From Neoconidiobolus thromboides FSU 785 (lineage: Eukaryota > Fungi > Entomophthoromycota): DNA of 64,000 nucleotides. The stretch is taken from NCBI GenBank assembly GCA_025603075.1, contig MU626310.1, positions 1-64,000 on the forward strand, given 5' to 3'. The translations under genes were made by a program, and so were the position numbers. Below are positions 1-64,000 of the stretch, piece by piece. Position 1 is the first letter of the stretch, and every line of letters begins with the position of its first letter. The notes under the pieces were generated by a model, which did not search any database, was not told the origin of the DNA, and was given only the letters and a program-made list of their open reading frames with translations.

Positions 1-296
1 GGAATAGCACGTAATAGGTTACAAGCTATATAAGACAAATAGAATAGACAATACTAATGTAAAATCTATGTAAAATAATATTAAGAAAACTTAGTGGCTT
101 TATTAAATGTTCGAGATATCAGGGATTAATTCAGTTAAAAAGCCTCGAACTATTATACTCTGTAAACTCTTTTATACTCTGAAAAGTATAAGTATCAAAA
201 TGAGAAGATAATATTCTTTTGGGTGGAACTAGAAATTCTCATAACAAATCAAAATAATTAACCATGGGACTGACGAAGCGATATTTCACACCATAT

Positions 297-1590
297 AGGG
301 ACGCCTGAATTGGTTTTATTTTTTTATCCAATTTTCGAGCAAATAAATACATCCCCATATTCTAAGGACTTAAAATTCTGTAAAAATAAACTTTTTATTA
401 AGCAAACATACTCAACATAGTTTTAAACTATTTTATTATAATTTATACTGTAAGTTAGCTGAATTTCTATTAAATTTAATAAGAATTCTCAGATTAGCAA
501 GGTTTTTACTAATATAACCTACATATTGATATTAATCAAAGTTGTAGTATATAAATAAATATTTTTATGAAACTCCATTCAGAAATATTTATTGTTGACT
601 GCTTTATAACCAATATTACATATTTGCTATTAAATGATTAAATAGTTTATTTTAATATCACAATTACATTATTAATATATTACTAAGTTAATAAATAACT
701 GGATAGTAAGGAGTGATTAGTCCCAAAGCTATGATTAGCCATCTTTATATAATACAAGCAATACAATGATAGTCTTTACTTATTATGACTACTTACTTTT
801 CAACTATTTATTAACTTAGTTATTTATAGTTTAAATAATATTAATGTTTAATGATTAGTTTCTATTATTTAATAGGACACTTGCTTTACCAAACATTGAA
901 CTTTTAAATTTTCTGTTGTTTTTATAAGGTAAACTGTGTGAAAGTTAATGTACAGTAGTTAGAGTTAAAAGCAGTTTTTGCTTGATTAACTAGTCGTAAG
1001 TCGAGAGGTCTTAGTTTATGTAACTAAAATAGACTTGAATTATGAAGAATAACATTTAATAGGCTACGGATTATGTAAGATAAATAGAATAGATGATGCT
1101 ATTGTAAAATCTATATAAAGTATTATCGAAAAGATCTAATGGCTTTATTAAAAGTACAATACCAGGGAATAGTTCAATCAAAAAGCCTGAGATTATCATG
1201 CTGAAGAGTCCCCTTTGCACTTCAATTCGAAAACTATATACGGGTATCTATTTTTATATTTAAGAATTTTGCTAATAATTTTTCCGCTTAAATAGCGCTT
1301 AAAAGATGGAAAAAATAATGAAGCCAAAAAAAATACCCCCATATAAAGTACACGATAGTAGTTATTCCTTACTATAAGTCACTAATTATAGATATCAAAA
1401 GAGGAGATAACGCCTTTCAATTAGATGATAAAAACCCTTATAATAAATCAAAATAAGGATCTCTGAATTGATTGTCCCACATGTAAATCATAGCCAAGTT
1501 GATTACAAAACTGTAACTGGTTTTATAAACAAGTTAAATGATTAGCATGCTATGACTAATCCTAGAGCTGATAAAGCAATATTTCACAGC
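297..1590 (-). mobile_element. Internally deleted derivative of the Sola-like element (transposase missing)
   Basis: At ~935 sequence homologous to ~46020 is joined directly to sequence homologous to ~47740, a deletion of ~1.7 kb. The 3' terminus is at 297; the 5' end was not located. Confidence 0.7.
1240..1341 (-). mobile_element. MITE copy
   Basis: Reverse-orientation ~100 bp family member ending AATACCCCCC|ATAT, with ATAT also at 1236-1239; left terminus degenerate. Confidence 0.85.
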
Positions 1591-1739
1591 TGGGGTTAAT
1601 CTTTTGGTTTATATTTTTTGTAAACTTTATAACTTTAATTAAAATTATATCGTTTTTATTTATTTATCAGATATTGGATATTAATACAGTCTATTATTAT
1701 GTTTAATAGAATGTAAATACTTTTTGATACCTTGTATTT

Positions 1740-1922
1740 TGTAAAATATTGCTTTGCCAGCTCCATGGTTGATCGTAGCATAATAACTATTTAACTTGTT
1801 GTGTTCTCAAGTTCAGAGACAATCAATCCCACGCTCTTATTTTGGTTTAATATGAGAACACAACAGCTTAGGTGACTACTATGCTATAGTTAGCTATGGG
1901 GCTGACAAAGTGATGTTTTGCA
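1740..1922. repeat. Fold-back inverted repeat (69-bp arms, 45-bp spacer)
   Basis: Arms 1740-1808 and 1854-1922 align without gaps as reverse complements at 49/69 identity. Confidence 0.85.
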
Positions 1923-1924
1923 TT

Positions 1925-3135
1925 AAAAATAAAAATCTCAACCTTTAAAATTAATTGATTAATATTTGTTATTTTATTTGATGCTTTAAAGCTATTTTTT
2001 TATTGTAAAAGATTTTTAAAATGTTTAATAAAAAAATTAGGATCAATATTTAAACTGTCATTTGTTTTATAGTTTTTTTAAACGTATAATGTAAAAACTT
2101 TCGAGATTTAAAATAGTTTCCTGTATCTGCCTATATATTAATTTTTATAAACTTTTTAAATAAAAATTCTTTAGATACTAAATTAATTAAGCAATTTTTT
2201 ACAGATGTTAAATTATAACTTAATGTTTTAAAGAAATAACTAAAATAAATAAAGTTTATTATTTTGTTATTTTTTGAATATAGAACAAAATTTAATACTA
2301 ATATAGCTTATTTATTATAATGGGTTAAATTTACTAAATCTAGTACTATTTCTATCTCTATATTTTGTTTAAAATTTAAAGTTACTATTTGATTTTTGTT
2401 ATTTGATTTTCTAATAGCTTTATTGAACATGTTTTTAAGTATTAATATAAAATTTGTATATTTTGTATAGCTCTTTTTTATTGAAAGATTTTTTATGTTT
2501 GTTTTGTTTTTTATTACTGTATTTATTTTATTTTTGAATAATTTTCTTCTGATTATATTAAGCACATATTATGTAATCTGATTTTCTTACTATATGTTTA
2601 AAATTACTTAGTAATTATTCAAAAATTATTAACCTAACTATTGCTTTATCTTTTAAAATATTTTAATATTTAATATTTTTATTAAATTTTAATAAAATAG
2701 TTAAATTTTTAAGTAAATATTATACAGTAATTTTAATTTGCTTATTTTTGATTTTTTGATATTTTTAATCATAATTTATAATATCATTATTTTATTATTA
2801 TTGATTATTTCTAAATAATCATGTTGATTCTTACTCATGGGGGTGTTTTTTTTGGCTTCATTACTTTTTCCATCTTTTAAGTGCTATTTGAGTGGAAAAG
2901 TTATCAGCAAAATTATTAAACACAAAAATACATCCCCTTATGTTGAATCTAAAACTTTTGTATTTTTCAAAAAATATACTGAGACTATAGTTGATGATAA
3001 TGCTACTTGTAGGTTTTTCCTTCCTGTTCCCTTTAAAGTAATAATTTTCATGTATTCCCTGATTAAGTTTATTACTATCAATAGTGAATTTTAATAATGT
3101 AATGTTTGTTTTTTTTGTATTATAAAATTCAATAT
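1925..3135 (-). pseudogene. Degenerate Sola-like transposase copy, interrupted by a MITE at 2839-2937
   Basis: ORF 2308..2565 (IRRKLFKNKINT...LNFKQNIEIEIVLDLVNLTHYNK) aligns to 46592..47137 (VRKKLFENKINT...LDFKQNMEIGTRPDSINLDHYNK); homology continues on both sides of the MITE. Confidence 0.85.
2839..2937 (+). mobile_element. MITE copy inserted in transposase relic
   Basis: GGGGGTG...ACATCCCC flanked by TCAT/TTAT. Confidence 0.9.
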
Positions 3136-3419
3136 TTTATTATGGACAGTGTTTTATATATTTTACACATATTATGTAGATATTAAGGCCATCAAAATGT
3201 CGAATGAAATTTGAAAAAAGTTTGAAAAAATAAATTTGACACTTTAACATACTTAAGTTTTTTATTATAAAATTAACATGAAATTTGAATATAACAAAAT
3301 AGAGATATTTGTTATTGAATTTTATTACTTTGAATTTCTTCCATTTGTTTTTTATAATATTATAATACTATAAAAACACCTGTATTATCCACTTCATTTT
3401 TTTTGTTTTTTTAGAAGGT

Positions 3420-4260
3420 ATGCGAACTGGTTTCGACTGATTGTATAAATTAAAGTATTCAGGGTTACAATGAGATATCAAAGCTTTTAATTCAAGATAA
3501 ATTTAGAAATGCTATCTTGTACTCTAATATAGGTAGTAATTCGATCGCGCTATCCAAATTTACCTTGAATAGCATCAACTTGGTTCAACTCAATATCGTT
3601 CAAATATTTGGTGGATCGAGCGTTTGTTGGGAATTAATGGGAGTAACTTCAGTGGAATCAATTAGTAATTATTCTGGTAAAGAGATATATGAAATCTTTT
3701 TTAAGGAATTGGAAACAATGGTATATTGTAGTGAGGTCGCTTTCCAAACACTTGGTTTATTATTCAATAATAAGTTACTACCAAATTCTGGTTTAATATT
3801 TTTTTAAATATAAGAGTTATCTTATTTAACTGATAATTCTATATCAAAGATACCGTCAACTGGTGTTATTCTTTTAATTTGCTTTAATAAATTAACACTA
3901 CTATCATCTTTGGTACTTTGATTAATATTTAATTTTAACAAGGCACTTAATGTCTATGAATACAATGCTCACCTACAAGGACTTTATTACCTATCAATTT
4001 AAGTGATTCAATTAAGAAGTAGCATTGAAGAAGACACTTAAGGTACCTATAGCATGACTTGGATGCTTAGTTCCATTATTCCCATAATTTTGGCTTAAGC
4101 TATAATGTATAATAGCAGTTACAATATCATGATGTTCTGCTAAGCTCCCTACCATAATTTTAATTGGTTCTATGTCTTTTAATACCCATGTTCCACTTTA
4201 TATATATCAATGAGAGAAAGTTTGGAGCACAGTTCAAGGATGTAATCAAATCAAAATAAT
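3420..4260 (-). pseudogene. Degenerate coding-like relic of unknown origin (possibly retroelement)
   Basis: Minus-strand frames give long protein-like stretches broken by stops (e.g. LKQIKRITPVDGIFDIELSVK*..., GTWVLKDIEPIKIMVGSLAEHHDIVTAII); no family recognised. Confidence 0.25.
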
Positions 4261-4339
4261 TATTTCTATTTACATCATTATATTAGTAAGATTTTTTATT
4301 TACACTATCAATATTAAGATTTTAATATTAATAAATATT

Positions 4340-4560
4340 TAGTCGAATATAAAATACTTACCTTAAGTTTTAGATAAAAATGCCCATCGAGTTTGTATGC
4401 TAAGTTTGATCTATTTGTTATTATTAAAGTATAGCGAGTAATAGCTTACCAAAAAAGATGACTTGAGTAATAAATATACGGTATAGGATCATCTTATACA
4501 TTTAGGTTTAATTTAACCGGTAGAAAATTAGTTTATAATTATAAATTGTTTGATCTTAAA
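4340..4560 (+). other. Possible degenerate SSU rRNA-like fragment (NUMT candidate)
   Basis: GAGTAATAGCTTACCAAAAAAGATGAC...AGGATCATC recalls the 16S-type GTAATGGCTTACCAAG..GATGA...AGGATGATC motif order; the match is short and by eye. Confidence 0.25.
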
Positions 4561-5945
4561 TATATAAAATAAACAAATGTATTTCAAATTAGTATGATAA
4601 AACGGTTAATCTTACTATCACTATTAAATGAGTTTTGACTGATTTTGTTGTATTTTCTAGATGTCCAATCTTCAAACACAATATAAAGTAAGAAGTTAAA
4701 ATCACATCTATTTTAACAGACTATTGGAGGATATTTATAGTCTATTCTACAAAGATATCTGTATTTTATTTACTTTTCTGATTTATATTAATAAATCAGC
4801 TTCTATAAAAATAGTGAAATTTCTAAAACATGTTAGTTATGTCAATGTTTAATATGTTTCTTTAGTATAATAACATAAAATTAATTAATTTGATTAGTAA
4901 TGGTTTGTAAACTTTTATTATATTAAAATCAAAAATTTAAAAAAACTGGAAACCTACTTCAAGTGTAAATCGTAGATAGTAAAATACTTTACATTCGCTA
5001 ACTTGTTAAACAAACTAAATTAATATAAACTAAAAATAGAAGCCCAGACTTTAAAAAATTTAATATAACTTATATAGCTAACTAGATATTTTGTTAGATG
5101 TTTTTATAAACCTTGCTCATGAATCAATTTATAAATTAAAAAAAATTCTGAAAATTGTTAAATTTAGAAAAACTATACTATTTTTGCTAAAGGACATTTA
5201 AATGTTAAAAGTACAATAGGAGTAATATAAAAATATTGTTACAATAAATTGCTTTAAATCCAATGTTGAACTGTTTTTTGGGCATAATTATTTAAAAGTA
5301 TTGATTAAACATGAATACCGAATGTAGTTGCTTTTTTGAGAAATTTTAATCTAGATAAATGCTTCTTCAATATTTAACCAGTAACAATTTTAAATTTTAT
5401 GCTGAACGGAAAATATATAACAATAAAATAAAAATATTTTCATAAAATTTATGTAATTATGTAATTTATATAAAAGTTTTTGTTCACTTTTGAAGTAATT
5501 TAGATCTAAAACATTCACTAACTGAGCCCTTAAATAAAAAGTATAGTCATGATTTTATCTGTAAATCTTAGGGTTAGAACTCTAAAGTATATTACCTTGG
5601 AAAGAAAAAAATTCATATGGCTATAATTTTCAGCAACATAGTGCTTAATGCCCACCATTTTTCAGTATTAAAATTCAGTAAAATAGACGCATTTTCAAAG
5701 ATTATAAAATACGCTAAAAATAAAAACATTTAACGAAGCTACAATAGTTAGAAACTTACTCATCAAAATAGTTAGTGCTAAATTAAATGCTAGATAGTAA
5801 TGATATAAGGCTAAAATGAAAGAGCTTAAAGGGCATAAAATACAATATTCATTTTTATAAAATATAGAATTAAAATTAGGAAATTCAACCCTGGAAACCA
5901 TGTACAATTTTAATTGGTTAAGAAAACTCCAATTACCACTCTCAG

Positions 5946-5990
5946 TGACGCGTAGTAAATTGTAAAATTTTTATCGGACAAATTTTACAA
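5946..5990 (+). promoter_or_regulatory. ACGCGT box plus perfect 11-bp inverted repeat upstream of dynein
   Basis: TGACGCGT at 5946-5953; TTGTAAAATTT (5960-5970), 9-nt loop, AAATTTTACAA (5980-5990); 70-115 bp before the ATG. Confidence 0.3.
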
Positions 5991-6059
5991 CTACTTTTTT
6001 TCCAAAAAAATCATATAAACTTTTTCCAACAAAAAACTTTTTAAATACAGAAAAAAAAC

Positions 6060-9000
6060 ATGGAAGAAGAGAGTACCAAATCACCTATTGATATAGGGAG
6101 TCCGATTTCAAGTGAAGTGGTAGTAGATCTTAATAATTATGATTGTCAAATTTTAATTGATTTTATCTGTCAATTACTGCCATTAACTTTAGACTCAAAA
6201 CAAGCGGATATTGAAACTTCTCTATTAGAGTTTCCAGAAACTATTGAAAATTGTTTGAAGTTTTCAACGGACCCTCAAACTTCAGTAATGTATATATTGA
6301 AAGAAAAATTAGGTTTAGACGCTTCAGGTACTTTTACTCTTTATTTTTTATTCTTTTAAACAAAAATACTTACAATCTTAATTAGATGAAACCTCTGGCT
6401 TTTTATATTCCCTTAAACTTGAAGTGGAATATCGTACTGGTATAGTTGCTTGTATTGCTTTAATTAAAAGGGTATCTGTATTAGACCAAACTAAACCACT
6501 TCAAAACCAGATTCAATTTATTAATTTACCTGGCCCAAATTCCGACTCTATTTCACCTTATGAAGCACTTCATGCTTATATTCATCATGCAGTCAGTCCT
6601 TATTTCAATGCATTTACAAATGCTAAGTTAGGAACTTCAACAGATATTCAAGCTAATAAAAGGGATGAAAGCTCAACTATGGGAGTACCAGCAGCCAAGA
6701 AAAAAATTGCCGAACTTGAACTTTCTTTATTACATCTTCAACAAAATGTTGAGATACCCGATATAACTTTAGTGATTCATCCAGTGATTCAAAAAGCAGT
6801 TGAAGAAAATTTGAATAAAGGTCAAAGAGTTACTGTAGATACTATTGATGGTAAACTGCTTCAAGATTCCTCATTTTTAAATGCACTTCAAGCCGATGTC
6901 AATCGTTGGATTAAAGAAATTCAAAAAGTCACCAAACTTACTAGAGACCCTTCGACTGGTTCCGCACTTCAAGAAATTAATTTTTGGCTAAGTATGGAAA
7001 GAGCTTTAGATCGTATTGATGTGGAGCTTAGAAGCGATGCTATCATTCTTACCTTGGAAATTCTTAAACATGCTAAACGTTTCCATGCTACTGTTAGTTT
7101 CCATGCTGATACTGGACTTCAAGAAGCTTTAGAAACTGTATTGAAGTATAATACCATTATGAAAGATTTTCCTATTAGTGATCTTTTATCAGCTCCAGAT
7201 GTAGATCGTTTAACAGATGCTTTTGTTCAAGTACATTCTCATTTACATAAAAAATTGAGAAATTCGTCTTATCCCATTCGTCGTTCGATTGCCTTTATGG
7301 AAGCTATCTCCAGAGATTTAACTCAACAATTAACCAAAATTTTAAATACACGTCGGTTGATGTATATTGATTACCATGAATTTGATTCAATTATGCGTAG
7401 TGTTGAACGCTTATTTTCCAATTGGGAAGATTTAGCCAGAGAATATTCAACCTTAGCTAGAGATCTTACTAGAAAACGTGGTGAAAAGTTTTTCTATTTT
7501 AAATTAGAACCAGCTCATCAAAAACTTCAAGAAAGATTATCATTTATTCAATTATTTAGAAAACAACACGATCAACTTCAATCTACTATTGATAAGGTAA
7601 TGGCAAGACCATCTCAAAATAGAAAGGGATCTAATGAAGCTGATAATGTCACTGTAAGTGATTTAAATGCGGTTGAGGAGGTAAGATTAGCTTATGAAAA
7701 TATCAAACATATCGATATATTAGATATTACGCCCGAAGGAACTGAAGTTTGGGTTGTTGCTGAAACCAATTATAATGAAAAGATATCTCGAGTTGAAAAT
7801 CAAATCATTATTAAATTACGTAATTTACTTGGTGCTGCTAAAAATGCTAATGAAATGTTTCGAGTGTTTTCAAAATTTAATGCTTTATTTGTACGTCCCA
7901 AAATTCGTGGTGCTATTCAAGAATATCAAACTCAATTAATTGAAAGTGTTAAAAAAGATATCCAAGCTTTACATGAGAAATTTAAAGTTCAATATAGAAA
8001 TTCTCAAGCCCATCACATGAGCCAATTACGTGATATTCCACCCATTTCAGGTACTATTATTTGGGTCAAACAAATCGATCGTCAATTATCTATGTATATG
8101 AAGAGAGTAGAGGATGTGTTAGGGAAAGGATGGGAGATGTATGCAGATGGTCAAAAGTTAGAATCAGAAAGTTCTAGTTTTAAAAAGAAATTAAATACAA
8201 GACAAATCTTTGAAATGTGGCAAGATGAAATAGCATCAAGAAATCATAAAATTTCTGGTAACATCTTTTCTGTTATTCGAAATCGTGCTCAAAACAATTC
8301 GTATTCTCTTGCTATTAACTTTGATAACCAAATTATTACTTTATTTAAAGAATGTCGTAATTTATTATGGCTTGGTTTTAAAGTACCTTATACTATTCGT
8401 AATTTAGCTAGTGATGTGAAACGTATCTATCCATTTGCCATTAGTTTAATTGAATCCGTAAGAACTTATACACAAGTAGTTGATAAATATGAGAGTCATC
8501 CAGAAGTATCTATGCTTGTTGCTTCTTATTATAAAGAAGTACAAGATTTAATTACACAAGGTATAGCTTTACGTTGGGATTATTTAGTTAATCAATATGA
8601 CAATCGCATTGTATTCTCAGGTGGTGAATTTGCTCACTCAGAAACACGCCATAATGATTTTATTCAAGATTTTTCTAGTTTAATATTTACTTTTCAAACT
8701 AAAATGGATGCAGTTTTAAAAATTGATAATGAAATTAAAGAGATTCTCAATTCGTTACAAAGCTGTCCATTTACTCATGAAGATTTGTTATCTAATTTAA
8801 AATTAATTCAAAAAATAATTGACCAATTAAATTTTGAATCCTATAGTAATTTAGATCAATGGGTAGAGTATTTAGATACTCAAGTTAAAGACGTTTTGTT
8901 GATCCGATTACAAAAAGCATTACGTGCTTGGACTAATGCTTTTTTGAAGATTAATGATTCTAATAATAACAATTCATTAGAATCTAAATCTTTATTAACA

Positions 9001-12000
9001 ATCAAACGTAGAGATTTAGATAAATCAATTAATGCAAATGATAAAGAAGCCAACCAAAAGATAGAATATCAACCTAATATTCAATCTCTAATTCATGAAA
9101 TTTTAATTCGTGATCAAATTATGCATTTAGATCCACCTATTGAAGATGCACGTGAAAACTGGTATAAACAATTATCCAATTGGATATCAATTGTATGTTC
9201 TTTACCTAAACTACAGAGTTCTCGTTATGAATTTAATATTGGTGAAGAATCTGAAGATCCAAGGGATCTAACTTATATGTCTATTATTAAAGATTTAGAT
9301 GATGATGCATTAACTTCAGCTTATGAAAAGATTGAAAGTAAAATTAAAGAAGTTTCTGACTATGTTAAAATTTGGTTACAATATCAATCACTCTGGGATT
9401 TAGAACCAGAGATTGTTTATACTAAACTTGGGGATGATTTATTTCAATGGCAACAAATTTTAATTGAAATTAAAAAAGCAAGAGCAACTTTTGATAATTC
9501 GGAAACTGAAAAGAATTTTGGACCGATTATTGTAGATTATGAACAAGTTCAAAGTAAAGTCAATTCCAAATATGATTCTTGGCAAAAGGAAATCTTAAAG
9601 GAATTTGGTATTAAACTTGGTAATTCAATGAAAGAATTTAATGTACAAGTATCAAAAGCACGTGCTGGTTTAGAAAGGTTTTCATTAGATACTAATGCCA
9701 CTTCCGAAGTAGTTACTTTTATTACTTTTGTTGAAGATATCAAATTAAAAGTAGAACAATGGAGTGCTGATATTGAACTTTATAGACATGGACAAAAAAC
9801 ATTGGAACGTCAAAGGTATCAATTTCCATCGGATTGGTTATATGTTGATCAAGTGGAAGGAGAATGGAGTGCCTTTAATGAAATTTTAGCACGTAAAAAT
9901 AATTCAATTCAAGAACAAGTAGCTGGATTACAAATGAAAATTATTGCTCAAGATAAAATTGTTGAGGATAAAATTACTAATTTAATTACTGAATGGAATA
10001 AAGATATACCTAAAGCAGGAGATATTAAACCAGATATTGCCATTAACACATTAAATATATTTGAAGGTCGTCTTACTCGATTAAAAGAAGAATATGATCA
10101 AGTTTATTCAGCAAAGAAGGCATTAAAATTAGATGTTACTTTAAATGATCGATTAAGTCCAGTACTAGAAGAACTTGGTGATCTTAAATCTGTATGGAAT
10201 GCATTAACTGGTATCTGGCAATCTATTTATATGTTACGTGATAATACTTGGGCTTCTGTTGTTCCTAGAAAAATTCGATTACAAATTGAAGAATGTGTCT
10301 CTGAAGCCAGAAAATTACCACCCAGAATTCATCAATATCCAGCTTATAGTTATATAATTGATTTATTAAATAGTTATTTAAAAGTTAATACTATATTAAC
10401 TGAGTTAAAATCGGATGCTTTACGTGAACGTCACTGGAGACAATTATTCAAACAACTTGATTGTGAAGGTAAATTCTTTTTATCAGAAATGACTTTAGGT
10501 AATATTTGGGATATGGATTTGGATAAGAATGAAGTTATTGCTAGAGAAATTATAATAGTTGCTCAAGGAGAAATGGCTTTAGAAGAATTTATTAAACAAG
10601 TCAAAGAAACATGGAGTAGTTATACATTAGAATTGGTAAATTATCAAAATAAATGTCGATTAATCAAAGGATGGGATGATATGATGACAAAATGTAGTGA
10701 AAATTTAAATTCATTAACAGCTATGAAAATGTCTCCTTATTATAAAGTGTTTGAAGAAGAAGCTTCAGCTTGGGAAGATAAATTAAATCGAATTTATGTA
10801 CTTTTCTTTGATGTTTGGATTGATGTACAACGTCAATGGGTTTATCTTGAAGGTATATTTTCAGGTTCAGCAGATATTAAACACTTATTACCAATGGAAA
10901 CTTCAAGATTTCAAAATATTAATGCCGAATTTTTAACAGCTATGAAGAAAGTGTATAAGTCTCCTTTTGTTTTAGATGTATTAAATATACCAAATATTCA
11001 AAAATCATTAGAGAGATTAAAAGATTTATTAAGTAAAATTCAAAAGGCATTGGGTGAGTATTTAGAAAAAGAAAGATCTTCTTTCCCACGATTTTATTTT
11101 GTAGGTGATGAAGATTTATTAGAAATTATTGGAAATAGTAAAGATATATTAAGAATTCAAAAACATTTTAAAAAAATGTTTGCTGGTATTAATAATATAC
11201 TATTAAACGAAGATACAAGTATTATTATTGGTATGGCATCAAAAGATGGAGAAGAAGTATTATTTAAAAAACCAATCATATTAAAAGAAAATCCAAGAAT
11301 TAATGATTGGTTAACAATGATTGAAAGTGAAATGAAAGTTTCATTGGCTTTGTTATTAGATGATGCTATCAAAGAATTATCTACAGTTTATTTAGCAGAT
11401 AATTTAAATAATGAGTTGTTTATGCAATGGATTAATAAATATCCAGCTCAATTAGTTGTACTTGCTTCTCAAGCTATTTGGACTCAAACAATCGAAGATG
11501 GCTTTATTACTTCAAAAAATGATAAATTAGATTTAACTCATTTTGATTCAGCATTAAACAAAGTAGAAAGAGGATTGATTACATTAGCAGATGCTGTTTT
11601 AACAGATTTAGTAGTAACTCAACGACGTAAATGTGAACATTTAATTACTGAATTAGTTCATCAAAGGGATGTAATTCGATTATTAATCAAAAACAAAGTC
11701 ATTAACAATAAAGATTTCAATTGGTTATACCAAATGCGATTCTATTATAATTCGACTATACAAGAGCCATTACATCGATTAAATATTCAAATGGCCAATG
11801 CTAATTTCTACTATGGCTATGAATATTTAGGTATTCCAGATCGATTAGTGCAAACCCCATTAACAGATCGTTGCTATTTAACATTAACGCAAGCTTTAGA
11901 AGCTAGATTAGGTGGTTCTCCTTTTGGACCAGCAGGTACAGGAAAAACAGAATCTGTTAAAGCATTAGGAGTCCAATTAGGTAGATTTGTTTTAGTATTT

Positions 12001-15000
12001 TGTTGCGATGAAAATTTTGATTTCCAAGCCATGGGAAGGATTTTTATTGGATTATGTCAAGTGGGTGCTTGGGGTTGTTTTGATGAATTCAATAGATTAG
12101 AAGAAAAAATATTATCAGCTGTATCTCAACAAATTCAATCTATTCAACTTGGACTTAAAAAACTACAAGAAAATCCAAAACAAACAATTGATTTAGTTGG
12201 AAAAAATGTAAAAATTCATGGAGATACAGGTATTTTTATTACAATGAATCCAGGATATGCAGGTCGTTCTAATTTACCTGATAATCTTAAAAAATTATTC
12301 CGTTCAATGGCTATGACAAAACCAGATAGAGAATTAATTGCTCAAGTTATGTTATATAGTCAGGGTTTTAATTCTGCTGAATTATTGGCTTCTAAAGTAG
12401 TTCCATTATTTGTTTTATGTGCTGAACAATTATCACCTCAATCTCATTATGATTTTGGTTTACGTGCCTTAAAAAGTGTATTAGTTAGTGCTGGTAATTT
12501 AAAACGTAATCGTTTACAAAAGATTCGAGATAGTATTAAAAATAATGAAGAACAAAGTACAGATGATACTTTTTCTAAAGGAAGCACTGAACAAGAAATA
12601 TTAATTCAGAGTGTACGTGAAACTTTAGTACCTAAATTAGTATCTGAAGATATACCATTATTAAAAAGTTTGATGACGGATGTATTCCCAGGTGTTGAAT
12701 ATGCTCCAGTTGATTTAGATAAATTAAAAGAAAGTATTATTAGTATTTGTAAAGAACGTAATTTAGTAGATGAACCTAACTGGATGGAAAAAATCATTCA
12801 ATTATATCAAATTCAAAATATTCATCATGGTTTAATGATGGTTGGTCCATCTGGTTCAGGTAAATCTGTAGCATGGCGCACCTTATTGGCAGCATTAGAA
12901 AAAGTAGATAATATTGAAGGAGTGTCTTATGTAATTGATCCTAAAGCAATGTCAAAAGAAGCACTTTATGGTTCATTAGATCAAACAACTAGAGAATGGA
13001 GTGACGGGTTGTTTACACATATACTAAGAAAAATTATTGATAATATGCGTGGAGAAAGTGGCAAAAGACATTGGATTATATTTGATGGAGATGTTGATCC
13101 AGAATGGGTAGAAAATTTAAATTCAGTATTAGATGATAATCGGTTATTGACATTACCAAATGGAGAAAGATTAAGTTTGCCTTCCAATGTACGTATTATG
13201 TTTGAAGTAGAAGATTTACGCCAAGCTACTTTAGCTACAGTTAGTCGATGTGGTATGGTTTGGTATTCAGAGGATGTTGTTAGTTTAAATATGATCTATA
13301 AAGAATATTTGAATAAATTAAAAACTCAAATATTAGCTGAATCAGAAGAGGATTTGGCTAACATCAAAGGCACTGAAAATGAGTCCTTAGCTCTTTCAAC
13401 TCAACAACAATGTGCTACTATATTAGCTCCTTTCTTTACAGAAGATGCTTTAGTTACAAAAACACTTAATTTTGCATTTACTATCAATCATATTATGGAT
13501 TTTACTCGTATGAGAGTATTAACTACTTTGTTTTCATTATTGAACAAAGTTGTTAGAAATATTATTGATTTCAATTTACAGGGTTTAGAAAGTGCCTTAA
13601 CAACAGACGTATTAGAAAGTTATATTCAACGTAAACTTGTATTAGCATTAATTTGGAGTTTTTCAGGGGATACTAAGTTAGATATTCGTGCTGAATTAGG
13701 AGAATTTATTCGGGGTATTACAACTATTGAATTACCTGCCTTTGCACCCAACTCATCCATCATTGATTATGATGTCACATTACCAGATAATGAATGGGTC
13801 TCTTGGGAGGGTAAAGTGCCAGTAATAGATATTGAAACACACACAGTTGCTGAAGCAGATGTGGTTATACCAACTGTAGATACAATTCGTCATGAAGAAG
13901 TATTATATTCTTGGTTATCTGAACATAAACCATTGATGTTATGTGGACCACCTGGTTCTGGTAAAACTATGACATTATTTAGTGCTTTACGCAAATTACC
14001 TGATATGGAAGTAGTGGGTCTCAATTTTTCTAGTGCCACTACACCGGAATTAATAATGAAAACTTTTGAACAATACTGTGAATATAGAAAGACACCCAAC
14101 GGTGTATTACTTTCCCCTACAATGATTGGCCGTTGGTTAGTTATCTTTTGTGATGAAATTAATTTACCCTCCACAGATAAATATGGTACACAGCGCGTTA
14201 TCTCGTTTTTAAGACAATTAATTGAACATGGTGGTTTTTGGAGGACAGCTGATAAAAGTTGGGTTACTTTAGAACGCATTCAGTTTGTTGGTGCTTGTAA
14301 TCCACCTACGGATCCAGGTCGTGTACCATTGAGTCATCGATTCTTGAGACATGCACCATTGGTTATGGTAGATTATCCAGGTGAATTATCATTAAAGCAA
14401 ATTTATGGCACATTCTCAAGAGCTATGCTTAAAATGATACCAGATTTAAGAGGCTATTCCGATAATTTAACTTCAGCTATGGTAGATGTTTATTTAGCTT
14501 CTCAAAAGAGATTTACTCCAGATATTCAAGCCCATTATATTTATTCACCACGTGAATTAACGCGTTGGATGAGGGGTATCTTTGAAGCTATGAAACCATT
14601 AGATAGTTTAAGTGTAGAAGAATTAGTACGTATTTGGGCACATGAGGCTTTAAGATTATTTCAAGATCGATTGGTTAATGAAGACGAAAGGAAATGGACC
14701 GATGATTTAATTGATGAAGTAGCAACAACAAATTTCCCCAATCTAAATAAAGAAGAAGCATTAGTTCGTCCAATCTTATTCTCTAATTGGTTATCCAAAC
14801 ATTATATACCAATTACTAGAGATGAATTAAGGGATTATACAAAAGCAAGATTAAAAGTATTTTATGAAGAAGAATTAGATGTTCCATTAGTATTGCATAA
14901 TGATGTTTTAGAACATGTATTAAGAATTGATCGTGTATTTAGACAGATGCAAGGTCATTTGTTATTAATTGGTGTTTCTGGCTCTGGTAAAACAACTTTA

Positions 15001-18000
15001 TCTCGATTTGTTGCTTGGATGAATGGATTAAGTATTTTTCAAATTAAAGCTCATAATAAATATACAGGTGATGATTTTGACGAAGACTTAAGAACTGTAC
15101 TTAGAAGAGCAGGCTGTAAAGGAGAAAAGATCTGTTTCATTATGGATGAATCGAATGTATTAGATTCCGGCTTTTTGGAAAGAATGAATACCTTGTTAGC
15201 TAATGCCGAAGTACCAGGTTTATTTGAAGGAGATGAATATTCTGCTTTAATGAATCAATGTAAAGAAGCAGCTCAAAGAGAAGGGAGGATGTTAGATTCA
15301 GGTGAAGAATTATATAAATGGTTTACTCAACAAGTCATGAAAAATTTACATGTCGTATTTACTATGAATCCACCAGAAGGTGGCCTTGGTTCTCGCGCAG
15401 CTACTTCTCCTGCTTTATTTAATCGTTGTGTATTGGATTGGTTTGGTGATTGGTCTGACCAAGCATTCTTTCAAGTCGGTAAAGAATTTACTCAAACATT
15501 GGATATTGATTTACCAATGTATACACCACCAGATGATATTCAAGTGGCTTATAGAGATTTACCAATGCCCCCCAATCATCGTGATGCCCTTATCAATGGT
15601 TTCGTTTATGTTCATATGACCTTATATGAAGTTAATAATAAGTTATCTAAACGACAAGGTAGATATAATCATGTTACCCCAAGGCATTATCTTGATTTTA
15701 TCAATCATTATGTTAAACTCCATAATGAAAAGAGAGAAGATTTGGAAGATCAACAGCGTCATTTGAACATTGGTTTGGAAAAATTACATAGTACAGTTGT
15801 TCAAGTGGAAGAATTGAGAGCTAGCTTAGCATTAAAAGAAAAAGAATTAAATGAAAAGAATATGGAAGCTAATGAAAAATTAAAAAAGATGGTAGCAGAC
15901 CAACAAGAAGCAGAATCTAAAAAAGAAGACTCTATTAAAATTCAAGCAGAATTAGAAATTAAAAACAAAGCGATTGCTGAACGTACAGCTATTGTTATGG
16001 ATGATTTGGCTAATGCTGAACCAGCTGTTATTGAAGCTCAAAAGAGTGTTAGAAATATCAAAAAACAACATTTAACAGAAGTACGTTCTATGGCTAATCC
16101 ACCTTTACCAGTTAAAATAGCTATGGAATCGGTATGTATCTTATTAGGTCATAAAATTGAGTCATGGAAATCAGTCCAAGGTATATTAAGAAGAGACGAT
16201 TTTATATCTAGTATTGAGACTTATACAACGGAAGCTAAATTAACTCGTAGCATCCGTGATAAAATCAAAAAAGAATATATGTCTAATGGTAACTTTAATT
16301 TTGAAACAGTTAATCGAGCTAGTAAAGCTTGTGGTCCGTTAGTTCAATGGGTAATTGCTCAAGTCAATTATTCTTCCATTTTGGACCGTGTTGGACCATT
16401 ACGTAATGAAGTTGTTGTACTTGAAAATTCAGCCAAAGAAACACAAAATGAAGCTAGTAAAATTATGCAGATGATCGAAGACTTAGAAAATAGTATTTCA
16501 ACTTATAAAGAAGAATATGCTATACTTATTTCACAAGTACAATCTATTAAAGGTGAAATGGAAAGAGTCAAATCTAAAGTGAATCGATCTATGACCTTAT
16601 TAGGTAGTTTATCTTCTGAAAAAGAACGCTGGGAAGCTTCTAGCCAAGCATTTGAAACTCAAATGGCTACTATTGTAGGTGATTGTTTACTATCAGCAGC
16701 CTATATGGCTTATGGTGGTTACTTTGATCAACAATATCGAGAAATCTTGTTTGAAAAATGGACAAGTCATTTAATAAGATCAAGTATTAATTTTAAGCAA
16801 GAAATATCTTTAACCGAATACCTATCTACAGCTGATGAAAGACAAGCATGGCAAGATAATTCATTACCAGCGGATGATTTATGTATCGAAAATGCAATTA
16901 TGTTAAAAAGATTTAATCGCTACCCATTAATTATTGATCCTTCCGGACAAGCTACTAATTTCTTAGCTAATGAATTTAAAGATAAGAAAATAACAATCAC
17001 TAGTTTCTTGGATGATTCTTTCCTTAAGAATTTAGAATCTGCATTAAGATTTGGAAATCCATTGTTAATCCAAGATGTTGAAAATCTAGATCCAATATTG
17101 AATCCAGTATTAAACAGAGAATTAAGACGTACTGGTGGGCGTGTATTAATAAGGTTAGGTGGACAAGATATCGATTTTTCACCTTCTTTTACTTTGTTTT
17201 TATCTACCCGTGATCCATCCGTTAATTTCCCACCTGATGTTTGTTCACGTGTTACTTTTGTTAATTTTACAGTAACTAGAGGTTCCTTACAAAGTCAATG
17301 TTTAAATAAAGTATTGAAAACAGAAAGTCCGGAAACAGATAGGAAGCGATCGGATATTATTAAAATTCAAGGAGAATATCGTTTACGTTTACGTCATTTA
17401 GAAAAATCATTACTAGCTGCTTTAAGTGAATCTAAAGGTAATATTTTGGATGACGATTCGGTTATTGATACTTTGGAAACATTAAAAAGGGAAGCTGGAG
17501 AAGTAGCTAGAAAAGTAGAAGAAACAGATACTGTAATTCAAGAAGTAGAAGCAGTTACAGCTGCTTTTACACCATTAGCACAAGCATGTAGTTCTATCTT
17601 TTTTGCTATTGATCAAATTCATTCTTTGCATCATTTTTATCAATTTTCATTGGATTTCTTTTATGATATCTTTAATTTTGTATTAAATGATAACAAGAAT
17701 TTGATTGGAATTACAGATCAAAATGAAAGATTAAATATATTGAGCAAGGATTTATTTATTGAGAGTTTCAGAAGAGTGTCTCAAACTTTACTTCATGATG
17801 ACCATGTGACTTTTTCAACTATCTTGACTCATATCTTTTTGAAGAGCATTAATCATCCAATTGAAGATAATGAATATAATTTTTTTACTGGTTCTATTGA
17901 AGCTATTAACGATCAACATACAAACTCAGGTTTATCTACAGATATATTTACAGAGGATATGATTCATTCATTATCAGATTTGATGCAATTAGATTCATTT

Positions 18001-20097
18001 AGTAATTTAGCAATTCATGCAGCTAACAATGAAGAACTATGGAAATCATTTGTATTTGATTACAATGGCGATTTGAATAATGTACCTGAATGCTGGTCGA
18101 CTGAAATTCAATTAAGTCCAATTCAAATTACATTTAAAAAGCTGTTAGTAATTAAATGTATTCATCCAGATCAATTAATATCTTCTTCAATTTTGTTTGT
18201 TGAAAAAGTATTTGGACCAAGGTTCTTTGGTGATATTGAATTAGATTTCAAAAAGTTAACTTTAAACGAAGTTAAAGCACCTACTCCAATTGCCCTTTGT
18301 TCTATTCCTGGTTATGATGCTAGTAATAGAGTAGATAATTTAGCTTCTATAATGTCTACTCGTTGTACCTCAGTAGCAATGGGATCAGCTGAGGGCTTTT
18401 CATTAGCAGATCAAGCAATTACTAATGCAGTAAAGAATGGTACATGGGTTTTATTAAAGAATGTTCATTTAGCTCCATCTTGGTTAGGACAATTAGAAAA
18501 GAAATTACATAGTCTCAAACCGCATAATAACTTTCGATTATTTTTAACAATGGAAACAAATCCTAAAGTACCAGTTAATTTATTACGTATGTCTCGAGTA
18601 TTATTATTTGAACCACCGCCAGGTATTAAAGCTAATTTACAAGAATCTCTTAAATCAATTAATATATCTAAATTGGAAAATGGACCTGTTGAAAGATCCC
18701 GCCTTTACTTCTTGGTATCTTGGATTCACGCTATTGTACAGGAACGTTTACGTTATGTACCCCTTGGTTGGTCCAAAATATATGAATTTAATGATGCCGA
18801 TTTAAATTGTGGATTAGCCACAATAGACAATTGGTTAGATAGTGTAGCTAAAGGAAGAAGTAATTTATCACCTGAAAAAATACCATTTGATGCAATTTGT
18901 ACATTATTAGCCCAATCTGTTTATGGGGGTAAAATTGATAATGAATTTGATCAAAAACTACTAGATTCCTTTGTTAATACAATATTTACAAAGGACAGTT
19001 ATAACTTAGAATTTGAATTAGTTAAAAAATATGAAGAGAATACAACACCATTAGTTATACCCGATGCTATTAAATTAGATCAATTTATTAATTGGTGTAA
19101 TAAATTACCCGATGTTGAACCCCCTAATTGGTTGGGTTTGCCAAGTAATGCTCAAAAAGTATTATTAACTCAAAAAGGAAATACATTTATTAATAACGTA
19201 AGAAGAATGAAGAGTATGGTAGATGATGATTCTGAAGATTTGATTAATAATATTAAATCCAATGAAACAGAATCAACCTCTATTCAAATACCTGCTTGGA
19301 TGCGAGCTATTGCTACTTCTGCTGAATCTTGGCTTAAATTATTACCTGAAAAATTATCTTTATTACCAAGTACACCAAAGAGTTCGACCAACCCACTATT
19401 CCGTGTATTTGATCGAGAAAATTCGATTGGATATTCTTTGTTAAACTCAGTAAGATCTGATTTAAATAGTATATTATCCTTATGCCGTGGTGAAATCAAA
19501 CAAACCAATCATTTACGTCAATTATTAAGCGATCTCAATAAAGGTAGTATACCAATCAAATGGAAAATATATAAAGTACCAATGATCTATTCAGTATCCA
19601 ATTGGATTACCGATTTCCGTAAAAGGTTATCACAACTGGAGGAGATTGCTTCAGCAGGTACTGAAACAGATTTAGCTACATTAAAAATTTGGATTGGTGG
19701 TTTATTTATACCCGAAGCTTATATCACCGCTACTCGTCAAGTAGCTGCACAAAGAAATAATTGGTCTTTAGAAGATTTAGTATTAGATGTTTATTTAGGA
19801 GAAGACAATACCAATTCAGATTGTTTTATAATTAAAGAATTAAAATTAGAAGGTGGGGAATTAAATTTATCCGACAAGAGTATGTTACCTTCTAAATTGT
19901 TACAACAAAAAGTACAGTTTACTTCATTAAGATGGAAGAATAAAAAGGAAGATAAGGAGAGTGATGAAGAGAATTTAGTGGAGTTACCAGTGTATCTCAA
20001 TGTGGATAGATCCGATCTATTGTTTGTGGTCAAAGTTAAATCTAATGTTTCTCAACATCAATTTGCTCAAAGAGGAGTAGGTATTACCGCTGCTTAA
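6060..20097 (+). CDS. DYN1: Cytoplasmic dynein 1 heavy chain (~4660 aa; exon 1 6060-6327, intron 6328-6385, exon 2 6386-20097)
   Basis: P-loops GPAGTGKT, GPSGSGKS, GPPGSGKT and GVSGSGKT; WGCFDEFNR Walker B; stalk coiled coil with MTBD. The GT-AG intron restores frame between the two track ORFs. Confidence 0.98.
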
Positions 20098-20422
20098 GCA
20101 AAAAGTATTTTATGAATCAATAAATTTAGCACTTTTTTAAAGTTTTTTGATTTATTTATGAATTGTTTTAATATTTTATTAGTTTAATCATTATTAGATT
20201 TAGCTAGTTTTTGACCATTTAAGTTTAAGTTTAATGATAATAATGATAATCAAAGCAACTTTGATTTTTAATTGTATATCATCTTCATCAATAACATTTG
20301 ATAAATTACAAATATTTAGTACAATGCACTGATTCAATAATAGAAACTAATATTAATAATTACATTTTATTTTAAAGAATACATTCTTTTTTAATTATTA
20401 TAGAGTTATAATTATACTATAT

Positions 20423-20518
20423 GGGGATGTTTTTTGCCTCATCACTTTTTCTATCTTTTAAGCGCTATTTAAGTGGAAAAATTATTAGTAAAATCCCTAA
20501 ACATAAAAATACATCCTC
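20423..20518 (+). mobile_element. MITE copy
   Basis: ATAT|GGGGATGTTTTTTGCC...ACATCCTC|ATGC. Confidence 0.9.
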
Positions 20519-20625
20519 ATGCTATAATTTTATTATAGCACATAAGTAAAAGCTCATTATGTTTCAATTGTACTTAACTATTATTATATCTAAACTATGG
20601 CCTCATATTTTTCAGAAAAAAATAT

Positions 20626-20723
20626 GGGGATGTTTTTTTTGTCTTCATTACTTTTTCCATTTTTAAGTACTACTTAAGTGGAAAGATTATTAGCAAAATT
20701 CTTAAACGAAAAAATACATCCCC
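20626..20723 (+). mobile_element. MITE copy
   Basis: ATAT|GGGGATGT...ACATCCCC|ATAT; perfect TIR and TSD. Confidence 0.95.
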
Positions 20724-20999
20724 ATATGATCAATTATAGTTTAAAACGACTCCCAAAATATCAACCTATTCAATCAATTTATTATAACTAGTATAAATAA
20801 TAAGTTATTATTAATATGATTTTTTAAAGTTTAAGTTATAAGAAACTATCAATATTAAAATCCGTTTTATTATTTTAATATTGACAAAATCTCATAATTT
20901 AATGATTAAAATAATAGTTGGACATAACAAATAAATGAATCTATAAAACTAATACTGAATTTTATAATTAATATAAACATTAAAAATAACTTAATATAT

Positions 21000-21096
21000 G
21001 AGGATGAGGATGTTTTTCTGACTTCACTTTTTGCATCTTTCAAATGCTATTTGAGCGGAAAAATTGTTAGTAAAATTCTTACAAAACTACATTCCC
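21000..21096 (+). mobile_element. MITE copy
   Basis: ATAT|GAGGATGAGGATGT...ACATTCCC|ATAT; small terminal duplication. Confidence 0.9.
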
Positions 21097-22772
21097 ATAT
21101 ATCATTTAAATCAAACTTAATAAGCTCTTTAATCAATTTCTTTACAAGTTTTTCTAATATATTTAAACCAAAATAATATATATGTTTATAAAAACTTATA
21201 GGGTCTTAATAGAACTCTGTTAGATGGATTGATTGTTTCAATTTATGATTTGTAGCGTAAACAATATTAATATTCTTTGTTTTATAATGAAATTAAGTAA
21301 TTGTAAAATATTCGATGTTACCAATAGTTTAATGATAATAATTGCAATTCTACTTAATTGAGATTAGTATTACATATAAAAAAGCGAATTTCAAATGAAT
21401 ATAATTACTACTGACATATCAACTGATTTACTATAATTTCATGGTATTATCAGTCTAAAATTTAGCATATAAAATAATCACACTATTCACATAACATTTC
21501 ATTATGATCTATATTTTAATAAAATATTAAACAATTTTAATTCAATAGTAAAGAATGATAGTTTCAGTTTAATTATAAGTAGAATACTTTAATGTTGAAG
21601 CAAATTTCAGGAGTTTGATTTTTAAGATCATTCATGTTCATTAATTTTAAAATATTATTCAACACTTGGCAATTTCTTGAATTTCTATTTATAATTTTGA
21701 TTGTTGTTTAAAACATTAAAAAAGGGGTTCAAAACTCAAACGTAAGCATAAAGAGTAAGATTGAAATGAAATAAATAATAAGTTTATATACAAATATTCT
21801 ATTTTATTTATTTTTTATTTTTTATTTTTATTTATTAATAAAATAAACTGACAATAAAAGTTCCATATTACAAAAGAATAACTTTTCTCACACAGATCAA
21901 AAATGAACTAATAAAATATTATTGAATTCTTAACTAATATCCTTATTTTCATATCATTTTTTCATGTTCTTGGTTTTTTTAGGCTATTTAGTGTTGAATT
22001 TTGAAATTTTATAATTGAACATTTATAAAATATTAGAGACTTTTCTAAATTTAGAAACAGCACAAATAAAATGGAATCTCATTTAAAGTTTGATTTAAGG
22101 TTTGAAAGGAATCCAACCATTATGCAGCTAAAAAGATGAGTGGCTTTGAAACCAAATAAACTAAAATTGATTTTTAAACCTAATTTAATAACAATCATAA
22201 AAAGTAATGATATTTTAATGTATTATATAATATTTATATTAATAAACATATCCAAAACAATGTCATAATAATCATTAATTAATCAGATTTAATTTATTAA
22301 TAACAATTTGCTATGCCACTCTTTCTATAATTAACTTCTATTCTCAATGGTTATAAATACGTACAATAACACTGTTATCTTTCACCACTTTATTAATTGC
22401 AAAACATCTTGTAATTGAGATTAGCCAATCATCAATCAATATTTTACTATTTCTGCTTTTTTATTAAATTGCGTTTAAGGTCAGTGGGCACATGATTTAT
22501 ATATTTAGTAATCGAGTAATTTTTTTAGTTACCAATCATTTTCATCAATGGCTCAAATAAGCCATTCATGTTCAGTTTATAGCGTAATAAATTGAATGAA
22601 ATTAAGGTTACTCTATAAATTTTGAATTTCCCCAGGAAATTTGGAATTACATAGTCAAATGCTTAAGTCTGAAAGAACAATGCTATTTAAATGAACAGAG
22701 TAGAATCATCTCAATTTCTTTCTAATAATTTATTTTAAAATTTTAATTATATAAAAAAATAATTCATTAAAT

Positions 22773-24545
22773 ATGAATCCAGTTAGCTTCCATACCGATG
22801 AAGACAACTTTGAGGCCTTTGTTAATCAAGATATGTTTTTAGATTCTTTTGAAAATAACTCTATTCCTTCTCCAAATACCTTTTCTTCGCAATTAAATAT
22901 GAATAGCGTTAATGACTTTAGTACAAACTTTGGTAATCAAGCTTCTCATTCCCCTGAATTAAACCATAACAGTACTTCTCCTTCCTCTTGGATATCTAAT
23001 TCTTTAACAACACCAACACTTCTACCTACTTCTGCTTTAACATTAGAAGAATGGAATAGCGTTTGTCAATTAGGTCTCGTGGACTCTTTCCCAGTGAATA
23101 ATGGTTTAGTTCCAGAGCTTTCTAGTAAAATAAATCCTATTAACAAAATGGATCCAATATTAGAAAACTCAATGATGATGCCCATGTTCCAACAAATTTA
23201 TTGTGCTAAAGATTTTTCTACTAACCAACAATCTCATGGCTCCAATGACTCCCCTTCTTCTCAAAATAATTCGGAACCGCTATCCTCAAAATCAACCAGT
23301 AAAAATACAAGAAAAGCTGAATCCGGTAAAAGTAAGCAAAAGAAAAAAACAAAATCAGATTTCCATCCAATTCGCAACGCTTATGCCACTCTAAATAAAA
23401 TGCCTGTAATCATTGCTCCTAAACCTGGACCAGTTGAATCTAAAATTTATGTACCAGTACCACAACCTAAAAATGGAATGGTAAAACTTGAACCACAAGA
23501 AGCCACTCTTGAAAGCCCTTATGTACCGGTTAAACAACCAGAGGATAATGCACGTCAAATGGCCTTAACAAAGAGACAGGAACGCTTAATAAAGAATCGT
23601 GCTGCAGCACTTAATTCTCGTAAACGTAAACGTGAACAGGTGATTCAACTTGAAAATGAAAACAATCGTCTCAATGTTGAAAATGCTCATTTAAAATCAC
23701 GCATCGAAGAATTAGAACTTATGGTACTTTCACTTGGTGGTAACCCAACACATACGAATTTACCTAGTTTACAATCGATCCAAGTACATCAACAAGAAGA
23801 TATGCATGCTGGTAGTGAAACTGGTACGCATGCCATGGAAATTTTTGAAAGTGAAAAAGGATCATCCCAAAAATCGGTAAATGTAATTTTTATGTTATTT
23901 TTCTTTTCATTTGTTCTATTCTCTTACCCCACGGTGAGCAATCATTATAATTCCAGTATAACTTTACCCAGTAATGAGCCAATTTTAACTGAACGTGTTA
24001 TTAGTGAATTAGCTACCAAAGCCCAAGTGAAACCAAGCTATAGTGTACGTCATCCAGATGGTACCCCACAATACCATTACCCAGAATTAAGCACTAGAGC
24101 TAGTGATATGGTCATTAGTCATGTATTTTCAGTTCAACAACAATTAAAAAAAGAAACCAATACCCAAGAATTATTCAGTTATGTCAACCGTAACTATCAA
24201 AACAAAAAGAAGGAAGAGATATGTCAAGCACCTGTTGAGGCCAATAATATGGAACAGGAACAAAAGCCAAATAAAATAACAGATCTTATACCATTTGCTC
24301 AAGAGTCCAAGATAGCTTACCTTTATGCATCTACTATTCGTTCATTTATTCCACGTCAAGGTAATAATTCAGAAGATTTATCATCCAAGGATATGTTATG
24401 TGAGAAACCTACTATGTTTTCTGTGCTTACGCCATGGAGAGAAGATTCTGGCTCTTATTCTACTGATGAACGCTATCTTCGTATCGATATGCAAGTTATT
24501 GGTAGTCCCCAAATTGTAAATGGTAAAGATCTTTTGAGGCACTAA
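22773..24545 (+). CDS. Membrane-tethered bZIP transcription factor, ATF6/CREB3-like architecture (590 aa, intronless)
   Basis: Acidic N-terminus; basic region KRQERLIKNRAAALNSRKRKRE plus leucine zipper (23571-23730); hydrophobic segment VNVIFMLFFFSFVLFSYPTV (23877-23936); C-terminal domain with NxS sequons. Confidence 0.85.
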   Translation: MNPVSFHTDEDNFEAFVNQDMFLDSFENNSIPSPNTFSSQLNMNSVNDFSTNFGNQASHSPELNHNSTSPSSWISNSLTTPTLLPTSALTLEEWNSVCQLGLVDSFPVNNGLVPELSSKINPINKMDPILENSMMMPMFQQIYCAKDFSTNQQSHGSNDSPSSQNNSEPLSSKSTSKNTRKAESGKSKQKKKTKSDFHPIRNAYATLNKMPVIIAPKPGPVESKIYVPVPQPKNGMVKLEPQEATLESPYVPVKQPEDNARQMALTKRQERLIKNRAAALNSRKRKREQVIQLENENNRLNVENAHLKSRIEELELMVLSLGGNPTHTNLPSLQSIQVHQQEDMHAGSETGTHAMEIFESEKGSSQKSVNVIFMLFFFSFVLFSYPTVSNHYNSSITLPSNEPILTERVISELATKAQVKPSYSVRHPDGTPQYHYPELSTRASDMVISHVFSVQQQLKKETNTQELFSYVNRNYQNKKKEEICQAPVEANNMEQEQKPNKITDLIPFAQESKIAYLYASTIRSFIPRQGNNSEDLSSKDMLCEKPTMFSVLTPWREDSGSYSTDERYLRIDMQVIGSPQIVNGKDLLRH

Positions 24546-24719
24546 AAAATCTAGAAATTTAGAAATTTACCTTAAAAGTGTTTATACTTAAAAAAAAAGT
24601 CATTCTTTTGTAAAATAAAATTTTTATTCCCTTGTAATGTTTATTGCTAGTGTTATTTATCATACTTGATATGTATTTTGTCTTTAATTTAATTTTAAAA
24701 CAAATTATACTCAATTGTT

Positions 24720-24900
24720 TTTTATCAGATTCAAGCCATCCTTTCCGATAGTGGTGCCATTCTCAAATGTTAGAAGCTGGAACCCAGTTAATTCTTTTAT
24801 TAAGCATTAAAGTTTCTTTCTAATTCTCTTAGCTTTCTCTTCTCCTTTCCAGAATTTTATTTATCTTTGTAAATAAATCCCATCATTAAGGATCTTTGCA
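24720..24900 (-). mobile_element. Possible LINE ORF2 C-terminal relic
   Basis: Minus frame IKFWKGEEKAKRIRKKL*CLIKELTGFQLL recalls the post-RT FW.G....RI....LC..K..GG motif of L1/Tx1-like elements. Confidence 0.25.
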
Positions 24901-25363
24901 TAATTTTCAATAAATTATAAGTTATAATTGCATATATGGAGAAAGTTATAAGTTAATTTGGTATTTAGCCTATTTTATCCTATTATTATATAATATTATA
25001 GGCTTTTGAATATTGTTAGTTTAATACTATAAAATATAAAACTAAGAATAATAGTTGCATTTATTTTTATGATGAAGTGATAGGGGGGGCATTTTAAATC
25101 CTTTTAAAAGATATTGTTGGAGATAAATTTTAGACTAACTCCACTATCCGTTTTTTTCTTTTGCAGAATTCGATCAAAGTTTCTTTCAATGAATTTGCAG
25201 TCTTTAAACCAACCATATTTTTACAAAAAGTAAAAATATTGAGATAAGTTAATAATCAATGATTGACCCAAAATTTGTTTACTAAGTTACAAAATAAAAT
25301 TTAATAATGATGCCAACAAAGCATTTTTCATCAATCAAATAGTAAAAATTACATAAATTAAGT

Positions 25364-26185
25364 ATGGGTGAACTAGAAAAAAAGAAGATAAGTGTAGAAG
25401 AATGGAAGCAATTGATTAACCAAGTGGATGTTTCTAAAAAGTAAGAGTAATTTTTTATCATAAATAAAAATGATATTAAAAGGTTAGTGATCTTAACCGG
25501 TTAATTATGGATTATTTAGTAATCGAAGGATACAGAGATGCAGCTGAATCCTTTTCTCAAGAAGCAAGTATAGCATCAGAACTCGATTTTGGCTCTATTG
25601 ATGAACGCATGAGAATAAGAAACGCTATTCAAGCTGGGAATGTTGACGAAGCTATTGAAAGGACCAACGATATTAATCCAGAGGTAATCTTTTTTTGATT
25701 ATGAGTATAAAAAGTTGATAGATTTGCTAAAAATTATAAAGATATTAGATACCAACCCAGATTTATTTTTTCATTTACAACTACAAAAATTTATTGAGAT
25801 GATCAAAGAACGAAAAGATAAACAAGCCTTAGAATTTTCCCAAAATGAACTAGCAGCACGTGGAGAAGAAAATCAGCATTTATTAAAAAAGTTAGAAAGA
25901 GCTATGACTTTATTATGTTTTAAAACGGAAGATAACCCACATATTGAATTATTAGATTATTCTCAAAGATTAAAGATGGCTTCAGAACTTAATGGAGCTA
26001 TCTTAGCTGCTCAAGCTTTAAATAAAGAACCTAAATTACCTACCCTATTAAAACTTACCTCGTGGGCTCAAAACAGGTTATCTAATGAAATCGTTTTTCC
26101 TATTATTAAAGATCTCACTGGAGCTACCCTTTCTTCCCCTATAAGCGATACCGCTTCTAGCTTAGATGACCATTCTATTGATTAA
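25364..26185 (+). CDS. GID8: GID8/TWA1-like CTLH complex subunit (introns 25441-25487, 25684-25741)
   Basis: LisH (LNRLIMDYLVIEGYRDAAESF), CTLH (RMRIRNAIQAGNVDEAIE) and CRA regions; two GT-AG introns join the ORF pieces in frame. Confidence 0.92.
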
Positions 26186-27121
26186 ATGTTTAGGGTCTTT
26201 TTATGCATGTTTTAGGTTGATTCTATGGGTGGATCTGATTCGAATTAAACATTGTAATTTTAATTTTAATTTTTGTCGGTATTACGAAGGTTTACATTTT
26301 TTGTGGAATAAACTTTATTGATTTATAAAGTGCATTATATTATATATCTGTCGTTTAACAATATAATCACCATCAAATTTTTAATTTATTATTTGTCATA
26401 TGTAGTGAAGCGTCAGTATATACTAAAAACGATTAAGAAGCTTATATTTTAGCTTACTTTTAAGTTTCTTAACAGCTTTAATATCTAATATTTATATTAT
26501 TTAAATTTATGATACTAATAAAATACTTATTAAATATTATAGTGTAAAAGAAAATAAAAAATTAAATTGAATTAAATAATATCTGGAACTTTTTAATATC
26601 TCTTGCTTAATCTATTAAATAGCAGTACTAATATTAGAGTAGATTTTAGTGCATATTAGCATATTCTTTTACTTTGCAAATACTCATCCAGAATCGTTGT
26701 GTGTAAGAAAACGGATAAATATTCTTACATAAAATTTCGACGTAAAGAGCTAGGTTTATATGTAGAAGGTTTCCAGGAATACATGTATGGACGAAATGGT
26801 CTGTTATACTAGAATGATCTACAATTGAACTAAATTAAAAAAGTATCAAAATCTAACTACAATTGAGTTTTTAAATTTCTTGAATAACAGCTTCAAACTT
26901 ATTTTAATTACTTGATTTACCAGTTAAACTATTATTTATTCAGTAAAAGTATTTTGCTATTATTTTTAGCTACGATTTATATTTATTTCATGTGCTTACA
27001 GCAATATTTATATTTATAAATATTTTGTATAGTGTTAGTATTGTTATACTTGTGAATAAAAGTTATGTTAGGCGAGATAATGTATTAGTCAATAGTGACA
27101 TCTTTTCGAAATAATAGATAT

Positions 27122-27220
27122 GGTAGTGTTTTTTTGGACTTCATTATTTTTTCCATCTTTTAAGCGCTGTTTGAGTGGAAAAATTGTTAGTAAAATTCTT
27201 AAGTACAAAAATACATCTCC
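27122..27220 (+). mobile_element. MITE copy
   Basis: ATAT|GGTAGTGT...ACATCTCC|ATAT. Confidence 0.9.
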
Positions 27221-27976
27221 ATATGGTATCAATATCAATTACTATTATTTAAAGTTGGGAATTCACTATTTTTGCACAATATGCTTTTAAAAGTATCTAC
27301 TTGTTTTCGCATGTTTGACATATTGATTAAATTGGTATATGTTCATTTTGCTCATTTGGACCTTTAATTTTATTTAACTTTTAAAGTTTTAACTTAGCAT
27401 TTATTTAGATGCTTGTTGATTTTTATCTGATATTATTTAAAACTATTTAATAGTTTCATATAATAGTTTATTTATAAATTGCAATTCATCTTAATATATA
27501 AAAGGTATATTAAATAAACCATCAATTTTATAAAAGTTTTTGACAATTCTTTTAAAATTCCATTACTTATTTAAAATTGAAGATTTATTGTATAATCATA
27601 CTTCAAATCACGGAATTTTAAAATAAAATGATTAGGTTTATTATTTAAAATTAAAAAGGACTCAAATCCCACTTTCTAATGTTTCAAAAGAAGGTTAATA
27701 TTTTAATTAGCAATCAGTTAATTACACAGGGACAAATATTGTTTTATATTATAAACATTAAAATATTTTATTTTTTATAAATAGTTTCTTGTTTAAAGCC
27801 TTTGTAATAAAAATAAGCTAACTGAACAAGTAAGAAAGAATGGTGCTTACAAAAAAGGAAATGATCGTTTTGAATAAATTTACAGCTGACTTATTAAGCC
27901 GCATCATGATCAACGATTCAATAGATAAAATGAAAACTATAAAAAGAACATGTTAGAACTTAATAAACAATATAGG

Positions 27977-29725
27977 ATGAAGCTTAACATAATCTTATTA
28001 AACCTAATTGCTTTAATATCAGGAGAACAACGTAATTTTATTATTTATATCGCTTTAGTTTTAACTACTAACAAAAATTAAGTGTTCTTAGATCCAATAC
28101 CATATCATAGTATACCAGTCAATGGGACAAAAGGTGGTGTTAGTGCTGATTCAGCTGAATGCTCAAAGTTAGGTCTTGAAATTCTGAAAGTTGGCGGTAA
28201 TGCAATTGATAGTTCAATCACCACCACTTTATGTCAAGGATTAATTTATCCATTTGCTAGTGGGATTGGTGGAGGTGGTTTCATGCTGGTAAAGTTAGCT
28301 AATGATAGTAGTTATTTTATTAACTTTAGAGAAATGGCACCAAAATTATCTAATAGTACCATGTTTAAAAAGGCAAATGATTCCTTGTTAGGTGGTTTAG
28401 CTGTTGGTATTCCAGGTGAAATTAAAGGATTGGAAGTAGCACATCAATTATTTGGTAAACTTAGTTGGAAAAGGGTGCTTGAACCAGTCATTAATTTAGC
28501 TAGATATGGCTATAAAGTTACTAAGCAGCTAGAATTAAGATTAAAAAGAAACGAAGGTTATATCCGTACTATGGCTGGATTAAATTCAACCTATGTCAAC
28601 AAAGATAACAGTTTGGCAGCTGAAGGCCAAGTACTTAAACGTAAAAGCCTTGCAAATACTCTAGAACAAATATCTATCCATGGTTCTAAAGCTTTTTACC
28701 AAGGTCCAATTGCTGAAGCTATGGTCAAAAGTGTACAAAGTAATGGTGGTATTTTACAGCTTGAAGATCTTGATAAATATAAAGTTGAAGTGGTACCCGC
28801 ATTAAAAGCTAAATTCTTAAATCATGATATTCATTTCTTACCACCACCAGCTTCAGGTATCGTAGCTTACCATGCTTTAAAGATATTGGAGAATTTGAAT
28901 AAACCTGAGTTGGATATTGATGTAGTATTGAAAATGGTAGAGGCATTTAAATTCGCTTACGTAGGTAGATTAAATTTAGGTGATCCCAACTTCAATAATT
29001 TAGGTGAAGCTATTAAAAACATACTAAATGAGAATGGCATTAAAAGAGAATATGAAAGGATAGAAAAATTAGATATTACTCAAGAGCCAAAGTTTTATGT
29101 TGATTTTAAAGAGCAAGGATTTAAAGAAGATCATGGTACTTCGCATGTAAGTATCATTGATAAAGATAGAATGTCAGTATCAGTTACTAGTACTATCAAT
29201 ACCGATTTTGGATCAAAATTATTAGATTTGGAAACTGGAATTTTATTTAATAACGAGATGGATGACTTCTCTAATCCTAGTTTCTCCAATTTTTTCGGAT
29301 TCCCACCTTCTAAAGAAAATTTTGTTGAGCCCTATAAGCGTCCTCAATCTTCAATGACTCCTATTATATTAAGTAATTCAGATAAGTTATTATCTATAGG
29401 TGCTTCTGGAGGTTCAAGAATTATTACTTCTGTTGTACAATCTGTTTTCTTTCATACCGCTTTAAAGTTAAAATTAAATGCAGCCATTGATACTCCAAGA
29501 TTTCATCATCAATTATTGCCAAACTCATTAAGAGTAGAAAACAACTCTTTATCTGATGCAGCCTTTGCTAAATTAAAAGTTTTCAACCATACCGTAATTA
29601 TAACTGAAAGATCTGAGTCAGTTGTTAACGCTGTTGAAGTAAGCTTCAAGAAGGAGAAATGTAAGGGTACTTTAGTTACTGCAGTCACCGATAAAAGAAA
29701 GGATGGTATTGCTGCTGCTTATTAA
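27977..29725 (+). CDS. GGT: Gamma-glutamyl transpeptidase with N-terminal signal peptide (intron 28032-28082)
   Basis: GGNAIDS, SGIGGGGF, INFREMAP, nucleophile site HGTSHVS, NNEMDDFS, SSMTP, GASGGSRI. Exon 1 encodes MKLNIILLNLIALISGEQ. Confidence 0.95.
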
Positions 29726-30182
29726 ATAATTAGTTGTTATAATAAATTTTTTAAAACCAAGTATTTGGTCATGGTTAAGTTCTAACTATCTACTTTCACT
29801 ATAATTGTTTAGCACATTATTTAAAGTATTTTCTATATGTCTATATACTTGATGTTATTTATTTTAAAAATTTAAGCTCGCTTTATTGTAAGACTGCTTA
29901 TGTTACTAGGTTTATAAAAAAATCTAAGCCTCTTTAAATCAGAGCCACAAACATTTTTGAGATAGAAGCTTTAAGAGTATATCATATTTATTGTACTAAT
30001 CAACTATTGTTGAAATAACAGACCACTACACCAAATTTACAAGTTTTATAAAATGCAATAGATTGAAAAATAAAAGTCAGTTTTTAAAAAAACACTTTTT
30101 TGAAGCATCATCATACAAAACTTTTACAACAATTTTGACTTTTTAGGCTTAAAAAATGATAAAGCTAAAAAAATAACTATGT

Positions 30183-30279
30183 GAGGATGTATTTTTGTGT
30201 TAAGAATTTTACCAACAAATTTTCCACTCAAATAGCGCTTAAAAAATGGAAAAATGATGAAACCAAAAAAAACAGCCCC
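30183..30279 (-). mobile_element. MITE copy (GGGGCTG-type terminus)
   Basis: ATGT|GAGGATGT...AACAGCCCC|ATAT. Confidence 0.9.
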
Positions 30280-30545
30280 ATATATTGTTTCTAACCAGAG
30301 TTTGATTTAATAAAATTGTATTGCTGGCACCAATAATTGCCTTTTAATAATTTATGATATGTCATTGACTACTATTCCTGTACCTAACAAATAATTAAGT
30401 TTTGATGTATATATAGCAATAGTTAAGTTTGATCGCGTTTGAGTATTTTGATATAAAAAATGAACTTTTTTAATCAACATGTTAGCAGAAAAGCTCTTTA
30501 GTCTGTTTTTTTAAGCTTTTTAAGCTTGATTTTGATGATAAAGGA

Positions 30546-31900
30546 CTATTGACTATTTTTTTCAAGAACACGATGTAACAATTGGCTCAATATACTATTT
30601 TTATACTTCGTTTTATCATAATAGTAGATTGAGTTAGTGAACTGATTAATGTAAAATGGTACAAACCTTTTATTACAGTATAGCTTAATTATAGTGAAAT
30701 CCATAATAATGAAATAAAGTATAAAAACTTGAATAGCCTCATAGTTCTTCAATTTTGGTAAATGAATATAACAAACACAGTATTTAAAATTGGGTGCTAG
30801 TAACAATGTAACCTCACTAAGTTTACTTAGCTTATACTCCTCGTCGTCGTTATAATTAAATACATTATCGATTGATATTTGTACAGATAGGTTTAAATAC
30901 TCATTAATAAAAATGTTAGTTTTTAATTCAGGCAGCAGGCATGGCAAAGAAATAGTATCAAAATAAGAACAACAAATAGTTAATTGTTATAGCTTTTTAA
31001 ATAATTTTTATAAAAAGCGAATAAATGTATAGCTTATATTAAATCCTTCTATTGTTATTTTAATCAAAATTTTCCTTCTATTAGGGTAAATCTCATTTAT
31101 TAATAAGTAGTCTAGTATTATCGTCATATTTAAGTATAAGAAGAGGCAAGTCAAATTTAGTAAATTGAATATTGAATAAAGCAATTAGGAGGAATAAGAA
31201 TAAGAGTGGCTAATTGAAACACTATTTAGTTTTATACCTTATTCTTGTTTTATTAAGTTCTAAATAATCCAAATTTGATATTTCTATAAACTCCATTATT
31301 CATTTAATTCAATATCAACCCTTGTAAATTGGCCCTATTATCAAGCTTGATTTTTAATGAATTGATTTTATACAAACGTTTCCATCAATATTTAGTTACC
31401 TTAAATGATCAAATTGGATATTTTTAATATATGAAACATCACTATATTTAGCCTTATTGATCGTTGGCTTTAGTTGAATAATATCCTTTATCTTATTCAA
31501 GGATAATATTATATAAAAGAAGGGACTCGTTATCTGAGCATAACTCCAAATATCCTACATTGTTGGAAACAAATGGGAAAAATAAACCAAAAAACTTCTT
31601 ACATGATTTTGTTATGTTCAAATACTTCGTATTGCCTAATCTACCATAAAATAATTATATATCTATGTTAGATGGTGTCCCCCTTTTCATTTTAGATGTG
31701 GAACCTTTTCTTATATTTTTAAGCTCGTGTTTATCAAAAACAAGTCCAATTAGTTCTAAATGAGATAATTGATTAGAGTGCCTAGTATGTACTATAGCGC
31801 TAACAATAATTTTAATTAAATTAAGGTAGTTGTTTATATTAAAACTAAGATTACGAAAACTGTATACAATCATATGTTTCATATATTTATTATATTTCAA
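30546..31900 (-). pseudogene. Degenerate coding-like relic (possibly lineage-specific F-box/LRR-type gene)
   Basis: Stop-interrupted protein-like frames (ORF 30546..30947; IKNIQFDHLR*LNIDGNVCIKSI near 31.4 kb); no firm family call. Confidence 0.2.
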
Positions 31901-32613
31901 TTATTTCCTACTATATCAATTGTATATGTACTCGTCATGTTTTTTTGTATCAACAATTATTGATAAAAATCATTAATACTATTTGTTGCGTGCTAACAAT
32001 ATATTATACTTATTCTGATCTCGTATATAGTTGACTATCTGTATTAAATTGGAGTATAATAAATTTTGTAATTCCATTATTAATATTAAAAAAGATTAAA
32101 ATAAATCTTGTTTTTTTAAATTACATGTCTAATGTAGTTTTCAATTAACCCATTGGTCTCAAATGTGGAACCCTAAAATAAAGGAATGATGAATAAGAAA
32201 GCTGGCCATCTTCTCAAGCCACTGCTATCATAGATTACAAAAATTATTAATAACTTAGGCACATGTCCAACTTACTCATTGTATATTACTCTCTTATACT
32301 TGTATTAAATTTTAAAAGCTTAATATTCAAGGAAACTAGCTATATAGCTTTAAGCCACCTATTAAACATATCTGTTCTACAGTTGCTACTCTATCTATTT
32401 ATTCAAAATTTAGGGCTAAAAAGCGAAAGTAATTTAAAAAATATTCCCACATAATTTATTAGCTATACAACTAAAATTTGACCGAGTGATTTAAACATGA
32501 CCAAAAAATAAAATTAATCAAATACATTTATTTATATAGAAAAGTATAGGTAATAGAAAGTGTATGAAAATTATAAGCTAAAAAGAAATTACGGAGATAT
32601 TAAACTATTTTTT

Positions 32614-33367
32614 TTACAAGATAACACACTCTTTTTTATCTTCTTCAGTTGGGTTCATTGACTTCTCAATTTCGTTGATCATCATATCAAAAGCACGACC
32701 TGATTAAAAAATATTAAAAATTTACTAGTTTCATATAAAAAAGCATTACTTATATTATCGTTGTTTTTAGCACTAGTTTCTAAATGTTGACAATTCCAGC
32801 TTAAAGAAAGTTCTTTGCCCTCATCTAGTGAAACTTGTCTATTTAAGTTGTTATCGTTAATTTATACTTGAAACTGAATAAAATTACCTTTGTGCTTGTA
32901 AGTCTTTTTTATTACCAACTAAGATTAATGGTACCCACTCGGTACCAGTAAAGTTAAGTATCTTATCTCTTATAATTTTTACAAGCTCAAAACTCGACTT
33001 GGAAGTTACTGAATAAACAAGGACATATCCATGGATCCCTATTGCGTGTTGAGAAGGCAAAATGGAATATTCATCCTAAAAATTAATCTAGATTATAAAT
33101 AACTAAAATATTTTTACTTGTCCAGCAGTATCAATAATTTCGACAGTGAAGTCCTGACCTTTATATTTAATATCTTTTGTGAAAGTGTTTTCAATCGTTG
33201 GGTAATAAGAATCTACAAAATGGTTTTCGACAAACTGAATGGTCAGTGAACTTTTTCCTAATATATTGTCATTTATTCAAGATTATTTGACATGAATTAA
33301 TTTTACCGACAGCCCTTGATCCTAATACTGCTATACGTCTTACTTTTGAATTACTAGCTGATGCCAT
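32614..33367 (-). CDS. RHB1: Rheb small GTPase (4 introns)
   Basis: Spliced product MASASNSKVRRIAVLGSRAVGKSSL...YYPTIENTF...DTAGQDEYS...GNKKDL...ETSAK...KKECVIL*; has the Rheb-specific Arg in the P-loop. Confidence 0.95.
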
Positions 33368-34232
33368 TATAGGTTTTAAAAAATAGAAAAGCTCCTGTTC
33401 AATTTTTCAAATGTTATTCATTTAAGCGTTTTATGCACTTGGTTTGCAAAAGTGAAGAACTAAATTTTGACGTTTATGCTTATTTTAAACCACTAAATTA
33501 ATATGAACAAAGAGATTCTTAGTTTGAAACAAATGCCAAATCTTTATAATGTGAATTTTTTTTAAGTGTCGATAGCGGTAAAGGTTATCTTTTATCAGGT
33601 TTTATGCTGAGTAGCTTAAATATGTTTATTGTAGCTGTAATTAGTGACTATTTTATAGGATATAAGGATATAAAATAAAAATATTCGCATTGAAATTATA
33701 CAAATATTAATAATGATTTTCCAACTACTAAATAAATTTTAAAATGTGAAAGGTAGCTAAAATATGGGAGAATCTCTTTTGTTCAAATATTTTTTAATAT
33801 TTTCAAGTTTGGTTGAATAAAAAATGGACCAAACATAAGGGAAAAAGGACACTCATGTATTTGTCGGCTTGATCAATAAACGTTTAATAATCAACTTTCA
33901 GATAGAACATTGTCTTATCCGATCGTATTGATATCATCCACTAAATTGGCAATAAAGTTAGTATTAACATATACAAGAGATTATACCACTACAAATAACT
34001 ATCAAGGGATGAGAAGGACCTAAGTTTCATTAGTTTTTCTATTCTTTATTCAGGAGAAGTTTAAAAAATATTGAATAAATACTGAAATAAAACAGATACA
34101 CTATCTTAATAAAAGAATTTAATGGTTGTACTCTGTCACTCTTTATATCACATTATCAGATCTATTCAGTGTTGCTTTACTTAGATGATAAAGTAGCGTT
34201 AATTTTTTTATCGTTTTTAATCTTTTTAGTAT

Positions 34233-34326
34233 GGAAATTATTTTTGTTTAAGAATTTTACTAATAATTATTCTACTGAAATATTGTTTAAAAATGGTAAA
34301 AGTGATGAAACAAAAGAAAATACCCT
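34233..34326 (-). mobile_element. Degenerate MITE copy
   Basis: Internal TTTAAGAATTTTACTAATAATT...AAAAATGGTAAAAGTGATGAAAC matches the family; termini decayed. Confidence 0.7.
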
Positions 34327-34478
34327 TTATGTATTAGATTAAAGCTAAAATTACATCTACTTCCCAAGTCTATAAAGCCCATCCATTATTATATTTGATT
34401 AATAAATAACTTAATATATTTATATTTGTGACTTGTAGCAAAATGTAAAATAAACTTTTGTTGGATAAAATAATATAT

Positions 34479-34573
34479 GAGGATGATTTTGTGTTTAAGA
34501 ATTTTACCAACAAATTTCCACTCAAATAGCGCTTAAAAAATGGAAAAATAATAAAACCAAAAAAAACAGCCCC
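34479..34573 (-). mobile_element. MITE copy (GGGGCTG-type terminus)
   Basis: ATAT|GAGGATGA...AACAGCCCC|ATAT. Confidence 0.9.
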
Positions 34574-35546
34574 ATATTTAAAACCTGAATTTTTATTTTT
34601 AAAACTGTTTTTTACAGCTATTTTGATATGTAAGTTACAATAAACTATATTGGATTATGTCAGCTCGATACAGCATGTGCTATATAACTGAAGCATTCTT
34701 GTTGTCTACAGAGGACTTGGTATCCTTTTAAACTATAATAATTTTCAAGAACCCAGTATCATAACTCATATCAACTTACAATCAATTCAATAGAAAAGTT
34801 GTATTTCTTTATTACCTTGAATTATTTATAAATAACGTTAGATAATTACGATTTATTATTCAGTTATCAGCTACATTAGTATGATTATATTTATACCATA
34901 AAGTACAGCTTTTTTCATATTGAGCATAGAGGAATTATCTACTATAATCTACTATTATTTCCAGCCTTATTTGTAAACGCATGTTAATAATTATATAAGT
35001 TAACTATGTAAAGATTGTCTTAATAAATCAAAACTAAAACCTTCATATCAAACATAATCATATTGTTTACAAAACAAGTTTTTTTCCGTTAAGAATTGCA
35101 CTTGGATCACAAACAGCACTCCAAATCAAAGGTTTTATAAGCCACTAAACTTGATGGTACATTAATTTTGTAGGATATGAAGTTAGAAAAATGTTCAGTT
35201 CCTAATAAATTTTTCATATCCTTTAGGCCTTTGTGCCCTCCCAAAGTTCCTACAGTGATTAGAGTAATAATAACGAATATAAAATTTTTAACTTTGATTT
35301 GTTGACAACTATGTGATAAATAATTTATCGGACTATTGATACGTACTTAAAAACAGGTCTGAATAATGATAAACTAAGTAATCAATCCTTCTATTCGCAT
35401 TTGATCTTGAACAAAAAATTCTTGATTTTATTGCTTTACGATTATTTATACAAATTAAAAAGCTATTGTTAAAATACTGAAGCGAAAAAAAGAATTTTCA
35501 CATATTAGGAGTAGATTTGGTAGAATGTTTAGTTCTAGTTTAGTTC

Positions 35547-37283
35547 TTAAATAGAACTTTTTTTATCTTTATTCATTATAATGTTCCACTGAGAGATGAG
35601 ATCATCATGGTTAATGTATGCTCCACAAAGCTTTCTTTTGTTGGCGGTGAAAGCATTTCTACCATGTAATACTCGATAGTTGTCGATAATTATTGTGGTT
35701 CCTTTTTCAAGTGGAAAGTAAACTCTATTGTCTAAATTTTGGTGTTGTGACTTTATAAACTTATTTAAAGCTAAGTACCATTGTCGCATTTTGATTGAGT
35801 CCATATTATGTTTTGGTACTGATCTAGAATCATAATTATATCTTAATCTTAATAATGGGCTTTCTATATCGCCAGCTACCTCATGCTCAAATATTGTGTG
35901 ATTTTTAGTCGTCAAATACTGTCCTTCATCTCCAGCTGAATGGAAAGGAACAGGCTGTTGAGCTAAAAGTTTATACTCTTCAGGATACTCTTCCTTGAAG
36001 TTATTAGCCATTAAAAACCCATCCATATAAATTTGTTCCCCACCTTCCCCATCAAAACTTAATAAATGAAATATCTGTAAACTTTTAAAATATTAGTACG
36101 AATCATATCATTAGCATAAAGCATGTACCCAGCAGGATCTGTAAAATAAGTAGTATCAGTATGTGGCTCCAGCTTGAAATTTTGATATGCAGCATCGTTA
36201 TGCATTAAGTTGGCTTCAAATTCCCAGAAAGTACCTAATGAAATGTTTAGTTTAGTTTATTTCTGTTTCATTTAAAAATGTTACCATAGTGAGTGTTTCG
36301 TATTGGTCCTATTTTTTTACATAGAAGTTCAGTAGCCTAACATCAATTAATATTTAAAAAACCAAATATATATTTTTTACTTCACTATTTACAGGTGTTT
36401 CTTCTACAAAGGCTAAACCATAATCTCTCTATTAAAGTTGAATTGAATACAATAGTAAATTATTTAAAAGTAACATACTAAATTCATAACTAAACGTTTC
36501 ATTCCATCGCTTTCCATCACCTAACAAATATGTAAGCTTTTAGTCTTAAACACTAATTGTTTTTTACGTTTTTATATTTTATTCTTGGTAAATTTTCTAA
36601 TTTTCTCCCAAGTATCGAAGCGTTCCATAACTTTTTATTACTGTACTAAATGTTAAGTTGTATTCAAAAACAAATAGAAACTTTTACTTATTATAATTCA
36701 AGTTTGGGTCAGGATAACGATTACTTGTTAACCATTTTAAACTATATTGGCTATTATGATTTTCTTTATCCCCTAATAAAATTGTAAATAAGATCAATAT
36801 TAAAACTAATAATTTACATTGAATGTGAATTTGGTCATCTTTCATAGTCATTTCTTTTACTGCTAATTCGGGGTCTAACTTTTTATGTTATTAGCATTAT
36901 TTTAAAAGTAATATCCAATTTACATCTATATGATGGTAAATTCTTTGTAGGGTTACGCCATCCCAACATTTTGGGCATTTGCAATTATCTCTCAGCCACA
37001 TCAAGTCACTATATAAAAATAAGTTTAAAAAGCAAATATAAATATAATGATCTTACAAGTCCATGGTGTTTCCTTCATTCTCAACTTCTAAAACTCCTAT
37101 ATCCTGATCAAGGTACTTTCTATTGGTTATCTTAGCTGAAGCTTCATTTTCACTATATTTTTGACTATCATTGAAATTGGATAGAGCTGGTTGGATGTTT
37201 AGAAAACTATTAGTGCTATGGAGCCCTCTTTTTAAAAAACTATTTCTAAGATGGGAATGAATTAACTTTCTAAAGTATGTCAT
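35547..37283 (-). CDS. TMLHE: Trimethyllysine dioxygenase (carnitine biosynthesis, TauD/BBOX family; 9 introns)
   Basis: Mitochondrial-type leader; WLRDNCKCPKC Zn motif; LEPHTDTTYFTDPAGLQ (HxD); IIDNYRVLHGR. Confidence 0.9.
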
Positions 37284-37701
37284 TTTGTATTAAAAATTAA
37301 ACAGGATTATACTTTCATTTTTGTAATTTAAACTGATTTCGATAATTAAGCCCTTAGACCAAGCCTTTATTTGGCAATTCTACATCACTCGCTTTAATTT
37401 AAAAATTGAAATTGAAGTTTAGACAAATGTTATCAGATTTTAAAAGTGATAATACAATTGTTATATTTAATTTGCGACTTTATCCTCTAATTTAATAAAT
37501 ACCACTTTGTTTATAAATACTGTTGTCCTTGTATCATACTTTTTGATTCAAAATTCCTATAGTTAAAAAGCGAAGGATGCAAACAAAGGGAATAATATCA
37601 TTGCTTTATTAGAACATTCTAAGGAAAACAAACAATAAACAAAAATCTTTCTATGCAGAAATACCGTAGAAATATAGAACCATAACCATACCTATTTTAA
37701 T

Positions 37702-39117
37702 TTAAAGTGTTTCGTCAAATTCAGCCTCATCATCTTCTAAGGTAAAAGTTGGATTTTTAATAATAAATTCTGTACTATTGTAAGTTGGCTCAGGGATAGT
37801 CAAAGGCACTTTTTTTACAATACGATAGTGCTTAAGCTTTTTATATGAAAAGTATATGATAACAATAAGTAAAACAAAACCTATAAATCCACCAATTGAA
37901 CCGCCAATAATAGCAGGTATTTGACTTTTTGGCTTTAAATCTTCTATTTCTTTTGCTGAAGGCAACCGGTGTACTAGAGTGTAATTATTTAAGCTGATTA
38001 TTTGCATTTTGGAGTAAACTTCTAAACGATATCCAAAACAATATAATAAGTAACCATTATAATAATCTAAATAGCTGAAAACAGAACTGATCAATCCAGA
38101 TATATAGTGCTTTTCCCAAACAAGATTGTCTAAATTCAGAACATATAATGAGCTGTCCGCAAATTCTTTAAAATTTTCATCACTGGTGCCACCTATTATA
38201 TAAACAAGATTTTTGACTTTTTTCAAGCCATAAATAGTACGTGCTTCTGGAAATTCTCCCAACGTAGTTTGGTTGTGCCATTTCTTATCTTTGATATTAA
38301 AACTTATGATGGTATTAAAATTGACAGTTTTATAATAAAGTTTATTTTGACTTTCAAATGTTATTAAATTTCCATTATGTATAAATGATCTAAGGGAGTC
38401 AATTGAATGTTCGCTCGTTTTCTCAATAGACCTCCATTCGTTATTTTTAGTATTATAAATTATTAAGCCAGGATACACCTCAAGTTTATCTTCATCCAAT
38501 TCATCTCCATTCAATTCATCTTCGTCCAGTTTATTAATAGTATAAGCTCCACCAGATATAACTAGCTCATCCGGATTTAAATCATTTTGGTTTAAGCTTG
38601 AAGTAACAGGTCCATATTTTAGTGATAAACTAGTTAAATTACCAAAATTTAAGTGCTTGATAAATTGACTCCCAGTTTGATCTACTTTCCAAGTTTTTGT
38701 TTTGGTATTAAATATTTTTACACTTTCTTCAATTGGTGTAAATGCTCCTCCCATAATTAAAAGTTCCTCTGAGCTATCGTTCAATCTAATAGTGCTATAA
38801 TGAAATAATGTATTTAAAGGATGATCTCCAAGTGAATCAAATTTCCAATTTGCTCCTTGTTCATTATTGAAATCTATACCGCCTTTTAGATCCAAATAAT
38901 AAACTCCAGTGTTAAAACTTCTTTCAACAATCTCCTCATTTTCGCTTTTAGGATCACTATTTGAATCAGAAAATCCGCCAAATACATAAATCGTATCATT
39001 GATTATTCCCCCGTTGGCTCCAGCTAATCCTGGCGTATTTGAACAATCCGATATCTTTAGTAACAATAGTAGCAATAGTGCCAGTTGCATAAATTTGAAT
39101 AAAGAATTTTGTATCAT
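37702..39117 (-). CDS. Kelch/galactose-oxidase-type beta-propeller type I membrane protein, paralogue 1 (471 aa)
   Basis: Signal peptide; GG-containing Kelch-like blades (IYVFGGF, LLIMGGA, VYIIGGT); TM IIGGSIGGFIGFVLLIVIIYF; basic stop-transfer and short acidic tail. Confidence 0.85.
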   Translation of the reverse strand: MIQNSLFKFMQLALLLLLLLKISDCSNTPGLAGANGGIINDTIYVFGGFSDSNSDPKSENEEIVERSFNTGVYYLDLKGGIDFNNEQGANWKFDSLGDHPLNTLFHYSTIRLNDSSEELLIMGGAFTPIEESVKIFNTKTKTWKVDQTGSQFIKHLNFGNLTSLSLKYGPVTSSLNQNDLNPDELVISGGAYTINKLDEDELNGDELDEDKLEVYPGLIIYNTKNNEWRSIEKTSEHSIDSLRSFIHNGNLITFESQNKLYYKTVNFNTIISFNIKDKKWHNQTTLGEFPEARTIYGLKKVKNLVYIIGGTSDENFKEFADSSLYVLNLDNLVWEKHYISGLISSVFSYLDYYNGYLLYCFGYRLEVYSKMQIISLNNYTLVHRLPSAKEIEDLKPKSQIPAIIGGSIGGFIGFVLLIVIIYFSYKKLKHYRIVKKVPLTIPEPTYNSTEFIIKNPTFTLEDDEAEFDETL

Positions 39118-40029
39118 TTAGCTAAAATTTAAGACTCTTAAATTATAAATATTAATCTTCAGCTCACAGTAACTCCAATGCTTATTTTGTGAAGTAGTGG
39201 TTCGAAATAACCCATATTAGGTTTATTTGATATGAAAGGCTGTACTATTCTTAATCAAAAGCACTGGTTTAAAAGTAAAATAGTCTAAATAATAGTTTTT
39301 AGTAAAGGATATGATAACTTTTATAAGAATATAGCATAATTATTCTTAAAAAATTACAACACTTCTTATTACATAATATTTTAATCAACCTTTTGTTGTA
39401 ATTATTTGATTTTTTTAATTTAAGGTCTTATTAAAGGTTATTCAATATTATTTAAACTATAAATATAAAAAAGACACTTCAATAGCCTACTCATAATATA
39501 GTGGGTTTTACAGATTTATCTAAAATCAAGTAATTTCAAAGAGAAAAAAGTTCAAAAAGAAAGGTGTTCAGAATAGTCAAGCCCATCTTATAGTGGAATC
39601 TCATCTTTTACTTACGTGTGCCATTTGGCTCAATTTTAAAATGTTTTATTATTTGTAATTGCTTTAGAAATTGGTTACTTTCATAAAAGTTTCATCAATA
39701 GCTAGATTAATTTTTCAATTCCAATTTTGGTTTAACCTTATTGAAATATAACTATACAGTCTGAATTTCAATTTAATATTTATTATCTTTCTAAAACTAA
39801 AAAAAATAGTCGGTGTGAATGTCAGTCCGAGAGTTAAAGAGCAAGAACAAGAACATTTTGGTTTACTGTAAAAACAAAGACAACTTATATAGCTATTCAA
39901 GGTTTCAACTCTTTAAAAAATGTTTATAAAATTTCCAATAAGTTTATTAACAGCTCCTGCCCTAAATACAATATTAGTTAAATCATAAACAGTTAGCTTT
40001 TCATTTACAATTTTCTTTAAAAATTTAAT

Positions 40030-40480
40030 TAAAAACAAAACTTTCTAGAATAAGCTACATCAAAATCACCAAACATAAATTTAAGCTCATCTACTATATG
40101 TATTAGTTGTTAGTAGATTAAACATTGAATTGCTTCATCATTGAAGCGCTGTAATATCATGTAATTTTAGCAATTTCAAAATCTCTGATTTTGATATTAA
40201 TTGAAATACTTATATATACTTAAAAATTATAAAATCCCATTGTAAGATATAATGGTCCCCTCCTCATTTACTTCTTTCTTACCAGCTTATCCCTAACTCT
40301 CTAAAGCCTTCTGTTATTGTGCTCTTTTTCTTTGTGCATTTGTTTATGCTTTTGACTTGTGGTTTATTTATGTTTATTGTACCAAACTGTTAATCGGCTG
40401 TTTCTTATTCTCTGCCTTAGAAACTGAAGACCTGTTGCACTTTTCAAATTTATAATACAGACCATAATTTTAGTATCTTA
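40030..40480 (-). mobile_element. Possible LINE APE-endonuclease relic between the Kelch paralogues
   Basis: A single minus frame with several stops reads ...FLSIY...DELKFMFGDFD, recalling the IY...GDFN order of APE domains. Confidence 0.3.
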
Positions 40481-40930
40481 AACTTGACTAGATCTAAACC
40501 CTACTCCTAGGAACTCCCCTCTCTTCTGATTATATCATATCCTCTCTCCCATTGCTTTTCTCCCTTCTTACCACTAATCCTCAATTTTATACATCTTTCA
40601 AGATTTCAAAAAAAGCTATAGCAGCCTAATTAATGATCAATGCTATAAGTATCTTGATAACTGTAAATTAAAAGGTAAATAGCTAAAGCAACCGAACAAA
40701 GATAAAAGAAAGTTTAAAAACTATAACTCGTTTCACTTTATTTCTTAAATATCTACAAGCAATATTAGTACCATTTATTTTGAAGAATATTTAGTTCTAA
40801 AAACTAAGTTAAAAACTGAAAGTTGCCTATAAAAATAATGTTTAGAATATTTTTTAAGCGAGTTAAAAATTAGATGCTTGAAAGTTTTAAAAAGTGTGAT
40901 AATAGAAACAATACATATTTTAATTTTAAT

Positions 40931-42298
40931 TTATAGCGTTTGGTCGAATTCAGGTTCATCATCATCGAGCATAAAATTTGGATCTTTAATAATAAACACC
41001 GTGTTGCTATGTGTTGGCTCAGGGATAGTCAAAGGCACTTTTTTTACAATACGATATTGTTTGAGCTTCTTATACAAAAAATAAGTTAGAGCGATTAATA
41101 GTATAACCCCTACGAGTCCACCAATTGAGCCGCTAACAATAGTAGATACTTGACTTTTAGGTTTTGATTCTTCCATCTCTTTCGCTGAAGGCAATCGATT
41201 TACTAAAGTATAATTATTTAAGCTAATTATCTGCATTTTCGAATAAAGTTCCAGACGTAAGCCAAAGCCATATAAAAGATAGCCATTATAGTGCTCTAAG
41301 TAACCTAATATAGTACTGACCAATCCAGGTATATAATACTTTTCCCAAGTAAGACTATCTAAATTTAGAACATATAATGAACTATCTGTAAATCTTTCAA
41401 CATTTTGATCATCAGTACCACCTAATATATAAACGAGATTATTAACTTTTTTTAGGCCAAAAATAGAACGTATACTCGGAAACTCGCCTGATGTAGTTTG
41501 ATTATGCCATTTTTCATCTTTGATATTAAAACTTACAATAGTATCAAATCCAATAAATTCATTTGAGGGAGTATCAACACCTCCGAATAACATTAAGTTT
41601 CCATTATGTATAACTGAATTATGAGTACCGATTGAATATTGACTGTTCTCCCCAACAGTTCTCCATTTATCATATTTAGTATTGTAAATGACTAAACCAT
41701 GATAAGCACCTTCCCCCGCTTCTTCTTTCATTTTTTCACTAGTATATCCGCCACCAAATAAAATTAGCTCATCTGGATTTAAATCGTTTCGAGTTAAGGT
41801 TGACGCAAAAGGTCCATAACTTAAATGAGAGTCACCTGATTTAGTGAAGTTTAAATTCTTAATAAACTGGCTTCCTACAGGATCGATTTTCCATGTTTTT
41901 GTTTTGGTGTTAAATACCTTTACACTCTCCTCGAGCGGCGTGAGCATTCCTCCTATAATTAAAAGGTCTTCCGAGTTATTGTCCTTTTTAATAACATTAT
42001 GGTAGAGCAATCGATTTAAAGGTTGATCTATAAGAAAATCGAATTCCCAATCTTTTTCTTGGTCATTGTTGAGGTCCATCCCTTTTCTAAGGTCTATATA
42101 GTAAACTTTGCTATTCGAGTTACTTTCGTTAATATCTTCATCTTCTGTAAAATCTAATAAATCAAGACCACCAACTACATACATCACATCATTAATAACA
42201 TCTCCATTAGCTCCAGATATTCCTGGTACATCTGAACAGTTTGGACTCTTCAAAAATAGCAAATATAGGAACACTAACTCTAAAAGATTTGAAAACAT
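40931..42298 (-). CDS. Kelch-type beta-propeller type I membrane protein, paralogue 2 (455 aa)
   Basis: Colinear with 37702..39117 throughout (KWHNQTT.GEFP, SSLYVLNLD, YSKMQIISLNNYTLV); signal peptide, TM and tail conserved. Confidence 0.85.
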   Translation of the reverse strand: MFSNLLELVFLYLLFLKSPNCSDVPGISGANGDVINDVMYVVGGLDLLDFTEDEDINESNSNSKVYYIDLRKGMDLNNDQEKDWEFDFLIDQPLNRLLYHNVIKKDNNSEDLLIIGGMLTPLEESVKVFNTKTKTWKIDPVGSQFIKNLNFTKSGDSHLSYGPFASTLTRNDLNPDELILFGGGYTSEKMKEEAGEGAYHGLVIYNTKYDKWRTVGENSQYSIGTHNSVIHNGNLMLFGGVDTPSNEFIGFDTIVSFNIKDEKWHNQTTSGEFPSIRSIFGLKKVNNLVYILGGTDDQNVERFTDSSLYVLNLDSLTWEKYYIPGLVSTILGYLEHYNGYLLYGFGLRLELYSKMQIISLNNYTLVNRLPSAKEMEESKPKSQVSTIVSGSIGGLVGVILLIALTYFLYKKLKQYRIVKKVPLTIPEPTHSNTVFIIKDPNFMLDDDEPEFDQTL

Positions 42299-42699
42299 TT
42301 TGATGTGATTTGTACTTTATTTTTTGATATTTATGTCATTTGTAATAAAAGAACATTTTAATTAATTTAAAAAATTAGTATAGCTCATTGGATATTTGAA
42401 TGTTCTATGTAGAACTTCATAAATAATAATACAAAGGTCCAATCCCGAACAGTAAATATATGATTAAGCTCATTTGTAAATGTCTTTTTGGATAAAACAT
42501 TCTCTCAAATCATGCACAAGTTCAATTATTTCAATTTATATATAACCTCTTGATAGATTCAACTTTTGGAGACTAAAACGCCTGATATGGTTGCTTTTAC
42601 ATGATTTTACCATCAACTTATCAAACTGTAAGCTCGGAAAATAAAAAATAACTTAAAGGAAGAGTATTCTCCTTTTAAACTCGAAAAGAACATTCCTTT

Positions 42700-43840
42700 A
42701 AAACTTTTATAAGTAATATTCTTAAGTAAAGATGTAATAATGTGATTTTGATAAAGCTAGAGTATAAAATATTACAATGCTGAGATAATATGTTTTAGTA
42801 AAGTTAATCCTCATGTTCTTTACTAATTTCCCCATCGGTTTTTTGAGTAGTATGGGCATTAATTGGATTAACTATAAAAGTATTAATTATCAAAGCAAAC
42901 TTTACTAAAATACAAGACAGAGTGAAAATTCCTTTGTATATTTCTATAAGCTGAAATGACTCACTTAAGTTGATTTTCTGACAATGAAAGAATATACTTC
43001 ATTTAATCTGTTGTTCCTTCCATAACTATTTCTTTTTAAACTCTCTAATTAATCAATCTGGGCAATATTTGGGTGTGTTTTTTTTGGCTTCATTACTTTT
43101 TCCATCTTTTAAGCGCTATTTGAGTGGAAAAATTATTAGTGAGATTCTTAAATACAAAAATACATCCCCATTTAGATCCAAGCTGTGTCAACGATTGCCT
43201 TTTCAATAGCCCTAATAATTTCTTGTATTACTTCAATAGCACCAACTGTAATTGCGGTATATTTTTGATCTGTTGGTATTTGATAATGTATATTTATACC
43301 TATATCTACTACAGATTTTTCAATTTCAGAAAGTGCTTTAGTGGAATGAGTTGATAAATCACTTGAATCAGTGAACCTTGCTGATATGGTTATTCCTAAA
43401 CCCACACAATCTAATGCTATATCTGTGATAAATAATTTTTTATAAGTATGAGATTTTTAAATTAAAGCTCTTATAATCAATACTGATATTAAGTGTTTTA
43501 TTTGATAGACCTTAAATAGTGATAGAGTATAAGTTAGATTGAGTTTACGTAAGATTATAAAATATAGGCAAGGCGTTCTCAGTTTAGCTTGGGATTTAAT
43601 CAAATCAAGCAGGTTACTTAAGTTGCACCTAATGTCCTTTTGGTTTTAGGCATTAATAGTGTGACCAATGGAGTTTTATAGTATTTAGGTTTCCAAACAA
43701 TCAGCCTAATATGCAAAATAGCTTCAATGATAATTAAGGTTGTTATAATTGGGTTGCTTCAACCATTCTCTAATCCACTTGAAATACTAAATGGGGTTGA
43801 TAATGACGATAGCCTAGCAACTACAGGTGTTCAGGGATTG
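42700..43840 (-). pseudogene. Degenerate coding-like relic interrupted by a MITE at 43071-43169
   Basis: ORF 43172..43405 plus stop-riddled flanking frames (TCSC*AIVIINPI*YFKWIREWLKQ); family not recognised. Confidence 0.25.
43071..43169 (+). mobile_element. MITE copy
   Basis: ATTT|GGGTGTG...ACATCCCC|ATTT; non-palindromic 4-bp TSD. Confidence 0.95.
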
Positions 43841-43844
43841 GTAT

Positions 43845-43924
43845 GATGGTGTTTTTTTGTTTTGCCACTTTTTTGTTTTTTCACTATTTGAGTGAGGGAA
43901 TTATTGGTAAATTCTTAAAAGAAA
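43845..43924 (+). mobile_element. Degenerate or truncated MITE copy abutting the next copy
   Basis: GGTGTTTTTTTG...CTATTTGAGTGAGGGAATTATTGGTAAATTCTTAAA matches the family interior. Confidence 0.65.
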
Positions 43925-43929
43925 TATAT

Positions 43930-44026
43930 GGGGATGTTTTTCTTGATTTCATTACTTTTTCCATCTTTTAAGTGTTATTTGAATGGAAAGATTGTTAGTA
44001 AATTCTTAAACAAAAGATACATCCCC
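43930..44026 (+). mobile_element. MITE copy
   Basis: ATAT|GGGGATGT...ACATCCCC|ATAT. Confidence 0.95.
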
Positions 44027-44521
44027 ATATCCTCATATAAAGCTTTGGAAAATATTTATTGGCTCAATATTAAAAATCCAACAGGCTCAAAAGTAGGCAT
44101 GGATAATTTGCTGGGGAAAAGGGTAGATTCATATAGAAAAGAGTAATAGATCTATATCCAAATGCCAAAATTATCAACACCTGAAGTTGAACCCATAATC
44201 AGAATACTTTCTATAAAAAAACTGCAAAGTATTTAATGAAAAACTGTGTTTGTACTATTGTTTTGTATTTAATGCTGATACAGCTTATTCTATTAATAAA
44301 AATTATTATAGTTGCATGGATAATATTAATCTTACTGTTAATAAATATATTTGAGTAAATCAATCTTACTATATCTAAAAAGATTTTGTATATAAAAAAT
44401 CATTACATTATAATTTTGAGTTAACATGAGTTGGCATAAAATTGGTATAAAATTGGTATAAAATTTAAAATTTAACGGTTTTTTAGCTGAGAATTAATTA
44501 TGAAAACAAATTTTAGTATAT

Positions 44522-44622
44522 GGAGATGTATTTTTGTGTTTAAGGATTTTACTAACAAATTTTCTGCTCAAATAGTACTTAAAAAATGGAAAAAGTAATG
44601 AAACCAAAAAAAAAATACTCCC
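44522..44622 (-). mobile_element. MITE copy
   Basis: ATAT|GGAGATGTA...AATACTCCC|ATAT. Confidence 0.92.
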
Positions 44623-45406
44623 ATATTCTTGATTAGAATATTAATGTTTTTAACATGTTTCATTGTTTTATAGTAAAATAAATGTATGAAATATTTTTTA
44701 TATTATTTGATATCTATATAGGACTTTTGACGTTTTAATATTCATTTAAGTATTTATTTCAACTTCAAAAATTACATAAATTCCAGCACACTTGTAGTTA
44801 TATAAATTCAATCAAATCTAACTCTTAATAAATATTTTTCAACCTTCTGCTAAGATCTGATTATTTAATACTAATAAATGTGATAGTTTGCTTTTTAGCT
44901 TTACGTTATAGATAGGGGATCATTCCAGGAAATAGTGTGATGCAAAGGATGAACACAATAGTAGAAACCATATAATTTCATCTCCAATCAAAATTTCCAT
45001 TAGCTGGAATTACAAAAGAATTGTTGATCAATTTTAGAAACAAATGATATCAAGTTTATGGAAGTAAACATAGCTTTACTTTCTACCGAGGTTAAGTCCT
45101 TCTAATAGCATCCTCATCAGTGAAAATAATAACAGACAAAAAGTAAAAAGCATAAAAAACAAAGAACGAGTTTCCCATACTAAGAAATATTATACTTAAA
45201 AGATGATACGGGGCTGCCCAAATTGGTTTCAGAATTTACTTTGAGATTAATCTAAATTTTAAGTTTTTAAATTTGTGCCTTTAATGTGACGGCTAAATCT
45301 AAAGAGCTTAAAATTAAATCTTGTTAAGAGCTTATTTTAATTGTTTCCTTTTTTTAAATACCTAATTTTTCTAACTATATGTTTATGTTATTTCTATTAA
45401 ATATTT

Positions 45407-45503
45407 GGGGATGTTTTTCTTGATTTCATTACTTTTCTATCTTTTAAGCGTTATTTGGATGGAAAGATTGTTAGCAAATTCTTAAACATAAAAATACATC
45501 CCC
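45407..45503 (+). mobile_element. MITE copy nested in the Sola-like element
   Basis: ATTT|GGGGATGT...ACATCCCC|ATTT. Confidence 0.95.
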
Positions 45504-46139
45504 ATTTAATAGATACATAATATATAGTTACATGAATACAGTTATTTGACTTTATTTTGTGGAATATCACTTTTTTAGCTTCATTATTGATTATGGGATA
45601 ACAATTACTTAAGTTGTTGTGCTTTCGACTTCAGAGACAATTAATCTCATGGTCTTGTTTTGATTTGATATGAGAATTTGTCATGTGATTCTGAAGGCCA
45701 TTACCTCCCCGTTTTGCTATTTATGCTTGTTGTAGTATAAAAGAGATCCTTCAACATAGTAGCTTGAAACTTTTAACTGAATTATTTCCTGATATCGTAC
45801 ATTTAATAAAGCCGCTAAATTTTCTTAATATTATTTTATCTAGGTTTTACAGTAGTATTGTCTATTATATTTGCCTTACATAGTCCATAGTCTGTTACGT
45901 GGTATTCTTCATAATTCAAGTCTATCTTAGTTACATAAACCAAGACCTTTCGACTTACAGCATAGCCAACTAAGCAATCTCTGTTTTCGACTCCAAGTCA
46001 CTGAGTACCAGATTTCGCAATTTTTTGTTAAAACAGAAGCAAAATGCAAGCTTTCATAACTAAATTTCAAAATGGGATTTTTAAAATTTTAATACAATAG
46101 GGAGGAAGTACACAATATAAACATTTTAATTGATTTACA

Positions 46140-47820
46140 TCGATTTTAAGAGCTACTTATAACAACCCAGGGTTTACGAAATTTTATAATAAAATAAAAC
46201 AGAGCAAAGATATATTATCGAAGTTTATTATCGATGATAACAAACTTAATCAAGCAATGTATAAAATTAGTGCTTTAAGGGAAACAGGAAATAAAAATCA
46301 ACAAGTAGGATTATTATCAACTATGGCTTCAGTATATTCTTTTGATGAATGTAAAAGCTTTGGGTTTAATATAAATAAAAATCAATATGACTATTCAAAA
46401 ATAAGTAACAATAATAAAATATCAACATTACAATCTATTATTAAAAATACAAAAAAAATTAAAGATAAGCGAATTGAAGCTATTATACGATATTTACTAA
46501 ATGATTCAACTATTTCATCAAGATTTAATAAAAAAGTAATGACAGTAAATATTCATCAGATAATATATATATATTAAATAAAAGTAGAAGAATGATATAC
46601 AGTAAGTATTTGAATGATTTAAAAGACAAAGTAGTAGCTAGGTCAACATTTTTTAAACATATACCAAGTAATTTCAAAAATCCAGCAAGAAAAACGGATC
46701 TATGTAATATATGTACCCAGTATACAGTTAGAAAAAAGTTATTTGAAAACAAAATAAATACAGCAAAAAACAAAGCAGAGATAGAAGAAACTCTCAATGA
46801 AGAAGAAAAATTATACAGATTACATAAATTCTGTGTTGATACTCAAAAAAACACATTTAATGAAACTATTAGAAAATTAAATAACAAAAGTTGTATAATA
46901 GTTTTAGATTTTAAACAAAATATGGAAATAGGAACAAGACCAGATTCAATAAATCTAGATCATTATAATAAACAAGCTATATCAGTATTAGGCTTTGGTG
47001 TTTTATATTTAAAAGATGATAAAACAATAGTCAAAGTTTACTTTGATTATTTATCTGAAATATTAAATCATGATTCAGCATATGGGGATGTATTTTTTTG
47101 TTTAAGAATTTCACTAACAATCTTTCCACTCAAGTAGTGCTAAAAAAATGGAAAAAGTAATGAAATCAAAAAAACATTCCCATATGAGGAGATTGTTTAA
47201 TCGATTTAATCTCTACAGAGCTTTTATTTAAAAAGTTTACAAAAACTAATACATGGGTAGATACAGGAAATCATTTTAGATCACAAAGGTTCCCACATTA
47301 TATATTTAAGGAAATTCATAAAATAAATAGTAGTTTAAATATTGATCTTAATTTTTTTCCTGAACATCATGAAAAAATATAGTTGATGGACATTTTGGAA
47401 ACCTTTCAAAATGCAAAAGTAGTTTGAAGCATTAGGTAAAATAGAAGACATTAATAATTAATTTCAAGATTTGAGGCTTTTATTTGCGAGCATAATAAAA
47501 TTAATAACTCGACTGTAAATAATGAGAAAACAGATATAATTTTTAAAAAGTATGAAAGAAACAAAAATACAAAAAGAATAATAGAGATGCAAGGCATTAA
47601 GAAGTATTTACACTTTATTAAACATAACAATAAACTACATTGTTATCCAGTATCTGATATATCAAAAAGAATTGAGTAATTCTAATTGGAATTATAGAGT
47701 CTATAGAAAATAGAAAAATTAAAAGATTAATCCCAGCTTACCTTATGAAAATAACAAAGAATTTAAAATTTTCGATATTTACTAAGCAAGTAAGTAGTTT
47801 GTTAAATGATAGAAATAGAT
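46140..47820 (+). pseudogene. Sola-like (Sola2-type motifs) transposase pseudogene
   Basis: Motifs TDLCNIC, VLDFKQN, WVDTGNHF and FFPEHH(G)KNIVDGHFG; frameshifts near 46550, 47187 and 47372; MITE insertion at 47084-47181. Family assignment is from recalled motif patterns. Confidence 0.75.
47084..47181 (-). mobile_element. MITE copy inserted in the transposase
   Basis: ATAT|GGGGATGTA...ACATTCCC|ATAT within codons ...HDSAY. Confidence 0.95.
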
Positions 47821-48670
47821 TGTTAAATGTTAAGATTACTTAAGTTATTAATAGTTAAGTTAATAAATACTCAAAGAACAAGTAACTGTAATAATATGTA
47901 AAAACTATTATTACTTGTACTATATAGGGATGGTTAATTATAATTTTGGGGCTAACCACTCCCTCCCATCCAGCTATTTATTAACTTGGCAATATATTAA
48001 TAATGTAATTATAACATTAAAATAGTTTATTTATTTGATAACAAATCTACAATGTTGGTTATAAAGCAGTCAATAATAAATATTTCCCAATAAAGTTTTA
48101 TAAGAACATGTATTTAAGATCTATTAGAAATCCAGCTAACTTATAGTATAAACTATAATAGAATGATTTAGAACTGTGTCTGGGTACTTTTATTTTGATA
48201 AAAAATTTGATTTTATAGAATTTTAAGCAAAGTTTTTAAAGTACGAATTTTTTTAAAAATTGGATAAAATAATGAAACTAATTCAGACAACCCCATATTA
48301 TAGATTTTAAATTAGAGTCAAAAGAATCAAGATAATTTTATGATAATAAATATAAAATTACAGCTTTTTTATAATAAAACTGTTACGTCTTAAAAAATAA
48401 ATATATAAAATATAGAAATATTGTTACATACTATGTTTTTGTTAAGGGGTCAATGGCTCCGCAGTATGGTTAGCATTTCAAAAAACTTAGCATCGTAAAT
48501 TAATTCATATATTTAGAATGATATTTTAAAATATTGTTATATCAAAAAAAGTTATCCAAATTACGCACTACAGATTTTTTTGAAAAATTACAGTTATAAT
48601 ACAAGAATAAAAGCTATTTTATTAATTGCTGGTCTTGAAATCATGAATTGGTTTAAACCTAATTACAAAT

Positions 48671-48767
48671 GGGGGTGTTTTTTTGTGCTTAAGAATTTTG
48701 CTAACAATTTTTCCATTCGAATAACGCTTAAAAATGGAAAAATAATGAAATCAAAAAAAACGTCCTT
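48671..48767 (-). mobile_element. MITE copy
   Basis: AAAT|GGGGGTGT...AAAACGTCCTT; interior matches the family. Confidence 0.85.
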
Positions 48768-49096
48768 AATATTTAAAAAATTCATATCTCTTTTCATGTC
48801 ATTAAATTTTAATATAGTTTTATTGCCTCATTTTAATACAATCGAGATTAAATCATTCCCCCTTCTAATCGTTACTTTGGTTGAATCAAATGATGCCAAA
48901 TCTAAATGAAATCAAAAAATGACAGCGCATAATATGCTAAAACTATTGCAGGTTTAATAAAATTTGAATCTTGGAAGATTAATTCATAAAATTTAAGGAT
49001 TTTGAAAATAAAAATAAGTTTAAAGAATTTATTGAAAAAAGTAAAATAATATAATTAAAATCAGTACAGTAGCATAATAGGTAATATATACAAAAC

Positions 49097-50305
49097 TTAA
49101 CAAATACCACCTAATCGTACATCCCAATAAGTTAAGTGATCGTTAATGGAAAGAATAGGGGCTCTGGCTAAAGAGCATTTTTCATCTTCCAATGCTTCAT
49201 CGGAACACACATAAGCTCGATTCTTATAAATATGTAGCTCTCTCTGGTAATGAACATATTCTAAAATTTTTGGTGGTAAGTGGGGGACAATATCTCTATT
49301 AAAAACAACCCTTGTGGAGCTAAGGTATTTGCTATTTAACCATAAAGCAAAAGCCTTATTTCCGACTCTTGGGGAACCATAAGTAAATAGTTGAATCCTT
49401 CCCCATGGCAAATTTAAATGTTGCTGTAATTCAATCGTAGCTAGGTTGGCTAAGGCACCACCTAAAGAATGACCAGTAACGATCAAAGCATGATCTGGGT
49501 ATCTAATAAGTAATTTTTCAATTCTGGGTGAAAATAAAGGAAATAGAGCATCGATCGCATTTTTAAACCCAGTGTGGACTTTCATTTTAGGATCCCCATC
49601 CTTTACCTTATAATGTGTTTGACGGAAATTTAAATTAGTAATCCAATTCTTTAAGTTACTACTTCCTCGAAACGACAAAATAATTTGGCTTTTGTGATTA
49701 TCAATTGCTATAAAGCCACGCCCTTTGGTATCCTTATGATAGAATATATCAATTATAGTGACTGCGCTACCAAGCACCTGACAATGGTGACATATCCATT
49801 GTTTTAAATTGCCATCGCTACAATACGCAGCTCCAGCATATCTAGCAATACGTTTGGACTCTAGCTCACTGCTGATCACTATATTACTTTGAAATAGTTT
49901 GTTACTTTTTTTATTGAAATGAGAATTCAAAAAATATTCTTCAGCTTGAGGACCATAAGTTATGTCTTCAAAAATAGTTTGATTCAATACCACTGAATAC
50001 CTTATACTAGATTCAACTTCAATATCTAACTCTAAAGAGGTAGATATTGTATTAGAAGTTTCGTAAGTCTCATAGGCTTCTGTACTAATGTAAGATGAAT
50101 AAAGGGATTCGAAAGGAACAAAACGAGATGAGGAAGGAGTAGCAGATGGATTTACATGGATATCGACTTCCTCGACAATGGTTAACTTGGAAGTGACTTG
50201 AAGAGATTCAAGGGTGATTAAGGAGAAGTCTTCTTCTGGTTCGTGTAACTGGGAATAGACTACTGTTGTAAATAGGTAGGAAATTAAGACTCTAGTAAAG
50301 CGCAT
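49097..50305 (-). CDS. Secreted class-3 (fungal triacylglycerol) lipase, 402 aa, with S/T/E-rich prosegment
   Basis: Signal peptide; SFRGSS lid region; VHTGF; TGHSLGG nucleophile elbow; TYGSPRVGN; DIVPHLPP; DHLTY. Confidence 0.93.
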   Translation of the reverse strand: MRFTRVLISYLFTTVVYSQLHEPEEDFSLITLESLQVTSKLTIVEEVDIHVNPSATPSSSRFVPFESLYSSYISTEAYETYETSNTISTSLELDIEVESSIRYSVVLNQTIFEDITYGPQAEEYFLNSHFNKKSNKLFQSNIVISSELESKRIARYAGAAYCSDGNLKQWICHHCQVLGSAVTIIDIFYHKDTKGRGFIAIDNHKSQIILSFRGSSNLKNWITNLNFRQTHYKVKDGDPKMKVHTGFKNAIDALFPLFSPRIEKLLIRYPDHALIVTGHSLGGALANLATIELQQHLNLPWGRIQLFTYGSPRVGNKAFALWLNSKYLSSTRVVFNRDIVPHLPPKILEYVHYQRELHIYKNRAYVCSDEALEDEKCSLARAPILSINDHLTYWDVRLGGIC

Positions 50306-51958
50306 TATAAGATAATAAAAGAGATAAAAGTAGTGTAATTCTTTTTTTATAGCTTTTTACAAATACCAAAAATGGAAGTGTTAATTTTTTTATAAATCAA
50401 ACCGGTTTATGAAGAATGTGATGCATATTGGTTCCTAAAGCGAAATTGCTATTTTTTTATTCTCGGGGAATTGTAACATATAAAATAACTACTTTTTGAC
50501 TTTAATTCATAATCAAGGATTAAAGTGAGCAAAAACGAGTATTGACTACACCAAGCTTGAGTTTAGTAAACATCAATATCATTTGATTCTTTTTTCTATA
50601 AAGACATTGAGTCAATAATGTTTGGATCCTACAATCATCCTCAAAAACTTATCTCAGTTCTAATAGTTGATATCATTTTAAAGTATGATCTTTTGATAAA
50701 AGCTAAAAGCCACCAAGTGTTAAAAGTTTAGCTGGTTGTTTATTAGTAAAGATTATTTTAATCTTTATCACTAAGCTTATTATTAGAATTTTACTTGACT
50801 ATATTTGATAAAAAATACGTAGTAAATATTTTATTTTACTATATTTGATTACTCCTGGTTTATTATCCACAAAAGTATGTATCATTATAATTACGCCCTG
50901 TACTTATGCTTCTATTATTATGGGCCCACAGTTATATTACATACGCTTCCATTCTATTTTTAATTATATTGAGATTTTTCAGAATCAATTCAACTCTATA
51001 TAGGACTAAAAGAATCTAAAATGTTTATAAAAACATTAGTTAGAATTTAAAAAATTAAAAAGCCGTATGCACTAAACCCTATTAAACATATTTATTATAG
51101 CTATAATTTCTCTACAAAACCTTTGATTGAAACAGCAATTTAAGTTACAATCGAATAGTTAATTACTATTTATACTTAGAGCGGACTTTCTATTAATTCA
51201 TTGATTTAAATTATTAGATTCTAAGTTCAATTTACTTTATAAATAAAAATAAAGCGTCACTTATATTCACTTTAACAAATTAAATTTTGATATCTATTAC
51301 ACTACCAAGATGTTACTGACGCTTTAATTCAAATAGGCAATTTGATGACTATAAACTTCATTGGATTAGTTTAATTATATTAGTATAAACTATATAACAT
51401 AAAAATAAAAAATAAAAAAATTAGTTCGATTAATAACTGATTATAATTTCTTAACTTTTGGACATTTTAATGAAATATGAAATAATTTGAACATTGTTAA
51501 ACTGCGCTATGATGACTTGGATTCTAAATTTGAGAAATATGGCGCAACTTATTTTAAGAATGGAACATAATTAAACTATATACATAAAAATAAACTCTCA
51601 TCTTCACTGAATTTTCCTTTTGTTTATCATACATATCATTTATAAGAGACTATTTCCCCCACCCATTAATTAATGCCTTCCTTGGTAATTTCAATCAGTA
51701 AAGTGTGAATGAATTCAGGAAATTTTGTAAAAAACTATCATTTTTTACTTCTTTACTTTCTTACTCCTTGGAACACCCAAATTTCCAACTAAGTCCTCTT
51801 TTTTATTCCCTTAGCAAGCATGTGCTTTAAACTTCTGCTCATTGATACTAAATTTATTTCTTTATAATTTTTATAGTAATATACCTAAATTAAACGAATT
51901 AAATTGTTGTTTAACGTTAACAATAGTTCAGTTATAAATAGTAAAGACTCTCTAAAAT

Positions 51959-52007
51959 CCACGTCACAATGAACTCCTTTTTAAAAAGAACAAGCAACTA
52001 AGCCAAT
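51959..52007. promoter_or_regulatory. CRE/UPRE-like TGACGTGG (reverse) and CCAAT upstream of Hsp20
   Basis: CCACGTCA at 51959-51966 and CCAAT at 52003-52007, ~300-350 bp before the ATG. Confidence 0.35.
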
Positions 52008-52307
52008 TGTTTTATTTATTTTCTTTAAATCAATTGATTAGTTGTAAGTATGACAATTTTTGTTGTTTAATGTTAATAAACTTCTAAAACAAGTAAAAGC
52101 GCTGTAAGCATTAGAGAATAATGTAAGTATTGTTTTAAACTTAGTTTAATGCATTAGCTACTATCATAGAGTAAAAGAGACGACTTGAGCTTTATCTAGA
52201 AAACAGACTGAGGCACTTAGCATTGGACTAAGTATCGAAAAAAAAAGTATATGAACCTTGGATTTATCTAAACTTCATTCATTAAGAATTGATTAAAAAA
52301 ACACAAA

Positions 52308-52754
52308 ATGTCCTTAAGTCGCTATCTTGGAGGTTCCTTACCTTTTGATTCAAGAATTGGCTATCCACATCACCACTTACTTAACTATGATCCCTTCTTT
52401 AGTGATACTTCAGATTATTCTTTTAGCCCTAAAGTAGAAGTGATCCGCAAAGAGGATGAAACGGTGGTTCAAGCAGAACTTGCGGGGTTTAATAAGAACG
52501 ATATCCATGTTAATGTTTCAGACGATTGCCGTCGTTTAGTAATTTCTGGAGAGAGTAAACGAGATAAGAGCTATCAAGAAGGGACTGTAAGTTATAGTGA
52601 ACGTAGTTATGGAAGCTTTACTCGTAGCTTTAATATTCCAATAGATTCTAAAACTGATGATATCAAGGCTAGTTTCAACAATGGCTTGTTATATGTTAAG
52701 GTACCAAGAGATGTAAACAAGGAGCATCAGCAACACACAATCGCAATTGAATAA
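52308..52754 (+). CDS. Small heat shock protein (Hsp20/alpha-crystallin domain), 148 aa
   Basis: PKVEV...AELAGFNKNDIHV...LVISGE...SERSYGSFTRSF.IP...IKASFNNGLLYVKVP. Confidence 0.93.
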   Translation: MSLSRYLGGSLPFDSRIGYPHHHLLNYDPFFSDTSDYSFSPKVEVIRKEDETVVQAELAGFNKNDIHVNVSDDCRRLVISGESKRDKSYQEGTVSYSERSYGSFTRSFNIPIDSKTDDIKASFNNGLLYVKVPRDVNKEHQQHTIAIE

Positions 52755-53968
52755 AGAGCTACATCACCTTACTGCTAAATATCCTGCCACTTAATTTTTC
52801 AAATAAAGCCATTTAAATTTTAAGTTTTTAAAATTTGATAAATTATAAAATTTTGTTTAAAATACCATTATTAAGTAATAGGTATAATATTGTTATGTTT
52901 GGAGTTTTAAATAAATGATACTAAAGTCATAATCTATTATTTTAAGTACAGAGCGGCTTTAATTTAAAGTAAAGTAGTAGTGACCTTAAAGATCTTATAA
53001 AAAAGTAATGAAAGTGAAAAAAAATAGCTGCTAAAGATTATAAAAAGGGACATAAAAATCAAAAATCATTTTATAAATAACTAAAGTTTAAAGAGTAATT
53101 TCTATCTAATATATATATATTACATACTAAGCTATTATATCGTGCCTTTTATTTTAAATTTTTGGAAAGTATTTAAATATAGGATCTATAAACTGCTGTA
53201 TAATTTTAATTTTTGGTTAAAAAGCTTGGCAAGATTTTTTATAATCCCTGTTGTTTCAATATTAATAACATAGCCAGTATATAATATATTAATTTAGAAT
53301 AAATAATATTTTTACATTTATGTTGATTTTTTTAGTTTTTATTTCTTAATAATTTTTTTAATCAAGTTTTAAAGATGTTGCTTTGAGCTATAGCCACTCT
53401 GTAAGTCGATTGTGTAATAAATCTAAGCATTTTTTTTGGAATAAAACTTTTTTGGCCTACTAATTTACTTATTTACTTATTTATACGCTTTAGTAGTAAA
53501 GTGCCATATAAGTTGCACTAATCTGTAATTGAAATGTTCCCCATAGTGCTATTTTATTAGTATAATAAATCAGAAAAGGCTTTTTGCTTTCGAATTAAAA
53601 TCAACACAAACAAGACGAATATGAAAGTTAGTGAAAATCAATTAAAAGTAATGTGTATTTTATGTAATAGAAGATCTAAAACGCTTTATATTAATGTTTA
53701 AATAAATACTATATTTCTATTCAAAGTATACCGTTCTATCAAAAGTATATACATTAATTGTAAATAGTTAAATAATTCTTGAAATCTATCTTTAACAATT
53801 CAATTGAAACTAAAAATTTTAATGTTTAAAATGGTAGTTGCATGTCAAAATAAATCAAAATTAAAAAAATTATGCATATTAATCCTATAAACGTTAACAA
53901 TTTCCAATAGCTAAACTTATCTCAGTACATTCAATACAATCATAAATCAAAAATAATTCTTCTAATCT

Positions 53969-55241
53969 TTACAAGAAATAATTATTAGAAGCAGAGCGAT
54001 TAGGCACCGTACGTTCATTATCGGGCACAGCTTGGAAAATCATAAAAGAAGAATCATCCACTTTTTCGTTTTCACTTATTTTCATAATAGATGCTACATT
54101 CCCACATCGATAACAGTAGTTTGGTGCTGACCATACAGTGACTAAATTTTTATCATCAAACATAAATTTATATCCTTCTTGAACAAGTTGATGGGCTCGT
54201 GCTATAAGTTCAAGTCCATTAACATGATTGAACTTTTAAATCGTAAGTATTTTATTTTTTAAATTTTACTATTCATTTACTTCATTCGTAACTTGACCTC
54301 CAAATAGCCATCCCGCACCTCTTGGTGATACTGCCCAACTAGAAACATGGTCTGGATCTGACCACATTAAGTCTTTTAAAATATTAATATAGTTCGTTAT
54401 TCTTTAATAATTATTATTACCACAAAAAGCGCCATCATGAGGAATTTCTTGGCAACGTTGAATAGTTCGAATTTGATCTAAAGTTCGAATATGTGGTGAT
54501 AACCCGCCATGGACGCATAAAATTCTTCCATCAACAATCTATTATTTTATTTAGTTTACTCATTTTTGTTTAAAATAGTAATATACCGCTGCTAAACCCA
54601 AATAATCAAAAACTTGACAACAAGCTTTCCATACATTTGCATTTCCATACTTATTATGACATTCCTCTAAGAACAATTAGGTATTTATTCTTCTTCTTAA
54701 AAATTTATTTACCATAGAATCCATAAACCTGAGTTATTTGTCTACTTTCATGATTTCCTCTCAAAAGTGTAATTTTTGAAGGATAGCTATACAAAGTATG
54801 AATATCAAAAAACCAACAAAAAATAGTAAGCTTACCGTGCTTTTAAAGCCATCAATAAACTAAAAGTCTCTAAACTGTAGTACCCTCTATCAACAAAATC
54901 TCCCTATTTTAAAAATTCAATTAAATTCCAAATTAAATCAAAAAGTTTACCATAAAGATATAATTAGTATCTGGGACTTCACCACCAACTTTAAAAAGCT
55001 TCAAAAGGTCATAAAACTGACCATGAATATCACCACAAACAGTCACAGGTGAGGATACAGGCTGAACATTACTTTCTTCCATTAACAGTTCTTTTACCTA
55101 TAAATTACTCCTAGCTTAGCGCCTATTCTTAAAAAGTTTCTTGTTTTTATAATTTACCATCTCACATAGTTTTTTCATCTCGTTTTCTGACAAATATTGA
55201 CATTTTCTTAAAGTTTCAATCCATTGATCGGGCCCAGCCAT
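53969..55241 (-). CDS. SIT4: PP6/Sit4-type Ser/Thr phosphatase catalytic subunit (7 introns)
   Basis: Spliced: [56 protein letters not shown]-terminal YFL. Confidence 0.92.
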
Positions 55242-55577
55242 AGTTATTCTATTATATATTTGTTTTTTAAATTAACTAGGGTTGATTATTATATGCAGTC
55301 TAACTAAAATGCTCTTTATTTTTTTAAATTTCAACTGTAACTTCATAAAAAAATCTAAGCCAATCATCACCTCAATTTCTTGGTCCAATTAAGCTTATAC
55401 TTTAAGATCAAAAGCTTAATCATTGTGGCTAAAAACAGAAAATAAACCGCCAATCAAAATAAAGCTAGTGGTGAATAATTAAGTCGATTAATTGGCAGTA
55501 GAAGCACTAATATTTTCCCTAGTATTCCAAATTTGGTCAATTCAACTTTTTATTTCGAAGTGAGAAGCTATAATACT
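55242..55577. promoter_or_regulatory. Compact divergent (bidirectional) promoter between PP6 and the CDF gene
   Basis: 336 bp between opposed ATGs; contains several CCAAT/ATTGG boxes. Confidence 0.5.
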
Positions 55578-57423
55578 ATGACTCAAGAAAGTTTCAACAG
55601 TTCAACAAAGACAAAAAATAAATCGAATTATGACGATGATTCAATGATGTATTATCCAAAGAATACAAAGAGTTTATCTAATGCCTCATCTCGTTCAAAC
55701 TCTTCATTTAGAAATAAGTAACTTAATATAAACGAATACTTTAATTCCTATTAATTAGAATCAAATAGTAAAAATGGGCTGGAAACAAAAAATCATGAAA
55801 ATATGGCAAAATTAAATAGCGAAGGCCATTTAAATAATCATAAACATAATGGTATTTCACATAATCACTCCCTTGGAGCTTCATTAAACACTCATAATGA
55901 GCACAATGGTGACAACGATCATAGTCACAACCACAGCCATAGCCATAATGTTCATAACCATACCCATGATCATAGTCACGACCATAGTCATGATCACGAT
56001 CACAATCATAATCATGACCATAGTCACGAACATAATCACAATCATGACCATAGTCACGGACATGGTCATAAACATGACCACAGTCACGATCATGGCCATG
56101 ATCATTCAGAGAATGGGCATATTTTAGATTCCTTTGATGGACAGATATTAAATTTACCAAGTTTTAATGAAGCGTTTCGAGATAAATTAAGTTTTTACCA
56201 ACTTATAATGCGAATTGGCTCCCACCAATCTAACCACTGCAAAAGATTACTTCAGTTTACTATACTCCAAACATTATTGGGTTTCTTTATTCTTACTTCG
56301 TCAATTTTTGTGGAAAGTTTAGGTAAATTGTTTTTTATTTAAAGTTACAACAGCTATATTTTTCAAAGCTCTTGCTGGTATTGGCTATGTGACTATCTTT
56401 GATAGCTTAGGACTTGCAAACTCACTTTTAGCAAAGCTAACGGTCGAGCCTAGTATTAGTGATAGCTCGAACGTATATCCTTATGGGTAAGTCATTATTT
56501 TTTCTATTTTCGCTTTCTCTTATATATGACTAGTTTAAAGCGATTTGAAATTGTGGTTAATTTTGTTACTGTAATTTACGGACTATTTGCATCCATAAAT
56601 ATGATCAAGGAAGGACTTGAGACCTTACTTTTGGGAGAGTTTGACCATTCTATTAACCCAAGCACTTTGTTCCTGGGTTATGGGTAATTTTCTTGTTTAT
56701 TCATAAGTTTATTTTTTTTATTTACTTCATAGCTATTACCTTTGTATCCCTATTATTATTAATATTTTCGTATATCTTGCTACAATGTTTCCTTATAGAA
56801 CACATGGTTTTTTTGCTCAACGTAAATTTAATACACTTATAAACCAATATTTTATCAATATTTATAGTTCGATTCCAAAAAAACAAATCAACCTCGATTA
56901 AGCATTTGAAGTCCATCAACTCCTTTATAGTTTCGTCGTTATTTTTTTCAATGTGTAGTCTTTGTCTTTTAACCAATAACACTTTTGGGTAAAGCAATTT
57001 CTTTATTGTATAGCACTCATTAATTCAATTCATAGATTTCATCCAGAATTTTTTGATTCAATGATCTCACTTATGCAGGCCATAGTGCTTTTATATCTTA
57101 CCACTCCCCTTTCAATAAGAATCTCAATGATTCTGATGCATACCTTACCTTCCTTTTTACAGTCGCCAGTAAAAAAGGCTTTGAATGATGTAATTTAGTA
57201 ATGTTCTTTATTAGTTCCTTATTAAATTTTTTAGGTTACTTCATTACCCTTTATTGACCGTTATGACAACTTACACATATGGCAAAATGGGTATGGGGAG
57301 TTTATGGGTACCGTTCAAATCTTTGCACATGCTAATGTTAATTTGAATGAAATTGATCCACTGCTATTGAGTTCCCCATTTAAAGGAGTTATTGACCAGT
57401 TTAGCATTGAGCTCACGCAGTAA
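55578..57423 (+). CDS. ZRG17: CDF zinc-transporter subunit, ZnT6/Zrg17-like, with N-terminal His-rich tract (7 introns)
   Basis: Spliced: GYVTIFDSLG (TM2), YPYGLKRFEIV, multiple TMs, and C-terminal LHIWQ domain; stop at 57421-57423. Confidence 0.8.
55827..56120 (+). repeat. His-Xaa dipeptide coding repeat (CAT/CAC-rich)
   Basis: About 39 His in ~98 codons, e.g. HDHSHDHSHDHDHNHNHDHSHEH. Confidence 0.95.
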
Positions 57424-58799
57424 GCTTTTGGTCTTTATACTAATATAAGTATGTTACATTTGGTTTTATTCTGAGAATTAAAATATGAGATGATAAATGC
57501 ATTAAATATTTCATAATAGGATTAATTTTTTAGTTGATGTTTTTGATATAAATTTAATGTAATGTCATTATCAGATTAAATGATATGAAATAACCTATAA
57601 TAAAATATAAAAGTATGTTTCGTAGCTTCAAAATTATCATTTTTTTTGTGATAACTTATCTTTACATTTTAAGCTTTTTATTCAAGTTTTAAAAATCAAA
57701 TTATTTTTATGAATTTAAAATGTCACTATTAGTTATACTGTATTATTTTCTTTATTTGAAATAAAAGTAGTATTATATATATATTCGTAAAACCATCAAT
57801 AATAATATAAACACTTCATACATGTATTCTTTGTAGATATAATAATGCAATTTATAAAATAGTAATGATTTATATATTTGGTATTGATTTAATTAAAAAG
57901 ATCTTGATCAAATTAAATAAAGTAGCTATTTATAGGTATCGTAAAGGATTATATTTATCTTTGAAAGAAAGCCACACTTTTAAACCTTATTAAAAATTAG
58001 TTTATAATTGTAGAATAATTGTTTTTCCAAAATATTACAAGAGATTTAAAGAAATCTTGTAAAGTTCCTTTTAAAGCTTGTTCTTAATATACCTTAAGCA
58101 ACCTCAACTCTGCTTTAAAAAAAATAGTCATTTTCTAATTTAACATTTTAGCCTAAAGGATACATTAAATAATGAATATAATTAGCTAATAAGCGCAATA
58201 TTGTTTTTATTGTTAAATAGTAAAATATTGAGTGTATAAACTGTACTGAAATCTCCTTCATTAAAACAAATATAGGACATAAGTGAAATAGACTAAGAGT
58301 TCTATTTTATTTAAGATTTATAATTCGACTTGATAATTTAAATATAATGAAATATATTTTATTATACTAAATCGGAGCAATTAAAAAATTCGTTGTTGTG
58401 TAACAAGGGTCAGGAACGGATGTTTGATTTGATGAATCAAAACTATTATCAAATAATTTATACCTGACTTCCATATCTTTGGGATCTTTTAAATTAAATT
58501 TTATCTGATAACTTTAAATTTATTATAATTAAATTAGTGAATGGTTAAATTAGCCAAACAATCACTAATTGGGGTAATGGGATGGATTAACTATGATCTC
58601 ATTTTACTAAATAAAGACAAAGTCTATCTAAATTAAAACTTCTAGATTCAAGCACAATTTTTACGACTATGCTTATAAAAAGATCAAATTGAAATCATTC
58701 TCTCTTACTCCTATTTACCCCACTTAGACTCTATTATTGGCTATCAACTTTAACTCAAGATAGTCATAAAACCCAATGCCCTATTAGTCAATTTAAACT

Positions 58800-60329
58800 A
58801 TGCCAAAAGAAACTTTCAGCAATTATTATAAAATTGACTCCCCTATTGAACAAGACAGCAGCTCAATGAGTGATAACAATAACGAACACGAACACGAACC
58901 AAAGCCTTCCAGATTTCAATTTATGAAACGTAAAGGCTCTACGGATTCTGGTAACAGTAAGAACGAAAAAGGAAACGAAGTTAAAGAAGAAGGGAGAGGG
59001 AGAAAGAATTCAATCTACAACATGATAAGACGCAAAAGTTCAGTGGATAGAGAAGCTGCATCTCAGGCTGTAGATAGGTTAACGGTACCAGAAGTAATCA
59101 TTTCAGAATCAGTAGAATTTGATGAGGACCCAGAAGCAGATGTTTGTTTCCCATTGGATCAAGATGAGAGGGGAATCGATTTAACCAGTCTAGAGAAAAT
59201 ATTATCCGGTGATACTTCTTACTCCCCTTTTTTATTTGATACTTTTGAGTCAGGAGCAAAAAATTATGATCCTTCAATTAAGCAGGAAGTAGATGATGAA
59301 AAGAGGTTTATTTTTTATTCTAAAATGACTGGCATTATTTCAGTAGCTAATTTTTGGGAATTTGGAGGTTTAGGCGTCTCGATGGTTGATGCTATTAAAC
59401 AAGGCGATTTTTGGTTGGATGTTACCTCACCCACTGAAGCAGAAATGAAGGTTATCTCACGTATCTTTCGTATCCATCCATTGACAGTAGAAGATATTTT
59501 AACTGAAGAAATTCGTGAAAAGTGCGAATTATTTAAGCAGTATTATTTTGTTTGTTTTAGAGCTTATGAGCAAAACTCAGATTCCCCTAACTACCTTGAT
59601 CCGTTAAATGTTTATAATGTAGTTTTCAAAGAAGGGATTATTACTTTCCATTCAAAACCGATGTATCATGTCAACTCTGTTTTAAAACGTATTTCTCAAC
59701 TTAAAGATTTTATTAATGTTACTTCCGATTGGATCAACTATGCAATTATCGATGATATTACCGATTCTTTCGCTCCCATGATGAGACATATTGAGTTAGA
59801 AGTAGATACGATTGACGAATTAGTTTTGATTTTACAAGAGAATGAACAATCAGATATGTTAAGGCGAATTGGGCATGCGCGTAAACGAGTGACTATGCTA
59901 TTAAGGTTATTAACAACCAAACCTGATGTCATTAAAGCCTTAATTATGCGATGTGATGAGCGTATCCGACACACTAATGGTTCAGATATTAAATTATACT
60001 TGGGGGATATTCAAGATCATTTAGTCACTATGGTTCAAAATTCATTACATTATGAAAAAGTATTGGCTAGAGCGCATTCCAATTATTTGGCACAGATTTC
60101 AATTGAACTTACTCAAGTGTCCAATCGTACCAATGATGTCGTGGCTAAACTTACAGCTATTGCATCTATTCTTTTGCCTATGAATGTAGTCACTGGTTTG
60201 TGGGGTATGAATGTACATGTGCCTGGTCAGGATGACGAATCATACTATTGGTTCTTTGGGATATTGGTTTTCATGTTCGCCCTTGCTTTCGGGTTTTATC
60301 TATTAGTTAAACGTTCTGGTCTCCTTTAA
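58800..60329 (+). CDS. CorA-family Mg2+ transporter (Alr1/Mnr2-like), 509 aa
   Basis: FWLDVTSPT, IHPLTVEDI, DWINYAIIDDITD, and GLWGMNV (GMN signature) followed by TM2. Confidence 0.93.
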   Translation: MPKETFSNYYKIDSPIEQDSSSMSDNNNEHEHEPKPSRFQFMKRKGSTDSGNSKNEKGNEVKEEGRGRKNSIYNMIRRKSSVDREAASQAVDRLTVPEVIISESVEFDEDPEADVCFPLDQDERGIDLTSLEKILSGDTSYSPFLFDTFESGAKNYDPSIKQEVDDEKRFIFYSKMTGIISVANFWEFGGLGVSMVDAIKQGDFWLDVTSPTEAEMKVISRIFRIHPLTVEDILTEEIREKCELFKQYYFVCFRAYEQNSDSPNYLDPLNVYNVVFKEGIITFHSKPMYHVNSVLKRISQLKDFINVTSDWINYAIIDDITDSFAPMMRHIELEVDTIDELVLILQENEQSDMLRRIGHARKRVTMLLRLLTTKPDVIKALIMRCDERIRHTNGSDIKLYLGDIQDHLVTMVQNSLHYEKVLARAHSNYLAQISIELTQVSNRTNDVVAKLTAIASILLPMNVVTGLWGMNVHVPGQDDESYYWFFGILVFMFALAFGFYLLVKRSGLL

Positions 60330-60578
60330 AATATTCGATTTGAAGTTCATAATAAAAATAGCTCTAATATATTTAATTTTAAATGTGGATTATTTTAGTT
60401 TTGAACTAATTTTATTGTTCTTAGTTTTTAAATAAATTAGCAAAAAAGAAATAAACTTTCAAAATAATACCCAATTAAACTTAAATAAACGTTTATAATA
60501 ATATAAAATGAAACATTGATACAGCCCCTAATAAGTCATAATACAAGCTTAATGGCTTTCATACTTATTTAAATTACC

Positions 60579-62080
60579 TTAAAAGTATATTCTTTTAACC
60601 TCTGTAATAGAAGAATCATTAGGACAATAAGGGCATTTAAAGGTAGTTTTTAACTTTGCGATTTTATGCAATGCTCCTTGAGAGATGACATGACCACATG
60701 TCATCATCATTGGTGGATTATCGTCTGAGGCTTGTACTTTATCAACTGGACATATAAAAATGGAATGAAATCTCCAGCTTTCTAATAGTTCAGCAACTGC
60801 CTTATAAAATTTAAGCTTTTAGACTTTTAAACTTACAAATCAAAAAGTCAGGTTACCTGTAGCTCATCGATCTCGGACCAACCCGTTGTTTTCTTTGTAT
60901 ATTTCAACATTTTAATCATTTTTGGGTAAGCAATTGTTCCAACCGTAATACTACAAATGTTAGACTACTATTTTATAAATAAATTAACTTACGTTATGTA
61001 CAACGGAGACTCATGAGAAATCCCTAACACTGAACAAAAATCTCTAGTGAACATATACTCAATATCTGGCCATTGGTTGGTATTAGCAAACTCATAATAG
61101 GGAGACTCTTTAAGCTGTGGGGAAAAAGATAACATACCCATAAGTTTTTGTATCTCTATAAAAAATAATTAAATAAAATTCTCGTTTTTAAACATTCTAA
61201 ATTTGTACCATTAAAATGGGTGTTGGTGAATGTAGCAAAGTTTTCTTGTCCATACATCATAGCTTCCATAAAGTTACCCGCTTGATATAACATGGTAAAA
61301 TTTACTCGATGTAAGCAAAATTCTAAATTGCTGCCTTTTCGATCCAAAAACTCCCTATTATTTTTAGCCCATCTATGTATAACGTCATTAATTCTTAAAC
61401 TAAAAGCAGGGCAAAAATATATACTCTATTGCTGGATTCAAATTCCTCTGACGTATCTGATCAAGCACGGTATGTAACCCATTGAACTTACTCTTTAAAG
61501 CAGAGGGATACATAATTTTAGCTTCCTAAAAAACATTATATCTAAATATAAAATAACATCATTTTGATAAAAAAGTACGTGAGAAAATATTCTAGCAGCT
61601 TCAAAATACCCTTGACGTATAAAATATTCTGATATCAGTTCCAGTACTAGGTTCTCCTTTCCTTCATATCCTTCCTCCGTAATAATTTGGTTAAAATCTA
61701 ACATGAATTTCTATTTGAATGGTTAATCCCTTTTACCATAAATATATTAAACTAATTACACTATTATATTCTTTATACAGCTTATTCACATTCGTATTTG
61801 CATCTTTACCACTATGCATCACGGCATCAGCAGCACTAGAAAGAATCTTAATATCACTTTCATTGAAATTGACTACTTCTATATAATTTTTTAGCTTTGG
61901 ATTTTATATTTTATTTTCTCTCCTACCTCCTTGGCTGATGGCATTTCTATCACGAGTCAACTTTTCTAAGATCAGGTCAAGGCTTTCAATAGAGTTTTGA
62001 AATAGTTTATCATTTTTGTTGCTCGTTTCTTCAATACTTGTTGTATCTAGTAATATCTTAGATTGACTTTTGGAATTCAT
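60579..62080 (-). CDS. RMD5: RMND5/Gid2 RING subunit of the CTLH complex (7 introns)
   Basis: LisH (LISEYFIRQGYFEAA), CTLH/CRA, and degenerate RING FHSIFICPV...PPMMMTCGHVIS...FKCPYCP. Confidence 0.9.
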
Positions 62081-62746
62081 CTCTTAGCTGAGGATGAGAT
62101 AATAATATTTGAAATTGCTTGAACTTTGTTGAAAAGTTAAAATTTTATAATGAGGTGAGATTTAACCTCATTGGTTAAAATTTGGATTAGGAATACATGA
62201 CTATAAAATAAAAGGCATTATTTAATCTAAAATAGAAATTGGTTTTTAAATAGTTTTATACACTTTTAATACAATTATCTACATACAATAGTGCCGCTTT
62301 TTATTTGATAAATAGTGGAAGTTTATTTAAATAATAATAAAGTAAAGTCTAGTTACGATGTTATTTTTAAGGTTCACTGTTGTTTAGAATAAAACTACTT
62401 TCATATTAACTAGAATAAATTTTATTTACTCAATGTCCTAATATTAGATATACGATTATATGGCATTTTCATTATACAAAATAAATTTTTGACTACAACG
62501 TAATAAAAAACCACAAAAGCAAACAAAATTCAAAACAAAAAAGCGAAAATTGTATTAAGACCGTAAAGACATAGAAAAAAGCTAAATATATATTTATAAA
62601 AATTAGGCTTTAAGGTTGAAATAGGTCTTGGGAGGCGAGAAAGAATAGAAAATGAAGAAACTTGACTTATTAAATATTTCAAATCAAATTTCAAATAATC
62701 ATTATAATAAAAATGGTTATATTTTAAAATGTTAGCATGGCACAAC

Positions 62747-64000
62747 TTACTCAGACTGACGGAATTTAAGCAAAGGTGCAAGCTGAGATACTGGAATACT
62801 TTTTTTAAGGAAGTCATGCTAAAAAAAGGTATTAAAAATAACTACTTATTAAACAAGTTTAACTTACAGTTAATAACATAGGCGCAGTAGCACGTGAATT
62901 GACATCAACACACAAACAAACGGCTAAAAAGGATTTCAACTCATCACTTAGAAGCTCTGGATGTTTGAGGGTTGGTGTACCATTAGTAGCAATAAGGTAT
63001 AATGCTTTAAGTGGTTCTTCATCTAAATAAGGTGGCTCATTCTCAATCATTTCTATGGCCATAATACCTAACGACCAGATATCAACTTTTGGACCGTATT
63101 CTTTTTGCTTAACAACTTCCGGTGCCATCCAATATGGGGTTCCTACCATTGTAGCACGCTTGGAATGAGACTCCGACAATCTTGCACAAAAACCAAAATC
63201 AGCTATAAACTTGTTAGTATATCATATCCTTTTATTACAATAAAACCTTACTAATTTTAACATTTCCATGGATATCAAGTAAAACGTTATCTGATTTGAT
63301 ATCACGATGGATGATATTACGACTATGTAGATGTTCAAGACCTTTACAAGTCTATGAATGATTAATAAAAATCTATTATAAAAACTACAAAAATTACTTC
63401 AAGGCAAATTGTAGCTATTTGCTTCTCAGTCATTGCATTAGCTTCTATGACATCAGTCAAAGCACCACCTTCCATGAAGTCCATCACCACCCAAAGATCA
63501 TTCCTTCCAACTAAAAAGGAATCCAAATAATTCACAATGTTTGGATGTTGACTCTCTTTCATGACCAATATTTCATTAACAATCAATTCTTTCCTAGGTT
63601 GATTAGATAAGTCCATCTCCTTAATGGCTACTTTTAAGTTGGAAATATTGTTGCGTGCTACATACACAGATCCAGAAGCACTAAAATTCGTTAAAATTTT
63701 AATCTAATAATGTTTATGTTTTACCCTTGTCCCACTTTCTTGATCTTGGTATAAATAGTATTGGGGTCCTTCTTGGAAACAATTGTTTTCAATTTTTCCA
63801 TAAGCTGAGGCTCGCTTAAAGTAGATAAACGTTGTTCAGGAGCTTTAGGTGGTTTAGGCTTTGAACCAGAGCCATTTAAGTTGGCTAATGCCAGAGCATG
63901 TGGATCAGCTGCAGTTGGAGCATTATGCTATTTGAAGTTAGAAAATGAGCTATTTAAATAAAAAAACCGATTTACATTATTGTTTACGTTAACTTTAGGC
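62747..64000 (-). CDS. CLA4: PAK kinase, Cla4-like (5' part beyond the window edge)
   Basis: [60 protein letters not shown]; five short introns in the window. Confidence 0.93.

Follow-up and report, generated by a model that had tools for sequence, protein, structure and literature searches.

Our bioinformatics analyses suggest that P0001, a bZIP protein with a single transmembrane (TM) segment and a long C-terminal tail, probably represents a branch of the ATF6 family in fungi. The protein is encoded in the 64,000-nucleotide stretch of Neoconidiobolus thromboides FSU 785 DNA that was analysed here and is referred to as the window. In the reviews and surveys that were searched, ATF6 is regarded as having arisen in metazoans (or holozoans), plants having factors that are analogous in function and fungi being left with the IRE1-Hac1 arm only (PMC10512342, PMC6025073, PMC4736632), and ATF6-specific domains were stated in a bZIP survey to be undetected in fungal proteins (PMC4736632). 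Literature searches pairing ATF6 with early-diverging fungi, Mucor, chytrids or opisthokonts did not return a fungal family of this kind, and a literature search for the accession GCA_025603075.1 gave no match; the fungal ATF6-like family is apparently undescribed so far.

P0001 corresponds to the sole long ORF in this part of the window, which runs from ATG to stop and is identical to the gene model on the NCBI record (GCA_025603075.1, MU626310.1):

22773..24545, + strand: complete gene P0001, encoding a membrane-tethered bZIP protein of 590 aa

One RNA contig spans 22781-24602 at 100% identity to the window and with zero joints, and because RNA contigs cross the ORF without joints, P0001 can be described as transcribed and intronless. 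The GC content is 0.32-0.37 in the coding sequence as compared with 0.19-0.25 in the flanks. Third codon positions hold 30 of the 33 differences listed for related strains or species, and P0001 is under purifying selection. The coding GC, the RNA contig, the third-position differences and the 95 relatives sharing the TM and tail (described below) together make P0001 more than a chance ORF. An acidic N terminus followed by a bZIP, one TM segment and a tail, the architecture proposed for this protein in the earlier note, were all found by hydropathy, Pfam and ORF analyses. The N-terminal half carries the following features:

22773..23282, + strand: acidic, Ser/Asn-rich N-terminal region (aa 1-170), a putative activation domain (18 D+E vs 3 K+R)
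22800-22847, + strand: family motif EDNFEAFVNQDMFLDS (aa 10-25), in which DDLxxSFLNxD is kept across the family
23328..23360, + strand: basic patch KSKQKKKTKSD (aa 186-196), at the position of the conserved KKKRGRKKRE patch of the relatives
23568..23726, + strand: bZIP (aa 266-318; Pfam PF00170, bZIP_1), made up of basic region KRQERLIKNRAAALNSRKRKRE and a five-heptad leucine zipper

The match to bZIP_1 (E 3.7e-11) exceeds the Pfam curated cut-off and is followed by the five heptad leucines, and the basic region is invariant throughout the family. The KSKQKKKTKSD patch is a possible nuclear localisation signal, a function read from its sequence. The fungal bZIP profile matched the mite ATF6 bZIP with 98% probability, but this similarity is that of a generic bZIP; Pfam scans of whole P0001 and of real ATF6 returned the bZIP only, Pfam having no model for the luminal part.

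The bZIP, single TM and luminal tail layout is conserved among early-diverging fungi. When 1.84 billion representatives were searched by HMMER with a profile restricted to the TM and tail (A2), 95 proteins reached E<=1e-3, of which 71 also reached E<=1e-10. The named relatives, about 45, all belong to early-diverging fungi (Chytridiomycota, Zoopagomycota or Mucoromycota), with none from Dikarya or animals among them, and family members are annotated just as "hypothetical" or "bZIP domain-containing". The family tree tracks taxonomy, grouping the chytrids (support 95), Zoopagomycota with Mucoromycota (98) and P0001 with Entomophthora (99), and a further relative, P0088, is an environmental sequence that sits on a long branch.

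A word search from the chytrid bZIP and TM region gave one animal match (E 0.23), which was used as a lead, and the ATF6 set used for comparison consisted of oribatid mite orthologues (P0129-P0141), one narrow group. The luminal region of P0129 is 59% identical to a protein named ATF-6 alpha-like by NCBI, a name that P0137 bears, and P0129 is an ATF6 orthologue. When the fungal luminal-only profile (A3) was compared with the mite ATF6 luminal profile (A4), both excluding the bZIP and TM, hhalign gave a probability of 39.9% (E 3e-4), the alignment spanning 57 columns in the RPRxSLxxP and QIDxxV blocks, and the direct profile-profile probability ranged from 35 to 54% across comparisons, resting mainly on two short blocks. 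With the TM included, the local score was 35.2, while 100 column shuffles gave 13.3+-2.4 (maximum 21.8), and the global score was 28.5, while the shuffles gave 2.6+-1.9 (maximum 11), with five blocks colinear; the real scores exceed the column shuffles by 9-13 standard deviations. Because the global mode of hhalign was unstable, becoming degenerate for luminal-only sets and subsets, we relied on the local mode and on the shuffles. The chytrid-only and entomophthoralean-only subsets matched the same ATF6 columns with P 1.3e-4 each, as did the Mucoromycota subset with P 2.6e-3. P0088, on its part, matched both the fungal profile (97.2%, E 4.5e-11) and the ATF6 profile (92.4%, E 5e-7, 33% identity over 80 columns), and P0119 and P0120 are further environmental sequences of this bridging kind. 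The TM-plus-luminal part of the fungal family thus probably shares ancestry with animal ATF6, a homology that has good support at the profile level.

The tail of P0001 after the TM is 200 aa long and includes four blocks that recur in the family:

24165..24197, + strand: luminal helix block QELFSYVNRNY (aa 465-475), family DLxxWIxxxL, opposite ATF6 DLRxWVSRV in global hhalign
24309..24335, + strand: luminal block KIAYLYAST (aa 513-521), family YLYxP, opposite ATF6 DTFYLxSYS, a short strand in AF2
24405..24434, + strand: luminal block KPTMFSVLTP (aa 545-554), family (R)P(R/K)xSLxSP, opposite ATF6 RPRFSLLMP in luminal-only hhalign
24471..24518, + strand: luminal block RYLRIDMQVIGSPQIV (aa 567-582), family YLQIDVEVxGSRxV, opposite ATF6 MQIDCxVINTKMV

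The last of these begins with RYLRIDMQV (aa 567-575), in which two residues, L569 and D572, do not vary across 49 fungal sequences and a third, V575, hardly does; the three align with M, D and V residues that are invariant in mite ATF6. KPTMFSVLTP is modelled as a strand by AF2 (pLDDT ~88), and QELFSYVNRNY is colinear in global hhalign and predicted helical by AF2, which by itself is weak evidence. The order of secondary-structure elements is similar in the AF2 tail models of P0001 (pLDDT 61.8) and mite ATF6 (pLDDT 49, usable only for that order), both being of low confidence. The blocks themselves follow the same order in ATF6 and in the fungal proteins, i.e. a DLxxW helix, an aromatic-Y strand, RP(R/K)xSLxxP and (M/L)QIDxxV, although the RRDDTFY block is far weaker in fungi and the luminal regions are less than 20% identical overall. 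In the QIDC block, the Cys that is invariant in mite ATF6 is absent from the fungal family, where V, M or L is found instead (M573 in P0001). Between the blocks, the luminal sequence varies greatly and is mostly disordered in models. The luminal cysteines of ATF6, a factor whose known input is ER stress, serve its redox-controlled oligomer state. The absence of a redox-sensitive cysteine and the variable, largely disordered stretches would both be consistent with a true ATF6 homologue that responds to an input other than protein-folding stress, for example membrane or lipid state, a developmental cue, or the load placed on secretion as hyphae grow or a host is invaded. Comparable modes of action are found in plant bZIP17 and in animal factors of the CREB3 type. 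We consider such an input rather unlikely; there is no direct evidence against it, yet the luminal blocks that are conserved are the ones held in common with ATF6.

It might also be argued that P0001 is a fungus-specific membrane bZIP with no kinship to ATF6 beyond the generic bZIP, the two short luminal motifs having arisen by chance or by convergence (e.g. as a strand-pairing element or a sorting signal). This would agree with a direct hhalign probability of only about 40% and with the library-wide HMMER search, in which the fungal TM-plus-tail profile found no animal ATF6 or other animal protein at E<=1e-3. It would also agree with the comparison of the N-terminal regions of the P0001 family and ATF6, which was not significant (hhalign P 0.23), and with structure models that are poor and fold searches that came back empty. 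A fold search of the ESM Atlas with the P0001 tail model gave no match above TM 0.33, and feature and structure look-ups there with the tail and the whole protein brought up nothing beyond the protein's own cluster in Zoopagomycota and clusters of generic bZIPs. Sequence searches of the PDB with P0001 and with the two luminal profiles turned up no structure related to the luminal part. One row of the ESM Atlas look-up was labelled "ATF6" and was dismissed, its TM of 0.15 being meaningless. On the other hand, chance or convergence would have to account for scores that lie so far above the column shuffles, for three separate fungal subsets meeting the same ATF6 columns, for five blocks in one order behind the same bZIP-TM arrangement, and for a sequence, P0088, that is significant to both sides while the invariant positions coincide, and a fungus-specific origin therefore appears unlikely to us. 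As for the likeness between the C terminus of P0001 and ATF6 pointed out in the earlier note, it is borne out at the level of the family, whose profile aligns with that of ATF6 on exactly the two blocks named there and is bridged to it by P0088, but not at the level of the single protein, since P0001 alone against the ATF6 profile gave P 0.1 (the Coemansia subset was likewise without a significant match).

The TM segment lies between the bZIP and this tail:

23877..23936, + strand: single TM segment (aa 369-388), whose Met, Phe-Ser-Phe and terminal Pro are conserved, the top hydropathy in the protein

It ends in FSYPTV and reaches a Kyte-Doolittle 19-residue mean of 1.97, the maximum for the protein, the usual threshold for a TM over 19 residues being 1.6. 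Its M, F, S, F and P residues are invariant in nine relatives and, outside the basic region, it is the best-conserved part in all relatives. That this segment is no membrane anchor, which would make P0001 a soluble nuclear bZIP of the usual kind extended by a long tail at its C terminus, is highly improbable given a hydropathy well past the threshold and a conservation second to the basic region only, in a segment that aligns to the ATF6 TM with its VFM motif. The flanking charges, Lys on the N-side and none on the C-side, fit a type II protein with its N terminus in the cytosol. The resemblance to metazoan ATF6, as represented by the mites, extends to the general plan of an acidic N terminus, a bZIP, a single TM about 90 residues past the basic region (94 residues from the basic-region Asn in P0001 and 88 in mite ATF6) and a tail of 200-300 residues, and the ATF6 and fungal TM segments have in common the VFM motif and a helix-breaking Pro at the end. 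Cleavage of ATF6 by S2P needs a helix-destabilising Asn/Pro in the TM. The Pro at the luminal end is invariant in the fungal family, the motif being SYP, without Asn, in P0001, NLP in Entomophthora and NP in P0088.

Past the membrane, one candidate for a first cleavage was considered:

23994..24005, + strand: RVIS (aa 408-411), a candidate luminal juxtamembrane cleavage site with a loose R-x-hydrophobic-x pattern

RVIS does lie about 20 residues past the TM, as noted when it was put forward as a site-1 protease (S1P) site, but the family alignment of the juxtamembrane stretch shows that it is not conserved, being missing even from the closest relative, Entomophthora P0069. No RxxL site is conserved within the clade of P0001, nor is there a conserved counterpart in that clade of the S1P-type GPSRxLLW site of mite ATF6. 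Elsewhere in the family, other basic-hydrophobic motifs occupy this stretch, namely G[KR][AV][FY]S among the chytrids and, in the Coemansia clade, RLL[LI], which sits at the same distance from the TM as the R[SAT]LL conserved in mite ATF6. The NxS sequons noted earlier in the putative luminal domain are present as two sites after the TM, N393 (NSS) and N531 (NNS).

We think it fairly likely that P0001 is a type II, ER-tethered bZIP factor of ATF6 ancestry, made as an inactive precursor and freed by proteolysis upon a luminal signal, its topology, trafficking, cleavage, proteases and stress input being what we infer from the features above. The full-length protein would be kept in the ER as an inactive precursor until a luminal signal, most plausibly protein-folding stress, leads to trimming in the juxtamembrane luminal stretch. 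A second cut would then occur inside the membrane at the Pro/Ser-containing end of the helix, probably by an S2P-type M50 protease, and the acidic activation domain and bZIP so freed would move to the nucleus, acting beside a separate IRE1-HAC1 arm.

Comparable systems are known in other lineages. Plant bZIP28/bZIP17 and animal CREB3/OASIS, which are released by S1P/S2P, have the same type II bZIP-TM-luminal layout as P0001, a likeness based on descriptions of that layout only; the luminal tails of CREB3-type factors are short and are not known to have a QIDC-type block. Hac1, a soluble factor, becomes active once an unconventional intron has been spliced out of its mRNA in an IRE1-dependent manner. 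Both Hac1/XBP1 and the protein proposed here would be bZIP factors of the ER stress response, but P0001 differs in its TM, its luminal tail and its joint-free RNA contigs. Hac1 identity was ruled out because P0001 has a TM and because its RNA crosses the whole ORF without a joint. One bZIP survey sees in HAC1 the fungal equivalent of the ATF6 group (PMC4736632). Fungal SREBP (Sre1) is another membrane-bound transcription factor freed by proteolysis, but unlike P0001 it has a bHLH-zip hairpin with two TM segments and a cytosolic SCAP-binding C terminus, and no luminal sensor domain. Sre1 is released by S2P (Stp1) in Cryptococcus, and the report of a Stp1/S2P-like gene in Mucor circinelloides makes an S2P step plausible in these fungi (PMC7298709).

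From an evolutionary point of view, the distribution and sequence of the family suggest that an ATF6-type sensor family arose before animals and fungi separated and has persisted in the early-diverging fungal lineages. [quoted passage not shown] If so, the textbook one-armed fungal UPR would be a derived state of the Dikarya, the origin of the sensor would shift back to the opisthokont ancestor, and a loss in the Dikarya would have been identified. How ATF6's luminal domain detects stress is poorly understood, and simple, genetically tractable organisms such as Mucor, Rhizopus, Phycomyces and Spizellomyces would then become available for its study, with the blocks common to fungi and animals indicating which residues matter most.

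The gene at 22773..24545 on the forward strand is one open reading frame of 590 codons, with no rival long open reading frame on either strand across that interval, a GC content of 0.32-0.37 against 0.19-0.25 in the very AT-rich flanking DNA, and a translation 100% the same as the gene model on GCA_025603075.1, scaffold MU626310.1. Its neighbours are a dynein heavy chain gene on one side and a LisH/CTLH gene on the other. The earlier note had described a bZIP protein of ATF6-like layout, and every element of that layout was found.

Features of the 590-residue protein encoded by 22773..24545 (+), in residue numbers
aa 1-170, acidic N-terminus (D+E 18 vs K+R 3)
aa 266-318, bZIP (Pfam bZIP_1, E 3.7e-11, over the curated cut-off)
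after the bZIP_1 match, leucine zipper with five heptad leucines
aa 369-388, the only strong hydrophobic stretch (Kyte-Doolittle mean 1.97, the protein maximum)
aa 408-411, RVIS
N393 and N531, the two sequons of the tail
aa 545-554 and aa 567-575, the two C-terminal blocks

Contigs from four public runs were mapped to window 21300-26700. In three of the four they lie on genic parts only and leave intergenic DNA bare; contigs of the LisH/CTLH gene (window 25383-26329, +), which is expressed, are without two short GT..AG introns (25441-25487, 47 nt; 25682-25739, 58 nt), and one of them terminates in poly(A) at ~26329, all of which identifies these runs as RNA. Because a single 1824-nt contig of the perfectly matching run spans 22781-24602 with zero differences and zero joints, the bZIP gene is transcribed and intronless, and the RNA contigs give no sign of Hac1-type unconventional splicing. 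Third codon positions hold 30 of the 33 differences listed within the ORF for related strains or species (binomial P 8e-12), the pattern that purifying selection on a protein leaves. Two CCAAT boxes stand 210-350 nt 5' of the start codon (window 22400-22560, +); no ERSE-like element was seen by eye upstream of the gene, and there is no CCACG-type half-site nine bases past either CCAAT.

Ten relatives, each ~25% identical, came up in Mucoromycota and Chytridiomycota in a word-based search with the protein. Aligned, they share an acidic motif in the N-terminal part, a basic region that is invariant, a conserved transmembrane segment (TM; VFM...FSFALFxLP) and four tail blocks. When a profile of TM plus tail, bZIP excluded, was run against 1.84 billion representative proteins, it matched 95 at E<=1e-3, 71 at E<=1e-10 and 20 at E<=1e-30, with a bZIP signature upstream in nearly all full-length matches. 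About 45 members can be named, and all are annotated as hypothetical or "bZIP domain-containing"; many are chytrids (e.g. Spizellomyces, Rhizophlyctis, Polychytrium, Cladochytrium, Powellomyces), and they include Zoopagomycota (Entomophthora, Basidiobolus, Coemansia, Thamnocephalis, Syncephalis) and Mucoromycota (many Mucorales, Endogone, Actinomortierella, Calcarisporiella, Bifiguratus). None of these ~45 is from an animal and none from Dikarya, although most sequenced fungi are Dikarya. The branching of a maximum-likelihood tree from bZIP to C-terminal end tracks taxonomy (support of 95 for the chytrid clade, 98 for Zoopago- plus Mucoromycota and 99 for our protein with Entomophthora muscae), which argues for old vertical inheritance; the source of our protein is accordingly probably an entomophthoralean-like fungus. 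Radiomyces (P0005/P0044), Apophysomyces (P0015/P0020) and Dinochytrium (P0095/P0123) each carry two diverged paralogues, just as vertebrates have both ATF6 alpha and ATF6 beta. The models of Phlyctochytrium bullatum (P0125) and Irineochytrium annulatum (P0127), with a bZIP plus the extra Pfam families PF04515 and PF05153, are probably fusions with a neighbouring gene. Most members also keep a basic patch (EQPKKKRGRKKRE) well N-terminal to the bZIP (family alignment columns about 380-395), which resembles an AT-hook or a nuclear localisation signal; its counterpart here is KSKQKKKTKSD (window 23328-23360).

Does the tail descend from the luminal domain of ATF6? A close relationship is disfavoured by the failure of the fungal TM-plus-tail profile to reach any animal ATF6 among the 1.84 billion representatives, and the N-terminal regions of fungal and ATF6 proteins have no significant similarity. 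Pfam holds no model of the ATF6 luminal domain, and genuine ATF6 proteins match its bZIP models only. The basic region of chytrid members is nearer to that of ATF6, and in a word search with the bZIP and TM of one such member a single animal protein came up, P0129 of an oribatid mite (E 0.23), whose luminal part as query led to twelve mite proteins. In the luminal region P0129 is 59% identical to a protein that carries the NCBI name ATF-6 alpha-like (P0137), and P0129-P0141 are taken as ATF6 orthologues. Comparison of luminal-only profiles of 49 fungal and 12 ATF6 sequences, the latter taxonomically narrow (mites), without bZIP or TM, gave a probability of 39.9% (E 3e-4, 57 columns) and paired RP(R/K)xSLxSP with RPRFSLLMP and YLQIDVEVxGS with MQIDCxVINT; the fungal invariant or near-invariant Ser of the first block and Leu, Asp and Val of the second coincide with invariant mite positions. 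With the TM included, the local-mode score was 35.2, as against 13.3+-2.4 (maximum 21.8) in 100 column-shuffled templates, and the global-mode score, in a mode of hhalign that was degenerate in several set-ups, was 28.5 (P 2.3e-5) against 2.6+-1.9 (maximum 11) in shuffles; the reversed-template control scored at noise level. The global alignment keeps five blocks colinear, namely the TM, the DLxxW helix, an aromatic-Y block, RPRxSL and QID. The same ATF6 region is met by subset profiles of chytrids (P 1.3e-4), Mucoromycota (P 2.6e-3) and the entomophthoralean trio that includes our protein (P 1.3e-4); the Coemansia subset was not significant. The C-terminal resemblance that the earlier note pointed out thus holds for the family, in the same two blocks, but not for our protein alone (P 0.1, not significant).

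The two sets are bridged by P0088, a protein from environmental 2-kb contigs (P0088 / P0119 / P0120; locus L003, a 2.1-kb JGI contig, and Logan contigs) found by the fungal TM-plus-tail profile (E 6e-6). Its N-terminal motif and TM (FSFA...NP) are of the fungal type and its QIDCEV block is of the animal type, and its tail matches both the fungal profile (97.2%, E 4.5e-11) and the ATF6 profile (92.4%, E 5e-7, 33% identity across 80 columns). Once P0088 is included in the fungal set, the match with ATF6 rises to 67% (local mode) and 92.5% (global mode). In the tree, on a long branch, it clusters with mite ATF6 (SH-aLRT 93, long branches); its source may be a lineage deep among the fungi or elsewhere among the opisthokonts. 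Of the arguments for common ancestry, this transitive link is taken as the strongest. Fold and language-model searches returned nothing specific for the protein or its tail, and no solved structure matching the luminal part was found; the AF2 models of our tail and the mite tail, weak ones (mean pLDDT 61.8 and 49.4), both place helices over the DLxxW region and then strands on three C-terminal blocks. Taken together, profile and bridge make common ancestry of the tail with ATF6 quite probable, be it as an orthologue of ATF6 or within a wider membrane-bZIP clade, and the gene is classed as probably representing a fungal branch within the ATF6 family.

Mite ATF6 conserves GPSR[SAT]LLW, the expected site-1 protease (S1P)-type site, ~25 residues beyond the TM, and Coemansia and relatives have PRLL[LI] at that distance. 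Across the fungal family the juxtamembrane stretch differs by clade, with G[KR][AV][FY]S and [RKH]LLDAPP in chytrids and xLTVGG and (R)xxLLDAAP in Mucoromycota. RVIS, proposed earlier as an S1P site, satisfies the loose pattern but is absent even from Entomophthora, the closest relative, so that this reading is possible but without support from conservation. Substrates of the site-2 protease (S2P) require a helix-breaking residue, which the invariant Pro at the luminal end of the TM fits; a TM Asn occurs in some members only. Where the QIDC block of ATF6 has its Cys, the fungi have V, M or L, and redox control through that residue is therefore not conserved. A Stp1 (S2P)-like gene is reported from Mucor circinelloides in a paper on sterol signalling in Cryptococcus (PMC7298709), which makes S2P-type release plausible in this region of the fungal tree; Cryptococcus is reported to lack an obvious S1P (PMC7298709), and the first cut may be made by some other protease.

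Beyond architecture, conservation, expression and homology, which are observed, we infer the following mechanism. The protein would be a type II ER-membrane precursor, since its N-terminus is hydrophilic without a signal peptide, and the TM has Lys on its N-side and sequons on its C-side. The luminal tail, through its conserved helix and three-strand region, would retain this precursor in the ER. On a luminal signal, for which the analogy with ATF6 makes folding stress the most plausible candidate, juxtamembrane trimming and intramembrane cleavage would free the activation domain with the bZIP. A membrane-tethered ATF6-like bZIP released on a luminal signal is, on balance, the account we favour; a role as an ER-stress arm that Dikarya have lost is put forward more tentatively.

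In the searchable reviews and surveys, ATF6 is described as metazoan or holozoan, plants as having functional homologues and fungi as IRE1-only (PMC10512342, PMC6025073); a bZIP survey places the ATF6-specific domain in unicellular holozoans, finds none of such domains in fungal orthologues and gives HAC1 as the fungal counterpart (PMC4736632). No ATF6-like family is described from fungi in the searchable full-text literature, which leaves most subscription journals out of scope, and an earlier account is possible.
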